64,000 bases of DNA from Lachnospiraceae bacterium (lineage in GTDB: Bacteria; Bacillota; Clostridia; Lachnospirales; Lachnospiraceae). The number at the start of each line of letters is the position of its first letter. The first letter of the stretch is position 1. Where the stretch lies: NCBI GenBank assembly GCA_050875145.1, contig JBNMLH010000006.1, forward strand, positions 41,592-105,591, read 5' to 3'. Position numbers and translations under genes: made by a program. Below the pieces are notes generated by a model, which was not told the origin of the DNA, did not search any database, and saw only the letters and a program-made list of their open reading frames with translations. Of the stretch, positions 1-64,000 are shown piece by piece.

Positions 1-91
1 TTTTTGCTTGATAATTTATTGTAAGCCTGTTAATATAAGGCTTTAACGGAAGGTGAAAACGATAGAAAAGTAAAAATTGCCATTAATTGCC

Positions 92-120
92 TAGACTTTT
101 AAAAAAAAATGGGTTATAAT
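92..120 (+). promoter_or_regulatory. Putative sigma-A promoter upstream of the nfnA-like gene
   Basis: TAGACT (92-97), a 17-nt spacer, then TATAAT (115-120). A leader of about 90 nt with a small hairpin (144-172) precedes the start codon. Confidence 0.35.
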
Positions 121-214
121 GTCACTTATATTGCAAAATTTTATCGTTTTTGGTCCGTGAAACAAAAACGAGTGGAAAACAGCTATATACAAGTGGAAAG
201 ATGGAGGTATATTG

Positions 215-1102
215 ATGTATAAGATTGTTAAAAAAAGAGCGTTGGCGAATAATATCGTCTTAATGGACATAGAAGCACCCCGAGTAGCCAAACATTGCTA
301 TCCTGGACAGTTTGTAATTGTTAAAATGGACGAGAAAGGTGAGAGAATCCCTTTGACAGTCTGTGATTATAATCGCGAGCAAGGAACGGTTACCATTGTT
401 TTTCAAACAGTCGGTGCATCTACAACTGAGATGGCACAGTACGAAGAAGGACAGTGTTTCCGTGATTTTGTAGGTCCTTTGGGTTGCAAATCAGAATTGA
501 TTGACGAAGATCCAGAAGAATTAAAGAAAAAGAAGATTTTATTTGTTGCAGGTGGTGTTGGTACTGCTCCAGTATATCCACAGGTGAAATGGATGAAGCA
601 GCAGGGTTATGATGTAGACTGCATTATTGGTGCAAGAAATAAAGATTTGATTATTCTTGAAGATGAGATGAGACAGGTGGCTAAGAATACATACGTGTGT
701 ACAGACGATGGTTCTTATGGATTTAAGGGAAATGTAAATGATCAGATTAAAGACTTGATTAATAATCAAGGTAAGTCTTATGATTTGGTAATTGCAATCG
801 GACCTGTTATCATGATGAAATTTGTTTGTTTATTGACAAAGGAATTAGACATTCCTACAATTGTCAGCATGAATCCAATTATGGTAGACGGAACTGGTAT
901 GTGCGGTGCATGTCGTCTTACTGTTGGTGATGAAGTGAAGTTTGCATGTGTAGATGGTCCGGAGTTTGATGGTCATTTGGTTGATTTTGATCAGGCAATG
1001 AAGAGACAGCAGATGTACAAGAGCGAGGAAGGAAGAGCTATGCTTAAACTTCAGGAAGGTGACACGCATAAAAATGGTGGTTGCGGCTGTAGCGGAAACT
1101 AA
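215..1102 (+). CDS. nfnA: NfnA-type ferredoxin-NADP(+) reductase small subunit (sulfide/dihydroorotate dehydrogenase-like FAD/NAD-binding protein with a 2Fe-2S site)
   Basis: The track ORF starts at TTG 212, but ATG 215 lies 9 nt after GGAGG. It has a PyrK-like fold pattern, the loop FVAGGVGTAP, and a C-terminal Cys cluster MCGACRL...FACVDGPEF. A GltD-like partner follows directly. Confidence 0.8.
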   Translation: MYKIVKKRALANNIVLMDIEAPRVAKHCYPGQFVIVKMDEKGERIPLTVCDYNREQGTVTIVFQTVGASTTEMAQYEEGQCFRDFVGPLGCKSELIDEDPEELKKKKILFVAGGVGTAPVYPQVKWMKQQGYDVDCIIGARNKDLIILEDEMRQVAKNTYVCTDDGSYGFKGNVNDQIKDLINNQGKSYDLVIAIGPVIMMKFVCLLTKELDIPTIVSMNPIMVDGTGMCGACRLTVGDEVKFACVDGPEFDGHLVDFDQAMKRQQMYKSEEGRAMLKLQEGDTHKNGGCGCSGN

Positions 1103-1135
1103 TCTGTAAGGTGTGTGGACAGAAAGGAGATTAAA

Positions 1136-2530
1136 ATGGCAATTGAAGTAGATGTTATGAAGAGAATTCCTGTTAGAGAACAGGAACCAAAAGTGAGAGC
1201 TACGAACTTTGAAGAAGTTTGTTTAGGATATAATTTAGAAGAAGCACAGGCAGAGGCTTCTCGTTGTTTGAATTGTAAAAATGCTAGATGTGTTACCGGA
1301 TGTCCTGTAAATATTGATATTCCAGGATTTATTAAACAGGTGGAAGAAGGAAATCTGGAAGAAGCATATGACGTAATCAGCAATTATTCTGCACTTCCAG
1401 CCGTATGTGGACGTGTTTGCCCACAGGAGTCACAGTGTGAGTGTAAATGTGTACGTGGCATTAAGGGTGAGGCTGTTTCTATTGGTAAGTTGGAACGTTT
1501 TGTTGCAGATTGGGCAAGAGAAAATGGTGTTACACCAAAGGTTGATGCAGAGAAAAAGGGCAAGAAAGTTGCTGTAATCGGATCTGGACCTGCTGGTCTT
1601 ACTTGTGCTGGAGACTTGGCAAAGAAGGGTTACGATGTGACGATTTTTGAAGCATTGCATGAAGCAGGTGGTGTATTATCTTACGGTATACCAGAATTTC
1701 GTCTTCCAAAGAGTACAGTAGTAGCTGCGGAAGTTGAAAATGTTAAGAAACTTGGTGTTAAGATAGAGACAAATGTGGTAATTGGTAAAGCTACTACCGT
1801 TGATGAGTTATTAGAGGAGGAAGGATTTGATGCGGTATTTATCGGATCAGGTGCTGGTCTTCCTAAGTTTATGGGCATTCCTGGAGAGAATGCAAATGGT
1901 GTATTCTCTGCGAATGAATATTTAACAAGAAGCAATTTGATGAAAGCATTTGATGATAATTATGCAACTCCGATTGTAGGTGGTAAAAAAGTTGCTGTTG
2001 TAGGTGGTGGAAATGTTGCCATGGATGCTGCTAGAACAGCACTTCGTCTTGGTGCGGAAGTGCATGTTGTATATCGCCGTAGTGAAGAAGAACTTCCTGC
2101 TCGTGTGGAAGAAGTACACCATGCAAAAGAGGAAGGAATTATCTTTGACTTATTAAGAAATCCAAAGGAAATCCTTGTGGACGATAACGGACATGTCAGT
2201 GGTATGAAGGTTGTTAAGATGGAACTGGGTGAACCAGATGCATCTGGAAGAAGAAGACCAATTGAAGTGGAAGGTTCTGAATATGTCTTAGACGTTGATA
2301 CTGTTATCATGTCTTTAGGAACAAGTCCAAACCCATTGATTTCTTCTACAACAGATGGCCTTGACATAAATAAATGGGGCTGTATTGTTGCCAAGGAAGA
2401 AAATGGAGAGACAACAAAGAATGGTGTCTATGCCGGTGGAGATGCAGTTACTGGTGCGGCAACTGTAATTCTTGCAATGGGAGCAGGTAAATCTGCTGCA
2501 CAGGGTATTGATGAATATTTAAGCAAATAG
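1136..2530 (+). CDS. nfnB: NfnB / GltD-like NADPH-dependent oxidoreductase large subunit (often annotated as glutamate synthase small chain)
   Basis: The track start 1115 is GTG, and ATG 1136 follows AAGGAGA. Fe-S Cys motifs are CLNCKNARCVTGCP and CGRVCPQESQCECKC. Dinucleotide folds are VAVIGSGPAGLTCA and VAVVGGGNVAMDAA. Confidence 0.85.
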   Translation: MAIEVDVMKRIPVREQEPKVRATNFEEVCLGYNLEEAQAEASRCLNCKNARCVTGCPVNIDIPGFIKQVEEGNLEEAYDVISNYSALPAVCGRVCPQESQCECKCVRGIKGEAVSIGKLERFVADWARENGVTPKVDAEKKGKKVAVIGSGPAGLTCAGDLAKKGYDVTIFEALHEAGGVLSYGIPEFRLPKSTVVAAEVENVKKLGVKIETNVVIGKATTVDELLEEEGFDAVFIGSGAGLPKFMGIPGENANGVFSANEYLTRSNLMKAFDDNYATPIVGGKKVAVVGGGNVAMDAARTALRLGAEVHVVYRRSEEELPARVEEVHHAKEEGIIFDLLRNPKEILVDDNGHVSGMKVVKMELGEPDASGRRRPIEVEGSEYVLDVDTVIMSLGTSPNPLISSTTDGLDINKWGCIVAKEENGETTKNGVYAGGDAVTGAATVILAMGAGKSAAQGIDEYLSK

Positions 2531-2551
2531 AATATTTGTAGCATATAGAGA

Positions 2552-2594
2552 AAGAATCCCTTATAGCAACTCTTGTTATGGGGGATTCTTTTTT
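2552..2594 (+). terminator. Rho-independent terminator after nfnB
   Basis: The 9-bp stem AAGAATCCC / GGGATTCTT runs into a T-run. Confidence 0.7.
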
Positions 2595-2747
2595 GTATAA
2601 TGATAGTGTTTGAAAAATGTTAAAATGCGAATGAAATGGAAGAAAATGGGTCAGAATAGCTTATAAATATAGCGTTATTTGCATAAAAAATAAGAGAATA
2701 ATAGTTTGGCAAAGAGCTATTTTTGGTGATTAGAAAGGAGCATTAAG

Positions 2748-4565
2748 ATGGCACAACAAGTGTTAGAAAGAAGCGAATTAAAAGTAGAAGATACCTGGAA
2801 GTTAGAAGATATATTTGCCAGTGATGAATTATGGGAAAAGGCATATAAAGAAGTGTTTTCTTCCTGTGATGCATTGAAACAATGGAAGGGTACGGTAACC
2901 GAGAGTGGAAAAAACTTATTTGACTTTATGAATTTATATGTAAAGACTGGGATCTTGTTTGGAAAGGTTTATGTTTATGCACATCAAAAATACCATCAGG
3001 ATACAGCCAATGCGAAATATCAGGAGTTATCAGACCGAGCAGATACGTTGATGATGCAGTATCAGAGTGCAGTATCTTTTTTTCAACCAGAAATTTTAGA
3101 AGCTTCCGAGGAACAGTTTCAAGCGGTATACACTGCATTTTTAGAAATGATAAACGAGGAAGATCGTGCAGGATATGAAAGATTTTTCGGAGAAATTCTG
3201 CGACAAAAGGAGCATAGATTGTCAGCAGAAATGGAGGAGCTTTTAGCAAGTGCAAGAGATGTATTAAATTCCTCCGATACGATATTTTCTATGTTTAACA
3301 ATGCAGATATATCTTTTCCAACGATTTTGAACGAAGACAGGGAGGAAGTAGCAATTACGCATGGACGTTTTAGTGCTTTGTTACAAAATCAGGATAGAAG
3401 AGTGCGAAAAGATGCATTTGAAGGATTATATAGTAAATATAAGGAATTTGAAAATACGCTTGCGGCAACCTATTCTGCCAATGTGAAGAAAGATATTTTT
3501 ATAGCTAAAACAAGAAAATATGCATCTTCCTTAGCGATGGCTTTGGATGAAAGTAATATTCCTGTTGCAGTGTATCAAAATTTGGTACAGGTGGTACGGG
3601 AGAACTTACCATTGTTGCATCGCTATATGAAGATTAGAAAAAAAGCATTACATTTGGACGAATTGCATTTGTATGATGTGTATGTGCCAATGGTTGAGGA
3701 GAAAAAGAAGGAAATTTCTTTTGAGCAGGCGAAAGAAATGGTATTGGAAGGTCTGGCTCCTATGGGAGAAGAATACCAAAAGTTATTGAAAATGGGATTT
3801 GATAGTCGCTGGATCGATGTATATGAAAATAAAGGAAAGCGAAGTGGTGCATATTCATGGGGATCATATGGTACACATCCTTACGTGTTGCTAAATCACC
3901 AGAATGATTTAAACAGTGTATTTACATTAGCACATGAAATGGGACATTCGTTGCATTCCTATTATTCTAATTCTTCTCAGCCATATATTTGTGCAGATTA
4001 TGAAATCTTTGTGGCAGAAGTGGCATCTACATGTAATGAGGCATTATTGATTCACGATTTACTGGAAAAGACCAGTGACAAAAAAGAACGGGCATATTTG
4101 CTGAATTATCATTTAGAACAGTTCCGTACTACTTTATTTAGACAAACTATGTTTGCCGAATTTGAGTGGAAGGCACATGAGATGGCAGAAAACGGGGAAG
4201 CACTTACCGCACAAAATCTTTCTGAAATGTATCATCAATTAAACGTGGATTATTTTGGAGAGGAGACGGTGATTGATAAAGAAATTGATTTAGAATGGGC
4301 GCGTATTCCACATTTTTATAATTCGTTTTATGTGTACCAGTATGCAACAGGGTATTCAGCAGCCATTGCATTGTCCTCTAAAATTTTAAAAGAAGGAAAG
4401 TCGGCAGTAGACGATTATGTAAATAAATTTTTGCGTGGTGGCGGTTCAAAAGACCCGATTGACTTATTAAAAGGAGCGGGAGTAGATATGAGTAAAAAGG
4501 AATCCGTACAGTCCGCTTTACAGGTATTTGAACAGTTGTTAGATGAAATAGAAGAATTATTATAA
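2748..4565 (+). CDS. pepF: Oligoendopeptidase F (M3B metallopeptidase)
   Basis: 605 aa with a GGAG RBS. The zinc motif is HEMGHSLH with a downstream Glu (FVAEVAST), and the length is typical of PepF. Confidence 0.9.
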   Translation: MAQQVLERSELKVEDTWKLEDIFASDELWEKAYKEVFSSCDALKQWKGTVTESGKNLFDFMNLYVKTGILFGKVYVYAHQKYHQDTANAKYQELSDRADTLMMQYQSAVSFFQPEILEASEEQFQAVYTAFLEMINEEDRAGYERFFGEILRQKEHRLSAEMEELLASARDVLNSSDTIFSMFNNADISFPTILNEDREEVAITHGRFSALLQNQDRRVRKDAFEGLYSKYKEFENTLAATYSANVKKDIFIAKTRKYASSLAMALDESNIPVAVYQNLVQVVRENLPLLHRYMKIRKKALHLDELHLYDVYVPMVEEKKKEISFEQAKEMVLEGLAPMGEEYQKLLKMGFDSRWIDVYENKGKRSGAYSWGSYGTHPYVLLNHQNDLNSVFTLAHEMGHSLHSYYSNSSQPYICADYEIFVAEVASTCNEALLIHDLLEKTSDKKERAYLLNYHLEQFRTTLFRQTMFAEFEWKAHEMAENGEALTAQNLSEMYHQLNVDYFGEETVIDKEIDLEWARIPHFYNSFYVYQYATGYSAAIALSSKILKEGKSAVDDYVNKFLRGGGSKDPIDLLKGAGVDMSKKESVQSALQVFEQLLDEIEELL

Positions 4566-4659
4566 TATAGGAAAAGTGTTTTGTAAGTTTTTAAATGATT
4601 ACAACGGTTGTTGAAGTTCTATAGAAAGGATGGAAGCCTGACGTATTGTTTATGTGAAT

Positions 4660-4704
4660 AACAAAGGGGAGTGTTACGTTTTAGTGTGACACTTCCCTTT
4701 GTTG
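4660..4704. terminator. Shared hairpin terminator between convergent pepF and tmcAL
   Basis: Stem ACAAAGGGGAGTGT / ACACTTCCCTTTGT (one mismatch or wobble) lies between the two stop codons. Confidence 0.6.
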
Positions 4705-5931
4705 TCAAAAGATGACAGGACCCTGTTCATATTCTGTTTTCATAATTGTGCCATATTTTTCATGGCAGATATGATGATAGAGATGTGTTGCTAAAATATC
4801 TTTTTCGAATAAAGAAAACGCTTCTGGTGATAATTGATTTTTAGCCTTGGCAACTTTAGTGATGATTGGTATTTCTGTATTCTGTCCTAAAAGAAAACTT
4901 TTACTTTTGCGAAAACCCAGTAATCGTACATAGGGTGGTTCCTCTATAAAATCCTGTTTCGTTAGATTTAATAAAATATGCAACAGACATCTGCAAACGC
5001 GTGTATATACTAAGTCTTTGGACTTTATCGTCATGGCAAGATCTGAAAAATCGCAAGTATAGGACAAATATTTTTTGATTTTGTTAGATACAGTTTCAGA
5101 AATATCTAAATATTTTGTATAGTCATTTTCTTGGGAAAGTTTATAATACAGCAGACTGGAAAAATCATTTTCTGAAATTGGGAAGGTGCGTTGATACTGC
5201 TCTTTTAAGAAAGGTACGACACAATTCGGGAGGTATTCTATAATTTCAGAAAAATTGTTTTTTGCAAGCAATGTTTTTCTCAATGCAGAGGCAGATGGAA
5301 AGGCATTAGAAATGCTTTCACTGTGATGGGCACTTCCTGTTCGTAAAATTGGTATAGGTGTAATGGTAGACTGTAGTCGAAATAGAGCCTTTTGATATTC
5401 AATCGCTAAAATATTATTTGGATTAGATAAAAGACTGCTTATAATATCTTCTGTCTGGAAAATAGTTTTATGTTTTTGGCAGTAAGATAATATAGCTTTT
5501 TTTCTTGCGGCAGGGTAGGATATGCCGCTTTTTAGTGCCAGTTGCAATTCTTGTTTGAATGCATCTGGTTCCTGACATAAAAGAAGTGCTATATCTTTTA
5601 TATCTTTTATATTAGGAGTTTCACAGCCAAAAGAAATTCCATTGATGAATGGAAGTCGATTTAGTATGGATACTCCTGCAAATGCAAAATTTTCTGCACT
5701 GGATGTAGCATAGATAACAGGAAGCTCGAATACAAAATCAGCGCCTGCGGAAAGTGCCATGCGGGTGCGTGTATACTTATCTGCAATAGCAGGGGTGCCG
5801 CGTTGTACATAATTTCCACTCATAACCACAACTACATTGTCTGCTTGAAACTGTTTTTTGGCTTCCCTGATTTGATAAGCATGTCCCTGATGAAATGGAT
5901 TGTACTCTGCAATAATGCCGATGGTATTCAT
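4705..5931 (-). CDS. tmcAL: tRNA(Met) cytidine acetate ligase (YlbM/UPF0348 nucleotidyltransferase)
   Basis: 408 aa. The N-terminal motif GIIAEYNPFHQGHAYQI is characteristic of the YlbM/TmcAL family. Confidence 0.8.
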   Translation of the reverse strand: MNTIGIIAEYNPFHQGHAYQIREAKKQFQADNVVVVMSGNYVQRGTPAIADKYTRTRMALSAGADFVFELPVIYATSSAENFAFAGVSILNRLPFINGISFGCETPNIKDIKDIALLLCQEPDAFKQELQLALKSGISYPAARKKAILSYCQKHKTIFQTEDIISSLLSNPNNILAIEYQKALFRLQSTITPIPILRTGSAHHSESISNAFPSASALRKTLLAKNNFSEIIEYLPNCVVPFLKEQYQRTFPISENDFSSLLYYKLSQENDYTKYLDISETVSNKIKKYLSYTCDFSDLAMTIKSKDLVYTRVCRCLLHILLNLTKQDFIEEPPYVRLLGFRKSKSFLLGQNTEIPIITKVAKAKNQLSPEAFSLFEKDILATHLYHHICHEKYGTIMKTEYEQGPVIF

Positions 5932-6090
5932 GGTTGAAAACTCCTTTTAAGTAATAAATATACGGTTAAAAATCTAAAAAAATGTTGTGAAATATAACTT
6001 TTTATTATAGTATAGATTATATACAGCATTTTATGTTTTCACAACATAAAATTTGTGTTTGGAGTATTTCAAATTGAATAAGGAGAGCGT

Positions 6091-6966
6091 ATGAAAATGA
6101 ATTTTGCGATTGTAACAGATACGGGGGCAAATTTGCCTGAAAACATAATTGAGGAAAATGAGATTCTTGTTTTATCATTAAGCTTTTTTGTAGATGAAAA
6201 AGAATACTATAGTTACGAACCGGGCAAGAAAACGGATTTATCTGAATTTTATAAAATGATGCGTGAAAAGAAACCGATACGAACTTCTCTGGTAAATGCA
6301 GAATTGGCAAAGGAGCAGATTGGAAAATTATTGTCGGAAGGAAAAGATGTATTATATGTCGGTTTTTCTTCTGGACTTAGTGGAACCTTTCAATCGGTTT
6401 CCATTGCTATGGATGAATTAAAGGAAGAATATCCTGATAGAAAGATTTTAGCGGTAGATACACTTGCTGCAGCGTTGGGGCAGGGGTTACTGGTATATTT
6501 TGCTATCCAACAGAGAAAAGCTGGAGCGCAGATAGAGGACATTTATCAATGGATTATGGAAAATAGATTGCACATATGCCATTGGTTTACGGTAGATGAT
6601 TTGTTTTTCTTAAAGCGTGGAGGCAGAATTTCTGCGGCAACTGCGGTAGTTGGTACTGCCTTGAGTATTAAACCTGTTCTTCATGTGGATGATGAGGGAC
6701 ATTTAATAAATATGTCAAAGACCAGAGGGCGTAAGAAGTCTTTGGAAGCATTATTGAAGAAGTTCGAGGAAACTGCTATAAATCCAGGTGAAACTCCTGT
6801 TTTTATCAGTCATGGTGACTGTTTGGAAGATGCAAAATATGTGGAACAAAGATTAAAAGAAAAATATGGAGTGAAAGAGGTTTTGATACAGATTCTTGAT
6901 CCTGTGATTGGTGCGCATGCTGGTCCGGGAACGGTAGCATTGTTTTTTGTTGGAACACAGAGATAG
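6091..6966 (+). CDS. DegV family fatty-acid-binding protein
   Basis: 291 aa. It has the FAIVTDTGANLP N-terminus, a family-typical length, and the C-terminal GPGTVALFF pattern. Confidence 0.85.
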   Translation: MKMNFAIVTDTGANLPENIIEENEILVLSLSFFVDEKEYYSYEPGKKTDLSEFYKMMREKKPIRTSLVNAELAKEQIGKLLSEGKDVLYVGFSSGLSGTFQSVSIAMDELKEEYPDRKILAVDTLAAALGQGLLVYFAIQQRKAGAQIEDIYQWIMENRLHICHWFTVDDLFFLKRGGRISAATAVVGTALSIKPVLHVDDEGHLINMSKTRGRKKSLEALLKKFEETAINPGETPVFISHGDCLEDAKYVEQRLKEKYGVKEVLIQILDPVIGAHAGPGTVALFFVGTQR

Positions 6967-7070
6967 AGCGGATAATACCCAAAATGCAAGTGGTAATTTA
7001 TGGTTATTTTGTAATCGGTTTTTGTACTTAAAAAGATACAATTTGATAGTTTATTTTTTCAAGAAGTGTC

Positions 7071-7099
7071 TTGTATGAAAAAAATGATTGCTTTATAAT
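7071..7099 (+). promoter_or_regulatory. Putative sigma-A promoter of the pta-ackA operon
   Basis: TTGTAT (7071-7076), a 17-nt spacer, then TATAAT (7094-7099). Confidence 0.45.
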
Positions 7100-7137
7100 G
7101 GGGAATGGTGAAAAATAAGATGAGAATTTTGCAGCTA

Positions 7138-7152
7138 TTGAAATCGGTTCCT
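7138..7152 (+). promoter_or_regulatory. cre-like (CcpA) site in the pta leader
   Basis: TTGAAATCGGTTCCT fits every fixed position of the degenerate cre consensus WTGNAANCGNWNNCW. Confidence 0.3.
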
Positions 7153-7235
7153 AAAATTTGAGTCATATGATGATATAGAAACTATATGGTTGCAAGCAAG
7201 GTTTCATAAATCGATGATAGAAAGGTGCGAGACGA

Positions 7236-8246
7236 ATGGGATTTATTGATGATATTAAAGAACGTGCAAGAAAAAATAAAAAAAAGATTGTACTGCCAGA
7301 AACAGCAGACGTCAGAATTATAAAAGCAGCCGCTGAGGTTTTAAAAGAGGACATTGCGGAACTGGTTCTGGTTGGTAATAAAGAGACAATCTTGGATGAT
7401 GCCAAAAATTATGGTTATCATTTACAGGGAGCTAATATTGTGGATCCTGAGAATTTTGAAAAGATGGATTCGTATGTAGACATGCTTGTACAGCTTCGTC
7501 AGAAGAAAGGAATGACACCAGAAAAGGCAAGAGAACTTCTTACTTCTGACTATTTGCATTTTGGAGTTATGATGGTAAAGATGGGAGATGCAGACGGAAT
7601 GGTAGCGGGTGCCTGCCATGCAACAGCCGATGTATTGCGTCCTTCCCTTCAAATTTTAAAGACAGCTCCAGGAACAGAATTGGTTTCCGGTATGTTTGTG
7701 ATGGTTGTGCCAGATTGCGATTATGGTGCAAATGGAACATTTATTTTTTCTGATGCCGGATTAAATCAGAATCCAACAGCAGAAGAGCTTGCAATTATTG
7801 CAGGCACAACAGCAAAAAGTTTTCGCCTTTTAGTGCAGGAGGAGCCAATTGTAGCAATGATTTCCCATTCTACAAAAGGAAGTGCATCTCATCCAGATGT
7901 AGATAAGGTTGTAAAAGCAACGGCTCTTGCAAAAGAGAAATATCCAAAAGTAAAGCTGGATGGAGAGTTTCAGGTGGATGCAGCAATTGTGCCAAGTGTA
8001 GGCGCATTTAAGGCACCTGGTAATAATGTAGCAGGCCATGCGAATGTACTTGTATTCCCAAATCTGGATGCTGGAAATAACGGATATAAGCTGGTGCAGA
8101 GACTAGCAAAGGCAGAGGCTTATGGTCCTTTGACACAGGGAATTGCAAAACCGGTAAATGATTTGTCAAGAGGTTGCTCTGCAACTGATATTGTGGGTGT
8201 TGTAGCAATCACAGCAGTACAGGCTGGCGCAGAGGATGATAAATAG
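7236..8246 (+). CDS. pta: Phosphate acetyltransferase
   Basis: 336 aa, short-form Pta. The N-terminus IKERARKNKKKIVLPETADVRIIKAA is family-typical, and ackA follows directly. Confidence 0.92.
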   Translation: MGFIDDIKERARKNKKKIVLPETADVRIIKAAAEVLKEDIAELVLVGNKETILDDAKNYGYHLQGANIVDPENFEKMDSYVDMLVQLRQKKGMTPEKARELLTSDYLHFGVMMVKMGDADGMVAGACHATADVLRPSLQILKTAPGTELVSGMFVMVVPDCDYGANGTFIFSDAGLNQNPTAEELAIIAGTTAKSFRLLVQEEPIVAMISHSTKGSASHPDVDKVVKATALAKEKYPKVKLDGEFQVDAAIVPSVGAFKAPGNNVAGHANVLVFPNLDAGNNGYKLVQRLAKAEAYGPLTQGIAKPVNDLSRGCSATDIVGVVAITAVQAGAEDDK

Positions 8247-8267
8247 AAAGCAGGAGGATAAAAACAG

Positions 8268-9461
8268 ATGAAAGTTTTGGTAATTAATTGTGGTAGTTCT
8301 TCGTTAAAATATCAATTGATTGATTCGGATACAGAGACACCATTGGCATCCGGATTATGTGAGAGAATTGGTATTGATGGTCAGTTGACTCATAAAGTGG
8401 ATGGAAAGAAAATAAAAGATGAAGAGAAAAATGCAATGCCAAACCATGAAGTAGCAGTGAAGCTTGTGTTAGATGAATTGGTAGATAAAGAATATGGTGT
8501 GATTTCAGATTTAAAGGAGATCAATGCAGTTGGCCATCGTGTAGTACATGGTGGAGAAAAATTTGCATCTTCTGTTATTATTACGGATGAAGTAGAAAAA
8601 GCAATTGCAGAGTGCAATGATTTAGCACCATTACATAATCCTGCAAACTTAATCGGTATTGATGCTTGTAAAAAGGCACTTCCAGGTGTACCTATGGTAG
8701 CTGTATTTGATACCGCTTTTCATCAGACAATGCCGGAAAAGGCATTTATGTATGGTCTTCCATATCGTTATTATGAAGAATATAAAGTTCGTCGTTATGG
8801 TTTTCATGGGACAAGTCATAGTTTCGTTTCCAAGCGTTTAGCAGAGCTTGCAGGTTTGCAGCTTGAGAATTCTAAGCTTATTGTATGCCATATTGGAAAT
8901 GGTGGAAGTGTGACGGCTGTTCAAAATGGAAAATCAGTAGATACATCAATGGGACTTACTCCATTAGAGGGAATTATTATGGGAACACGCTCAGGAAGTA
9001 TTGATCCTGCAATTATAGAGTTTATTGCACATAAGGAAAATAAATCCATTGATGAGATTATGACAATTTTGAATAAGAAATCGGGACTTGCAGGTATGTC
9101 AGGACTTACAAGTGATTTTAGAGATTTGAGAGCAGGAAAAAAAGAAGGTAATAAGCAGGCAGAAGTTACGATGGACGCATTTATATATAGCATTGCAAAA
9201 TATGTAGGAGCATATGCTGCTGCTATGAATGGTGTTGATGCAATCGCATTTACTGCTGGTATCGGAGAAAATGCCATTGAAGTTAGAAAAGGTGTCATGA
9301 GTTACCTTGGTTATCTTGGAGTAGAAGTAGACGAAGAAAAATGCCAGATAACAGGAGAGGAAGTTTGTGTTACAACCTCATCCTCAAAAGTTAAGGTGTT
9401 TATTGTTCCTACAAATGAGGAATTAGCAATTGCTCGTGAAACAAAAGCGTTAGTAGGGTAA
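8268..9461 (+). CDS. ackA: Acetate kinase
   Basis: 397 aa. It starts MKVLVINCGSSSLKYQL and carries the motifs FHGTSH and EELAIA. Confidence 0.95.
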   Translation: MKVLVINCGSSSLKYQLIDSDTETPLASGLCERIGIDGQLTHKVDGKKIKDEEKNAMPNHEVAVKLVLDELVDKEYGVISDLKEINAVGHRVVHGGEKFASSVIITDEVEKAIAECNDLAPLHNPANLIGIDACKKALPGVPMVAVFDTAFHQTMPEKAFMYGLPYRYYEEYKVRRYGFHGTSHSFVSKRLAELAGLQLENSKLIVCHIGNGGSVTAVQNGKSVDTSMGLTPLEGIIMGTRSGSIDPAIIEFIAHKENKSIDEIMTILNKKSGLAGMSGLTSDFRDLRAGKKEGNKQAEVTMDAFIYSIAKYVGAYAAAMNGVDAIAFTAGIGENAIEVRKGVMSYLGYLGVEVDEEKCQITGEEVCVTTSSSKVKVFIVPTNEELAIARETKALVG

Positions 9462-9518
9462 GTTGTTTTTGTTTTACAGCCAACGGCTGAGATAAGAGAA
9501 AAAAATATAAAAAGGACA

Positions 9519-9547
9519 TTGACTTTATTTCTGAAATATGATATAAA
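9519..9547 (+). promoter_or_regulatory. Putative sigma-A promoter (extended -10) for yceD-rpmF
   Basis: TTGACT (9519-9524), a 17-nt spacer ending in TGa, then TATAAA (9542-9547). Confidence 0.5.
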
Positions 9548-9583
9548 AGTAGAAGTGTGGTTTTTTATAGGATAGGAGTAGCT

Positions 9584-10117
9584 ATGCTCGTTAATTTATC
9601 AGAGGTTATGTCCAACGTAGGACAGCGAAAAGACGCACAGGTTCCGATTGCCTTGGAGCAATTTACTATGTATGGTGAGACTTATGCATTTTCAGAGAAA
9701 GAGGATGCAAAGATTTCTGTTGTATGTATAGGAGAACGAAAGATTTCTCTCACTTGCAAAGCAAGACTTTGTCTTGAGATACCATGCAGTAGATGCTTAA
9801 AAATGGTACAAGTCCCTTTTGAGATTGATTTTGAAAAGGAATTTGATTTTTCGGGTCAGAAGGAAGAAGCTAGGATAGAACTGGAGGAAGCAGAGTATAT
9901 TCAGGAGTATTCTTTAAATGTGGATACACTGATTACAGAGGAAATGATGCTTCAGTTCCCGATGCAGACATTATGTAGTGACAATTGCAAAGGTATCTGC
10001 AATGTTTGTGGTACAAATCTTAACACTGGTAGTTGCAATTGCGATCAACAGGGGAGAGATCCACGAATGTTAGCAATTCAAGATATTTTTAAGAATTTTG
10101 GGCAAACAGATAACTAA
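9584..10117 (+). CDS. yceD: YceD/DUF177 family protein (large-subunit rRNA accumulation protein)
   Basis: ATG 9584 follows AGGAG, while the track start 9557 lacks an RBS. The C-terminal Cys motif is CSDNCKGICNVCGTNLNTGSCNC. The position upstream of rpmF is conserved. Confidence 0.8.
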   Translation: MLVNLSEVMSNVGQRKDAQVPIALEQFTMYGETYAFSEKEDAKISVVCIGERKISLTCKARLCLEIPCSRCLKMVQVPFEIDFEKEFDFSGQKEEARIELEEAEYIQEYSLNVDTLITEEMMLQFPMQTLCSDNCKGICNVCGTNLNTGSCNCDQQGRDPRMLAIQDIFKNFGQTDN

Positions 10118-10155
10118 TGATTAATGTTTGTTTGAGAATAAGAGGAGGTGTGACC

Positions 10156-10335
10156 ATGTCAATCTGTCCAAAGAATAAATCATCTAAAGGAAGAAGAGAT
10201 AGTCGTAGAGCAAACTGGAAAATGACTGCTCCAAACTTAGTTAAATGTAGCAAATGCGGAGAGTTAATGCTTCCACATAGAGTATGCAAGGCTTGCGGTT
10301 CGTACAATAAAAAAGAAATCGTAGCAGTTGACTAA
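10156..10335 (+). CDS. rpmF: 50S ribosomal protein L32
   Basis: ATG 10156 follows GAGGAGG. The sequence has PKNKSSKGRRDSRRANWK and the CxxC...CxxC zinc ribbon (CSKCGE...CKACG). Confidence 0.93.
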   Translation: MSICPKNKSSKGRRDSRRANWKMTAPNLVKCSKCGELMLPHRVCKACGSYNKKEIVAVD

Positions 10336-10350
10336 TCTTTCAAAACGATA

Positions 10351-10390
10351 AAATCAAGGGTTGCGCTTTGCGTACCCCTTGATTTTTTTT
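10351..10390 (+). terminator. Rho-independent terminator after rpmF
   Basis: Stem TCAAGGG / CCCTTGA is followed by T8. Confidence 0.75.
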
Positions 10391-10438
10391 ACCTGCGTGA
10401 GCAATGTACAAAAGTCCATGTAAGGGAGGGAAAACAGT

Positions 10439-12040
10439 ATGGAAGAACAAAAACGAAAATATTGGAGTGATCCGGTGATTGATGAGGAAAGAATGCTGAA
10501 TCGTATGACTGGACGTATAAAAAACAGTCTTAGTGGTTTTTTGCGTGTATGTGTTGTGGCTTTATTTGTTGCATTTCAAATGCTTTTATTATTACTGCTA
10601 CCCTTTTTGTTACATCAATATACGGTTTATTTTTATGTTATTTTGGAAATTGTCAGTTTAATTGTGATTATTTCGCTTATTAATGATATGAGGAGTCCTG
10701 CATATAAAATCGCATGGATTGCTATCTGTCTTGCTTTGCCTTTGTCTGGAGAGATTATGTATTTGTTGTGGGGAAAGACTGATACAAACAAGAAGATAAA
10801 TGCAAAGCTATTGAAAGTGTTGGAGCATGGGGATATATACAAAGAATATGATAGGCAGTTAGAACAGGAGTTTCAGGAAAAACATCCATTTCGTAGTAGG
10901 ATGTCAGCCTACTTAGTTTCTGAGGGATTTCCACTTACTAGAAATAATGACATTCAATATTTTTCTATGGGTGAGGATGCTTTTGAAAGTATGCTTGCTG
11001 ACTTAGATAAAGCGGAACGTTTTATATTGATAGATTTTTTTATTGTAGCGGAAGGTGCACTTTGGGATGCTATTCATGAAGTATGTTTAAGAAAAATCAA
11101 AGAAGGCGTGGAAGTCAAATTTATGTATGATGATTTTGGCGCAATGATACGAACAAACAAATACTTTGCAAAAGATTTGAGAGAAGAAGGTTTTCAGGTT
11201 ACGATATTTAATCCAATTCATAAATATACAGATAAATTATATATGAATTACCGTACCCATCAAAAGATTGTAGTAATTGATGGAAATATTGGATATACGG
11301 GAGGATTTAACATTGCGGATGAATATGCTAACTTGATTCAGCGTTTTGGAGTTTGGAAAGATACAGGTGTTCGTGTGGTAGGAGATGCGGTTTGGTGGAT
11401 GACAGTAACCTTTTTACAAATGTGGGAAATGGGAAATGAAAAGGTTTGCGAAGATTTTGAAAAATACAGACCATCTATGGAATTTCCTCAAAACGATGTG
11501 TATTGTCATGTTCTGGCTGATGGCCCCATTAATAAACACAATCCGATTGAAATGGTGTATGGGCAGATGATACAGTATGCTAGAAAATATTTATATGTTA
11601 TGACACCGTATTTGATTATTGAAAAGGACATGCAGGATGCTTTAATATTAGCAGTAAAGAGTGGAGTAGATGTGCGCATTATTACTCCTTATATTCCAGA
11701 TAAAAAATCGGTAAAACTTGTGACAAACTATAATTACGGCTTTTTACTTGCAAATGGTGTGCGTATTTTTGAGTACAAGCCGGGATTTATTCATGCGAAA
11801 TGTATTTTAAACGAAGAATTTGCAATTGTGGGAAGTATAAATATGGATTATCGAAGCTTTTATTTGCATTATGAGAATGGTATCTGGATTTCTAATCAGG
11901 AAGTTGTTAAAAAGATTCGCAAGGATTTTGATGATACCTTTTCTGTATGTGAAGAAGTGACATATGAGCAATGGCTTACAAGACCTACAAGTATGAAGGT
12001 GAAGCAGGCGTTTCTAAATGTATTCTCCACATTATTATAA
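10439..12040 (+). CDS. cls: Cardiolipin synthase
   Basis: 533 aa with N-terminal TM helices. The two HKD motifs are THQKIVVIDGNIGYTGGFN and IHAKCILNEEFAIVGSINMD. Confidence 0.9.
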   Translation: MEEQKRKYWSDPVIDEERMLNRMTGRIKNSLSGFLRVCVVALFVAFQMLLLLLLPFLLHQYTVYFYVILEIVSLIVIISLINDMRSPAYKIAWIAICLALPLSGEIMYLLWGKTDTNKKINAKLLKVLEHGDIYKEYDRQLEQEFQEKHPFRSRMSAYLVSEGFPLTRNNDIQYFSMGEDAFESMLADLDKAERFILIDFFIVAEGALWDAIHEVCLRKIKEGVEVKFMYDDFGAMIRTNKYFAKDLREEGFQVTIFNPIHKYTDKLYMNYRTHQKIVVIDGNIGYTGGFNIADEYANLIQRFGVWKDTGVRVVGDAVWWMTVTFLQMWEMGNEKVCEDFEKYRPSMEFPQNDVYCHVLADGPINKHNPIEMVYGQMIQYARKYLYVMTPYLIIEKDMQDALILAVKSGVDVRIITPYIPDKKSVKLVTNYNYGFLLANGVRIFEYKPGFIHAKCILNEEFAIVGSINMDYRSFYLHYENGIWISNQEVVKKIRKDFDDTFSVCEEVTYEQWLTRPTSMKVKQAFLNVFSTLL

Positions 12041-12057
12041 GAAATGAGGAACACAGA

Positions 12058-12666
12058 ATGATAACCTATATAAAAGGGCTGTTAGAAGAGATAGAGCCAG
12101 AACAGATTGTGATTGATAATGGTGGCATAGGCTACCGAATTATGGTGCCTGCCAGTATGATACAAAGACTACCAGGCATAGGTGAACCTGTAAAAATTCA
12201 CACTTATATGCATGTAAGAGAAGATGCTATGCAATTATTTGGCTTTCTTACTAAGGCAGATCTTTTGATGTTTAAATTGTTGATTACCGTCAATGGAATT
12301 GGACCAAGAGGTGCGCTGGGAGTTTTGTCTGTGCTATCTGCCAATGATTTAAAGTTTGCAATTTTAGCAGGAGATATAAAAACCATTTGTTCAGCACCTG
12401 GAATCGGGAAGAAAACAGCAGAAAAAACAGTTTTGGAATTAAAGGATAAAATAAAACTGGAGGATGCCTTTGAAGAAAAATTACAGGAAACAGAGCAGAT
12501 GGAAGAGAATGGAGAATTACAAAATATTCGACAGGATGCTACCGAAGCGTTAGTTGCATTGGGATATTCTCAGACAGAGGCATTGAAGGCGGTGCGAGGA
12601 ATCGATGTAACACCGGATATGGATGCAGAGCAATTGTTAAAGCTTAGCTTAAAGAAGTTATTATAA
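12058..12666 (+). CDS. ruvA: Holliday junction branch migration complex subunit RuvA
   Basis: ATG 12058 gives the canonical MITYIKG N-terminus. HhH motifs are present (NGIGPRGA, PGIGKKTAEK). The track start 11971 would overlap cls. Confidence 0.92.
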   Translation: MITYIKGLLEEIEPEQIVIDNGGIGYRIMVPASMIQRLPGIGEPVKIHTYMHVREDAMQLFGFLTKADLLMFKLLITVNGIGPRGALGVLSVLSANDLKFAILAGDIKTICSAPGIGKKTAEKTVLELKDKIKLEDAFEEKLQETEQMEENGELQNIRQDATEALVALGYSQTEALKAVRGIDVTPDMDAEQLLKLSLKKLL

Positions 12667-12678
12667 GGTGGTGTGAAG

Positions 12679-13680
12679 ATGAAAAAGCGTGTGATTACAA
12701 CAGAGCTTCAATCAGAGGACTATAAAATTGAAAATAGTTTACGCCCTAAATTATTGTCCGATTATATTGGACAGGAAAAGATTAAGGGAAAGCTAAAGGT
12801 TTATATGGAAGCGGCAAAAATGCGTGAGGAATCTCTTGACCATGTGCTGTTTTATGGACCACCTGGATTAGGTAAGACAACACTTGCAACTATTATTGCA
12901 AATGAAATGGATGTAAATATCAAAATTACATCTGGACCAGCAATTGAAAAACCTGGTGAAATGGCTGCAATTTTAAATAATTTGCAGGAGGGGGATGTGT
13001 TATTCGTAGACGAGATACATCGATTAAACCGTCAAGTGGAAGAGGTATTGTATCCCGCAATGGAGGATTATTCCATAGATGTTGTGATTGGAAAAGATAC
13101 CTCTGCTCGTTCGATACGATTGGATTTGCCTAAATTTACACTGGTAGGAGCTACGACGCGAGTAGGAATGCTTACCGCACCACTTAGAGATCGTTTTGGT
13201 GTAATTGAACGATTACAGTATTATGAAGTAGAGGAGTTAAAGCAGATTGTAATGCGTTCTGCAAAACTGTTTAAAACGGAAATTGAACAAGAGGGAGCTA
13301 CTGAAATTGCAAGGCGTTCCAGAGGAACACCAAGACTTGCAAATCGACTTTTAAAACGTGTCAGAGATTTTGCACAGGTTCGTTATGATGGAGAGATAAC
13401 AAAAAAAGTTGTAGATGAAACGTTGGATTTATTGGAAGTAGATAAGCTTGGTTTGGATCATTTAGACAGAGGAATACTGGAGACTATGATTGAAAAATTC
13501 AATGGTGGACCGGTAGGATTGGACACATTAGCAGCATCCTTAGGGGAGGATTCTGGAACTATAGAGGATGTATACGAACCATACTTATTACAAGAAGGAT
13601 TACTTACCCGTACTCCAAGAGGAAGAATGGTAACGAATAAGGCATATGGACATTTGGGGCTTGAGATAAATCGAGAGTGA
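12679..13680 (+). CDS. ruvB: Holliday junction DNA helicase RuvB
   Basis: Walker A is [11 protein letters not shown], followed by DEIHRL and [14 protein letters not shown] 12673 is an alternative start. Confidence 0.95.
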
Positions 13681-13766
13681 ATCTTTGGTTGATTATAGAC
13701 GCTTTTTTCGTTATAATGTAATTTGTACATTAAGAGCGGATAAAATTTGGAAAGGTTGAGAATGAA

Positions 13767-14183
13767 ATGAATCAAAAGAATGATATACAAGTTACAATCA
13801 ATGGAAAACAGTATGTATTAGCTGGATATGAAAGTGATGAATATTTACAGAGAGTAGCAGCTTATATCAATCATAAATACGTTGAATTTAAAAGCCAGGA
13901 AGGATATAATGTGCTGGATGCAGATATGCGTAATGTTCTGATGCAGATTAATATTACAGATGATTATTTTAAAGCGCAGCAGAGAGTGAATGAATTGTCT
14001 GATGTGATTACACAAAAAGATCGGGAATTATTTGAGCTTCGTCATGAAATTATTGGATACAAGACACAGGTAGAAGATTTGCAAAATCAGACAGATGTGT
14101 TGAAAGATAAAAGCTTGGAAGAGCAGAAGAAAATAATCAAGCTGGAAGCAGAGTTAGAGAGTGGCAAACCAAAACGAAAATAG
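13767..14183 (+). CDS. zapA: Cell division protein ZapA-like with a C-terminal coiled coil
   Basis: 138 aa. The N-terminus VTINGKQYVLAGYESDEYLQRVAAYINHKY fits the ZapA pattern, and the C-terminal half looks like a heptad-rich coiled coil. Confidence 0.6.
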   Translation: MNQKNDIQVTINGKQYVLAGYESDEYLQRVAAYINHKYVEFKSQEGYNVLDADMRNVLMQINITDDYFKAQQRVNELSDVITQKDRELFELRHEIIGYKTQVEDLQNQTDVLKDKSLEEQKKIIKLEAELESGKPKRK

Positions 14184-14194
14184 AGAGTATGTTG

Positions 14195-14240
14195 ATAGGT
14201 CGACGGTAGAAATATTAGTCGACCTATGTGCTTTTGTTTG
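14195..14240 (+). terminator. Hairpin terminator after zapA
   Basis: A perfect 10-bp stem ATAGGTCGAC / GTCGACCTAT is followed by a T-rich tract (GCTTTTGTTT). Confidence 0.55.
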
Positions 14241-14254
14241 AGAGGAACGATTAT

Positions 14255-16702
14255 ATGAGAAAAATAGAAATATTGGCACCTGCAGGTTCTTATGAAAGCT
14301 TGTGTGGTGCAATCAATGGTGGTTGTGATGCAGTTTATCTGGGTGGAAACCGATTTGGTGCTCGTGCATTTGCAGAAAATTTTGATCGGGAAACCATGCT
14401 TCGTGCTATTGATTATGTTCATATGTTTGATAAAAAGATTTATTTGACAGTCAATACTTTGCTTCAAAATGAAGAGATAGAGGAAGAACTTTTCACATAT
14501 TTGGAGCCGTTTTATAAACAGGGATTGGATGCGGTAATTGTACAGGATGTAGGTGTGCTTTCGTTTATACATCGCAATTTTTCTGATTTGCCGATTCATG
14601 CCAGTACACAAATGACTTTTACTACAGAACAGGGAGGAGAATTTTTAAAAAAGTATGGAGTGACCCGTTTTGTTACATCTAGAGAGCTAAGTGCAGCCGA
14701 GATAACAGATATGCGGAAACGTACGGATTTAGAAATTGAGACATTTGTACATGGAGCATTATGTTATTGTTATTCTGGGCAATGTTTTATGAGCAGTATG
14801 ATTGGTGGCAGAAGTGGAAATCGAGGACGATGTGCACAACCATGCAGAATGCCATATAAGGTGGAGACGGCACAGGGAGAAAGGGTGAAAACAGCACCTT
14901 ACGTTTTAAGTCCTAAAGATATATGCACGTTAGATAAAATTCCGGAAATAGTCAATGCAGGAATCGATTCTTTTAAAATAGAAGGACGAATGAAAAAACC
15001 GGAATATGCAGCATATACTTCCTATTTGTATCGAAAATATACAGACCTGTATTTAGAATATGGGAAAGACTATTTTTCCTATATAAAAAAGCATAAAAAA
15101 GAATTGGAGTATGATTATACTTGTCTGATGGATTTATACAATAGAGGTGGTTTTTCAGACGGATACTTTTTCAAAAGAAATGGGCCGGCTATGATGTCTA
15201 TGGTTCGTCCAAATCATAGTGGTGTTTTAGTTGGAAAAGTGGAAAGAGTAAAGAAAAATAGAGTAGCTATTGGGCTGGAACAGGATATTTATGCACAGGA
15301 TGTATTAGAATTTAGAAAAGAGAACGGTCAGGTTTTATATGAGTATACAGTAAAAGATAATGTGTTTGCGAAACAAGGAAAATATACCGAGACAAATACG
15401 AAACCAGGTTCTAATATTTTAGTGGGAACAAAGGTTTTTCGGACTAGAAGAAATGATCTGTTAAAGAAAATACAGGAAGAAATTTTGCAAAAACAAAGAA
15501 AAATTCCGGTTCGATTTTTGCTGAATGTAAAGCAAGGAGAACCGCTAAAATTGTCAATATCAAAGGACGATTGTACAGCAGTAGTATATGGAGAAGTGGT
15601 GGAAGGAGCAAAATCACAGCCAATTACAAAAGAAAAGATACAAAAACAGCTTGGTAAACTAAATACTACTATTTTTGAGATGGAAGATTGTCAGATAAAA
15701 ATGGATGAACAGGTTTTTATTCCAGTAGGACAATTGAATGAAATCAGAAGGAATGGGCTGTCTGTTTTAGAAGATAAGATTATAGAACAATATAAAAGAG
15801 CTGCGGTGAAAGAGAGCGGATGTCCAAAGCAACAAGGACAAGAAGAATATAAAGGAATTGTTGTATCCGTTAATACAAAGGAACAGGCGATGGCAGCAGC
15901 GCAAATAGAAGCAGTGGCAGAGGTATTCTACGATTTGGGGAATATGGAGGATGAGGATATTTTGAATATTCTACAATTGTCGAATAAGAAATGTTATCTG
16001 ATGTTGCCTGCTATTATTCGAGAAAAAGAGTATATGTTCTATGCTAATGCTTTGCAGAATGCTTATAAGAAAAAGAAATGTGAAACTGTGTTAGAGAAGA
16101 TTTTATCCTGTGAGCAGGTGGCAGGTTTTGTGCTGAAGAATTATGAAAGTGTGATGTTGTTTAAAAAGTGGGTAGCACCATATACGGATAAACAGGGAAG
16201 ATTGGATTACAATATGTATACCTGCAATCAGGAGGCAAAAGTCTTTTGGCAAGAGAATGGAGTAGAACACAGCACAGCTTCGATAGAATTAAACGGTGCA
16301 GAGTGGAAAAGGAATGGATGTCAGAGACAGGATATAATTGTTTATGGAAGACCTGCTATTATGACAAGTGCTCAATGTGTATATAAAAATACGAAGCATT
16401 GTGTAAAAGAACAGACGAGACTTTTGCTGCAGGATAAATTTAAAAAAGAATACTGGAGTTTAAATCGTTGCAAATTTTGTTATAATCAGATTTATGAAAC
16501 AGAGCCGATTTCATTGCATGAGTATATAGATGAAGTCCTTTCCTGTAAACCGGAGCATATTCGCATTGATTTCTTAACGGAGTCGGAACATGAGACGGAA
16601 CAAATTATAAAATATTACGCAGATATATTGAACAAGAGAGAAGTGGTAAAATGTCCAGTATCATCCTATCATACAGGGCATTTTAGAAAGGGAGTAAAGT
16701 AG
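14255..16702 (+). CDS. U32 family peptidase-like protein (collagenase-like, long form)
   Basis: ATG 14255 follows GAGAGGAA. The N-terminus is IEILAPAGSYESLCGAINGGCDAVYLGGNRFGARAFAENF, with the EGRMK and Cys-rich CAQPCR motifs of the U32 family. Confidence 0.85.
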   Translation: MRKIEILAPAGSYESLCGAINGGCDAVYLGGNRFGARAFAENFDRETMLRAIDYVHMFDKKIYLTVNTLLQNEEIEEELFTYLEPFYKQGLDAVIVQDVGVLSFIHRNFSDLPIHASTQMTFTTEQGGEFLKKYGVTRFVTSRELSAAEITDMRKRTDLEIETFVHGALCYCYSGQCFMSSMIGGRSGNRGRCAQPCRMPYKVETAQGERVKTAPYVLSPKDICTLDKIPEIVNAGIDSFKIEGRMKKPEYAAYTSYLYRKYTDLYLEYGKDYFSYIKKHKKELEYDYTCLMDLYNRGGFSDGYFFKRNGPAMMSMVRPNHSGVLVGKVERVKKNRVAIGLEQDIYAQDVLEFRKENGQVLYEYTVKDNVFAKQGKYTETNTKPGSNILVGTKVFRTRRNDLLKKIQEEILQKQRKIPVRFLLNVKQGEPLKLSISKDDCTAVVYGEVVEGAKSQPITKEKIQKQLGKLNTTIFEMEDCQIKMDEQVFIPVGQLNEIRRNGLSVLEDKIIEQYKRAAVKESGCPKQQGQEEYKGIVVSVNTKEQAMAAAQIEAVAEVFYDLGNMEDEDILNILQLSNKKCYLMLPAIIREKEYMFYANALQNAYKKKKCETVLEKILSCEQVAGFVLKNYESVMLFKKWVAPYTDKQGRLDYNMYTCNQEAKVFWQENGVEHSTASIELNGAEWKRNGCQRQDIIVYGRPAIMTSAQCVYKNTKHCVKEQTRLLLQDKFKKEYWSLNRCKFCYNQIYETEPISLHEYIDEVLSCKPEHIRIDFLTESEHETEQIIKYYADILNKREVVKCPVSSYHTGHFRKGVK

Positions 16703-16711
16703 GTGTAAATT

Positions 16712-18058
16712 TTGGAAATTGTAATAACAGAATTATCGCGGTATTTTATCGCTATATTAATGGCGTTATATACCTTTTGGGGGTTTCGTACCTTTGCTGC
16801 GAAAAAGAAAAAAAAGGCGAGATTAGTTAGAAAACAAAAAATGATAATGTATTTATTTCACTTTCTTGGATATGCCATTATTTATTTAAATGAAATGGAT
16901 ACAACAATATTAGGTTTGTACGGATGTGAATTATTGTTTTTAATATTTTTTGGAGTTATTTATAAGCATTTGTACCAAAGGGAGAATCAACCGATTATTT
17001 GTCATATGCAAATGTTGTTTTCAATTAGTATGGTAATGCTTGGTCGGTTGAATCTGGATAGTGTAAAGCATCAATTTCTTTATATGGTGATTGGAATGGT
17101 AGTATGTTTGCTTTTGCCATGGGTATTGGAACATTATACCAAGTTAGAATTGGACGGTTGGTTCTATGCAGTACTTGGTGTGATTGTTTTATTGATTGTT
17201 TTATTTTTCGGTAATGAAAAATATGGAGCAAAGAACTGGCTTACATTAGGACCGGTCGTATTACAACCATCGGAATTTGTAAAAATCCTTTTTGTATTTG
17301 CCTTTGCCTCTATTTTATCTCATGAAGTGTTAAATTTTCATAATGTCATTAAAATTTCTGCTATGGCAGCCGTATTTGTTTTAATTCTTGTATTGGAAAA
17401 AGACTTAGGTGGTGCAGTTATTTTCTTTATCTGCTATTTGTTTATGCTATTTGTGGCAACTGGACAGGCGGTGTATTTGCTGGGAGGTTTATTGTCTGGG
17501 TCTGGGGCAGCAGTGGTAGCTTACTTTTTATTTTCCCATGTACGAACCCGTGTAATTGCATGGAGGGATCCTTGGAGTACGATCAATAACCAGGGATATC
17601 AGGTCGCACAATCTCTTTTTGCTATTGGCACAGGTGGATGGTTTGGAATGGGATTGACTCAGGGAATGCCAAAAACAATCCCAATTAGGGAAAGTGATTT
17701 TATATTTGCGGCAATTGCAGAAGAACTTGGAGCATTTTTTTCAATTTGTTTGATTTTGGTTTATTTGATTTGTTTCATTTGGTTTATAAATGTGACAGTT
17801 AAGGTTAAAAAAACGTTCTATAAGCTTGTTGCACTAGGGTTTAGTGTAATTATTATGTTTCAGACTTTTTTGACTTTGGGTGGTGTTACGAAATTTATTC
17901 CATCCACAGGTGTCACGTTACCTTTGGTTAGTGCGGGTGGTAGTTCTGTGTTGAGTATGATTTTTATGTTTTGTACCATTGCCAGCATTAATCTTATAAA
18001 CAGCAAGGAGGTAGAGGAAAATGTCGTTGAGCAGACGCAAGAAAGCGAAGGCGAATGA
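16712..18058 (+). CDS. FtsW/RodA/SpoVE (SEDS) family peptidoglycan glycosyltransferase
   Basis: 448 aa, polytopic, TTG start. The SEDS signature region is QGYQVAQSLFAIGTGGWFGMGL ... ESDFIFAAIAEELG. Confidence 0.88.
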   Translation: MEIVITELSRYFIAILMALYTFWGFRTFAAKKKKKARLVRKQKMIMYLFHFLGYAIIYLNEMDTTILGLYGCELLFLIFFGVIYKHLYQRENQPIICHMQMLFSISMVMLGRLNLDSVKHQFLYMVIGMVVCLLLPWVLEHYTKLELDGWFYAVLGVIVLLIVLFFGNEKYGAKNWLTLGPVVLQPSEFVKILFVFAFASILSHEVLNFHNVIKISAMAAVFVLILVLEKDLGGAVIFFICYLFMLFVATGQAVYLLGGLLSGSGAAVVAYFLFSHVRTRVIAWRDPWSTINNQGYQVAQSLFAIGTGGWFGMGLTQGMPKTIPIRESDFIFAAIAEELGAFFSICLILVYLICFIWFINVTVKVKKTFYKLVALGFSVIIMFQTFLTLGGVTKFIPSTGVTLPLVSAGGSSVLSMIFMFCTIASINLINSKEVEENVVEQTQESEGE

Positions 18059-19487
18059 TAAAACAGCAGGAAAAAGAAAAAGCAGAAATGGGCAGGTAAT
18101 GGTTGTTACTTATATCTTTGTAGCTATGTTTATCGGACTGCTTGGATATTTCCTCTATTTTATGATTATAGATAGTAAAGATGTGATTAATAATTCTTAT
18201 AATCAGCGACAAAATTTGCTGGCTCAGCGTGTTGTCCGAGGAAAAATACTATCTAGTGATGGAAAGGTTTTGGCAGAAACCCGCACAAATACAGATGGTA
18301 GTGAAAATAGAAACTATCCTTATGGAAGTATATTTGCTCATGTGGTGGGACATTCTACAGAGGGAAAGACTGGTGTTGAGTTGATGGAGAATTTCAACTT
18401 GCTTACATCAAGTGGCAATCCTGTAGAAAATTTACAGCTGAGGCTAAAAGGGGAAAAGACAATTGGAGATAATGCTATTACGACCTTAAATGTGGATTTG
18501 CAGAAGCTTGCGTATGATGCATTGGGGAGCTATAGAGGAGCGATTGTTGTTTCAGAACCGTCTACAGGAAAGATATTGGCTATGGTTTCTAAGCCTGATT
18601 ATGATCCGAATCCCAGTTCATTAAATGTAAAATGGGACAGTCTTGTGCAGGATGCAGATAAAACATCTTGTTTGCTCAATCGAGCAACGCAGGGATTATA
18701 TCCGCCAGGCTCTACTTTTAAAATTTTTACAGCGTTGGAATATATTCGTGAACATAGTGATTACAATAAGTTTCAATATAATTGCAAAGGAACAGAAACG
18801 CAAGATGGTTTTACTGTAAACTGTTATAGAAATCATGTACATGGTAATCTTAATTTGAAAAATGCATTTGCAAAATCTTGTAATTCTTGCTTTGCATATT
18901 TGGGTACCCAGTTAAGTATAAATCAATTTAAAAAGAATAATGAGCAGATGCTGTTTAACAGGGATTTGCCAACTACTTTTGTATATAAAAAAAGTAGCTT
19001 TGTGTTGTCAAAAAATTCAAATAAAGAAGAAGTTATGCATACAGCAATGGGACAGGGAAAAACACAGATTACTCCATTACATTTAAATATGGTTACAGGT
19101 GCCATAGCAAATAAAGGAGTTATGATGAAATCCTATGTAGTGGATCATTTGGAAAACAGTGATGGTTCTGTTGTAAGACAGTATGAACCAAAGACAAGCG
19201 AGAATATTATGACAGAGGATGAAGCAAAAATTCTAACGAGTTTTATGAAAGAGGTTGTTTCTTCTGGAACGGCAACGTCTCTTTCTAACTTTTCTTATGC
19301 GGTTGCGGGGAAGACTGGATCAGCGGAGTATGATGCATCAGGTAGTTCCCATGCATGGTTTACAGGTTTTGCACCTGCCGATGACCCTAAAATTGCAGTG
19401 ACAATTGTGGTAGAAGGAATGGGAACAGGTAGTGAATACGCAGTTCCGATTTCAAAAAGAATTTTTCAATCCTATTTGGGAAATTAA
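18021..19487 (+). CDS. Class B penicillin-binding protein (transpeptidase)
   Basis: AAGGAGG RBS and an N-terminal TM anchor. Motifs are SxxK (GSTFK), SxN (SCN) and KTG (GKTGSAE). The start overlaps the SEDS gene by 38 nt. Confidence 0.9.
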   Translation: MSLSRRKKAKANDKTAGKRKSRNGQVMVVTYIFVAMFIGLLGYFLYFMIIDSKDVINNSYNQRQNLLAQRVVRGKILSSDGKVLAETRTNTDGSENRNYPYGSIFAHVVGHSTEGKTGVELMENFNLLTSSGNPVENLQLRLKGEKTIGDNAITTLNVDLQKLAYDALGSYRGAIVVSEPSTGKILAMVSKPDYDPNPSSLNVKWDSLVQDADKTSCLLNRATQGLYPPGSTFKIFTALEYIREHSDYNKFQYNCKGTETQDGFTVNCYRNHVHGNLNLKNAFAKSCNSCFAYLGTQLSINQFKKNNEQMLFNRDLPTTFVYKKSSFVLSKNSNKEEVMHTAMGQGKTQITPLHLNMVTGAIANKGVMMKSYVVDHLENSDGSVVRQYEPKTSENIMTEDEAKILTSFMKEVVSSGTATSLSNFSYAVAGKTGSAEYDASGSSHAWFTGFAPADDPKIAVTIVVEGMGTGSEYAVPISKRIFQSYLGN

Positions 19488-19497
19488 ATCGTTTCTA

Positions 19498-19526
19498 TTG
19501 AAAAATGGGCAAAAAAGGGTTATACT
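19498..19526 (+). promoter_or_regulatory. Putative sigma-A promoter upstream of the NUDIX gene
   Basis: TTGAAA (19498-19503), a 17-nt spacer, then TATACT (19521-19526). Confidence 0.45.
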
Positions 19527-19591
19527 GTGCTTAGCTTTATAGATACACACCAATTCATATTGCAATGCAATAAGAAACAGGAGGAATTGCG

Positions 19592-20044
19592 ATGGTTGAG
19601 GCAACGAGCTGTGGTGGTGTGGTAATTTTCAGAGGAAAAATTTTATTGCTGTATAAAAACTATAAGAACAAGTATGAAGGCTGGGTATTACCGAAAGGAA
19701 CGGTAGAAGAGGGCGAGGAATTTAATGAGACAGCTCTTCGTGAAGTGAAGGAAGAGACGGGTGTTAGCGCTTCTATTATCAAATATGTTGGAAAAAGCCA
19801 ATATACGTTCAATACACCACAGGATACAGTAGTAAAGAATGTTCATTGGTATTTAATGATGGCTGATAGTTATTATAGCAAACCACAACGGGAAGAATAT
19901 TTTTTAGATTCTGGTTATTACAAATTTCATGAGGCGTATCACCTTTTGAAGTTTTCCAATGAGAAGCAAATTTTAGATCGGGCATATAGTGAATATGTGG
20001 ATTTAAAGAAAAGCAACCTATGGGGTTCAAAGAAGTATTTTTAG
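19592..20044 (+). CDS. NUDIX hydrolase
   Basis: 150 aa. The Nudix box is GTVEEGEEFNETALREVKEETGV. Confidence 0.85.
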   Translation: MVEATSCGGVVIFRGKILLLYKNYKNKYEGWVLPKGTVEEGEEFNETALREVKEETGVSASIIKYVGKSQYTFNTPQDTVVKNVHWYLMMADSYYSKPQREEYFLDSGYYKFHEAYHLLKFSNEKQILDRAYSEYVDLKKSNLWGSKKYF

Positions 20045-20170
20045 ATGCGAAAGGAGGAGAGGAGCTATTATAGGCTCCTTTTCTTTATGTGATTTGTAGC
20101 AATTGAATAAGTAAATTAAGTGTATAATGGTAAGGGAAAGGCAAGAAAAATCTTAGAGAGGATGAGTGGA

Positions 20171-21550
20171 ATGAAACGTAAAAATGCTTGGAAAAGTTAT
20201 TCAGAAGCAGAAGAAAAGAAGGTGAATGAATTAGCAAAGGGATATTGTGCTTTTTTGGATAAAGGAAAGACAGAGCGAGAATGTATTAGCGAAATTATCT
20301 CTCAAGCAGAGGCGGCTGGTTATGTTGATTTGGAACAGTATAAGAAAAATGGAAAACAATTACAGCCTGGAGACAAGGTATATGCAGTGTGTATGAAAAA
20401 GACGATAGCATTGTTTCAGATTGGGACAGATGCTATTGAGGACGGAATGAACATTCTAGGAGCGCATATCGATTCTCCAAGATTAGATATAAAACAAAAT
20501 CCTCTTTTTGAAAAAGAAGATTTTGCTTATTTAGACACACATTATTATGGAGGAATTAAGAAATATCAGTGGGTTACATTGCCGTTGGCAATCCATGGTG
20601 TAGTGGTAAAAAAGGATGGTACTGTTATTGATGTTGTAATTGGTGAAAAGGCGACGGATCCTGTTTTTGGGATTACAGATTTGCTGGTACATTTGTCACA
20701 ACAGCAATTAGAGAAAAAAGCAAATAAGGTAATTGAGGGAGAGGATTTAAATATATTAATTGGCAGTCGTCCGGTAGAAGGGGAAGAAAAAGAGGCCGTA
20801 AAATCAAATATTCTTGCTTTGTTAAAAGAAACATATGATTTTGAGGAAGAAGATTTTCTTTCTGCTGAACTTGAAGTGGTTCCGGCGGGAAGGGCTAGAG
20901 AGGCTGGGATTGATCGGAGTATGATTATGGCATATGGACAGGATGATCGTGTTTGTGCCTATACTTCATTGGTTGCTATGCTTGAAAATAAGGCTGCCAA
21001 AAGAACCAGTTGTTGCTTATTGGTGGATAAAGAGGAGATTGGAAGTGTGGGGGCGACCGGTATGCGTTCACATTTCTTTGAAAATACAGTGGCAGAATTG
21101 TTAGAAGCAATGGGATGCTATAGTGAATTAACTCTGCGACGTGCATTGGCAAAGTCAAAAATGTTATCTTCCGATGTAAGTGCAGCATTTGATCCAACCT
21201 ATGCGTCTGCATTTGAAAAGAAGAATGCAGCATACTTTGGAAGAGGAATGGTGTTTAATAAATTTACGGGTTCCAGAGGAAAATCTGGCTCCAATGATGC
21301 GAATGCAGAATATATGGGAGAATTACGTGCTATCATGGATAAACATCAGGTGTTCTTCCAGACTGCGGAGTTAGGAAAAGTAGATTTTGGTGGTGGCGGC
21401 ACGATTGCTTATATTTTATCCTTGTACGGAATGGAAGTAATTGACAGTGGTGTTGCGGTATTAAATATGCATGCACCATGGGAGATTACCAGTAAAGCGG
21501 ATATATACGAGGCCAAAAAGGGTTATATGGCATTTTTAGAAGAGGCATAG
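20171..21550 (+). CDS. M18 family aminopeptidase (aminopeptidase 1-like)
   Basis: ATG 20171 sits about 9 nt after GAGAGGA. Family-like motifs include GAHIDSPRLD, DKEEIGS and NMHAPWE. Confidence 0.8.
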   Translation: MKRKNAWKSYSEAEEKKVNELAKGYCAFLDKGKTERECISEIISQAEAAGYVDLEQYKKNGKQLQPGDKVYAVCMKKTIALFQIGTDAIEDGMNILGAHIDSPRLDIKQNPLFEKEDFAYLDTHYYGGIKKYQWVTLPLAIHGVVVKKDGTVIDVVIGEKATDPVFGITDLLVHLSQQQLEKKANKVIEGEDLNILIGSRPVEGEEKEAVKSNILALLKETYDFEEEDFLSAELEVVPAGRAREAGIDRSMIMAYGQDDRVCAYTSLVAMLENKAAKRTSCCLLVDKEEIGSVGATGMRSHFFENTVAELLEAMGCYSELTLRRALAKSKMLSSDVSAAFDPTYASAFEKKNAAYFGRGMVFNKFTGSRGKSGSNDANAEYMGELRAIMDKHQVFFQTAELGKVDFGGGGTIAYILSLYGMEVIDSGVAVLNMHAPWEITSKADIYEAKKGYMAFLEEA

Positions 21551-21567
21551 TTTAACCATTTAAAAGG

Positions 21568-21597
21568 TTGACTTTGAGTAAATGAATATATTATAAT
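21568..21597 (+). promoter_or_regulatory. Putative sigma-A promoter upstream of yicC-remA-gmk
   Basis: TTGACT (21568-21573), an 18-nt spacer, then TATAAT (21592-21597). Confidence 0.45.
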
Positions 21598-21714
21598 AAG
21601 CTAGAATGTTAGGATTATGTAAATTTTTTGACCAAATATCAGTTACTTTAAGTGGGTGGACTTATGAAAGGACAGCAGATTTGGTTGACCAGATTAGATG
21701 AAAGAGTGTAGAAT

Positions 21715-22593
21715 ATGTTAAAAAGTATGACCGGATTTGGTCGATATGAATTATCAACGGAGGAACGAAGAGTTGTTGTAGAGATAAAGTCTGTGAATCA
21801 CAGATACAGTGATATATCAGTAAAACTGCCAAAAAGGTTGAATTTTTTTGATGCAGCAATCCGAAATATTGTAAAAGAGTATGTAAGTCGCGGTAAAGTA
21901 GATGTGTTTGTGACTTATGAAGATTATTCTCAAAGTAATGTATCCGTAAAATTTAACGAGGATATTGCTGTACAATACTGGAAAAATTTAGAATTATTAT
22001 CTCGGAAGATGCAGATGGAGAATGATGTTACAATTGCTAAATTGTCGCGGTATCCGGAAGTGTTTTCATTAGAAGAGTGTAGTATTGATGAGGATTCCAC
22101 CTGGCATGAGTTAGAAGATGCCGTAAAACAGGCTTGTCAGAAATTTGTAGATAGTCGTATAGCAGAAGGAACGCACTTAAAAGAAGATATTATGACAAAG
22201 ACAGATAGACTGCTGGAGTTGGTCGAGTATATAGAAAAGCGTTCACCTGAAATGTTAAAAGAGCATCGGGCAAAATTAAAAAATAAAGTAGACGAAGTTC
22301 TTGCAGATAAGCAGGTAGATGATGCTGTTTTAGCTACGGAATTGATTGTCTATGCAGATAAGGTTTGTGTAGATGAAGAAACGGTTCGTTTACGAAGTCA
22401 TATTATAAATTTGCAAAAGACCATGGATGTTGGAGAAAACGTAGGTCGTAAGTTAGATTTTATCACACAGGAGATGAATAGAGAGGCGAATACGATACTT
22501 TCCAAAGCAAATGATATTGAAATTTCAAACAAGGCAATTGATTTGAAAACTGAGATTGAAAAAATTAGAGAACAGATCCAGAATATCGAATAA
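21715..22593 (+). CDS. yicC: YicC/YloC family stress-induced endoribonuclease
   Basis: 292 aa. It starts MLKSMTGFGR, has SVNHRY, and ends in the REANTILSKA / REQIQNIE pattern. The yloC-remA-gmk-rpoZ gene order is conserved. Confidence 0.88.
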   Translation: MLKSMTGFGRYELSTEERRVVVEIKSVNHRYSDISVKLPKRLNFFDAAIRNIVKEYVSRGKVDVFVTYEDYSQSNVSVKFNEDIAVQYWKNLELLSRKMQMENDVTIAKLSRYPEVFSLEECSIDEDSTWHELEDAVKQACQKFVDSRIAEGTHLKEDIMTKTDRLLELVEYIEKRSPEMLKEHRAKLKNKVDEVLADKQVDDAVLATELIVYADKVCVDEETVRLRSHIINLQKTMDVGENVGRKLDFITQEMNREANTILSKANDIEISNKAIDLKTEIEKIREQIQNIE

Positions 22594-22607
22594 AGGGGAT
22601 GTGTTGT

Positions 22608-22853
22608 TTGAGCAGATATATTAGTATAGGCTATGGTAATATTGTGAATGCGGACAGGGTAATTTCTGTAATTGCTACAGAGGCTGCACCTATAAAGCGA
22701 ATGATACAAAATGCAAAAGATAATGGAATGGCGGTAGATGCTACCTGCGGTAGAAAAACAAAGGCAGTGCTTGTTATGGACAGTGGGCATTTGTTATTGT
22801 CTGCACTGTTACCGGAAACCATAGCAAAAAAGATGGAGGATAAGACAGTATGA
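22608..22853 (+). CDS. remA: RemA (DUF370) biofilm/extracellular matrix regulator
   Basis: ISIGYGNIVNADRVISVIATEAAPIKRMIQNAKDNGMAVDATCGRKTKAVLVMDSGH closely matches the RemA family. TTG 22608 is better spaced from AAAGGGGA than ATG 22599. Confidence 0.88.
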   Translation: MSRYISIGYGNIVNADRVISVIATEAAPIKRMIQNAKDNGMAVDATCGRKTKAVLVMDSGHLLLSALLPETIAKKMEDKTV

Positions 22854-23494
22854 ACAAAAAAGGTGTATTAACAGTTGTTTCGGGTTTCTCAGGAGCTGGA
22901 AAAGGCACTTTGATGAAAGCAATTGTTGAAAAATATGCGTATGCATTGTCTATATCAGCTACGACCCGTTCTCCAAGAGCTGGTGAGGAGCATGGAAGAG
23001 AATATTATTTTTTAACAAAACAGGAATTTGAATCCATGATAGAAAAAGATCAGTTGATTGAATGGGCAAAGTATGTAGACAATTATTATGGAACACCAAA
23101 AGAATATGTAGAAAAACAATTAGCAGAAGGAAAAAATGTGATTTTGGAAATTGAGATTCAGGGAGCATTAGATGTAAAGAAACGTTTTCCAGATGCGTTG
23201 CTTTTGTTTGTTACTCCGCCATCTGCTGTTGAATTAAAACAACGGCTTATCAATCGTGGTACGGAAGATATGGAAACGATTAATAAACGTATGAAACGTG
23301 CTGCAGAAGAAAGCCAGTATATGAATCAGTATGACTATATCCTGATTAATGATAAGATGGAAGATTGCGTGGAGCAGATGAATGGTATTATAAACCAAGC
23401 GGCTGATTGCTTACAAAGAGGAGAACAGTTTAAGGCAAGAGAAGATTTTACACCTTTGATTGACAAGATGCAGAGTGAATTGAAAACTTTGTAA
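22850..23494 (+). CDS. gmk: Guanylate kinase
   Basis: The P-loop is SGFSGAGKGTL, with TTRSPRAGEEHGREYYF. Its start overlaps the remA stop by 4 nt. Confidence 0.95.
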   Translation: MNKKGVLTVVSGFSGAGKGTLMKAIVEKYAYALSISATTRSPRAGEEHGREYYFLTKQEFESMIEKDQLIEWAKYVDNYYGTPKEYVEKQLAEGKNVILEIEIQGALDVKKRFPDALLLFVTPPSAVELKQRLINRGTEDMETINKRMKRAAEESQYMNQYDYILINDKMEDCVEQMNGIINQAADCLQRGEQFKAREDFTPLIDKMQSELKTL

Positions 23495-23588
23495 ATGACT
23501 GCTATGTGATTTCGTATAAATCGTAAAGAGCAAGTAGCATTTTGTAATTGATTATTATTTTTTGAGAGAATAGAAAGGAGATAAAAAT

Positions 23589-23912
23589 ATGTTACATCCA
23601 TCGTATACAGATTTAATGAAAGTAGTAAACAGTGAGGTAGAGGAAGGCGAAGAGAAGGTAGTAAATAGTAGATATTCTATTGTTCTTGCTACTTCAAAGA
23701 GAGCGAGACAATTAATTGATTCTGCAGAGCCTAAAATTGCAGTTAGAGAAGGCGAAAAACCATTATCTATTGCTATTGATGAATTGAATAATTCTAAGAT
23801 TAAAATTTTAAGTGGTGATGAAGAGACAGAGGTGACAGAGGATCAGGAAGAAGCACCTGAAATGTTAGATGTTTTAGAAGTTGATGAAGACATGGACGAT
23901 TTAGATGAGTAG
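23589..23912 (+). CDS. rpoZ: DNA-directed RNA polymerase subunit omega with an acidic C-terminal extension
   Basis: MLHPSYTDLM...NSRYSIVLATSKRARQL is the canonical omega core. It follows gmk as in Bacillus. The last 33 aa contain 18 Asp/Glu. Confidence 0.9.
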   Translation: MLHPSYTDLMKVVNSEVEEGEEKVVNSRYSIVLATSKRARQLIDSAEPKIAVREGEKPLSIAIDELNNSKIKILSGDEETEVTEDQEEAPEMLDVLEVDEDMDDLDE

Positions 23913-24016
23913 TCATATAAGTCGTGATGAAGAGAAAACTGCTGGTGGATGAAAAAGACTGAAGCTAGCAGTTCTTCGTTTTAATAGAAATATAGCAGTG
24001 TATTTAAATAAAGGGG

Positions 24017-24565
24017 ATGACGAAATTGCGAAGTAGAGGAAAACAAATTTTGCATTCCAGAGTAGCATGGTTTTTGGTGATAGTTTTCCTTGTAGTTGTA
24101 TTAACGCATTATTTTGTATTTGAATGGATACAGGTTTCGGGTTTTTCTATGGAAGATACGCTTGGTAATGGGGATATTATTTGCATAGAAAAAATGAGTT
24201 ATCGTAAAGTAGCTCCGAAAAGAAATGATATTGTGGTTGTTGATACAAAAAATGGAAACCAAAAACAGCAATATATTAAAAGAATAGTAGGATTGCCAGG
24301 TGAAAAAGTAAAAATAAAAAAAGGACATGTATATATTAATGGAAAGCAATTGAAGGAAATAAAGTCCTTTGATGAAATTGAGGATGGCGGAATGGCAAGG
24401 GATACTATTTTTTTAGGAAAAGACGAATATTTTTTGCTTGGAGATAATCGAAATAATAGTAAAGATAGTAGAAATGTTGAGTTAGGAATTGTGAAAAAAC
24501 AGCAAATTCGTGGTAAACTATGTTTTCGTATTATGCCAATCGGACAGGCTGGAAAAGTGAAGTAG
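24017..24565 (+). CDS. lepB: Signal peptidase I
   Basis: TM anchor, catalytic Ser box VSGFSMEDTL, Lys box YIKRIVGLPGE, and GDNRNNSKDSR. TTG 24026 is an alternative start with better RBS spacing. Confidence 0.9.
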   Translation: MTKLRSRGKQILHSRVAWFLVIVFLVVVLTHYFVFEWIQVSGFSMEDTLGNGDIICIEKMSYRKVAPKRNDIVVVDTKNGNQKQQYIKRIVGLPGEKVKIKKGHVYINGKQLKEIKSFDEIEDGGMARDTIFLGKDEYFLLGDNRNNSKDSRNVELGIVKKQQIRGKLCFRIMPIGQAGKVK

Positions 24566-24577
24566 ATAGAAAGGAGT

Positions 24578-25513
24578 ATGATGATGAGCGAGGAAACAAA
24601 GGAAGATAAGATAGAGCAGGAGACACCATCTGTGGATGAAAATACAGATGAAAAACAGGAGACAGAAGCTGTACAAGAAGAAAATAGGAATGAGCAGCTA
24701 GACGAAAAAACAAATAAGAAAACATCCAAACGTATTGCAAGTGCGGCAGCCGAAATACTGTTATATGTAATGATTGCGGTTGTTTGTATTTTTTTAATTC
24801 CTAAATATGTAGTACAAAGAACAGAGGTAAGTGGAGAATCCATGGAGAGAACCTTACAGAATAGAGATAATATTCTGGTAGAAAAGTTATCTTATCGTTT
24901 TGGCAAACCAGAACGTTTTGACATTATTGTTTTTCGACATTATTACAAAGAAGATGCAGATATTGAAGTGTTACAAAAAAAGTGGGATACAGAAAAAATT
25001 GAGAAGAATCTTGATTATGATGAAGTGGAAGACAAATTGGATTTAAAAAAGAAGTCGGAAGTAAAGGCTATGGTAAAGACAGTTGGGGATGTGATGAAAG
25101 AGGAATCTGATGTGGATATTACAAATATAGAACAGGCATTACAATTATCCGAGGATGATACCGTAGCATTGTTAAATGAGATTTATGCAACAGTGGAAGA
25201 GCCTAGTTATGATTTTTATGTAAAAAGAATTATTGGATTGCCAGGTGAGACTGTTCAGATTGTAGACGATACAATTTATATTAATGGTGAGCCATTAGAG
25301 GAGAACTATGGAAAAGATCCAATTAGAAACCCAGGTGTTGCAGCAGAGCCATTTACATTAGATGATGATGAGTATTTTGTATTAGGTGATAATCGCGAGG
25401 TTAGTCAGGATAGTCGTTATGAGGAAGTTGGTAATATAAAGAGAGATAAAATTGTCGGAAAAGCATGGTTGCGTATATATCCAATCAGTAAATTCGGTTT
25501 TTTGAAACATTAA
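24578..25513 (+). CDS. Signal peptidase I paralog with an acidic N-terminal tail and an insertion of about 88 aa
   Basis: It has the Ser box VSGESMERTL, the Lys box YVKRIIGLPGE and GDNREVSQDSR. Residues 1-50 are acidic, and residues ~124-211 (nt ~24947-25210) are inserted relative to the upstream paralog. Confidence 0.85.
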   Translation: MMMSEETKEDKIEQETPSVDENTDEKQETEAVQEENRNEQLDEKTNKKTSKRIASAAAEILLYVMIAVVCIFLIPKYVVQRTEVSGESMERTLQNRDNILVEKLSYRFGKPERFDIIVFRHYYKEDADIEVLQKKWDTEKIEKNLDYDEVEDKLDLKKKSEVKAMVKTVGDVMKEESDVDITNIEQALQLSEDDTVALLNEIYATVEEPSYDFYVKRIIGLPGETVQIVDDTIYINGEPLEENYGKDPIRNPGVAAEPFTLDDDEYFVLGDNREVSQDSRYEEVGNIKRDKIVGKAWLRIYPISKFGFLKH

Positions 25514-25534
25514 GGTTTCGTAGAGGATTTTTAA

Positions 25535-25567
25535 GGTAAGAAATGAAAACGTTTCTTGCCTTTTTTT
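25535..25567 (+). terminator. Rho-independent terminator after the signal peptidase pair
   Basis: Stem GGTAAGAAA / TTTCTTGCC is followed by T7. Confidence 0.75.
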
Positions 25568-25612
25568 CAACAAATGTTTATCTTAAATAGTAGAGTATTG
25601 GAGTTGGTTTAC

Positions 25613-27490
25613 ATGAAGAAAAAAAGATGTTCTGTTTTTGTGCTTATTTTGTGTCTTAGTTTTTTTATGATAGGCATAAATGCAACTGCACAAATGCAGA
25701 TTAAGGCGACTGGCATTCAGGAAAGTAATCAAGAGAATGAACAGAATGGCGGAGTACAATCCTTTGCGGGAGAAGAGTTGGTTGAAAAGGAAGACAGTGA
25801 GAAAGCTGCAAATTTCGATTATGCTGCCTATAGTACAAAGTCATATACAAAAAATCTATATTCTGGTCATTATGGCTATAAACAGCTTTCATTAAGTGAA
25901 CAAAAAACGGTGTATTTATTATTGGAGGAGGCTGCAAATAATTTTCAAAATTCCTCAGTAGATGCAATTACAAATACCAATGAAAAAGGGGAAAAAAGTT
26001 ATTATGCAGTTTCTGTACCAGTAAATGGGATTATCAGTGCTTCGACAGTAGGAGAGGCGGTTGTATGCTTTTTATATGATCATCCGGAATATTTTTGGTC
26101 TAAGGGATATTCTTACTATGTGCGAACGGAAGATAAAATGGTTACAAAAGTACAGTTGCAGTGTCAGGAAGAATATTGTAATGGAAAAATCAGAAAGCAG
26201 ATATGGGATAAAATGCAGGAAGAAATCTCAGGTTATATGCAAATGATTTCTGGTATACGAACAGATTATGAAAAAGAATTGCTTATACATGATGCTTTGG
26301 CTGATAAAATTACATATGCTTATATTTCTGGGACAAAATCACCGGAGACGGCTCGATGGGCACATACAATAGAAGGTGTTTTTTCAAGCGAGCACTATAG
26401 TGTGGTTTGTGAAGGATATGCAAAAGCATTTCAATTATTATTAAATGCAGCAGGAATTGAAAATGTATATGTTGTTGGAAAGGCTGGGGGAACTGGACAT
26501 GCATGGAATCAGGTAAAAATTGAGGGGGAATGGTATAATGTTGACCTGACATGGAATGACACTGGAGATAAAAAAAGCCACAAGTATTTTAATCTTCCAG
26601 ATACATCTTTTACAACCAGTCATAAGGCATATACTTCCACAGGCTCACCTACAGTGGGAGAATGGTGCTATAGTACAAACGTCTGTACCGCAACGGATTA
26701 TTCTTATACGAACAAAGGAGATTATAAAAAAGGAACTACTCATATCCTTTCCATAGAAAAAACAGAGGATGCAGATGTAAAGGTATATAATCAGGGAATT
26801 GAGGTAGCCAGCGGTGCAGCGGTAGATGAAAATACTATCTTAGAAGTGGTTGTTATGCCGTATAATACGCAGGACATCTTGCAAATTAACGTAAATGGAC
26901 AAAATTGGGAAGAAAATTATGAAGGAGTAGTGAGCTCATCAGGTATTTCATATGAATTTCCAATGGTGATGGATCATAAAATTTCAGTTAATATAAGGGT
27001 TCCTGCTCAAAAAATTAAACTTAGTAAAACGAGTTTGGTCATTGACGGGTATGGGGTGAAAAAAAGTTTGACAGCTCAAATCTTACCAAAAGCTACAGAG
27101 GAAAAAATTGTGTGGAGCTGTTCTAATACAAAAGTTGTTACGATAAAAAATGGTATGATTCAATCTGTTTCAAAGGGGTCTGCGATTATTACGGCAAGTG
27201 CAGAAAATGGAAAAGTCTATGCTCGTTGTAAAGTAACAGTAAAAGCACCGTCTATAAAAATTACGACTTCAAGATCGAAATTAAAAGTTGGAAAAACAGT
27301 ACAGTTTAAAGCTTCTTTAAAAGGGATAAACAAAAAAGTAAGATGGTCTGTATCAAATAAACGAAAAGCAACGATTGGAAGTAGCAATGGAAAACTAAAG
27401 GCGAAAAAAGCAGGGACCGTATGGATATATGCGAAAGCGGGAAACTATATGGCGAAAAAGAAAGTAAAGATTCTGCCAAAACGCTTGTAG
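25613..27490 (+). CDS. Secreted transglutaminase-like cysteine protease-fold protein with two Big_2 domains
   Basis: ATG 25613 gives a signal peptide (MKKKRCSVFVLILCLSFFMIG). The core Cys-His-Asp pattern is VCEGYAKAF ... GHAWNQV ... NVDLTWND. The two C-terminal Ig-like repeats carry W(S)CSN / WSVSN motifs. Confidence 0.75.
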   Translation: MKKKRCSVFVLILCLSFFMIGINATAQMQIKATGIQESNQENEQNGGVQSFAGEELVEKEDSEKAANFDYAAYSTKSYTKNLYSGHYGYKQLSLSEQKTVYLLLEEAANNFQNSSVDAITNTNEKGEKSYYAVSVPVNGIISASTVGEAVVCFLYDHPEYFWSKGYSYYVRTEDKMVTKVQLQCQEEYCNGKIRKQIWDKMQEEISGYMQMISGIRTDYEKELLIHDALADKITYAYISGTKSPETARWAHTIEGVFSSEHYSVVCEGYAKAFQLLLNAAGIENVYVVGKAGGTGHAWNQVKIEGEWYNVDLTWNDTGDKKSHKYFNLPDTSFTTSHKAYTSTGSPTVGEWCYSTNVCTATDYSYTNKGDYKKGTTHILSIEKTEDADVKVYNQGIEVASGAAVDENTILEVVVMPYNTQDILQINVNGQNWEENYEGVVSSSGISYEFPMVMDHKISVNIRVPAQKIKLSKTSLVIDGYGVKKSLTAQILPKATEEKIVWSCSNTKVVTIKNGMIQSVSKGSAIITASAENGKVYARCKVTVKAPSIKITTSRSKLKVGKTVQFKASLKGINKKVRWSVSNKRKATIGSSNGKLKAKKAGTVWIYAKAGNYMAKKKVKILPKRL

Positions 27491-27527
27491 AACAAAATAT
27501 AAAAATTAAATAAAAGAGGACAAAAAA

Positions 27528-28004
27528 ATGTTAAAGAAATTACGTGTATTTGCTTTTATACCGATGCTTTTAATGATGCTTGTGATATGGGGTTTTTCAG
27601 CAAATAGTGGAGAAACTTCATCTACACAAAGTATGGGAATTGTAATGAGAGTAGTAAATTTTGTAGATAGAATGACAGGAGAAAAGATGACATCAGAAGA
27701 AAAATTGGTGTGGGAAAATAGAATTCACACACCAATTCGTAAGTTAGCACATATGACAGAATATATGATATTTGCCTGTACAGTTTCATTTCCATTTCTT
27801 TTGTATGACAAAAAGAAGAAGTGGATTACAAGGGTTACCTTTTTTGGTTGCACCTGTTATGCTGCGATGGATGAAATACATCAATTGTTCGTTCCAAACC
27901 GTTCTGGTCAGTTCAAGGATGTCTGTATAGATGCTGTTGGCATTTTGATAGGAATTGTCATTTTTCGCTTGTTTTATGGTGCTACCCATTCTTCAGAGAT
28001 TTGA
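27528..28004 (+). CDS. VanZ family membrane protein
   Basis: 158 aa and multi-TM. The conserved segment is RKLAHMTEYMIF ... DEIHQLFVPNRSGQFKDVCIDAVG. Confidence 0.8.
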   Translation: MLKKLRVFAFIPMLLMMLVIWGFSANSGETSSTQSMGIVMRVVNFVDRMTGEKMTSEEKLVWENRIHTPIRKLAHMTEYMIFACTVSFPFLLYDKKKKWITRVTFFGCTCYAAMDEIHQLFVPNRSGQFKDVCIDAVGILIGIVIFRLFYGATHSSEI

Positions 28005-28798
28005 TTCCACTTCCAGTTATTGTTGTCTTCTTCATAAGAGGTAACCGTTAAATATTGTGAAGTACTAATCATTTTTAAGGCATCATATGCTGTTTTTAAA
28101 GAAATTGTTTTTCGGTTTCGCTTTGGATCTCCAGAATCTGACAAAAATACAGTGTCATTATCGCTGTTATAATTCCAGATGGTAACATAGTGACCAGGCG
28201 TATTTTTCCAAAAACTGTCATCGTATTGGCTCGATACAAGAAGGATAGTTGCACAGCTGTGTTTGATATCATTTTGGAAGTCACTATAATCAAGTGTTTT
28301 CGTGTGTAAGGATGTTGTAAAACCACAATAATTGAGAGTTTCTTCTAATCCGTCCCAGTCAATAGCGCCGATGCCCGGGGATGGATTATAGGAAGAAACT
28401 TTTTTTGCATATTTATAAATATCAACAGGGGAGCATTTATAGCCGCTTAATGTAGAATAAATATTTGCCATACAGCAAAAACCGCAACCAAAGCTTCCAA
28501 AGATATTACCATCCAGTATAAGATTGCACCAGGAACCAGACCAGTTTTTCTTTTTCTTCCATGCCTTAGGACCTTGGGAAAAAGAATAGATACAATCTGT
28601 TTTTTCTGTTTGAAAAACAGTTGGAGTTGGAATATTGGTTGGTGTAATTGTATAAATTGCAGTTGTTTCGTGCAGGAGAAATGCATCAGTAGAATCGGAC
28701 TGCATTTTTTTAGAATGTAGATACAAATATAGAGAGGTACTAAATATAGTTATAATACAGCAAATAAATATGAAAACTCTTATGTACTTTTTATTCAT
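27974..28798 (-). CDS. Secreted papain-fold (C39-like) cysteine peptidase-like protein
   Basis: ATG 28798 follows GGAGAA, and the track start 28843 lacks an RBS. It has an N-terminal TM/signal anchor. The candidate catalytic Cys is in GSFGCGFCCMANIY and the candidate His in PGHYVTIWNY. The family assignment is tentative. Confidence 0.45.
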   Translation of the reverse strand: MNKKYIRVFIFICCIITIFSTSLYLYLHSKKMQSDSTDAFLLHETTAIYTITPTNIPTPTVFQTEKTDCIYSFSQGPKAWKKKKNWSGSWCNLILDGNIFGSFGCGFCCMANIYSTLSGYKCSPVDIYKYAKKVSSYNPSPGIGAIDWDGLEETLNYCGFTTSLHTKTLDYSDFQNDIKHSCATILLVSSQYDDSFWKNTPGHYVTIWNYNSDNDTVFLSDSGDPKRNRKTISLKTAYDALKMISTSQYLTVTSYEEDNNNWKWNQISEEWVAP

Positions 28799-29024
28799 GC
28801 GGTTCTCCTTTCTGGTTAATAAACATTGAGAATACAATGGCAAAGTCTTTATTATTATAACAGAATAGAATATCCTTGTCTAATTTTCATAAAGGTTAGT
28901 ATTTCTCGGGAATAATGCTTGCATAATTGCTAGTTCTGTGCTATTAGTAAGTAATGGAATAATTTTAAAGAGTAGTTAAAAATTTACATATAGAAAGGTA
29001 ATTTGAAAATCAGGTGAAAGAAAT

Positions 29025-29528
29025 ATGTATGATAAATTAACCAAAAGTGATATAAAAAAGATGGAAGAAGAAATTGAACATAGAAAATTGGTTGTTCGTA
29101 AAGAGGCTTTGGAGGCTGTAAAAGAAGCAAGAGCACAGGGCGATTTGAGTGAAAATTTTGAGTACCATGCAGCTAAAAAGGATAAAAATAAAAATGAAAG
29201 CCGCATACGCTATTTGGAAAAAATGATTAAAACAGCACAGATTATTGATGATGAATCCTGTGAGGATGAAGTGGGAATGAATAATACGGTTGTTTTATAT
29301 TTTGAAGAGGATGATGAGTGCGAAACATATCGCATTGTTACTACAATTCGCGGAAATTCTTTAAAGGGAATGATTAGTATTGATTCGCCATTAGGAAAAG
29401 CAATTTTAGGACATAAAGTTGGCGATCGGGTACGGATAGATGTAAATGCAAATTATAGTTATTATGTAGAGATTAGAGAAATTATTAATACAACAGATGA
29501 TTCAGAGGATACGATTCGTAAGTTTTAG
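29025..29528 (+). CDS. greA: Transcription elongation factor GreA
   Basis: The N-terminal coiled coil carries GDLSENFEYHAAK, and the C-terminal domain has SIDSPLGKAILGHKVGD. Confidence 0.92.
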   Translation: MYDKLTKSDIKKMEEEIEHRKLVVRKEALEAVKEARAQGDLSENFEYHAAKKDKNKNESRIRYLEKMIKTAQIIDDESCEDEVGMNNTVVLYFEEDDECETYRIVTTIRGNSLKGMISIDSPLGKAILGHKVGDRVRIDVNANYSYYVEIREIINTTDDSEDTIRKF

Positions 29529-29545
29529 CGAGGAGGCTATTGTAC

Positions 29546-30409
29546 ATGAAAATAGAGGAACGTGGAGCAAACTTTCTAAAAATAAGTTTGTTGCAAGAAG
29601 GAACCATAGATAAAGTTTCTTTTGATAGAATGAAACATTTAGATTGTATATTGCCATTTGAGTATGTGTATAATGAGGAAAATCGAATTTTGTATCGAAC
29701 TGGGAATTATATTCCTTTGGCAGAATATTTTAATATCAAAACATTGAACTTTACAGAGGTAAAAGGATTTTTCATGTCTTGGATCATGGCATTTGAAAGT
29801 GTTAATCGGACTGGAGGGAAATGTGGAAATCTGGTTACCGATATGGATTATGTATATATTGATCCAGTTACGGGACAGTTACGTTTTATATATCTTCCAG
29901 TCTTAATAGAAATCCAAAATAATAACTTTAGAAATGCATTGAAAGAGCTGATTTTTTCAATACGGGTTAAAGATGCGGAAATACTTCTTGGATTGGTTGT
30001 TGAGCAACTTGGAAAGCCAAGCAATGAAGATACACAGCTATATGAAGATTTAAGAGAATGTATTAATAAAGCGGATAAAAATGTAAAGATTGTTGAAAAA
30101 GAGGTAGAGGTTGAACGTATTGTTGAAAAAATAATTGAGAAACCACAAAAACAAAAAAGAAATATTGGGAGAAATTTAGTTGGATATACAGTTTTATGCA
30201 GTTCATCCATGGTAATTCTTCCGTTATTGTTGTCAAATGTAATTGATAGTTCCCTGTTATCAAAACCACATTTGTTGAATGTTTTGTTTTGCCTTTTAAC
30301 GATTCTTCTGGCTCATTTATACACATTACAAATAGATAAAAAAAGTATAGATAACAAAACAATTATAACAATGGAACCAGAAAAAAATGTAGAATCCAGG
30401 AATAAGTAA
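29546..30409 (+). CDS. Hypothetical membrane protein (soluble N-terminal domain plus two C-terminal TM helices)
   Basis: ORF with GAGGAGG upstream. I recognise no catalytic motif. The N-terminal domain resembles those seen in Lachnospiraceae FHA-associated membrane proteins, but that recollection is weak. Confidence 0.5.
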   Translation: MKIEERGANFLKISLLQEGTIDKVSFDRMKHLDCILPFEYVYNEENRILYRTGNYIPLAEYFNIKTLNFTEVKGFFMSWIMAFESVNRTGGKCGNLVTDMDYVYIDPVTGQLRFIYLPVLIEIQNNNFRNALKELIFSIRVKDAEILLGLVVEQLGKPSNEDTQLYEDLRECINKADKNVKIVEKEVEVERIVEKIIEKPQKQKRNIGRNLVGYTVLCSSSMVILPLLLSNVIDSSLLSKPHLLNVLFCLLTILLAHLYTLQIDKKSIDNKTIITMEPEKNVESRNK

Positions 30410-30492
30410 TAAATTGAAAAACTTTTATTTAGAAGGTATTTACAGTTGGTACTGCAGGATTTGAATAGCAAAATGATGCAGCTATGAAAAAT

Positions 30493-30534
30493 AAAAACTC
30501 TATGAGCGTAAAGTTGTCTCATAGAGTTTTTTTC
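30493..30534 (+). terminator. Rho-independent terminator
   Basis: Stem AAAAACTCTATGAG / CTCATAGAGTTTTT runs into T7. Confidence 0.8.
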
Positions 30535-30860
30535 TAGGTAATTTGTTGATTTTTTTTTCTTTTACATATATAATGAAATGTGTACTTGAAGTTATTTTTT
30601 ACCTTTTTATGGAAAAATAATTTGTATACTTCACTATTGCAATATAGGTTTAAAAATGGAACGGAATTTGTTATTTGTAGGTTGTTTTTTATGATGATAA
30701 TGGAAGATAGTTATATAAAAGTTTCGGCATCATTGTATAGCGAAAAGAAGGGAAATTTTTCGAGTTATTGTATTATAGTGTATCGATCGAAATTTATGTG
30801 GATGTATGGATATGGTTTCACATGAAGATTGAGCAAAATAAAAGATGGAGGGTTGATAGA

Positions 30861-32306
30861 ATGGGTAGTTCAGATCAAACAGCAATGAATCGCATCCTGA
30901 ATCTATTAGATGATAATAGTTTCGTTGAAATTGGTGCGAAAGTAACAAAGAGAAACACAGACTTCAATCTGGAAGGGAAAGAGATTCCGGCAGATGGTGT
31001 TATTACCGGATATGGTCTTATTGATGGTAGTATGGTGTATGTGTACAGTCAGGATGCAACCGCATTAGGGGGCGCAATCGGAGAGATGCATGCAAAAAAA
31101 ATCGTTAAGATTTATGAATTGGCTATGAAAATTGGTGTACCAGTGATTGGCTTGATTGATTGTGCAGGTCTGCGTTTGCAGGAGGCAACAGATGCATTAA
31201 ATGCGTTTGGTTCGCTGTATGCAAGTAAAGTAATGGCATCAGGAGTAATTCCTCAGATTACAGCAGTTTTCGGAAACTGCGGTGGTGGTGTTGCTGTAGC
31301 AAATGCATTAGGTGACTTTACATTTATGGAAGATGAGGCAAAAGTATTTGTTAGTTCACCAAATGTATTAGAGGGAAATTATGTAGAAAAACTGGATACG
31401 GCTGCATCAGAATTTCAGGCAGAATGCGGAAACGTAGATTTTGTAGAAAAGAAAGAAGATATTTATAATCATATTCGTCAATTAGTGACAATTCTTCCTT
31501 CTAATAATGAAGATGATGATTCGTATGAAGAATGCACAGATGATTTAAACCGTATTAGCAGTGTGTTAGAAGGAGAAGTAAAAGATCCAAGAAGTGCATT
31601 GGTTGATGTTTCTGATAATGGATTTTTTATGGAAGTGAAAAAAGCATATGCGCAGGAAATGGTTACAGGATTTATTCGATTAAATGGCATGACAGTTGGT
31701 GCAGTTGCCAATGCGTCTGCTTTGTTGGATGCAGAGGGAAAAGAAGTTGCGACTTATGAAAAAGTTTTAACAACTGCTGGTTGTGAAAAAGCAGCTCATT
31801 TTGTAAATGTATGTGATGCATTTAATATTCCTGTACTTACTTTGACAGATGTAAAGGGATACAAGGGAACTGTAGAAGAAGAAAAGACAATCTCTGCAGC
31901 AGTAGCAAAACTTACTTATGCATTTGCAAATGCTAATGTACCTAAGGTAAATGTAATTGTGGGTGAGGCATTCGGAAGTGCATATATTACAATGAATTCA
32001 GCACATATTGGTGCAGATATTGTATTTGCTTTGCCTGGTGCAAAGATTGGTATGATGGATGCAGAACAGGCTGCAAAGATTATGTATGCAGAGGAAATTA
32101 AGGCTGCGGATGATGCACAGAGCAAAATATCTGAAAAAGCGGCAGAGTATCAGGCACTACAGGGAAGCGTAGATGCTGCTGCCTCTCGTGGATATGTGGA
32201 TAGTGTGATTGATGGAGGTTCTGTTCGTAAACAGTTGATTTTTGCTTTTGAGATGTTATTTACAAAAAGAGATGACAGACCAGTGAAAAAGCATGGAACG
32301 ATTTAA
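30861..32306 (+). CDS. Acyl-CoA carboxyltransferase subunit (12S / MmdA / PccB-like, short divergent form)
   Basis: ATG 30861 lies 9 nt after GGAGG. It has two carboxyltransferase halves, GGAIGEMHAKKIVKIYELAMKIGVPVIGLIDCAGLRLQE and GFIRLNGMTVGAVAN...AAHFVNVCDAFNIPVLTLTDVKGY. Confidence 0.8.
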   Translation: MGSSDQTAMNRILNLLDDNSFVEIGAKVTKRNTDFNLEGKEIPADGVITGYGLIDGSMVYVYSQDATALGGAIGEMHAKKIVKIYELAMKIGVPVIGLIDCAGLRLQEATDALNAFGSLYASKVMASGVIPQITAVFGNCGGGVAVANALGDFTFMEDEAKVFVSSPNVLEGNYVEKLDTAASEFQAECGNVDFVEKKEDIYNHIRQLVTILPSNNEDDDSYEECTDDLNRISSVLEGEVKDPRSALVDVSDNGFFMEVKKAYAQEMVTGFIRLNGMTVGAVANASALLDAEGKEVATYEKVLTTAGCEKAAHFVNVCDAFNIPVLTLTDVKGYKGTVEEEKTISAAVAKLTYAFANANVPKVNVIVGEAFGSAYITMNSAHIGADIVFALPGAKIGMMDAEQAAKIMYAEEIKAADDAQSKISEKAAEYQALQGSVDAAASRGYVDSVIDGGSVRKQLIFAFEMLFTKRDDRPVKKHGTI

Positions 32307-32324
32307 GCGAGGTGGAACAAGATT

Positions 32325-33101
32325 ATGAGAAAAAGACTAGTATTAGCGTTGACCGCAATCCTATGTGTAATAGGTGTGATAGGATTTTCTCCAAAGACAT
32401 TATTGGCTGCTGACAACAAAACAGAGATAGAGGTCAGCGGTGAGGTAGATGGTCAGGACGAGTGGCTGAATCAGGTCAAGAGTTTTATTGAATCTTCATG
32501 GAATCAGACAGATTTTGAAAATTTGATAAGTAGTTATTCTGACCAATTAGAGGAATCAGACATTAAAAAATATAACTCTTGGGCAAAATTGCAAAAAGAG
32601 GCAGGAGAATATAAAAATATTGTGTCAGCAGATTTTTCCATGGAGGATAATGACACTGTTACTGTAATTAAAGCTGTTGTAGACTATAAAAATGAAAAAT
32701 TGCTTTTTACTTTTAAAGTTGGAGATAGTAAAGAGGATATTACAGTAGAAAAATATAAGGAACCAGAACCAGAATCATTTGCTACAACTATGAAAAATGC
32801 AGGTATCAATACTGTTATGTCAATTACGATTGTATTTGTTGTTTTGATATTTATTGCAGGTATCATATCACTTTTTGGTTTAATTCCAAAATTGTTTGCT
32901 TCTAAGAAGCAAGAGGAGGAAACGGTTGATGTTGCAACTGTCGCAGAGGTGCCAGTGGTGGAAGATGTCACAGATGATACTGAAATTGTTGCGGTTATTA
33001 CAGCAGCAATTATGGCAAGTATGGGAGATGAGGCTCCCGCCGATGGATTGCATATTACTTCAATTAAGAGAAGAACAAATAGTAAATGGAAAAGAAGTTA
33101 A
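32325..33101 (+). CDS. OadG-like decarboxylase gamma subunit with an extra N-terminal exported domain
   Basis: Signal/TM segment (LVLALTAILCVIGVIGF), an unknown domain of about 140 aa, the OadG-type TM SITIVFVVLIFIAGIISLFG, and the tail EIVAVITAAIMASMG. Confidence 0.6.
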   Translation: MRKRLVLALTAILCVIGVIGFSPKTLLAADNKTEIEVSGEVDGQDEWLNQVKSFIESSWNQTDFENLISSYSDQLEESDIKKYNSWAKLQKEAGEYKNIVSADFSMEDNDTVTVIKAVVDYKNEKLLFTFKVGDSKEDITVEKYKEPEPESFATTMKNAGINTVMSITIVFVVLIFIAGIISLFGLIPKLFASKKQEEETVDVATVAEVPVVEDVTDDTEIVAVITAAIMASMGDEAPADGLHITSIKRRTNSKWKRS

Positions 33102-33144
33102 AAACGACAAAATATCCGGTAAGACTTTATAGGAGGTATTAGAA

Positions 33145-33504
33145 ATGAAAAATTATACAATTACCGTTAATGGAAATGTTTATGATGTAACAGTTGAGGA
33201 AGGTGCTTCTACAGGTGCAGTAGCTACCGCACCTGTAGCAAAGAAAGCAGCGCCAGCTCCTAAAGCAGCAGCTCCGGCTGGTGCACAGGGTAGTGTGAAG
33301 GTAAATGCACCTATGCAGGGAAAAATTTTATCTGTAAAGGGATCAGAAGGTCAGGCAGTAAAGAAGGGCGATGTAATTTTGATTCTGGAAGCTATGAAGA
33401 TGGAAAATGAAATTGTTGCTCCTCAGGATGGTACAATTGCAGGTATCAATGTAAATGAAGGAGATAAAGTTGAAGCTGGTGCAGTAGTTGCAACTTTGAA
33501 TTAA
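33145..33504 (+). CDS. Biotin carboxyl carrier protein (1.3S / MmdC-like)
   Basis: 119 aa with an Ala/Pro-rich linker. The biotinylation motif EAMKMENEI is the only AMKM motif in the operon. Confidence 0.9.
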   Translation: MKNYTITVNGNVYDVTVEEGASTGAVATAPVAKKAAPAPKAAAPAGAQGSVKVNAPMQGKILSVKGSEGQAVKKGDVILILEAMKMENEIVAPQDGTIAGINVNEGDKVEAGAVVATLN

Positions 33505-33606
33505 GATACAAATAATTGAAAGGAAATAAATCAGAAAGGATAAGCCACATTTCTTTCAATTACAAAGTGGCATCATCACACTTTGTGATGATAATATGGT
33601 GTAAAT

Positions 33607-34755
33607 ATGGATAAAGTAACGGAAACTTTGACAAATTTAGCACAACAGACAGCATTTGCAACAATGTCATGGGGAAATGTTTTAATGATTGCAATTGCTT
33701 GTATATTTCTATATTTAGCAATCAAAAAGGGATATGAACCATTGCTTTTAGTGCCTATTGCATTTGGTATGCTTTTGGTAAATATGTATCCAGATATTAT
33801 GGCATCACCGGAGGAAACATCAAACGGAGTAGGGGGATTGCTACATTATTTCTTTACACTGGATGAATGGAGTATTTTGCCATCGCTTATTTTCCTTGGA
33901 GTTGGTGCGATGACGGATTTTGCACCGTTGATTGCCAATCCCAAAAGTTTTTTATTGGGTGCAGCGGCACAGATTGGAATTTTTTCCGCTTATTTATTAG
34001 CAATCTTTTTAGGTTTCAATGGAAAAGCGGCAGCGGCAATTTCAATCATTGGTGGTGCAGATGGTCCTACATCCCTGTTTTTGTGTAGTAAACTGGGGCA
34101 GACAGAATACATGGGACCGATTGCGGTTGCAGCATATTCATATATGTCCTTAGTACCAATTATTCAGCCACCAATTATGAAACTCTTGACAACAAAGAAG
34201 GAAAGAGAAATTAAGATGGAACAGCTTCGTCCAGTATCAAAACTTGAGAAGATTTTGTTCCCTATCGTTGTAACGATTGTTGTTGTATTATTACTTCCTA
34301 CAACAGCTCCTTTGGTTGGTATGTTGATGTTAGGTAACTTATTCAAAGAGTGTGGAGTAGTAAATCAATTAGCAGAAACAGCGTCTAATGCTTTGATGTA
34401 TATTGTTGTTATTTTGCTTGGTACTTCTGTTGGTGCAACAACAAGTGCAGAAGACTTTTTACAGATTACAACATTAAAAATTGTATTTTTAGGTTTAATT
34501 GCCTTTGCAGTTGGTACAGCAGCAGGTGTATTGTTCGGTAAACTTATGTGTGTAGTTACGCATGGAAAGATAAATCCACTGATTGGTTCGGCTGGTGTTT
34601 CGGCAGTTCCTATGGCAGCCAGAGTATCTCAAAAAGTGGGAGCAGAGGCAGACCCAACCAATTTCTTATTGATGCATGCTATGGGGCCAAACGTTGCTGG
34701 TGTTATTGGTACAGCAGTAGCAGCGGGTGTGTTTATGGCAATATTTGGTGTTTAG
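33607..34755 (+). CDS. Na+-translocating decarboxylase beta subunit (OadB/MmdB/GcdB family)
   Basis: 382 aa, polytopic. The conserved stretches are GVGAMTDFAPLIANPKSFLLGAAAQIGIF and GSAGVSAVPMAARV. Confidence 0.9.
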   Translation: MDKVTETLTNLAQQTAFATMSWGNVLMIAIACIFLYLAIKKGYEPLLLVPIAFGMLLVNMYPDIMASPEETSNGVGGLLHYFFTLDEWSILPSLIFLGVGAMTDFAPLIANPKSFLLGAAAQIGIFSAYLLAIFLGFNGKAAAAISIIGGADGPTSLFLCSKLGQTEYMGPIAVAAYSYMSLVPIIQPPIMKLLTTKKEREIKMEQLRPVSKLEKILFPIVVTIVVVLLLPTTAPLVGMLMLGNLFKECGVVNQLAETASNALMYIVVILLGTSVGATTSAEDFLQITTLKIVFLGLIAFAVGTAAGVLFGKLMCVVTHGKINPLIGSAGVSAVPMAARVSQKVGAEADPTNFLLMHAMGPNVAGVIGTAVAAGVFMAIFGV

Positions 34756-34782
34756 GGATATAAAATATAAGGAGGTATTGTA

Positions 34783-36195
34783 ATGGCAGAACAGGAAAAG
34801 AAACCAATTAAAATTACAGAGACAGTATTACGTGATGCCCATCAGTCATTGATTGCAACAAGAATGACAACAGAGCAGATGCTGCCTATTATTGATAAAA
34901 TGGATCAGGTTGGATATCATGCAGTAGAATGCTGGGGAGGTGCTACTTTTGATGCGTCTCTTCGTTTCCTAAAGGAAGATCCATGGGAAAGATTGAGAAA
35001 ATTAAGAGCAGGCTTCAAAAAGACAAAGCTTCAGATGTTATTCCGTGGACAGAATATTTTGGGATATAACCACTATGCGGATGATGTAGTGGAATACTTT
35101 GTACAGAAGTCTATTGCAAATGGTATTGACATTATTAGAATTTTTGACTGTTTAAATGATGTTAGAAACTTAGAGACGGCTGTTCGAGCTGCCAATAAGG
35201 AAAATGGACATGCACAGATTGCCTTGTCATATACTTTGGGTGATGCATATACATTGGATTATTGGAAGGATATGGCAAAGAAGATTGAAGATATGGGTGC
35301 AAAATCCTTGTGTATCAAAGATATGGCAGGTTTGTTGACTCCATACAATGCAACAGAGTTAGTTACTGCATTAAAAGAGTCTGTATCTATTCCAATTGAT
35401 TTGCATACACATTATACTTCAGGTGTCGCATCTATGACTTATATGAAGGCAGTTGAAGCTGGTTGTGATATCATAGATACTGCTATTTCGCCATTGGCTA
35501 TGGGTACAAGTCAGCCTGCAACAGAAGTTATGGCAAAAACTTTTGAAGGTACACCATATGATCCGGGATTTGATCAGAATTTACTGGCTGAGATAGCAAA
35601 TCATTTTGCTCCAATGAGAGAAGAATGGTTAAAGACAGGTCGTATGAGTACAAAAGTGTTGGGTGTAAATATTAAAACATTGATGTATCAGGTACCTGGT
35701 GGTATGTTATCAAATCTTGTATCTCAGTTAGATGAGATGGGTGCATCCGATCGTTTCCAGGAGGTATTGGAAGAAGTACCTAGAGTGCGTAAAGACTTTG
35801 GTGAGCCACCATTGGTAACACCTTCTTCTCAGATTGTTGGAACACAGGCAGTATTAAATGTAGTTACAGGAGAGAGATATAAGGTAGTAACAAAAGAATC
35901 TAAAAAATTATTATCCGGACAGTTTGGTCAGACCGTAAAACCATTTAACAAAGAAGTACAGAAAAAATGTATTGGTGATACAGAAGCAATTACATGCCGT
36001 CCGGCTGATTTGATTAAGCCACAGTTAAAAGATATTGAGGAAGAAATGAAGCAGTACAAACAACAAGATGAAGATGTATTATCTTATGCATTGTTCCCAC
36101 AGGTGGCAACAGAATTCTTTAAATATCGTGAAGCACAACAGACAAAGATTGATTCTACAGTGGCAAGTGAGGAAAATAAGACTTACCCAGTGTAA
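34783..36195 (+). CDS. Oxaloacetate decarboxylase alpha / transcarboxylase 5S-type carboxyltransferase lacking a biotinyl domain
   Basis: The N-terminus is ITETVLRDAHQSLIATRM, with an HMGL-like TIM barrel (DLHTHYTSG). At 470 aa it ends without any AMKM motif. Confidence 0.88.
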   Translation: MAEQEKKPIKITETVLRDAHQSLIATRMTTEQMLPIIDKMDQVGYHAVECWGGATFDASLRFLKEDPWERLRKLRAGFKKTKLQMLFRGQNILGYNHYADDVVEYFVQKSIANGIDIIRIFDCLNDVRNLETAVRAANKENGHAQIALSYTLGDAYTLDYWKDMAKKIEDMGAKSLCIKDMAGLLTPYNATELVTALKESVSIPIDLHTHYTSGVASMTYMKAVEAGCDIIDTAISPLAMGTSQPATEVMAKTFEGTPYDPGFDQNLLAEIANHFAPMREEWLKTGRMSTKVLGVNIKTLMYQVPGGMLSNLVSQLDEMGASDRFQEVLEEVPRVRKDFGEPPLVTPSSQIVGTQAVLNVVTGERYKVVTKESKKLLSGQFGQTVKPFNKEVQKKCIGDTEAITCRPADLIKPQLKDIEEEMKQYKQQDEDVLSYALFPQVATEFFKYREAQQTKIDSTVASEENKTYPV

Positions 36196-36212
36196 GGTGC
36201 AACGTGTAAAAG

Positions 36213-36241
36213 AGCTCAATGCAAATGCATTGGGCTTTTTT
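36213..36241 (+). terminator. Rho-independent terminator after the decarboxylase operon
   Basis: Stem GCTCAATGCA / TGCATTGGGC is followed by T7. Confidence 0.7.
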
Positions 36242-36252
36242 CTCTATAGAGA
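36241..36252. repeat. Palindrome TCTCTATAGAGA immediately after a terminator T-run
   Basis: A perfect 12-bp palindrome. It is related to the motif TTTACTCTATAGGAAAGTG at 40238 and 49948. Confidence 0.6.
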
Positions 36253-36360
36253 ACAGGAACGTTTAAAATTTGATTTGTGAGGGTATAGGTAAAATAGAAG
36301 AAATAGAGTGTGTTTTGAAAATATTTAAAAAGATAAAAGGATAGAAAGGAGAGGGAACAG

Positions 36361-38262
36361 TTGGATTGGAAAGATAGTGTATATGCAGATGGTTCGGCAT
36401 TATTTGTTAGTAATCCTTTGCCTGCATTGGGTGAGGAGATTACAATTCAGATACGCATTTTTGATAATGCACCGATTTCTGATATTATTTTATGTTATAA
36501 AAAGGATGGATTGGAATTCCTTGAAACAATGCATCGCTGCAAAAATGCAGACGGCTTCTCTTACTATAGCGGTAAAATAGAAATTACACAAAAGTCAACG
36601 ACATATCATTTTTACATCGTTTCTGGAGAAAAAGTGTATTATTATAATCAAAAAGGATTGACGGATTATTTTCCTGATGAAATCTATGATTTTAAAATTA
36701 TAGCAGATTATAGTCAGCCATCTTGGATTAAAGGCAAGGTGTTTTATCAGATTTTTCCAGATCGATTTTGTTGCGGAAATGAGAACAATGCGGTGTTGGA
36801 TGGAGAATATGAATTTTCGGGACATAAGGTGCAACGCATCAAAGACTGGAAGGAGGAACCAAAAGAATTTGAACAGGCATTTTGCCTTGATTTTTATGGT
36901 GGAGATTTAAAGGGAATTGAAGATAAAATACCATATTTAAAAGAGTTGCATGTAAATGGAATCTACTTAAATCCTATTTTTTCTGCGGCAACAGTGCATC
37001 GTTATGACTGTGTAGATTATTTTCATGTAGATCGTCATTTAGGAGGGGATGCTGATTTTGAATCACTTTGTCAGCATTTGCATGAAGAAGAGATGCGAGT
37101 TGTATTAGATATCTCTATCAATCATACAGGTAGTGCGCATAGATGGTTTAATAGAGACGGTTCGTTTTGGGATAAAGAAGTAGGGGCATATTATAATAAG
37201 ACTGCACCAGAACGCGAATTTTACTATTTTGAAGAGGATAACTCCTATGGAGCATATTATGGGATTCCTACGTTACCAAAGTTGAACTATCATTCTGCTA
37301 AACTTAGAGATATTTTATATGCAGCACCAAACAGTGTATTAAAAAAGTGGTTGCAAAAACCGTATGACATTGATGGTTGGAGATTTGACGTGGCAGGGAC
37401 CACGGGACAATATAAAATGGACCACTATGATCATGAAATATGGAAAGAAATCAGGAATGCCATTAAAGAAGAAAAAACAGATGCCTATATTTTGGCGGAA
37501 GACTGGAATGATGGATACGAATATTTAAAAGGGGATGAATGGGATGCAATCATGAATTTTTATGGTTGCGGCAGACCAATCAGAGAGTATGTGGGACAGC
37601 TTGATTTTCGACAAAGTAGAAAGCCAGAGTTGAGAAAATTACAGTCAAATACTTCCGCTGCTGCACTTAGAGAAAGAATTATGAATGCATATGCAAAATT
37701 GCCTTTTGTGATTTCTGAAAACCAATTTAATATGATTGATTGTCATGATATTGGTCGCTTGCATAATGACCCTGCCATTTCCTTCGAACAATATAAAATA
37801 GCGGTATATCTGCTTTATATGTTGCCTGGGTGCGTATGCATGTATTACGGAGATGAAGTTGGATTGGGAGGAAGGATCACCTCCACCGAGGGATGCAGAT
37901 ATCCTATGAACTGGGATGTGGAATTGCAGAAAAATCCATATTATCAATTATATCAAACGATGAATCAATGGAAAAACAGTTGTAGCGCGTTGCAGGACGG
38001 AGGATTTAAGGTATTATCTGCGGAAGGTAATGTATTTGCTTGTGCAAGGTTTGATGAGGAACAAGTAGTTTTGGCGGTTACTTCTATGGAGCAAGAGTTA
38101 ATCAAAGAAATGGAAATCAATCTAAATATTTTTGGACAAAATTTTAAGTTTCCTGAACAGGATATTATGGGAGAAAAACTTGTGTATGAAGGAAAGAACG
38201 AACAGGTTATTTTACAGATTCCACCTAAAAAAGGATACTTTATCGTCTTACAAAACATATAA
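36361..38262 (+). CDS. GH13 alpha-amylase family enzyme (neopullulanase/cyclomaltodextrinase-like, cytoplasmic)
   Basis: TTG start after AAAGGAGAGGGA and no signal peptide. GH13 regions are DISINHTG, DGWRFDVAG, ILAEDWN and MIDCHDIGR. An N-terminal beta-domain is typical of neopullulanases. Confidence 0.85.
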   Translation: MDWKDSVYADGSALFVSNPLPALGEEITIQIRIFDNAPISDIILCYKKDGLEFLETMHRCKNADGFSYYSGKIEITQKSTTYHFYIVSGEKVYYYNQKGLTDYFPDEIYDFKIIADYSQPSWIKGKVFYQIFPDRFCCGNENNAVLDGEYEFSGHKVQRIKDWKEEPKEFEQAFCLDFYGGDLKGIEDKIPYLKELHVNGIYLNPIFSAATVHRYDCVDYFHVDRHLGGDADFESLCQHLHEEEMRVVLDISINHTGSAHRWFNRDGSFWDKEVGAYYNKTAPEREFYYFEEDNSYGAYYGIPTLPKLNYHSAKLRDILYAAPNSVLKKWLQKPYDIDGWRFDVAGTTGQYKMDHYDHEIWKEIRNAIKEEKTDAYILAEDWNDGYEYLKGDEWDAIMNFYGCGRPIREYVGQLDFRQSRKPELRKLQSNTSAAALRERIMNAYAKLPFVISENQFNMIDCHDIGRLHNDPAISFEQYKIAVYLLYMLPGCVCMYYGDEVGLGGRITSTEGCRYPMNWDVELQKNPYYQLYQTMNQWKNSCSALQDGGFKVLSAEGNVFACARFDEEQVVLAVTSMEQELIKEMEINLNIFGQNFKFPEQDIMGEKLVYEGKNEQVILQIPPKKGYFIVLQNI

Positions 38263-38306
38263 ATAATAATGAACTTTTGAATGTTTATATGGTAAGAGGA
38301 GCCTTT

Positions 38307-40121
38307 ATGGAAAATGGAAAGTTTGATTTAAATTTGCAGGTATTAGAGCAATTACCAGAACAGTTACGAGCAAAAACCATTTATAAGCTAGGGGAGGAAA
38401 GTCCGCTTTTATGGGAAGTGATTGTAAAATACCATGGAAATTTAGCACAAAGAGGAGAAGAACTTTCGGTACAAGTAGAAGAATTGGAAAATAATGTTGC
38501 AATTGTTTTTTTAAGGCCAGAGCAATTACAAGCGTTTTCAAGATTTCCCGAAGTCGATTATATGGAATTGCCAAGACGGTTATGGTATAACCTAAATGAA
38601 AGTAAACAGGGAATTTGTTTGGATGGTTTGCAGCGTACAGGGTATCCTGCTTCAAATGCAGTTGACGCTTTAAATGGAGACGTAGGAAACAGAGATAAAA
38701 GCAATCTTTATGGAGCAGGCATCCTGATTGCCGTTATTGATTCTGGAATTGAATATGCAAATATGGATTTTAGAAATGCAGATGGAACTACCCGTATTGT
38801 TGCTTTGTGGGATCAAACGGTAGACAGTAGCACTGTAAATGAAGAAAATCAGCAATTTACCTATGGACCACCGACAGGATATATTCTGGGTACTTTATTT
38901 ACGGAAGAAATGATAAATACTGCATTACAGCAAACAGACCGACAAAGAATGTACGCTATAGTACCATCCATAGACGTTTCGGGGCATGGCACACATGTAG
39001 CTGGTATTGCCTGCGGAAATGGAAATGCCAGCAATGGAACAATTCGTGGAGTTGCTCCTCTGGCTCAAATGTTGATTGTAAAATTAGGAGATGCACAGGG
39101 AATTACATTTCCACGCACAACTCGCTTATTGGAAGCGATAGATTTTACAATAAAAACAGCAGAAGAGTTAAACATGCCGGTTGCCATTAATTTAAGTTTC
39201 GGAAATAATGCAGGCCCGCATACAGGAACGGATTTAGTTTCGGAATTTTTAAATGCAGAAGCTCTAAAATGGAAAAATGCTATTTGCATTGGTACAGGAA
39301 ATGAAGGGAATTTAGGAAGACATGCAGAGGGGAAATTAGAGGTTAGAAAAACAGAGGAAATAGAATTGGCTGTTGGGGGAGGACAGACCAGTTTTTACAT
39401 GCAATTTTGGAAAAATTATGTAGACACGTTAGAAATTGAAATACAGTCCCCTGACCGGAAAATACGGTATTTATATGAGAATGATATAGGCATTCGCTTT
39501 TTTGAATATGATGACTGCGTATTAGTAATTAACTATGGTGAGCCTTCCCCTTTTCAAACATTGCAGGAAATATATATGGAATGGATACCGCAGGGGGATG
39601 TTTTGGTAGAGGGCATTTGGACCTTTCGATTGAAACCCAATAAAGTGGTGGATGGTCGATATGATATATGGCTTCCTACTGGAAATTATGTGCAATTACA
39701 AACGCAGTTTTTAAGAAGTTCTGTGAACACTACTTTAACAACTCCGTCCAGTGGAAACCGATTGCTGACAGTGGGAGCCTATGATGAACATACAGGAGAA
39801 GTAGCTCCGTTTTCGGGAAGGGGATATACACGAAATGGGTTACAAAAACCAGATATTGTAGCACCTGGCGTTGATATTTTATCGGTAGCACCGAATAATA
39901 GTTATGCAATTCGCAGTGGTACATCTATGGCAACGCCTTTTGCAACTGGGGCGGCGGCACTTATGATGGAGTGGGGAATTGTTAGGCAGAATGATTTGTT
40001 TTTATATGGAGAAAAATTAAAGGCATATATACAAAAGGGGGCAGTGGCATTACCAGGTGAGAATGTTCCAAATAATCGGATAGGGTATGGGAGATTATGT
40101 CTTTCTAATAGTATTCCATGA
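38307..40121 (+). CDS. S8 subtilisin-like serine peptidase, Csp (germination-specific protease)-like
   Basis: ATG 38307 follows AGAGGAG. The triad is VIDSGIEY (Asp), GHGTHVAGIA (His) and SGTSMATPF (Ser), with the oxyanion Asn in NLSFGN. There is no signal peptide. The N-terminal prodomain pattern EVIVKYHGNL...VEELENNVAIVF resembles clostridial CspB/C. Confidence 0.75.
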   Translation: MENGKFDLNLQVLEQLPEQLRAKTIYKLGEESPLLWEVIVKYHGNLAQRGEELSVQVEELENNVAIVFLRPEQLQAFSRFPEVDYMELPRRLWYNLNESKQGICLDGLQRTGYPASNAVDALNGDVGNRDKSNLYGAGILIAVIDSGIEYANMDFRNADGTTRIVALWDQTVDSSTVNEENQQFTYGPPTGYILGTLFTEEMINTALQQTDRQRMYAIVPSIDVSGHGTHVAGIACGNGNASNGTIRGVAPLAQMLIVKLGDAQGITFPRTTRLLEAIDFTIKTAEELNMPVAINLSFGNNAGPHTGTDLVSEFLNAEALKWKNAICIGTGNEGNLGRHAEGKLEVRKTEEIELAVGGGQTSFYMQFWKNYVDTLEIEIQSPDRKIRYLYENDIGIRFFEYDDCVLVINYGEPSPFQTLQEIYMEWIPQGDVLVEGIWTFRLKPNKVVDGRYDIWLPTGNYVQLQTQFLRSSVNTTLTTPSSGNRLLTVGAYDEHTGEVAPFSGRGYTRNGLQKPDIVAPGVDILSVAPNNSYAIRSGTSMATPFATGAAALMMEWGIVRQNDLFLYGEKLKAYIQKGAVALPGENVPNNRIGYGRLCLSNSIP

Positions 40122-40184
40122 TGCTAACATTGCAGGAGTTTAAAGGACAAAACAATCTATAAGTTTGAAAAAACTTTATCCCAT

Positions 40185-40240
40185 AAAAAAATCCCCAAAT
40201 ATGAATTCGATTCGTGAGTTCATATTTTGAGGATTTTTTT
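40185..40240. terminator. Bidirectional terminator between the S8 peptidase and the sensor kinase
   Basis: Stem ATCCCCAAATATGAA / TTCATATTTTGAGGAT is flanked by A6 upstream and T6 downstream. Confidence 0.8.
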
Positions 40241-40256
40241 ACTCTATAGGAAAGTG
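40238..40256. repeat. 19-nt motif TTTACTCTATAGGAAAGTG (copy 1)
   Basis: It is identical to 49948-49966. In both places it directly abuts a terminator T-run. Confidence 0.7.
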
Positions 40257-40268
40257 GTTGCATAGTTC

Positions 40269-43200
40269 TTATAGATGTAAAAGCTTTTTCATTTTGTGAA
40301 GTAATACATCCATTTCAATTGGTTTTCCAATGTGTCCGTTCATACCAGCAGCTAAGGCATCTTTTTTATCCTCATCAAATGCATTTGCTGTCAAAGCTAA
40401 GATTGGAATATTCTTGGCATCGCTGCGGCTTAATTTACGGATGCGTTTTGTTGCTTCGTACCCATTTAGAACAGGCATATTAATATCCATAAGAATAAGC
40501 TGGAATGTATCCGGTGGATTATTGGAAAAGAGGTTAATCGCCTCTTCGCCGTTTGAAGCAACTGTGACGGTAGCATTTGCCATTTCCAGCATTGTTGTGG
40601 CAATTTCCGCATTGATTTCATTATCTTCCGCCATTAAGATATGGATGCCAGATAAAGTAATCGTTTCTTCGGAATTTTTTGCAGAGTTTTCCAATTGACT
40701 TTTTAATTGTTCCCGTTGTAATAAAGTCGGAATCGGAAGAGGAAGTGTAAAATAAAAGGTAGAGCCTTTTCCAATTTCGCTGTCTACTTCCAGCTTTCCA
40801 CCTAATAAATGTACAAAATCACTACTGATTGTCAGACCAAGACCAGTGCCACCATATTGATTTACAATCGTATCTTCCGCTTGTTCAAAAGCTGCAAATA
40901 TTTTTTTCTTTGCTTCCTTGGATATGCCAATACCTGTATCGGAAATTGAAAACTTTATTTCTGTAAGAGAATTTGTTTTGCTTAGTTCTTCAATTGCCAA
41001 CGTGACAGTACCATTTTCTGGTGTGAATTTTAACGCATTTCCTAAGATATTCACAAGCACTTGTGACAAACGGAGAGAGTCGCATATAATTTCGTTTGTT
41101 TCGTAGGCACGTTTAATAATAAAATTGACATTTTTTGAAAGAGCCTGTGGTCGGACGATAGAATCTACGCTATCAATAACGGTGTGTAGTAACAATGGTT
41201 CTTTGTTTACCTTCATTCTGCCGCTCTCAATCTTAGATAAATCTAAAATATCATTGATTAGGTTGAGTAGGTGATGAGAGGATAAATCAATTTTTGCAAG
41301 ACATTCTTGCACCCTTGCTGGATTATCGATGGTTTTTTGCGCAATTTCTGTCATTCCGATGATTGCATTCATTGGTGTTCGTATCTCATGCGACATATTT
41401 GACAAAAAGGAGCTTTTTGCTTGATTTGCACTGTCCGCATTTAATTTGTTCAAAGCATTATTGATGATACGGGTTGCTTCTTCAACAAAATATTTTTCTC
41501 TGTCATCCCAGTTATATTCCGCTATTTTTTTATCAAAAAAGATAATACCAAATATATTTCCCTCAGAAATTAAAGGGCAGGATAATTGTGAACCCAAATA
41601 AAACTTTTCGAGAGAGAACTCACTGACATCAATCAATTCCTTTGTATGAGGTTGGTAAAGAAGCTTTTTTAAATCAACTATTTTTGATGCAGTATATAAA
41701 TTGAAGAAATTCTTTACGTTAGAGGTGTCTAATGTATGAAATTTTATGGATAACATATCCTCTTCGTTTTTTACCCATTGGTATAGCAAAGTTGGTTTTG
41801 GTTTTTCTTCTGAAAGATTGATAATAACAATACGATCCATGTTTAAATATTTACCAACCTGTTCAATCACCATACGAATACTGCTTTTTAAATCCTTTGT
41901 ATCTTCAATCAAATCTGCCATGGTATTGAAAAAAGAGTGTTGCTCAATCCATTGCTGCAACGTGCCAGCGGCTTCAAATTTGTATTCCTTTCGGATACTT
42001 TCTTGAGAAAATTCAGCTTCCAAAGCATCTAATTCAGAAACTTTGAGTGTGAGATTTTTCATTGCTTGAGAAAGTAATTGTTTAAATGGAAGAGTATCCA
42101 CTTGAAGTTCTACTTCACAAATCAGATGTTTTACGCTTCCTTCTCCAATATACATTTTTTCCAAAGCTTTTGTAATATTTTTGGCTATAGACTCTATTTT
42201 ATCAGAAGAAGTATTTTCGGTATAGACAAGAAAAATAGCACCTTCATAGCGGCATACATAGGATGCATCTGGTGTATAAGAGCAGATAATGTCTGCAATA
42301 TTACGAAGAATCATCTCTCCAAATACATGCCCGTATGCTTGCAAGATTTTTAGGTAGTTTATAGTATTAATCAGAAGCAGGCCATGTGTATGTAAAATAT
42401 GTTCAGAGAGGCAAATCTGATCCTCTACAGCTTCATACAAATATAGTCCGGTTACTCTGTCCTGCTTTTCTTTTTCTATTTGTAATTCCTGTCTTTTCTT
42501 TTCTAAAGTAATATCGCGAAGTCTTCCTACGATGGAACGAAGCTCACCAGCTTCATTTGTACAACTCTTTCCTTCGTAAAGCATCCAACAGTCTGTTTCC
42601 AAACCATTTTTGTCGAGTGTTTTATAATAAATTTCAGAAGGAGAATGTAATTGTCCTTTCATTAGCTTCTGAAACGCCCGCATAAGAGTATGAGAGCCCT
42701 TAAAATCAGATTTAATATAGGATTTAAAATTTTCAATTATAAAATCATCTGACATTGCATCGGAAAAAGGAGGAAATGTCGTAGTAGCAGAAAAGCGGTC
42801 TGCTTCCAAATCATATTCAATGATAATATCTGAAGTGCTCTCTACTGCGATACGAAAACGTTCTTTTTCCTTTGTAACAACATCAATTAAATTTGTTTGT
42901 AAGGAAAGGTATTCGTCAATACGTTTTAAAAAGTAAAACAATGCTATGAATACAATGCCAAATTCGAATGTTAGTCCAATTGAATAGCCGATAAATGCCC
43001 GTGTACTGTTTGAATATTGTTTATAGTAGAGTAATTCATAGTACATGTGTGTACTGAAAAATAGAGATATAATCATAGAAACATATTCCACAGCGCTAAC
43101 CAGCAAAGTCAACTTTTTATTGAAATATAAGCAACTGATTGCTGGAGCAAAAGCATACATCAACCATACAGGCATACCGCATTGAAAAGAAATAATACTA

Positions 43201-43472
43201 ATCATTACGGAAAATACTGTCATAGTATAATACATAAATAATTTGCTGTATCTTTTTGATAAATAGAGAAAAATCGGTATTGCATCAAAAAAGATAGAAA
43301 TAAAAATTAATATGCAAATAAAACTGGACTGAAAGTTAAAAATATGGAAGTAATTCAATACAACCGCGATTGGGATACAAGGAAATGAAAATAGTAAAAT
43401 AAAAAATACCAAACGATTTACATACGCAAGATTGCGTTCCTTGAATTTGAGTAATTCTTCCTTTGAATTCAT
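40269..43472 (-). CDS. Hybrid sensor histidine kinase/response regulator (multi-TM, PAS, degenerate GGDEF, GAF, HisKA, HATPase and REC)
   Basis: 1067 aa with a GGGAGG RBS. The H-box is FLSNMSHEIRTPMNAIIG, the ATPase boxes are NALKFTP, DTGIGIS and GGTGLGLTIS, and the receiver has ILMAEDNEINAEI...LILMDINMP. The GGDEF-fold segment carries RYEGAIF in place of RxGGDEF. Confidence 0.88.
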   Translation of the reverse strand: MNSKEELLKFKERNLAYVNRLVFFILLFSFPCIPIAVVLNYFHIFNFQSSFICILIFISIFFDAIPIFLYLSKRYSKLFMYYTMTVFSVMISIISFQCGMPVWLMYAFAPAISCLYFNKKLTLLVSAVEYVSMIISLFFSTHMYYELLYYKQYSNSTRAFIGYSIGLTFEFGIVFIALFYFLKRIDEYLSLQTNLIDVVTKEKERFRIAVESTSDIIIEYDLEADRFSATTTFPPFSDAMSDDFIIENFKSYIKSDFKGSHTLMRAFQKLMKGQLHSPSEIYYKTLDKNGLETDCWMLYEGKSCTNEAGELRSIVGRLRDITLEKKRQELQIEKEKQDRVTGLYLYEAVEDQICLSEHILHTHGLLLINTINYLKILQAYGHVFGEMILRNIADIICSYTPDASYVCRYEGAIFLVYTENTSSDKIESIAKNITKALEKMYIGEGSVKHLICEVELQVDTLPFKQLLSQAMKNLTLKVSELDALEAEFSQESIRKEYKFEAAGTLQQWIEQHSFFNTMADLIEDTKDLKSSIRMVIEQVGKYLNMDRIVIINLSEEKPKPTLLYQWVKNEEDMLSIKFHTLDTSNVKNFFNLYTASKIVDLKKLLYQPHTKELIDVSEFSLEKFYLGSQLSCPLISEGNIFGIIFFDKKIAEYNWDDREKYFVEEATRIINNALNKLNADSANQAKSSFLSNMSHEIRTPMNAIIGMTEIAQKTIDNPARVQECLAKIDLSSHHLLNLINDILDLSKIESGRMKVNKEPLLLHTVIDSVDSIVRPQALSKNVNFIIKRAYETNEIICDSLRLSQVLVNILGNALKFTPENGTVTLAIEELSKTNSLTEIKFSISDTGIGISKEAKKKIFAAFEQAEDTIVNQYGGTGLGLTISSDFVHLLGGKLEVDSEIGKGSTFYFTLPLPIPTLLQREQLKSQLENSAKNSEETITLSGIHILMAEDNEINAEIATTMLEMANATVTVASNGEEAINLFSNNPPDTFQLILMDINMPVLNGYEATKRIRKLSRSDAKNIPILALTANAFDEDKKDALAAGMNGHIGKPIEMDVLLHKMKKLLHL

Positions 43473-43880
43473 AGCTACACCTCCCTTGTTTTATTTGTTT
43501 AGCCTATAGAAATGCATAGTAAAACAAATGTTACCTGCAATAAAAATTTTAACTGTTACAACTTGTCCAATCAAATGGAATTTTGTTTTTGTGTGTTTTT
43601 AATAACTTTACTTCATTATACATGTATATACCAAAAAGGGCAAGAGGTATGAAAAAATTATTTTACATTTAAAAAGTGCAGTATCAGAAAAAAGAAAAAC
43701 GTTCTTTTCCTGTTACTGTTCACGGACCTTTGAACTGTAACCTTTTCCTTGCCTTTATACAGGATAAATCAAAATAAAGCATTGAATTTTTGAATTAAAT
43801 AGAGTATGCTATAAATAAGTTTGCACATTTTGCAGTGAAAACTTGTAACAGAGAAAAATACAGTAGTAAAGGAGAAAAGT

Positions 43881-44594
43881 ATGCAGACATTGTCACTTGA
43901 AAAGGAATTAAAAGAAAATTCATATCCTGGAAGAGGGATTATAATTGGAAAGTCAAAAAACGGAAAGTATGCAGTTACAGCCTATTTCATCATGGGTAGA
44001 AGTGAGAACAGCAGAAACCGTGTCTTTGTTGAAGATGGAGAAGGAATTCGTACACAGGCTTTTGATCCTTCTAAGCTTAGTGATCCAAGTCTTATTATTT
44101 ATGCACCAGTTCGTGTGTTAGGAAATCATACTATCGTTACAAATGGAGATCAGACAGATACGATTTATGAATTAATGGATAAGCAACAAACTTTCGAACA
44201 GGCACTTCGCACAAGAGAATTTGAGCCGGATGCACCAAATTATACACCTAGAATTTCTGGTCTTATGCATGTGGCAGATGGAAAGTTCGATTATGCCATG
44301 TCTATTTTGAAAAGCAATAATGGAAATGGAGAGGCTTGCAATCGCTATACATACAATTATGAAAATCCAATTGATGGAGAAGGTCGTTTTATTCATACCT
44401 ATATGTGTGACGGAAATCCATTGCCAAGTTTTGAGGGTGAACCAAAGGTAGTGGAGATTGCTGATGATATGGATGCATTTGCAGATATGTTATGGAATAG
44501 CTTGAATGAGGACAACAAGGTGTCTTTATTTGTTCGTTATATTGATATTACTACTGGGAAATATAAATCTAAAATTATTAATAAAAATAAATAG
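43881..44594 (+). CDS. purO: IMP cyclohydrolase, PurO (archaeal) type
   Basis: 237 aa. YPGRGIIIGKSKNGKYAVTAYFIMGRSENSRNRVF matches the PurO-type IMP cyclohydrolase family. It lies directly upstream of an AICARFT-only purH. Confidence 0.8.
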   Translation: MQTLSLEKELKENSYPGRGIIIGKSKNGKYAVTAYFIMGRSENSRNRVFVEDGEGIRTQAFDPSKLSDPSLIIYAPVRVLGNHTIVTNGDQTDTIYELMDKQQTFEQALRTREFEPDAPNYTPRISGLMHVADGKFDYAMSILKSNNGNGEACNRYTYNYENPIDGEGRFIHTYMCDGNPLPSFEGEPKVVEIADDMDAFADMLWNSLNEDNKVSLFVRYIDITTGKYKSKIINKNK

Positions 44595-44700
44595 TTACAA
44601 TATGATAGTTACGAAAAACTGCAAAAGGAATAGTTGGCAGGATTGCTGGATAAAATAGAAAGTGTCCTGTATTCCAGGCGAAAAGAACGGAGAGATGATC

Positions 44701-45876
44701 ATGAAAGAATTAGAATTAAAATATGGATGTAACCCAAATCAGAAACCATCAAAGATTTATGTTAAGGAAGGAGAACTTCCAATTAAAGTATTGAATGGTA
44801 AACCGGGATACATCAATTTTTTGGATGCATTTAATGGTTGGCAGTTAGTGAAGGAATTAAAAAAGGCAACAGGACTTCCAGCGGCAACATCCTTTAAACA
44901 TGTATCACCAGCAGGAGCAGCAGTTGGACTTCCTTTGACAGAGACAGAAGCTAAGATTTACTGGGTAGATGATTTAGGTGAGTTATCTGCATTGGCAGCA
45001 GCATACGCAAGAGCTAGAGGTGCAGATCGTATGTCATCTTATGGTGATTTTATTGCGTTGTCTGATGTTTGTGATGTTTCTACAGCTAAGATTATTAAGA
45101 GAGAATTTTCAGATGGCATTATTGCACCTGGATATGAGCCGGAAGCATTAGAATTATTAAAAGATAAAAAGAAGGGCAGTTATGCTATTATAGAGATTGA
45201 TCCTGAATATGTTCCAAATCCCGTAGAGCATAAAGAAGTATTTGGTATTACTTTTGAGCAGGGAAGAAATGAATTAAATATTGACAAGAATTTCTTTGAA
45301 AATATCGTTACAGAAAATAAAGACCTTCCTGAATCTGCTAAGATTGACATGGCAGTAGCTATGATTACATTGAAATATACACAGTCTAATTCTGTGTGTT
45401 TCGTAAAGAATGGACAGGCAATTGGTGTTGGAGCAGGACAGCAGTCAAGAATCCACTGTACAAGATTGGCAGGAACAAAGGCAGATAATTGGTTTCTTCG
45501 TCAGTCTCCACAGGTTATGAACCTTCCTTTTAAAGAAGGTATGAAACGTGCGAATAGAGACAATGCAATTGATCTTTACATGGGTGAGGATTACATGGAT
45601 GTATTAGCAGACGGTAAGTGGGAAGAAATCTTTACAGAAAAGCCTCCTGTATTTACAAAGGAAGAAAAAGAAGCTTGGTTAGCAAAGAATACAGGCGTGA
45701 CATGTGGTTCTGATGCATTTTTCCCATTTGATGATAATGTAGAACGTGCATTCCGCAGTGGCGTTTCCTATATTGCACAGCCAGGTGGTTCTATTCGTGA
45801 TCAGGATGTAATTGATGCATGTAACAGACATAATATTGTGATGAGCTTTACAGGTATTCGTTTGTTCCATCACTAA
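44701..45876 (+). CDS. purH: AICAR formyltransferase (PurH transformylase domain only)
   Basis: It starts [16 protein letters not shown], has [15 protein letters not shown], and ends FTGIRLFHH. There is no MGS-like cyclohydrolase domain. ATG 44695 is an alternative start. Confidence 0.88.
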
Positions 45877-45951
45877 AATGTAATGATACTAAGGTCAAAA
45901 GGCAATATAGCCTTTGGTACTAATATCATGAAGAATAGAATAATAAAAGTA

Positions 45952-45983
45952 GCAAGCCACAGAAGTTTCTGTGGCTTGTATTT
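45952..45983 (+). terminator. Hairpin terminator after purH
   Basis: Stem CAAGCCACAG / CTGTGGCTTG is followed by TATTT. Confidence 0.6.
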
Positions 45984-46088
45984 ACGAGTGTAATAAGCCA
46001 AAGTTTACGCTTGCGTGGAACCTTGGTGATGATCGCTAAACTATCGAAACTCACAAGGCGTGTTTTTATAGTTTGAAAGGGGTAAAAT

Positions 46089-48023
46089 ATGAAACATTTA
46101 TTTCGAGTGGCAGCAATATCACCAAGGGTGCATATTGGAAATGTGGAAAAAAATTGTGAGGAAATTTTAAAGTTTTATAAAGAGTATGTAGCAAAGGCAG
46201 ACTTACTTGTGACTCCAGAATTATCTATGACAGGTTATACTTGTCAGGATTTATTTTTTAATCAGAATTTGCTTGTTTCCGTAAAAAAGCAACTGGTAGG
46301 GTTGGCTAAGGTAACAAAAGAATATGGAAAGCAGGGTGCTGCACTTATTGTAGGTTTTCCTTTTGAAAAAGATGGAGAACTATTTAATTGTGCAGCATTA
46401 TTGCATAATGGAGAAATCGTAGCAATAATTCCTAAGACATATCTTCCAAATTATGGAGAATTTTACGAGAAACGATGGTTTAGTGCCAGAACAATAGAAG
46501 CAACGCGAATACAGGTAGAGGAGATGGCTTCTGTTTTGTTTGGAAATCGTGTCATTATTACGATGGGAGATGGAGAAGAGACTGTCAAATTAGGTGTTGA
46601 AATTTGTGAAGATGCATGGGCACCAGTTTCGCCAGGCAGATTGCTTGCGATACAGGGAGCTGAAATTATTGTAAATATATCTGCATCAAATGAAGTAATT
46701 GGAAAAGCAGAATATCGTAGAAAGCTTGTTTCTGGTATATCGTCAAGTTGTATATGTGGATATGTATATGTTTCAGCGGGCAGGTATGAATCCACATCAG
46801 ATTTAGTATTTAGCGGTCATAATCTGATGTATGAGAATGGAAAACAATTAGGAGAGCAAAAACCATTTCAAAATGATGTGTTAATAAAAGACTTTCAGAT
46901 GACAAAAATTCGTCATGACCGATTAGCAAATAAGTCTTTTGCGGATAATAAAAGACAATTGTTGGCAGATGCATACGAAAATGTTTACTGTGAAAAATCC
47001 TTTATGAAAAAAGAAACATTATATGCACATGTACCGATTACTCCATTTGTGCCATCGCATAATGTGCTGGAGCGTTGTTTGTCAATTTTTGAAATGCAGG
47101 TAGCAGGATTGCAGAGAAGAATAGAAACTACGCATTGCAAGTGTATTGTAGTAGGGGTATCGGGCGGTCTTGATTCCACCTTGGCACTTTTAGTATCTGC
47201 ACAGGCAGTAAGAAATCTGGGATTGCCTTCCCATACATTGGTTGGTATTACCATGCCTGGTTTTGGAACAACCCAAAGAACAAAAAGTAATTCTACCAAG
47301 CTTATGGAGTTTTTAGGATGTGACATTCGGGAGATTAGCATTGTAGATTCTGTTCGTCAACATTTTGCAGACATAGGGCATGATGAGGCAATTAAGGATA
47401 TCACTTATGAAAATTGTCAGGCAAGAGAGCGTACACAAATTTTGATGGATGTAGCTAATAAGGAAGGCGGCTTTGTAATTGGAACAGGCGACCTTTCAGA
47501 ATTGGCATTGGGATGGTGTACTTACAATGGAGATCATATGAGTATGTATGCGGTAAACACAAGTATTCCAAAGACTTTAGTTCGTACATTAGTAGATGAA
47601 GTAGGACATTTTATGGCACAGAATGGATTTTCGGGTATGGAAGAAGTGATTGAGGACATTATTGATACACCAGTCAGTCCGGAATTATTGCCTCCAAATG
47701 AGGATGGAACCATTGCCCAAAAAACAGAGGATACGGTAGGTTCGTATATATTACACGATTTCTTTTTATATTATACCTTGCGTTATGGTATGGAACCATC
47801 TGAAATCATTGCATTATGTAAGATGGCGGTGGAGCAAAATGAGGAATATAAATTTAGCGAGGAAGAAATTGTTAAATGGTTGAACGTATTTTATACACGT
47901 TTCTTCCGTCAACAATTTAAACGTAATTGTATGCCGGATGGAGTGAAGGTAGGAACCGTATCGGTAAGTCCTCGTGGAGATTTGAGATTGCCATCTGAAA
48001 TTGAGTTTGATGAATATTTATAA
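46089..48023 (+). CDS. nadE: Glutamine-dependent NAD(+) synthetase (long form)
   Basis: 644 aa. The N-terminal nitrilase-like domain has TPELSMTGY and CEDAW. The synthetase domain has the PP-loop GVSGGLDST. Confidence 0.9.
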   Translation: MKHLFRVAAISPRVHIGNVEKNCEEILKFYKEYVAKADLLVTPELSMTGYTCQDLFFNQNLLVSVKKQLVGLAKVTKEYGKQGAALIVGFPFEKDGELFNCAALLHNGEIVAIIPKTYLPNYGEFYEKRWFSARTIEATRIQVEEMASVLFGNRVIITMGDGEETVKLGVEICEDAWAPVSPGRLLAIQGAEIIVNISASNEVIGKAEYRRKLVSGISSSCICGYVYVSAGRYESTSDLVFSGHNLMYENGKQLGEQKPFQNDVLIKDFQMTKIRHDRLANKSFADNKRQLLADAYENVYCEKSFMKKETLYAHVPITPFVPSHNVLERCLSIFEMQVAGLQRRIETTHCKCIVVGVSGGLDSTLALLVSAQAVRNLGLPSHTLVGITMPGFGTTQRTKSNSTKLMEFLGCDIREISIVDSVRQHFADIGHDEAIKDITYENCQARERTQILMDVANKEGGFVIGTGDLSELALGWCTYNGDHMSMYAVNTSIPKTLVRTLVDEVGHFMAQNGFSGMEEVIEDIIDTPVSPELLPPNEDGTIAQKTEDTVGSYILHDFFLYYTLRYGMEPSEIIALCKMAVEQNEEYKFSEEEIVKWLNVFYTRFFRQQFKRNCMPDGVKVGTVSVSPRGDLRLPSEIEFDEYL

Positions 48024-48032
48024 AAGTTCAAA

Positions 48033-48062
48033 AAAACTCACTTCCTTTAGGTGGTGGGTTTT
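48033..48062 (+). terminator. Weak hairpin terminator after nadE
   Basis: Stem AAAACTCAC / GTGGGTTTT has one G-U pair. The T-run is part of the stem. Confidence 0.4.
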
Positions 48063-48188
48063 CTTGAACCGGGGTGCAGGGAGAGGCTCTGTACCTTGTA
48101 AGACACGTAGTGCCGCCTTTATATGAGCAAGTAGCGAAGCGGATTGCGGACATTATTGACGGTAAATGAATAGATTGTATTTGTTTGC

Positions 48189-48241
48189 ATCAACGAAGTA
48201 ATTGAAAAAAAGAAATCAATTACTCCGTTGATTTTTTTTTA
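48189..48241 (+). terminator. Strong orphan rho-independent terminator in the nadE-eno intergenic region
   Basis: A 17-nt stem ATCAACGAAGTAATTGA / TCAATTACTCCGTTGAT (16 of 17 paired) is followed by T9. No ORF precedes it. Confidence 0.7.
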
Positions 48242-48261
48242 TAGATTTGTTATTCTGTATG

Positions 48262-48279
48262 TGTTAGTGAAAACTAACA
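48262..48279. repeat. Inverted repeat TGTTAGT-gaaa-ACTAACA (copy 1)
   Basis: Perfect 7-bp arms with a 4-nt spacer. A second copy lies at 48501-48517. Confidence 0.6.
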
Positions 48280-48299
48280 AATGTGTATAAATCATGTGG

Positions 48300-48358
48300 A
48301 CTCCTCCTATCTACTATATTGAAGAATGCTGAGCTTCAAGGATAGAGAGGAGTTTTTA
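48300..48358 (+). terminator. Second orphan terminator-like hairpin upstream of eno
   Basis: The outer stem ACTCCTCCTATC / GATAGAGAGGAGT has one bulge. The inner stem is TTGAAG / CTTCAA, followed by T5. Confidence 0.55.
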
Positions 48359-48500
48359 CTATAAACATAAGAAAGGAAATTTTACATAGAGATAAGTATA
48401 GATTATGCATAAAATGAGAAAAAAACGCAATAATATGAAATGGGGAAATATTGTCAATAATGCACTTGCGAAAAATAGGGAGATTTAGTAACATGATAAC

Positions 48501-48517
48501 TGTTAGTTAGGACTAAC
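48501..48517. repeat. Inverted repeat TGTTAGT-tagg-ACTAAC (copy 2)
   Basis: It has the same half-sites and 4-nt spacer as 48262-48279. It overlaps a 7-bp stem AGGACTA (48509-15) / TAGTCCT (48545-51). Confidence 0.55.
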
Positions 48518-48588
48518 GAAAAGTATGTGTTGGTTCCTAAAAAATAGTCCTTAGCTTTTTAATAATGATAAATTATATTCGCTAATGA

Positions 48589-49920
<1,332 letters not shown>

Positions 49921-49928
49921 TTGCTTTT

Positions 49929-49950
49929 GAGCATTGGATAGATGCTCTTT
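49929..49950 (+). terminator. Short hairpin terminator after eno
   Basis: Stem GAGCAT / ATGCTC is followed by TTT. It is weak on its own. Confidence 0.4.
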
Positions 49951-49980
49951 ACTCTATAGGAAAGTGCGTCCTATAGAGTA
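49948..49980. repeat. 19-nt motif TTTACTCTATAGGAAAGTG (copy 2), extended into a perfect 12-bp hairpin
   Basis: Bases 49948-49966 are identical to 40238-40256. Here TACTCTATAGGA (49950-61) pairs with TCCTATAGAGTA (49969-80). Confidence 0.7.
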
Positions 49981-50240
49981 AAACGCTCCGCGGGATGTGC
50001 AGACACATATTTTACTTAACGAGGTACGAGTTTAGTAAAATAGCGTACAGAGTAGATGCGAAAGGAAGATGGTTGCAAAAAGCGTGCAACCCGCATCTGG
50101 CACGCAAAGTGGAGCAAGTCCCTCATGAGTGAAGGATATAAGGAGTTGACGTGGACTTGTCCACTTTGTTCGGTGAAAAGATAATATTTAATGTACTCAT
50201 AGTAGAGGGTGTCGCATTGCAATGCGGCACTCTCTACTTG
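49950..50240 (+). ncRNA. Candidate structured RNA or MITE-like hairpin array downstream of eno (unclassified)
   Basis: Five consecutive strong hairpins lie within about 290 nt, with no long ORF. The last stem has two G-U pairs on the + strand that would be A-C mismatches on the - strand. Confidence 0.3.
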
Positions 50241-50412
50241 TTTATGGAGAAAACTATCTTATATTGACGTAAATTTGCAAATGTTTTAAAATAGATAACA
50301 GGAATTAGCTGGAAAGTTAAATAATACAAGTGAAAATTATGTACAGATGCAAAATTATTGGCAGTTGTGATGCCAATGAATGAGATGATATGTAGAAAGG
50401 AATTGTGAGAAA

Positions 50413-50934
50413 ATGAATAAATTATTAGAAACAATGAAAACAAGAAGAAGTATTCGTAAGTTTAAAGAGGATCCTATTCCTAAGGATGTTCTAGATCAAA
50501 TTATTGAAGCTGGTACTTATGCGGCAACAGGAATGAATATGCAGTCACCAATTATTGTAGCGGTTACAAAGAAAGAAATTCGTGACGAATTTTCTAAATG
50601 GAATGCAGAGATAATGGGGAAGGACATAGATCCTTTTTATGGTGCACCTGTGATTTTAATTGTATTGGCAAAAAAGGAAAGACCAACAGCAGTTTACGAT
50701 GGAAGCCTTGTTATGGGAAATTTAATGTTGATGGCACATGAATTGGGAATGGGTAGTTGTTGGATTCACAGAGCAAAAGAGGAATTTGAAACAGAAAGAG
50801 GAAAAACATTTTTGAAAAAGTTAGGAATAGAAGGAGAGTATGAAGGAATTGGACATTGTGCATTAGGATATGTAGATGGAGAATATCCAGCGATGCTTCC
50901 AAGAAAAGAAGATTGGGTATATTATGTGGAGTAA
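50413..50934 (+). CDS. Nitroreductase family protein
   Basis: 173 aa. It starts METMKTRRSIRKFKEDPIP and has the FMN-nitroreductase family pattern (GSCWI). Confidence 0.85.
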   Translation: MNKLLETMKTRRSIRKFKEDPIPKDVLDQIIEAGTYAATGMNMQSPIIVAVTKKEIRDEFSKWNAEIMGKDIDPFYGAPVILIVLAKKERPTAVYDGSLVMGNLMLMAHELGMGSCWIHRAKEEFETERGKTFLKKLGIEGEYEGIGHCALGYVDGEYPAMLPRKEDWVYYVE

Positions 50935-50976
50935 CAGAAAATTTATCAATAAGGATATAGGAAAGGAAAGAATAGA

Positions 50977-52419
50977 ATGCAATTGGCTTATGTAATGCGA
51001 CTGGCAAAGCAGTATATGGCATTAGGCGCAATTGGAATGTTTGCGGCTATTTTAGTCATGGTGCTTTTTTCATTACTATATCAGAGGAAATATGATTTAA
51101 AAGATAGGAAACTTGCATGGTCTAATTTTGTAGCAACTGGATTACTGATTGGCTATTTAATTATTGTAGCAGGTGCAACATTATTAAGTCGTGGACGATA
51201 TGAAACTTCTCTCGCTCAGTTGAAGCTGTTTGAAACATATCAGGAAGCTTGGTATGATGCAGATATGGTAGGATGGAGAAATCTATTTTTGAATATTTTA
51301 ATGTTTGTACCAATTGGGTTTTTGTTACCTTTTACACTAAAGTGTTTTCGGAAATGGTGGCTAACCTATATAGGTGGCTTTATTATCACCTTTTTAATAG
51401 AAACTACCCAATATATATTTCGTTGCGGTGTATTTCAAACAGATGATCTGTTAAATAATTTATTGGGGGCTATGATTGGGTATGGCGGATTTTGTATTAT
51501 AATTTTGATAAAAAATAGTATTCTTCATCGAAATATTTGTTGGAGACGGGTTATTTGTAGTCAGATTCCGTTAATAGTAACAATTTCCTGTTTTTTGACA
51601 ATTTTTTTGGTATATCAAGTGAAGGAATATGGAAATCTTTCTTGTGAAAATATAAATACATACAAAAAAGTATCCATTACGGAAGCATCATCCTTAGAAG
51701 TTTCCAAGGAAGAAAAAGAAATAATGATTCGTAAATTACATGTTTATTCAAAAGAGGAGGTGTTGGAGCTTGCTCGGTCTATATTTTGGCAGACAGGACT
51801 TCAGCTAAATGCCTCAGATAGTTCCTTTTATGATACAAGAGCCACACTGTACAGTAAAAATCGACAAGCTGCAATCTGGGTAAATTATCAAGGAGGCACT
51901 TTTGATTATGAGAATTATTCACAGCAGTTTGATTCGCATGGAAATCCTATTGTAGTAGATGCAAATGCATCTCGTTCCGAGTTGGAAAAAGCACTTGAAG
52001 ATTTAGGCCTTACAGTTCCAACAGATGCTACTTTTGTAAACCAGGGAAATGGCTATTATAAATTTAATTTAGAACAATCAGAAGCAAAAGATACAGCAGC
52101 GGGATTTATTACTTGTTGTTATACGGTAAATGATATGATATCTAGCTTGCATTATTATATGATAGAAACGGTTGCCTATAAAAACTGTCGGATGCATTCT
52201 ACGCAAGATATATTGAAACAATTGAAAAACGGAAAATTTTTTAAAGTTGAAGCAGATGCGGATGGTCAAATAAATATGGCAGATGTTAAAGAGATAGAAG
52301 TTGAGAGTATAGATCAGAATTTATTGTTGGATTCAAAAGGATATTTTCGTCCAGTATTTCATTGTCAGGTAATTTGTGATGGGATAGAGGGATACATTGA
52401 TATTCCTGCAAAAAAGTAA
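50977..52419 (+). CDS. VanZ-like membrane protein with a large C-terminal extracytoplasmic domain
   Basis: The N-terminal ~190 aa are multi-TM with the VanZ signature (NILMFVPIGFLLPF...ETTQYIFRCGVFQTDDLLNNLLGAMIG). The C-terminal ~270 aa are of unknown function. Confidence 0.7.
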   Translation: MQLAYVMRLAKQYMALGAIGMFAAILVMVLFSLLYQRKYDLKDRKLAWSNFVATGLLIGYLIIVAGATLLSRGRYETSLAQLKLFETYQEAWYDADMVGWRNLFLNILMFVPIGFLLPFTLKCFRKWWLTYIGGFIITFLIETTQYIFRCGVFQTDDLLNNLLGAMIGYGGFCIIILIKNSILHRNICWRRVICSQIPLIVTISCFLTIFLVYQVKEYGNLSCENINTYKKVSITEASSLEVSKEEKEIMIRKLHVYSKEEVLELARSIFWQTGLQLNASDSSFYDTRATLYSKNRQAAIWVNYQGGTFDYENYSQQFDSHGNPIVVDANASRSELEKALEDLGLTVPTDATFVNQGNGYYKFNLEQSEAKDTAAGFITCCYTVNDMISSLHYYMIETVAYKNCRMHSTQDILKQLKNGKFFKVEADADGQINMADVKEIEVESIDQNLLLDSKGYFRPVFHCQVICDGIEGYIDIPAKK

Positions 52420-52479
52420 ACATTGTGTTCTGAGTATACGGCTAATACAGAATTTTTTGTGTATTATGGAAAAAAATGT

Positions 52480-52506
52480 TAAACTTATAGTGAAGAATGT
52501 CGAATA
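52480..52506 (+). promoter_or_regulatory. Possible sigma-D/sigma-28-like promoter
   Basis: TAAA (52480-83), a 15-nt spacer, then GTCGAATA. This is an imperfect match to TAAA-N15-GCCGATAT. Confidence 0.2.
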
Positions 52507-52591
52507 TACATATAAGCAATGGAATAGTATTTGATTATGTATAAGGAAATTTTATAATACTTAGGTAAAGCGTAGAAAAGGAGGAATTGTT

Positions 52592-53230
52592 ATGGTAAAC
52601 AATATGTCAAATGTAGTGACAGGAGCAATGACTAACACATATACTAGTACGAAGACAGAGAAAAAAGTGCAGAAAGAGGAAACAAAGCAACAGAAAGAAG
52701 ACGCTGGAGTTGTTTATGAAAAATCAGATAATACATCTTCGGATGAAAAAACTTCCTATTCTGTAAACAAAATGAGTAAAGAAGAGAGAAGTGCACTTGT
52801 ACAAAGGTTAAAAAATGATCAGGAGAACAGACAGAAACAATTAACTGATTTGGTACATAAGATGATGCAGAAGCAATCTTCTACATATGCTTTTGCAGTG
52901 AGCGGAAGTACAGATGATGATAGCATCTGGAAATTCCTGGCAAGTGGCGATTATACTGTGGATGCGGAGACAAAAGCGCAGGCACAAGCAGATATTGCGG
53001 AAGATGGATATTATGGTGTAAAACAAACTTCTGAGCGTATGTTTGATTTTGCATGTGCATTGGCTGGGGACGATGAAGAAGCAATGAAAAAGATGCAGTC
53101 AGCCATTGAAAAGGGATATAAGCAGGCAACTAAGGCATGGGGAAAGGAGCTTCCAAGTATATGTAAAGATACTTTGGATGCAACGAACAAGTTGTTTGAG
53201 GACTATTATGCATCTAAAAAAGCAGAATAA
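52592..53230 (+). CDS. Hypothetical protein (no recognised catalytic motif)
   Basis: 212 aa with a strong RBS (AAAAGGAGG). The N-terminal half is hydrophilic, and the conserved-looking C-terminal part is GYYGVKQTSERMFDFACALAGDDEEAMKKMQSAIEKGYKQATKAWGKELP. Confidence 0.6.
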   Translation: MVNNMSNVVTGAMTNTYTSTKTEKKVQKEETKQQKEDAGVVYEKSDNTSSDEKTSYSVNKMSKEERSALVQRLKNDQENRQKQLTDLVHKMMQKQSSTYAFAVSGSTDDDSIWKFLASGDYTVDAETKAQAQADIAEDGYYGVKQTSERMFDFACALAGDDEEAMKKMQSAIEKGYKQATKAWGKELPSICKDTLDATNKLFEDYYASKKAE

Positions 53231-53262
53231 GTGAAAAATAGTTAAGAAAGGAGGTAAGTGTT

Positions 53263-53970
53263 ATGAGAGGATTTAATTATTTTTCTGGATTGTTCGGTTC
53301 TTCTGGTAATACCGGAAATGGTTTGTCTGGTCTTTATAGTAGTTTAGGTGATTATAATACTATTAGAAGTGGATCATATAAAAAGCTATTATCTGCATAC
53401 TATAACAATGTGGATACTAAAAAAGATAGTAGCTCAAAGAAGATAAAGAAGAATACAACAAAAGTAGAGACAGAATCACAACAATATACTACGACAAAAA
53501 AATATGCAGATAAACTGACAAAAGCAAGTGAAGCACTGGTTGGAAATAAGAAAGCAGATTTATACAAAGAAGGAAAAGAGGATGAGTTAGTAGCTGCTGT
53601 AAAGTCGTTTGCATCTTCTTATAATACATTGGTTGAAAATACGTCATCAAGTAATGCAACTTCTATTTCTGATATTGCAAGTACAATGGAGAGTAATACC
53701 AGAGCATATTCTAAAAGTTTAGAGCAGATTGGAATTAAGGTAGGAAAAGACAATAAACTTACAGTAGACAGTGAGACTTTAAAGTCTGCTGACAAAGCAA
53801 CTGTGAAAAACCTGCTGGGAGGTACATCTTCTTTCGTAGGTTCTACTATGAGACTTTCTGCACAAGTGGGAGCCGCAGCGGTTACAGCAGAAAAGAGAAT
53901 ATCTACATATAATTCATCAGGTTCATATTCATCACTTGACTTGAATAAGTATTTTGACGGATTATTTTAA
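53263..53970 (+). CDS. Hypothetical protein with weak FliD-terminal-helix-like stretches
   Basis: 235 aa with a strong RBS (AAAGGAGG). It is Ser/Thr/Lys-rich. GSYKKLLSAYY and LEQIGIKVGKDNKLTVDSETLKSA recall FliD end segments. Confidence 0.55.
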   Translation: MRGFNYFSGLFGSSGNTGNGLSGLYSSLGDYNTIRSGSYKKLLSAYYNNVDTKKDSSSKKIKKNTTKVETESQQYTTTKKYADKLTKASEALVGNKKADLYKEGKEDELVAAVKSFASSYNTLVENTSSSNATSISDIASTMESNTRAYSKSLEQIGIKVGKDNKLTVDSETLKSADKATVKNLLGGTSSFVGSTMRLSAQVGAAAVTAEKRISTYNSSGSYSSLDLNKYFDGLF

Positions 53971-54108
53971 AAAAGTAATTATAAATAGTATAATGGACAA
54001 TGGACAAAGGCATCTTAGAGGCACGGTGCATACTGGCTTTTAAGGTGCTTCTGTTTTGTTTTTGTGTATTTGTTTGTATGGGAAAGAAAAAAGGAGGAGG
54101 AGAAGATA

Positions 54109-54624
54109 GTGAATCGTATACGTGCATTGGCGATATTGGGGCTTACACAGATGGCTACAAAAGAGCAGATAAAAAAATCCTATCGGGAATTATGTAAAAA
54201 ATTACATCCGGATGATAATCCTTCTGAGGAGGCATTAAAACAATATTTATTAGTGCAGAGTGCTTATGAATATCTTAATGCGAATGAGTTTTTCAATGAA
54301 GCTTCGATAAAACCGCACATATATGGAAATACTACTTCAAATTATGTGAGAACCGGAGAAGTAATTGGGGGATGGCAGGTTTCGCAACCTAATTATTCAG
54401 ATAGACAGTATCAGCAAGTACAACTAAAAAAATTGGAAGAAGAAAGAAAACAGAAGGAAAAAGAGGAAAAGGAACGAAAGCGAAAAATTTGGGAAGCAAT
54501 GCAGAAAAGCAGAAAATTGCCATCGGAACGGGAAGCAGAAAAGTGGAAAAAAATTGAACAAAAAAGAGAAGCAGAGCGAATTGCTAAATTAATTCAGCAA
54601 TTGATGAGTTTGGATGATTTATAG
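54109..54624 (+). CDS. J-domain (DnaJ-like) protein with a Lys/Glu-rich C-terminal tail
   Basis: GTG 54109 follows AGGAGGAGGAG. The J-domain is ILGLTQMATKEQIKKSYRELCKKLHPDDNP, containing HPD. It has no Gly/Phe or zinc-finger regions, and the tail is KKLEEERKQKEKEEKERKRK. Confidence 0.7.
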   Translation: MNRIRALAILGLTQMATKEQIKKSYRELCKKLHPDDNPSEEALKQYLLVQSAYEYLNANEFFNEASIKPHIYGNTTSNYVRTGEVIGGWQVSQPNYSDRQYQQVQLKKLEEERKQKEKEEKERKRKIWEAMQKSRKLPSEREAEKWKKIEQKREAERIAKLIQQLMSLDDL

Positions 54625-54687
54625 TGGAAAATAAAGTACAGATTGTCTATAATAGTGTTTGAGAGATAGAGTAGGAGGAAAAGATTA

Positions 54688-55122
54688 TTGAGAGAAGAAA
54701 ATTTGGGAGAAGAGTTGTATAATCTTTTAGCCGAGGTGCTAAACCGAAAAGAAAATCGGATTGTGTTGGACAGCATCAGAGGAGAATATGGAGTTTTACG
54801 GTATTTAATGTATGTGGAAGATCAAGTTAGTGCGGGAGAATTAACAACGCAGTTGCATGTAGTGCCTGGCCGCATGACGGATATATTAAATAGTTTGGAA
54901 AACAAGGGATGTATTACAAGAAAAAAAGATGAGGAAGATTTGAGGAGACTAAAGGTTTGTATCACAGAAAAAGGACGAGAGGAAGAAAGCAAAAAAAGAA
55001 AATCCATAAAAGAAGAGTATCAGGGAATGTATGAAATACTTGGAGAAAAAGATACAGAGGAACTGATACGTTTGTTAAAGATTGTTTTGACATATCCCGG
55101 AAATGAAGAACAAAAGAGTTGA
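54688..55122 (+). CDS. MarR family transcriptional regulator
   Basis: 144 aa with a TTG start after GGAGGAA. The winged-helix pattern is GELTTQLHVVPGRMTDILNSLENKGCITRKKDEEDLRRLKVCITEKG. Confidence 0.75.
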   Translation: MREENLGEELYNLLAEVLNRKENRIVLDSIRGEYGVLRYLMYVEDQVSAGELTTQLHVVPGRMTDILNSLENKGCITRKKDEEDLRRLKVCITEKGREEESKKRKSIKEEYQGMYEILGEKDTEELIRLLKIVLTYPGNEEQKS

Positions 55123-55270
55123 TTCCTTCTTTTGTTCTTTTGGATTCTGTGGTAAAATAGATAAGATATTGAAAGTATATGTTGACTTATGTAAATTGTA
55201 TTGTCATGTAAAGAGATAAGCAAAAGAATAGAAAAAACGCTTATGAGTGTGAATATTGGGAGGAATAGCT

Positions 55271-57019
55271 ATGGCAATCAAAGGAACTGAATTATTTGTA
55301 AAAGCTCTTATTGAAGAGGGTGTAGACACGTTGTTTGGGTATCCGGGTGGACAGGCAATTGATTTATTTGATGCATTGTATGACCAGGATAAAATTGAAG
55401 TGATTTTGCCAAGGCATGAACAGGCGTTGATTCATGCAGCGGATGGATATGCACGTTCTACAGGTAAAGTAGGCGTCTGTCTTGTAACCAGTGGACCTGG
55501 AGCAACAAATCTTGTGACAGGAATTGCTACTGCAAATTATGACAGTGTACCATTAGTGTGTTTTACTGGACAGGTTCCGTTAAATTTAATGGGAAATGAT
55601 GCATTTCAGGAAGTAGACATTGTGGGTGTTACAAGGGGCATTTGTAAATATGCGGTTACTGTACGTGATCGAGAAGAACTGCCACGAATTATCAAGGAAG
55701 CATTTTATATTGCAAGTACAGGACGTCCGGGACCTGTTGTGGTAGATTTGCCAAAGGACATACAGCAGGAACTGGGTACAGAGGAATACCCTACGACAGT
55801 GAATATTCGAGGATATAAGCCAAATGATGCAGTACATATGCGTCAAATAAAAAAAGCAGTTCGTTTATTACATGATGCAAAGCGTCCGTTATTTTTAGTT
55901 GGTGGTGGTGTTAATATTGCACATGCCAATAGAGAGATGACGCAGTTAGTGGAAAAAACAAATGTTCCAATTATAACTACTATTATGGGAAAAGGTGCAG
56001 TATCATCGCAACATAATATGTATCTTGGGAATATTGGTATTCATGGAAGTTATGCGGCTAATCATGCGGTAACAGATTGTGATTTACTATTTTCGATAGG
56101 AACACGTTTTAACGATCGAATTACAGGTAAAACAAGTGAATTTGCAAAAAATGCTACGATTGTACATATTGACATTGATGCGGCATCTATTTCGAAAAAT
56201 ATTGCGGTAGATGTTCCAATTGTTGCAGATGCAAAACTTGCGATTGAAGCAATTCTTGATGTGTTAAAGAATAAGACTGTTGAGACTCCATACCAAACAG
56301 AACGGGAAGAATGGTTAAAGAAGGTATTGGATTGGAAAAGAAAATATCCAATTCGTATGAAACAGCAGGAAGGGTTGACACCAGAAAAGGTCATTCGCAC
56401 AATCAATAAACGATATAAAGATTCCATTATAGTTACTGATGTTGGACAAAATCAGTTGTGGACTACGCAGTATATTGATTTGGATGAAAATAGACAGTTG
56501 CTTACATCTGGTGGGCTTGGTACTATGGGGTATGGTTTCCCTGCTGCCATGGGAGCACAGCTTGGCAATCCAGAAAAAAAGGTAATTGCCATATCTGGAG
56601 ATGGCGGTTTTCAGATGAATATTCAAGAAATGGCAACGGCTGTTGTTTTGGAGTTGCCGTTGATTTTAGTTGTTTTCAACAATGGATATTTAGGAAATGT
56701 ACGTCAGTGGCAGGAGTTATACTTTAACAAGCGATATTCCAGTACATGTCTCAGATATCGCAAATCTTGTGAAAGAGATTGTATGAATCCAGACAAATCT
56801 TGTCCAAAGTATACTCCGGATTTTGTGAAACTTGCAGAGAGTTATGATGCGAAAGGTATTCGGGTCGAAAAAGAGGAAGATATTGAAAAGGCGTTTGCTT
56901 TTGCGGATGCAAATACAAAAGAGCCAACTATTATTGAATTCATTATTGATCCAAAGGCAAATGTATGGCCGATGGTACCGGCAGGAAATACCCTTGACAA
57001 TATGATTATGGATTGCTAG
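55271..57019 (+). CDS. ilvB: Acetolactate synthase large subunit (biosynthetic type)
   Basis: ATG 55271 follows GGGAGGAA. It has GYPGGQAIDLFDAL and the ThDP motif GDGGFQMNIQEMAT...NNGYLGNV. Confidence 0.93.
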   Translation: MAIKGTELFVKALIEEGVDTLFGYPGGQAIDLFDALYDQDKIEVILPRHEQALIHAADGYARSTGKVGVCLVTSGPGATNLVTGIATANYDSVPLVCFTGQVPLNLMGNDAFQEVDIVGVTRGICKYAVTVRDREELPRIIKEAFYIASTGRPGPVVVDLPKDIQQELGTEEYPTTVNIRGYKPNDAVHMRQIKKAVRLLHDAKRPLFLVGGGVNIAHANREMTQLVEKTNVPIITTIMGKGAVSSQHNMYLGNIGIHGSYAANHAVTDCDLLFSIGTRFNDRITGKTSEFAKNATIVHIDIDAASISKNIAVDVPIVADAKLAIEAILDVLKNKTVETPYQTEREEWLKKVLDWKRKYPIRMKQQEGLTPEKVIRTINKRYKDSIIVTDVGQNQLWTTQYIDLDENRQLLTSGGLGTMGYGFPAAMGAQLGNPEKKVIAISGDGGFQMNIQEMATAVVLELPLILVVFNNGYLGNVRQWQELYFNKRYSSTCLRYRKSCERDCMNPDKSCPKYTPDFVKLAESYDAKGIRVEKEEDIEKAFAFADANTKEPTIIEFIIDPKANVWPMVPAGNTLDNMIMDC

Positions 57020-57030
57020 GAGGAAGAAAA

Positions 57031-57522
57031 ATGGAAATGAAGAAGAGATGGGTATCACTTTATGTTGAAAATCAGGTTGGTGTACTTGCTAAAATTTCCG
57101 GTCTTTTTTCCGGAAAATCATATAATATGCAGAGTTTAACGGTAGGAGAAACGGAAGATCCTACGGTTTCCAGAATGACAATTGGAATGTTGAGTGATGA
57201 TGTAACCTTTGAACAAATTAAAAAACAGTTAAATCGTTGCGTAGAAGTAATTAAAGTAGTAGATTTTACTGTTGCAGAAACAAGAATGCGTGAGATTTTG
57301 TTTATTAAAGTTATTGGGTGTTCCTTGGCTGATAAGGAAGAAATTTTTCGAATTGCGCAGGTATTTAATCTAGATGTGGTAGACTACCGTGGTGGAACGT
57401 TATTAGTTGAGTGCATTAAAAGTGAAGATGACAATAACGAAGTGGTAGCATTATTCAATCGTACATTCCCAAGTCGAATTGAAGTTGTACGCGGTGGAAA
57501 TGTGGCGATTGAAAGAGCGTAA
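57031..57522 (+). CDS. ilvN: Acetolactate synthase small (regulatory) subunit
   Basis: ATG 57031 follows AGGAGGAA. The ACT domain starts VSLYVENQVGVLAKISGLFSGKSYNMQSLTVGETEDPTVSRMTI. Confidence 0.9.
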   Translation: MEMKKRWVSLYVENQVGVLAKISGLFSGKSYNMQSLTVGETEDPTVSRMTIGMLSDDVTFEQIKKQLNRCVEVIKVVDFTVAETRMREILFIKVIGCSLADKEEIFRIAQVFNLDVVDYRGGTLLVECIKSEDDNNEVVALFNRTFPSRIEVVRGGNVAIERA

Positions 57523-57615
57523 CTGACATTAAAACTTAAAATTGTAAATGATAATCTGTAGCTTAAAAAGTGAAGATATAGGTAAAAATAGTGGAATGGT
57601 TTATTGGCAGGTAAT

Positions 57616-57647
57616 AAAGCGGATTGCGAATATCCGCTTTTCTTTTG
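57616..57647 (+). terminator. Rho-independent terminator after ilvBN
   Basis: Stem AAAGCGGAT / ATCCGCTTT is followed by TCTTTTGTT. Confidence 0.7.
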
Positions 57648-57699
57648 TTCTGAGAAAAATATGTATGGGAAACAGGTGGCACAGATAGGAGGTTGTGAG

Positions 57700-58299
57700 A
57701 TGAACGAGGATCGACTAAAAAAACAGATGGAATTCTGTCTTGAAATTGATAAAGAAAAGCGAATTGGCAGACAAACCTATCGTTCGGACGGAGTACAGAA
57801 AGAAAATGATGCAGAACATGCATGGCATATGGCAGTGATGACATTACTGTTAAGTGAATATGCAAATGAAAAGATTGATGTTTTGCGTACGGTTAGTATG
57901 TTACTAATTCATGACCTAGTAGAAATATATGCAGGTGACACATATGCGTATGATGAAGAAGCAAAAAAGACGCAACGGCAGCGAGAACTGAGTGCAGCGG
58001 AAAAATTATTTTCTATTTTGCCTAAAGATCAGGGAAAGTTTCTGAGAGGTTTATGGGATGAATTTGAAGAGGGAACTACTGCGGAGGCAAAATTTGCGCA
58101 TACCATGGATAATTTTCAGCCGACTATGTTAAATGCGGCAACAGAAGGAAAAGGATGGGTAGAAAAGAAGGCGCAATTATCGAAAATTCTTGAACGAAAT
58201 AAGCATACAGAAGAAGGCTCTCAAACGTTGTGGAATTATTCTTTTCACAATTTTATTATGCCTAATGTGGAAAATGGAAATATAGCGGATGATAGATAA
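57700..58299 (+). CDS. HD-domain phosphohydrolase (YfbR-like 5'-deoxynucleotidase family)
   Basis: ATG 57700 follows TAGGAGG. The metal ligands are NDAEHAWHMAV and LLIHDLVEIYAGD. Confidence 0.8.
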   Translation: MNEDRLKKQMEFCLEIDKEKRIGRQTYRSDGVQKENDAEHAWHMAVMTLLLSEYANEKIDVLRTVSMLLIHDLVEIYAGDTYAYDEEAKKTQRQRELSAAEKLFSILPKDQGKFLRGLWDEFEEGTTAEAKFAHTMDNFQPTMLNAATEGKGWVEKKAQLSKILERNKHTEEGSQTLWNYSFHNFIMPNVENGNIADDR

Positions 58300-58354
58300 A
58301 AAGAATTACTTTTATGATATTTAATGATAAATCAGATGAGAAAGGACAGAGAAG

Positions 58355-58858
58355 ATGGAAATTTGGGATATTTATGATGAAAATAAAAAGAGAACAGGGC
58401 GAACAATGAAAAGAAATGACTGGAATATGAAAGAAGGAGATTTTCATCTTACTGTTTTGGGGATTATCCAAAGAAAAGACGGAAAATTTTTGATTACCAA
58501 GAGAGTGAAAACAAAAGCCTGGGCACCAGGTTGGTGGGAAGTGTCAGGTGGAGCAGCGATGGCAGGAGAAGAATCGCAAGATGCTATTATAAGAGAAATC
58601 AGAGAAGAAACTGGTTTGGATGTAAGCCGGGCAGAGGGCGGACTTGCCTATACTTATAAAAGAATAAATCCGGAAGAAAAAGATAACTATTTTGTAGATG
58701 TGTATCGCTTTGTTTTAGATTTTGCAGAGTCCGATATAGTATTGCAGGAGGGGGAAACAGATGGGTATCAGCTTGCTACTTTAGATGAAATACAGCAGAT
58801 AGCGAAAGATGGAAAATTTTTACATTATGATAGTATTAAAGAAGTATTTCTTGGATAA
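58355..58858 (+). CDS. NUDIX hydrolase
   Basis: 167 aa. The Nudix box is GGAAMAGEESQDAIIREIREETGL. Confidence 0.85.
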   Translation: MEIWDIYDENKKRTGRTMKRNDWNMKEGDFHLTVLGIIQRKDGKFLITKRVKTKAWAPGWWEVSGGAAMAGEESQDAIIREIREETGLDVSRAEGGLAYTYKRINPEEKDNYFVDVYRFVLDFAESDIVLQEGETDGYQLATLDEIQQIAKDGKFLHYDSIKEVFLG

Positions 58859-58875
58859 AAGGAAGAGGGAACAAG

Positions 58876-60078
58876 ATGAAAAACAGGAATGGTAAAATCA
58901 GATGTGTTGCTGGTGGTATGGCGTTGATATTAGGATTGCAGATTTTATCTGGTAGTACAACAAAGGTACAGCCGAAAGAGAGCGTTCAGGCTGCTTCTTT
59001 GTCAAGTGAGGAGAGAATAGATGTTGCTACAGGTCCGTCAGTAACCACAGGCGTGGCTGTAGTTACTGACGACAGTATTTTTGCAACTCCATTTCCTGAT
59101 AAAGAGGAGGATGTCACTTTTAAAGCGGCGTCTTATACAATTCCATACGGATGGACAAGAAAAATTAGCTGTACAATTCCTAGTACAATGAGAAAATATA
59201 CATTTGTTTACACATCTTCTAACACAAAGGTGGCAAAAGTAGATAAAAATGGAATTGTAACGGGAGTTTCCAATGGAAAAGCGAAGATAACTGTGACAGC
59301 AAAAGAAGATTCGAATATTAAGGCAAGTTATATTGCAGTTGTAAAAAGGGAAAAAGAAGGTTGGCATACTACATCTTCAGGAAAAAAATATTATGTTACA
59401 GAGGAAAAAGAAAGGGCGATTGGTTATTTTAAGGCAAATGGAAATTATTATTTTGCAGCAGCCAATTCCTATATTATTACCGACAAGTGGAAGTATGTTG
59501 AGATAGATAAGAGAAAATACAAATTATATTTTGGAAATGATGGAAAGCAAAAACAGAATGTTTCTGCACTAATTGGCGAACAGGAACAATACAAAATTGA
59601 AGTAAATATTTCAAAAAACACAGTAATTGTTTATGCAAAAGATGGGAAAAAAGGTTATACAATCCCGGTTAAAGCGATGGTTTGCTCTTGTGGAATAAAG
59701 GGACATGCGACAATTACAGGTTCTTATTCAAAGCTTCGTAAAGCTGGAAAATGGCATCCGTTGTATTATGGAACTTATGGAAAATATTGTACAAGAATTT
59801 CAGGACCATATCTATTTCATTCTGTTGTTTATAAAAAATATGGTGATAGCTACTCGTTAAATGCAGATGAATTTTTAAAGTTGGGTGAGCCTGCGTCTCA
59901 TGGTTGTATACGTTTGCAGGTAAAAGATGCAAAATGGATATATAATCGTTCCAATAAATGTAGTGTAACTTTGTATAAAGGAAAAGAACAGTTGCCTTTA
60001 AAGAAACCAAAAGCAGCAAAGCCGATTACTTTAAAGGGAAATAAGGCGTATGATCCGACTGACGCAGATGTGAAATAA
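58876..60078 (+). CDS. L,D-transpeptidase (YkuD) with Big_2 and putative cell-wall-binding repeats
   Basis: It has a signal peptide, an Ig-like domain (SSNTKVAKVDKNGIVTGVSNGKAKITV) and Gly-Trp/Tyr repeats. The catalytic motif is SHGCIRL. Confidence 0.85.
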   Translation: MKNRNGKIRCVAGGMALILGLQILSGSTTKVQPKESVQAASLSSEERIDVATGPSVTTGVAVVTDDSIFATPFPDKEEDVTFKAASYTIPYGWTRKISCTIPSTMRKYTFVYTSSNTKVAKVDKNGIVTGVSNGKAKITVTAKEDSNIKASYIAVVKREKEGWHTTSSGKKYYVTEEKERAIGYFKANGNYYFAAANSYIITDKWKYVEIDKRKYKLYFGNDGKQKQNVSALIGEQEQYKIEVNISKNTVIVYAKDGKKGYTIPVKAMVCSCGIKGHATITGSYSKLRKAGKWHPLYYGTYGKYCTRISGPYLFHSVVYKKYGDSYSLNADEFLKLGEPASHGCIRLQVKDAKWIYNRSNKCSVTLYKGKEQLPLKKPKAAKPITLKGNKAYDPTDADVK

Positions 60079-60088
60079 GGGGAAATAT

Positions 60089-62719
60089 ATGAGACATACA
60101 ATAATTGGAATTTTGGCACATGTAGATGCTGGAAAAACCACATTATCAGAAGGAATGCTTTATCAAAGTGGTGTTCTGAAAAAATTAGGTAGAGTGGATC
60201 ATAAAGATGCATTTTTGGACACTTTTTCCTTGGAAAAAGAGCGAGGAATTACTATTTTTTCAAAACAGGCGAGATTTCAGTGGAGGGATTTGGATATTAC
60301 ATTATTAGACACTCCGGGACATGTGGACTTTTCTACTGAGATGGAGCGTACATTACAAGTGTTAGATTATGCTGTTTTGGTTATAAATGGCTCAGATGGA
60401 GTACAAGGGCATACGGAAACACTTTGGAGATTATTAAAACTGTATAAGATTCCTACTATTTTATTTGTGAATAAAATGGATTTGCAAATAAAGCCGAAGG
60501 ATGAAATCCTAGCAGAGTTACAGAAAAAACTCTCAGATAATTGCATTGATTTTTCCTTAGATGCCAAAGAAAATGAGGGACAATTCTATGAAAGTGTTGC
60601 GATGTGCGAGGAGAAAGCATTGGATTTGTTCATGGAAAATGGAAAAGTTGAGCAGAAGGTAATTGCAGAATTAATACAAAAAAGAAAGGTGTTTCCTTGT
60701 TATTTTGGTGCTGCATTAAAAATGGAAGGAATGGAAGAACTGTTGGATGGAATAGCAGCTTATGTCATACAAAAACAGTATCCACAGGAATTTGCTGCCA
60801 AAGTATACAAGATTGCCAGAGACGAGCAAAAGAATCGGTTGACCTATATGAAAATTACGGGAGGAACTTTGCAGACCAAGGGGATTATTTCGGGAAACAC
60901 TACAAAGATGCAAGGGGAGCAGTCTGGTAAATGGCAGGAAAAAGTAAATCAGATTCGGGTGTATTCTGGTGAACGTTATACAGCAGTACAGGAAGTACAG
61001 GCAGGAATGGTTTGTGCTGTGACAGGACTGACAAAGACGTATCCGGGACAAAATTTAGGGACAGAATCCTCCGACGAACTATCGGTATTGGAACCGGTAC
61101 TGACGTATCAAATCATATTTGAACCAGATACGGATCCTGCAGGAGCTTTTCGTGAAATAAAGGTATTAGTCGAAGAAGATCCTCAGTTGCATATTTTATG
61201 GAATGAAGCATTGCAGGAAGTTCACATTCAGCTTATGGGGGAAGTGCAGATAGAGGTTTTGAAGCAATTAATCTATGAGCGTTTTGGATATAAAGTTTCT
61301 TTTGGACAAGGAACGATTGTTTACAAGGAGACTATTAAAGATGAAGTGGAAGGGGTTGGGCATTTTGAACCTCTTAGGCATTATGCTGAGGTTCATTTGC
61401 GATTAGAGCCGCTTGAAGCAGGAAGCGGTTTACAGTTTGCTTTGGATTGTAGTGAGGATGTATTAGAGAAAAACTGGCAAAGATTAATCTATACGCATTT
61501 AGAAGAAAAAGAGCATGTTGGAGTTTTAACGGGTTCTCCGATTACAGATATGCGGTTGACTGTTGTCGCGGGAAGAGCACATAATAAACATACAGAAGGC
61601 GGAGACTTCAGGCAGGCGACTTATCGTGCCGTACGTCAAGGTTTAAAAATGGCAGAGAGTATTTTGCTGGAACCTTATTACCAATTTACCTTGCAAGTGC
61701 CATCTGAACAGGTGGGAAGGGCAATGAATGATATACAGCGTATGTGTGGAGAATTTGGATTGCCTGAAACAGTAGGAGAATTTTCTGTTTTGAAAGGAAA
61801 AGCACCAGTGGCAACAATGGCTGGTTATGTAAAGGAAGTGCATGCTTATACCCATGGACAAGGACAGCTTTCTTGTCAGGTATGTGGTTATTTTCCGTGT
61901 CACAATCAGGATGAGGTGATAGAAAAAATTGGGTATGATAGTGAAACAGATGTGGAAAATCCTACCTGTTCTGTTTTTTGTGCGCATGGTGCAGGTTTCC
62001 TAGTTCCCTGGGATCAGGTGCAGGAGTATATGCATGTGGAAAGTTTTTATAAAAAAGTTGGTGAAGAAACGATATCGCAACCGACTCTTAGAACACAAAG
62101 TATTTCCTCTGAGGGGGATGAGGCAGAACTGGAACGTATCATGCTTCGAGAATTTGGAGAACAACGAAAACGCTTTGATGATTATGGGAATGTATATTAT
62201 AACGAGGAAGAGAAAAAGACAAAGAAGATTTCTTCGGGAGAAAAAAAGGAGGGAGATCCTAAATATCAAAAAAGAGAAAAAAAGAGTAAAGTACAGAAAG
62301 AATATTTGCTAGTTGACGGATACAATATTATTTTTTCGTGGGATGAATTGAATGAATTATCTAAAATAAGCCTTGATGCAGCTCGTGTTAAACTAATGGA
62401 TTTGCTTTGCAATTATCAAGGGTATACAAAGCAGAATGTGATTGTTGTATTTGATGCGTATAAAGTAAAAGGAAATCCGGGAAGTATTGAAAAGTATCAC
62501 AATATACATGTGGTTTTTACAAAAGAAGCAGAGACTGCGGATATGTACATTGAAAAGGTAACGCATGAAATTGGAAGACAGCATAAAGTGATAGTTGCAA
62601 CTTCGGATGGAATGGAGCAGGTTATTATTATGCAGCAGGGAGCACTGCGTATGTCTGCAACGGATTTGAAAAAACATATGGAATGGATTGCAGAACAAAT
62701 GAGACAATATTTAACATAA
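60089..62719 (+). CDS. Fusion protein of a Tet(M)/EF-G-family translational GTPase (about aa 1-640) and a Rae1/YacP-type NYN endoribonuclease (about aa 700-876)
   Basis: A single 876-codon ORF after AAGGGGAA. GTPase motifs are AHVDAGKTT, DTPGH and NKMD, with RPP/EF-G domains III-V (LLEPYYQF...). A Lys/Glu-rich linker follows. The NYN motifs are LLVDGYNIIF, VVFDAYK, FTKEAETADMYIEK, VATSDGMEQ and GALRMSA. Confidence 0.85.
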   Translation: MRHTIIGILAHVDAGKTTLSEGMLYQSGVLKKLGRVDHKDAFLDTFSLEKERGITIFSKQARFQWRDLDITLLDTPGHVDFSTEMERTLQVLDYAVLVINGSDGVQGHTETLWRLLKLYKIPTILFVNKMDLQIKPKDEILAELQKKLSDNCIDFSLDAKENEGQFYESVAMCEEKALDLFMENGKVEQKVIAELIQKRKVFPCYFGAALKMEGMEELLDGIAAYVIQKQYPQEFAAKVYKIARDEQKNRLTYMKITGGTLQTKGIISGNTTKMQGEQSGKWQEKVNQIRVYSGERYTAVQEVQAGMVCAVTGLTKTYPGQNLGTESSDELSVLEPVLTYQIIFEPDTDPAGAFREIKVLVEEDPQLHILWNEALQEVHIQLMGEVQIEVLKQLIYERFGYKVSFGQGTIVYKETIKDEVEGVGHFEPLRHYAEVHLRLEPLEAGSGLQFALDCSEDVLEKNWQRLIYTHLEEKEHVGVLTGSPITDMRLTVVAGRAHNKHTEGGDFRQATYRAVRQGLKMAESILLEPYYQFTLQVPSEQVGRAMNDIQRMCGEFGLPETVGEFSVLKGKAPVATMAGYVKEVHAYTHGQGQLSCQVCGYFPCHNQDEVIEKIGYDSETDVENPTCSVFCAHGAGFLVPWDQVQEYMHVESFYKKVGEETISQPTLRTQSISSEGDEAELERIMLREFGEQRKRFDDYGNVYYNEEEKKTKKISSGEKKEGDPKYQKREKKSKVQKEYLLVDGYNIIFSWDELNELSKISLDAARVKLMDLLCNYQGYTKQNVIVVFDAYKVKGNPGSIEKYHNIHVVFTKEAETADMYIEKVTHEIGRQHKVIVATSDGMEQVIIMQQGALRMSATDLKKHMEWIAEQMRQYLT

Positions 62720-62843
62720 AATTAATACATTTCTTTGAGAAATGTAAATAAATAGTGTGTTTCTTGAAATAGAAATTATGTAAAATAAAGATATATACTA
62801 TGGAAAGAAAAGAAGCAGATTGATAGAAAGTGAGGAACACACT

Positions 62844-64000
62844 ATGGGACGAAAGAAAAGAGAAATAGTAAAGACATGTTTGTGTTATTTTTTAATATGT
62901 CTGATTTCCTTTTTGTGCATAGCAGATATGCCAAGTTATAAGGCGAAAGCTAGTGAGGCAGTAAAGTCTGTTCATACATCCTTTTATGAAAAAGAAAACA
63001 TTGCTATATCTATAAAAAAAGAGATGTTGTATTTTACTAAGCTTCCAGAACGAAATTCTTTTTCGAAGATTAAGGTATCGCTTTATTCCGAGGATGGAAA
63101 GAAAACCAATGAAAAAACGTTGTCTGGTTCAATGCCATACTGTTACAATTTGTCAGGGGTTCAAGATGGAACGTATTATCTTCAATTATATTATATGACA
63201 AAGCAAGATGATCAAGGAAGAACCTATTATTTAAGTTACTGGTATCAAAAGAGTGGAATTGTACTGGTTAAAGATTCTTCTGGTTGGAGTATTTTAAATG
63301 CGACTCCATATGAAAAAAATAAAGCGATATTTTCTATAAGAAGCAATAGTAGTGAGGTGTTAGATTACTTTTTGCAACCGGACTATATGGTGGATTCAAA
63401 AAACAGTCAGATTGTTTCTACTGCTAAGTCAATTACAAAGGGAATAACTAATGACTATGATAAGGTGGTTGCGGTACATGATTGGGTAGCAAAAAATATA
63501 TGTTATGATTATGATGGATTGTATGGAAGAACGGATGAAGTGGAATATATTGCATCGGATGTATTAAAAAGTAAAAAGTCAGTCTGTCAGGGATTTGCAG
63601 ATTTATCTGCTGCTTTATTACGTGCGGCAAACATTCCTACAAGAGTGGTAGAAGGATATGCGTTGGGTATTGGAAGTACAAGTGAATGGACCAATGATAT
63701 TTTTGAAGAGGAAACTGTAAATCATGCATGGAATGAAGCGTATGTGGACGGAAGATGGATTATTTTTGATGCAACATGGGATTCTGGAAATGCATATGAA
63801 AATGGAAGATATAAATTCAGTGATTCTGCAGTAAGTTATCAATATTTTGATCCAACGATAGAGGTATTTTCGAGTACTCATTATATTGTAGATGAAGAGG
63901 GAATGGAATTTTTAAAACAATTATCAGATGGTGATTTGGATGAAAATATTTCTTTGTATGAAGGAAGCGAAAAGAAAATTTTTGATGGAGTCTCTGATGA
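62844..64000 (+). CDS. Secreted transglutaminase-like cysteine protease-fold protein (3' partial, runs off the window)
   Basis: It is absent from the ORF track because no stop is reached. I translated it by hand from ATG 62844 (RBS AGTGAGGAA) and found no in-frame stop to position 64000. It has a signal/TM segment (CLCYFLICLISFLCIA). The Cys-His-Asp core is SVCQGFADL ... NHAWNEAYV ... IFDATWDS. Confidence 0.75.
   Translation, partial: MGRKKREIVKTCLCYFLICLISFLCIADMPSYKAKASEAVKSVHTSFYEKENIAISIKKEMLYFTKLPERNSFSKIKVSLYSEDGKKTNEKTLSGSMPYCYNLSGVQDGTYYLQLYYMTKQDDQGRTYYLSYWYQKSGIVLVKDSSGWSILNATPYEKNKAIFSIRSNSSEVLDYFLQPDYMVDSKNSQIVSTAKSITKGITNDYDKVVAVHDWVAKNICYDYDGLYGRTDEVEYIASDVLKSKKSVCQGFADLSAALLRAANIPTRVVEGYALGIGSTSEWTNDIFEEETVNHAWNEAYVDGRWIIFDATWDSGNAYENGRYKFSDSAVSYQYFDPTIEVFSSTHYIVDEEGMEFLKQLSDGDLDENISLYEGSEKKIFDGVSD

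Follow-up and report, generated by a model that had tools for sequence, protein, structure and literature searches.

A Tet/EF-G-like GTPase fused to a Rae1-type nuclease in Clostridia: a probable built-in mRNA cutter for stalled ribosomes, and probably no tetracycline-resistance gene

What does a translational GTPase of the Tet/EF-G type do with an RNase at its C-terminus? This question is raised by one gene in the window analysed here, a stretch of 64,000 nt of Lachnospiraceae DNA, where one polypeptide joins a Tet-like translational GTPase to a C-terminal NYN_YacP domain. Such TetM-like–NYN_YacP fusions have already been described in Clostridia (Atkinson 2015, BMC Genomics, PMC4342817; Matelska et al. 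2017, NAR, PMC5499597). The architecture and the taxon are exactly the same, with nothing different in kind. Both surveys logged only the domain combination (“ten species”, “some Clostridia”) and left its function open (PMC4342817, PMC5499597). An earlier sequence-only reading knew of no characterised member, and indeed no experimental study of the fusion was found in our literature searches. New here are at least 80 full-length species-level copies, a conserved Cys/His module and an unfused parent GTPase, together with the failure of the tests for a tetracycline RPP and a link to the revised mechanism of Rae1.

The gene is a single uninterrupted ORF, as first read, and its features are collected in Table 1. 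Pfam finds both halves, through GTP_EFTU, EF-G_D2, EFG_IV, EFG_C and NYN_YacP, the EFG_III match being marginal (25.9 bits, just below the cut-off of 27).

Table 1. Features of the fusion gene, with positions in the window
Feature	Position	Strand	Evidence
Shine-Dalgarno-like AAGGGG, 6 nt 5' of ATG	60077..60082	+	read from sequence
Whole gene, 876-aa fusion protein and stop codon	60089..62719	+	uninterrupted ATG-initiated ORF, 876 codons
G domain, residues 2-226, short G' insert	60092..60766	+	Pfam GTP_EFTU 2e-52
Domains II and III, residues 235-316 and 335-406	60791..61306	+	Pfam EF-G_D2, EFG_III
Domain IV, residues 409-522	61313..61654	+	Pfam EFG_IV; TetO and EF-G alignments
Domain V, residues 526-607	61664..61909	+	Pfam EFG_C 526-607, 3.7e-18
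Family-specific C-terminal Cys/His module, residues 596-650	61874..62038	+	conservation in 131 members
Lys/Glu-rich linker, residues 651-737	62039..62299	+	low complexity, 15 E and 15 K in 87 residues
Rae1/YacP-type NYN endoribonuclease domain, residues 738-873	62300..62707	+	Pfam NYN_YacP 740-873, 7.7e-49; PDB 5mq8/5mq9 E 6e-26

The Shine-Dalgarno-like AAGGGG overlaps the TAA stop (60076-60078) of an upstream YkuD/Big_2 gene, and both genes are therefore probably co-transcribed. No terminator-like site lies between them, an Rfam search around the fusion gene returned no matches, and promoter and terminator counts there are at chance level. By tblastn, the window holds no second yacP and no second GTPase gene. 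The fusion protein shares 98% identity with CDE45639.1 of Clostridium sp. CAG:411 (Lachnospiraceae). Its own cluster comprises 68 members that are 98% identical, and the 15 listed, which come from many independent assemblies, all have 876 aa. This architecture recurs in more than 120 further clusters, so that no frameshift problem is left. Within the linker, the DNA shows an A7 run at 62241 and another at 62277. An assembly artefact can be dismissed: intact copies of full length turn up in no fewer than 80 species-level genomes from Lachnospiraceae and Oscillospiraceae (the best 80 genome matches, all full-length, with a GC range of 33-66%). Sequence comparison indicates a stable and ancient fusion, and its inheritance looks vertical across hundreds of species over that GC range.

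Residues 1 to ~604 form a complete five-domain EF-G/Tet-type translational GTPase with intact catalytic residues, and the full-length model matches EF-G in Foldseek (E 4e-51). All motifs quoted in the sequence-only reading were found again: AHVDAGKTT (10-18, with G1 AHVDAGKT at 10-17), DTPGH (G3, 74-78, including the catalytic H78), NKMD (G4, 128-131) and HNKHTEGGDFR (498-508) in the GTPase, and LLVDGYN (740-746), VVFDAYK (786-792), ETAD (815-818) and ATSD (837-840) in the nuclease. The G-domain motif residues do not vary in a 44-sequence alignment. Both enzymatic halves are judged to be under purifying selection, because the P-loop, the switch-I T55, H78, NKxD and the four Asp D743, D789, D818 and D840 are all invariant there, the Asp residues in alignment A2 too. 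The domain borders had to be redrawn. Likeness to the Tet/EF-G family holds, but the homology stops at ~604 and not ~640; the segment ~640-700, first taken for the linker, gives way to a conserved Cys/His module followed by a low-complexity linker; and the YacP/Rae1 part is indeed a nuclease domain, although it begins at 738 rather than ~700.

The most conserved part of the protein is the tip of domain IV (mean column identity 0.87). Two motifs there are unvarying among 131 family members, namely G422-x-G-H-[FY]-E-P-L-R-H-Y-A-E-V-H436 (nt 61352-61396) and G495-[RK]-A-H-x-K-H-T-E-G-G-D-F-R508 (nt 61571-61612), the second of which sits where Tet(M/O) has loop III in the TetO alignment. In the same 131 sequences, the Cys/His module conserves C604 in 130, H605 in 115, C631 in 131, H633 in 127, W641 in 131 and H649 in 130, which makes it a possible metal site. 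The module is missing in Tet(M/O/B(P)) and in EF-G, and it has no sequence match in Pfam or the PDB. AF2 confidence is low across it in both models, pLDDT falling below 50 for residues 622-638 and for the linker.

The module is found as well in an unfused protein, the “translation factor GTPase family protein” of Ligilactobacillus salivarius megaplasmids (for example WP_164920261.1 on pMP118, 644 aa), which is 47% identical over window residues 1-655. This protein has the domain-IV motifs and the whole module in common with the fusion and stops right after the module, without linker or NYN. It does not conserve the fused family's H498, K500 and E503. Annotated as a Tet RPP, it is likewise uncharacterised. 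We thus define a Cys/His-module Tet-like GTPase subfamily, comprising the fused members and WP_164920261.1, by the signature GHFEPLRHY[AS]EVH plus HTxGGDFRQA plus a C-terminal PCHN...SVFCxHGxG..V.W....MH, all of which is found in the window protein. On these sequence grounds the GTPase is assigned to a separate, uncharacterised Tet/EF-G-like subfamily that also exists unfused, and is not a derivative of Tet(M)/Tet(O). EF-G has the same fold, and its domain-IV tip His (T. thermophilus H573) aligns with H498. Yet the G' insert of the fusion is ~74 residues shorter (residue 235 of the query pairs with EF-G residue 309), its domain-IV loop I is shorter by 4, and with both EF-G models it scores below the cut-off (296 vs 659 for TIGR00484, and 322 vs 583).

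The C-terminal part scores 166.3 bits against Pfam PF05991 (gathering threshold 24.6), over profile positions 1-136 of 166, and is 46% identical to B. subtilis Rae1 over Rae1 residues 4-135. The AF2 model of the NYN domain (pLDDT 85-92) superposes on 5mq9 with an rmsd of 1.5 Å over 136 columns (E 7e-12, TM 0.75). B. subtilis Rae1 (YacP; PDB 5MQ8/5MQ9) thus has the same NYN_YacP fold and all four active-site Asp, its D7, D53, D81 and D104 corresponding to D743, D789, D818 and D840. The catalytic mutant of Rae1 is D7N D81N (PMC10351889), whose counterparts are D743 and D818. Judged by its active-site residues, this Rae1-type NYN endoribonuclease is catalytically intact. Rae1 itself occurs free, with 170 aa and a C-terminal tail, and its gene belongs to a gltX...rlmB-yacP operon. 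Here, in an unrelated genomic context, the NYN forms the C-terminal end of a GTPase of 876 aa; the subclade of the window protein has no such tail, which other fused members keep. No rlmB or sigH-type gene was found among the six adjacent annotated genes.

Experiments show that mRNA cleavage by Rae1 depends on the stalling or collision of ribosomes and that it feeds tmRNA; the association of Rae1 with the ribosome is transient, and a ribosome-bound structure is lacking (PMC12407103, PMC13622287). Work of 2025-26 places its cleavage between collided ribosomes, 12 nt 5' of the stalled A-site codon. The premise of the sequence-only reading, cleavage in the A site, is thereby outdated, and with the site revised, a GTPase delivering an A-site nuclease is no longer the natural reading of the fusion. 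The stretch from residue 650 to 738 measures 77-143 aa in relatives, and so long a tether likewise suggests that the nuclease acts some way off the factor site.

We propose, and consider the chances evenly balanced, that the GTPase docks on ribosomes that have stalled or collided, and that the tethered nuclease cuts their mRNA, which would make the fusion a single-polypeptide ribosome-surveillance factor. It is established that GTPases of the EF-G/Tet class bind the ribosomal factor site and that domain IV reaches the A site (PMC4342817). By homology, the GTP form would dock at this site, where the conserved domain-IV tip may probe the 30S A site or the decoding centre. Docking would select ribosomes that are stalled, or trapped behind a stall; the docked ribosome could be the leading (stalled) one, or the trailing one, rotated and resembling an EF-G substrate. 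The local concentration of the tethered nuclease would then be raised, and the mRNA would be cut on the docked ribosome or where this meets its collided neighbour, as by free Rae1. GTP hydrolysis would free the factor from the ribosome, and the truncated mRNA would pass to trans-translation (tmRNA) and mRNA decay. The fusion would in this way hard-wire the otherwise transient contact of Rae1 with the ribosome. We infer from homology that the protein binds ribosomes and depends on GTP, and likewise which RNA it cuts. Counting against this surveillance model, the same GTPase superfamily has other roles, such as drug displacement and ribosome assembly.

The unfused GTPase of L. salivarius and the stand-alone Rae1-like proteins of Lachnospiraceae, which are 63% identical to the fused NYN, together form a Rosetta-stone pattern. 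A bolder version of the proposal, which we put forward only tentatively, sees in the fusion a GTP-gated factor-site sensor of stalled or collided ribosomes with its own mRNA nuclease, a one-protein bacterial “no-go decay” factor. If so, Rosetta-stone logic would make the unfused Cys/His-module GTPase of Lactobacillales an unrecognised ribosome-quality-control GTPase, working with free Rae1. Functional analogues are the collision-dependent mRNA endonucleases SmrB of E. coli and Cue2 of yeast (PMC13622287), and Hbs1-Dom34, in which a translational GTPase brings an A-site factor to stalled ribosomes (PMC4342817). Their logic matches the proposal: a stalled or collided ribosome is sensed, the mRNA is cut or cleared, and the complex is handed to rescue. 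The folds of SmrB and Cue2 are unrelated (SMR vs NYN), and the likeness concerns a possible working mode, not a family. We know of no case of GTPase and nuclease in one polypeptide.

The surveillance model has to be weighed first against cleavage of rRNA instead of mRNA, as a maturation checkpoint or a means of ribosome inactivation. Here the GTPase would bind a ribosome that is nascent or damaged, whose rRNA the NYN would trim or cleave. NYN_YacP was originally predicted to process rRNA/tRNA, since yacP shares its B. subtilis operon with mrnC and rlmB (PMC5499597), which also counts against mRNA surveillance; and EF-G paralogues such as LepA and BipA have been connected with the assembly of subunits (PMC12787274). 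However, all experimentally defined substrates of Rae1 are translated mRNAs, the fused NYN is a close relative of Rae1 with the same active site, and rRNA-processing genes were not found nearby. A possible analogue is the eukaryotic maturation of 18S rRNA, with the PIN nuclease Nob1 and a GTPase step of eIF5B. On balance, we regard an rRNA target as unlikely.

Somewhat less probable still is that the halves act independently, the fusion serving only to co-express a housekeeping GTPase with the Rae1 of the lineage, or to fix their stoichiometry, and not to deliver the nuclease by its tether. Each part does occur as a separate protein elsewhere, and the linker sequence is poorly conserved. Nevertheless, the fusion and its long linker are kept in every intact member examined, across two orders and deep divergence, and a long, poorly conserved segment fits what is expected of a tether. 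The linker also holds a semi-conserved helix at ~674-689 (L681, I684, R687, G690). The full-length AF2 model (pLDDT 69) gives no usable information on the placement of the NYN relative to the GTPase. Of the NYN-only proteins closest to the fused NYN, those at the loci examined (L001-L003) are no true fissions but frameshifted or fragmented copies of fused genes. Free NYN proteins of 172 aa are found in Lacrimispora, Enterocloster asparagiformis/lavalensis and Lachnoclostridium edouardi, and the fusion in Enterocloster aldenensis and Lachnoclostridium MAGs, an overlap at the genus level only; no free NYN gene lies within ~8 kb of the fused gene at 80 fused loci.

A genuine tetracycline RPP that has gained an RNase domain, in line with the new resistance mechanism with RNase activity suggested by Atkinson 2015 (PMC4342817), is decidedly improbable, as the sequence-only reading had anticipated. 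Databases do call the family TetM/W/O/S-family or TetP, and NF012153 tet_protect is its best NCBIfam model, but with 423 bits against a curated cut-off of 775. Among the specific Tet(M/W/O/S), Tet(Q) and Otr(A) models, the TetM/W model gives 281 against 1100 and the others 277 against 1425 and 296 against 900, and the fusion GTPase thus scores under every curated RPP cut-off. It shares with Tet(M)/Tet(O) the five-domain EF-G-like layout with a short G' (Pfam) and the DFR motif after loop III, and is collinear with TetO over residues 5-604 (TetO 5-613). Its identity to Tet(B(P)/O/M/S/W) is, however, 28-31%, about the same as to EF-G (25-28%). Tet(M) and Tet(O) displace tetracycline via loop III, and that loop is replaced here: the TetO segment YSPVSTPADFR, given correctly in the sequence-only reading, aligns with AHNKHTEGGDFR, the motif Y-S-P-V-S-T-P is missing, and AHNKHTEGG stands, unvarying across the family, in place of YSPVSTPA. 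Published work on Tet(M) reports that loop III may tolerate altered sequence as long as the loop holds its conformation (PMC4750697); conformation may outweigh sequence, so that a different loop III alone is not decisive. The RPP alignments end at residues 601-604. Where RPPs end at ~640 aa with a short C-terminal extension helix, the fusion has a different, 45-aa Cys/His module, then the linker and the nuclease. RPP genes typically reside on transposons or plasmids, unlike this chromosomal gene with its housekeeping neighbours (ilvBN, HD_3, NUDIX, YkuD) and vertical-looking inheritance. No transposon, plasmid or mobile neighbourhood was found in 68 loci, and the “plasmid” matches are very large replicons of Monoglobus and Agathobacter.

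Across these 68 loci no neighbourhood is conserved (the best candidate, a MATE transporter, occurs in 8), nor do conserved neighbours link the fusion to tmRNA, RQC or RNA decay. Translation-attacking RNases are common defence effectors. The authors of the Rae1 work speculate on its defence against phage mRNA (PMC13622287), and the gene occurs on two “Bacteriophage sp.” contigs; but a toxin or anti-phage abortive-infection effector that shuts off translation by cutting RNA on ribosomes, a role that had been entertained at first, is very improbable, since PADLOC gave only a non-significant TIR-like match, no antitoxin-like or defence neighbour is present, the gene is single at each locus and looks vertically inherited, and the two contigs are UNVERIFIED metagenome records, and on the one examined (MT835563.1) those neighbours that have Pfam matches are of bacterial type (NAD(P)H-hydrate dehydratase, citrate transporter, peptidoglycan-binding protein).

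Taken together, the fusion probably serves as a built-in cutter of mRNA on stalled ribosomes and not in tetracycline resistance. Annotation as “TetM/TetW/TetO/TetS family tetracycline resistance protein” or “TetP” can inflate resistome counts of microbiomes. Many gut Lachnospiraceae and Oscillospiraceae genomes carry such a Tet-named chromosomal gene of housekeeping type. The fusion also brings to light a Tet/EF-G-like GTPase subfamily, so far uncharacterised, that has the conserved Cys/His module. Since Rae1 binds ribosomes only transiently, a structure of the complex is lacking (PMC13622287). A natural covalent link between Rae1 and a factor-site GTPase could help to trap Rae1 on ribosomes, and a trap set by GDPNP or by mutation of H78, in a D743N/D818N protein, would open its recognition of stalled or collided ribosomes to cryo-EM and cleavage mapping. 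The fusion would be the first bacterial translational GTPase and mRNA endonuclease in one chain and, if the sensor reading is true, would show how Rae1-type nucleases find their ribosomes.

The fused gene is a single unbroken, ATG-initiated ORF of 876 residues (window 60089..62719, + strand), which starts 10 nt past the stop codon of the preceding gene. Profile searches gave GTPase-domain and NYN_YacP matches for the two halves (EFG_III marginally below cut-off), and an ORF of such length with two such strong matches is far beyond chance. All 15 listed members of a 68-member, 98%-identical cluster, drawn from many independent assemblies, are 876 residues long. The identical domain string occurs in all of the best 120 homologous clusters, and the best matches in a one-genome-per-species collection are full length in 80 of 80 cases. 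Cluster members, clusters and species all agree, and an assembly artefact can be dismissed. The single-ORF fusion proposed by the sequence-only reading is thus borne out by the ORF, the profiles and the intact relatives, and all the motifs it quoted lie where it placed them. Its layout in two halves also stands, but its domain limits had to be redrawn: residues 596-650 form a conserved module, followed by a linker (651-737) and the NYN domain (738-873).

Sequence features and profile matches of the fused gene and its product
Feature	Position	Strand	Basis
Shine-Dalgarno-like AAGGGG	6 nt upstream of ORF 60089..62719	+	sequence
GTP_EFTU	residues 2-226		Pfam, E 2e-52
EF-G_D2	residues 235-316		Pfam
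EFG_III	residues 335-406		Pfam, marginally under cut-off
EFG_IV	residues 409-522		Pfam
EFG_C	residues 526-607		Pfam
NYN_YacP	residues 740-873		Pfam, E 7.7e-49
Domain-IV tip segment 1, G422-x-GH[FY]EPLRHYAEVH436	window 61352-61396		essentially invariant, family alignment
Domain-IV tip segment 2, G495-[RK]AHxKHTEGGDFR508	window 61571-61612		essentially invariant, family alignment

Residues 1 to ~604 make up a complete five-domain translational GTPase. The family was aligned with 44 members, then with 131; no variation was observed among the 44 sequences in the P-loop, switch-I T55, DTPGH (H78) and NKMD. Domain IV is the most conserved region of the whole protein, with a mean column identity of 0.87. 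Its His-rich tip is unlike that of EF-G or Tet proteins: across 131 fused proteins, H425, H431, H436, H498 and H501, as well as E427, E434, K500 and E503, vary little or not at all. Such a tip could be involved in metal binding, RNA contact or even catalysis. The corresponding TetO loop, correctly given beforehand as YSPVSTPADFR, aligns with AHNKHTEGGDFR.

The module at residues 596-650 is strongly conserved as well (C604 in 130/131 proteins, C631 131/131, H633 127/131, H649 130/131, W641 131/131), and its Cys/His pattern suggests a putative metal site. No match to it was found in Pfam or among PDB sequences, and AF2 confidence is low across it. The Lys/Glu-rich linker of the window protein contains 15 E and 15 K. 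The spacer between positions 650 and 738 measures 77-143 residues in relatives and is poorly conserved, except for a helix at ~674-689.

A 644-aa protein encoded on Ligilactobacillus salivarius megaplasmids, such as WP_164920261.1 of pMP118, is 47% identical over residues 1-655, which is much closer than Tet or EF-G. It shares with the fusion the domain-IV tip motifs, including H425, H431, H436 and H501, and the complete Cys/His module but, unlike the fusion, stops directly past this module. In view of this far closer homologue, the N-terminal 650 residues are, by sequence comparison, a distinct and uncharacterised Tet/EF-G-like subfamily, which also exists alone. The window gene is such a subfamily GTPase, completed by a tether and a Rae1 domain. 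On pMP118 (NC_007930.1, 4402-4986), the GTPase gene is divergent from two small ORFs, an 89-aa S14 paralogue (rpsN) and a 35-aa 'putative metal homeostasis protein'. Immediately before rpsN, at 4823-4835, there is a perfect palindrome resembling a Zur box, AGTAAT-C-ATTACT. This setting and the Cys/His module hint at a possible zinc connection, though they may be a coincidence.

The NYN domain (738-873) is 46% identical to residues 4-135 of B. subtilis Rae1 (PDB 5mq8/5mq9, E 6e-26), and the corresponding part of the AF2 model (pLDDT 85-92) superimposes on 5mq9 at 1.5 Å with a TM-score of 0.75. D743, D789, D818 and D840, all invariant in the family alignment, correspond to Rae1 D7, D53, D81 and D104; the D7N D81N double substitution is a published catalytic mutant of Rae1 (PMC10351889). 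The window subclade lacks the C-terminal tail that is present in most of the other fused proteins and in free Rae1-like ones.

Free NYN proteins of ~172 aa are found in Lachnospiraceae, namely in Lacrimispora, Enterocloster asparagiformis/lavalensis, Lachnoclostridium edouardi, Anaerolentibacter and Anaeromicropila. Mean identity between them and the fused domains is 63%, while B. subtilis Rae1 shares ~45% identity with each group. A neighbour-joining tree places the fused domains in one nearly exclusive clade, which branches from within the free ones, and a single origin of the fusion from a clostridial Rae1 is most likely. The free genes occupy a synteny of their own: in three loci an aspartate aminotransferase gene precedes the NYN gene and tyrS follows it, and MntP adjoins it in 4/5; no GTPase gene lies beside them at the loci inspected. 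In Lacrimispora (L004/L005, 3610-5522), a MATE efflux transporter gene directly adjoins the free NYN gene. Its presence beside free NYN and some fused genes could be an ancestral-locus remnant or chance.

Short 'NYN-only' proteins match the fused NYN domain most closely, but those from the three public loci examined were rejected as stand-alone forms, being frameshifted pieces of fused genes (L001, 3838-6510; L002, 3609-6534; L003, 3837-6879). ORF calling divides each of these genes into at least two overlapping ORFs, which cover GTPase pieces and a 'stand-alone' NYN protein. In L002 the break comes late, with an N-terminal ORF of 830 aa and an NYN ORF of 279 aa that overlap; in L003 it is close to where the Cys/His module begins. 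Sequencing errors at homopolymers, or pseudogenes, are the most likely explanation, and A7 runs in the linker DNA, present at 62241 and 62277 in the window gene, are a plausible cause of the frameshifts. Such calls swell the apparent count of free NYN proteins.

A genome scan yielded at least 600 pattern matches, 596 of them confirmed relatives, with a full-length fusion in 80 of the 80 best. As the 596 may include free NYN genes, the fusion is claimed for at least 80 species only. Carriers include Lachnospiraceae (Blautia, Roseburia, Dorea, Coprococcus, Mediterraneibacter, Robinsoniella, Enterocloster aldenensis, Herbinix, Lachnospira and others), Oscillospiraceae (Intestinimonas, Flavonifractor, Anaerotruncus, Oscillibacter), Monoglobus and Agathobacter. 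Fused loci range from 33 to 66% GC and contain exactly one NYN each; overlap with free Rae1 was seen at the genus level only. The fused gene has no conserved neighbourhood, the most frequent neighbour being a MATE transporter (8/68 loci, e.g. L023).

In the window, its neighbours are ilvB, ilvN and genes for an HD_3 hydrolase, a NUDIX hydrolase, a YkuD/Big_2 L,D-transpeptidase and a transglutaminase-like protein. Directly 3' of ilvN, at 57616-57640, is a hairpin with a T-tract that resembles a terminator. In the stretch 57604-57700, the HD_3 ORF, as mechanically listed from a TTG at 57604, reads through this hairpin, and its true start is probably the internal ATG at residues MNEDRL. The HD_3, NUDIX, YkuD and fusion genes may then be transcribed together as a separate unit that begins past the ilvBN terminator. 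Nearly all gene-like ORFs of at least 120 aa in the window (1-64000, GC 36%) are on the + strand, as is usual for part of a Firmicutes chromosome read along its leading strand. No second translational GTPase or NYN gene was found within these 64 kb.

In the fusion, a long, flexible tether of conserved length links a translational GTPase and a Rae1-type nuclease, both of them intact and both of predicted activity. From what is known of these families, the GTPase would dock in the factor-binding site, its invariant domain-IV tip probing the 30S A site. Docking would select either stalled ribosomes whose A site is accessible or trailing ones that a collision has trapped in a rotated, EF-G-substrate-like state. 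The tethered NYN domain would then cleave mRNA nearby, GTP hydrolysis would free the factor, and tmRNA and decay pathways would follow. The 87-residue disordered tether is roughly estimated to span ~80-300 Å, which puts the mRNA entry/exit region of the same or a neighbouring ribosome within reach. The tether is never short, which suits action at a distance more than cleavage within the adjacent A site. The A-site cleavage assumed in the sequence-only reading reflects an outdated model; Rae1 is now described as working on collided ribosomes, where it produces substrates for tmRNA (the CART pathway). We give this whole docking-and-cleavage model an even chance.

The same tethered nuclease might instead be directed at rRNA, for maturation or inactivation, which we consider unlikely. 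Two independent activities, merely co-expressed, seem more doubtful still; the GTPase-nuclease combination is retained over deep divergence.

A true tetracycline ribosomal protection protein (RPP) with an added RNase appears quite improbable. PMC4342817 does suggest a possible RNase-based resistance mechanism for the fusion, and a 98%-identical homologue from Clostridium sp. CAG:411, to which the window organism is close, is annotated 'putative tetracycline resistance protein TetP'. Among NCBIfam models, the general RPP one fits the GTPase half best but reaches only 423 bits (cut-off 775), and the specific Tet models score much further beneath theirs. This half is 28-31% identical to Tet(B(P)), Tet(O), Tet(M), Tet(S) and Tet(W), about as much as to EF-G (25-28%), and TetO and EF-G score equally in the PDB (253 and 249 bits). 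RPP alignments end at residues 601-604, so that the Cys/His module is foreign to RPPs. A bona fide RPP identity for the GTPase half was rejected on these scores, identities and module, in line with the earlier judgement against a classical Tet protein.

A toxin or defence effector is very improbable: PADLOC returned nothing significant on the window, and the full-length fusions on two 'UNVERIFIED: Bacteriophage sp.' metagenome contigs from human faeces (MT835563.1, 5397-8024; MT835514.1) probably represent bacterial DNA within a virome data set, the neighbours on MT835563.1 being of bacterial type (NAD(P)H-hydrate dehydratase, citrate transporter, peptidoglycan-binding protein).

The domain combination as such is already published, having been reported in PMC4342817 and by Matelska et al., contrary to the initial impression of an unreported architecture. 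That it is uncharacterised does hold, as the literature search yielded no experimental study. The fusion is unmentioned in the Rae1 paper PMC12407103 and in sections 13 and 14 of PMC13622287. These genes are a warning against tallying them as tetracycline-resistance determinants. The fusion also directs attention to an unstudied GTPase subfamily, and provides a natural handle to trap Rae1 on ribosomes.
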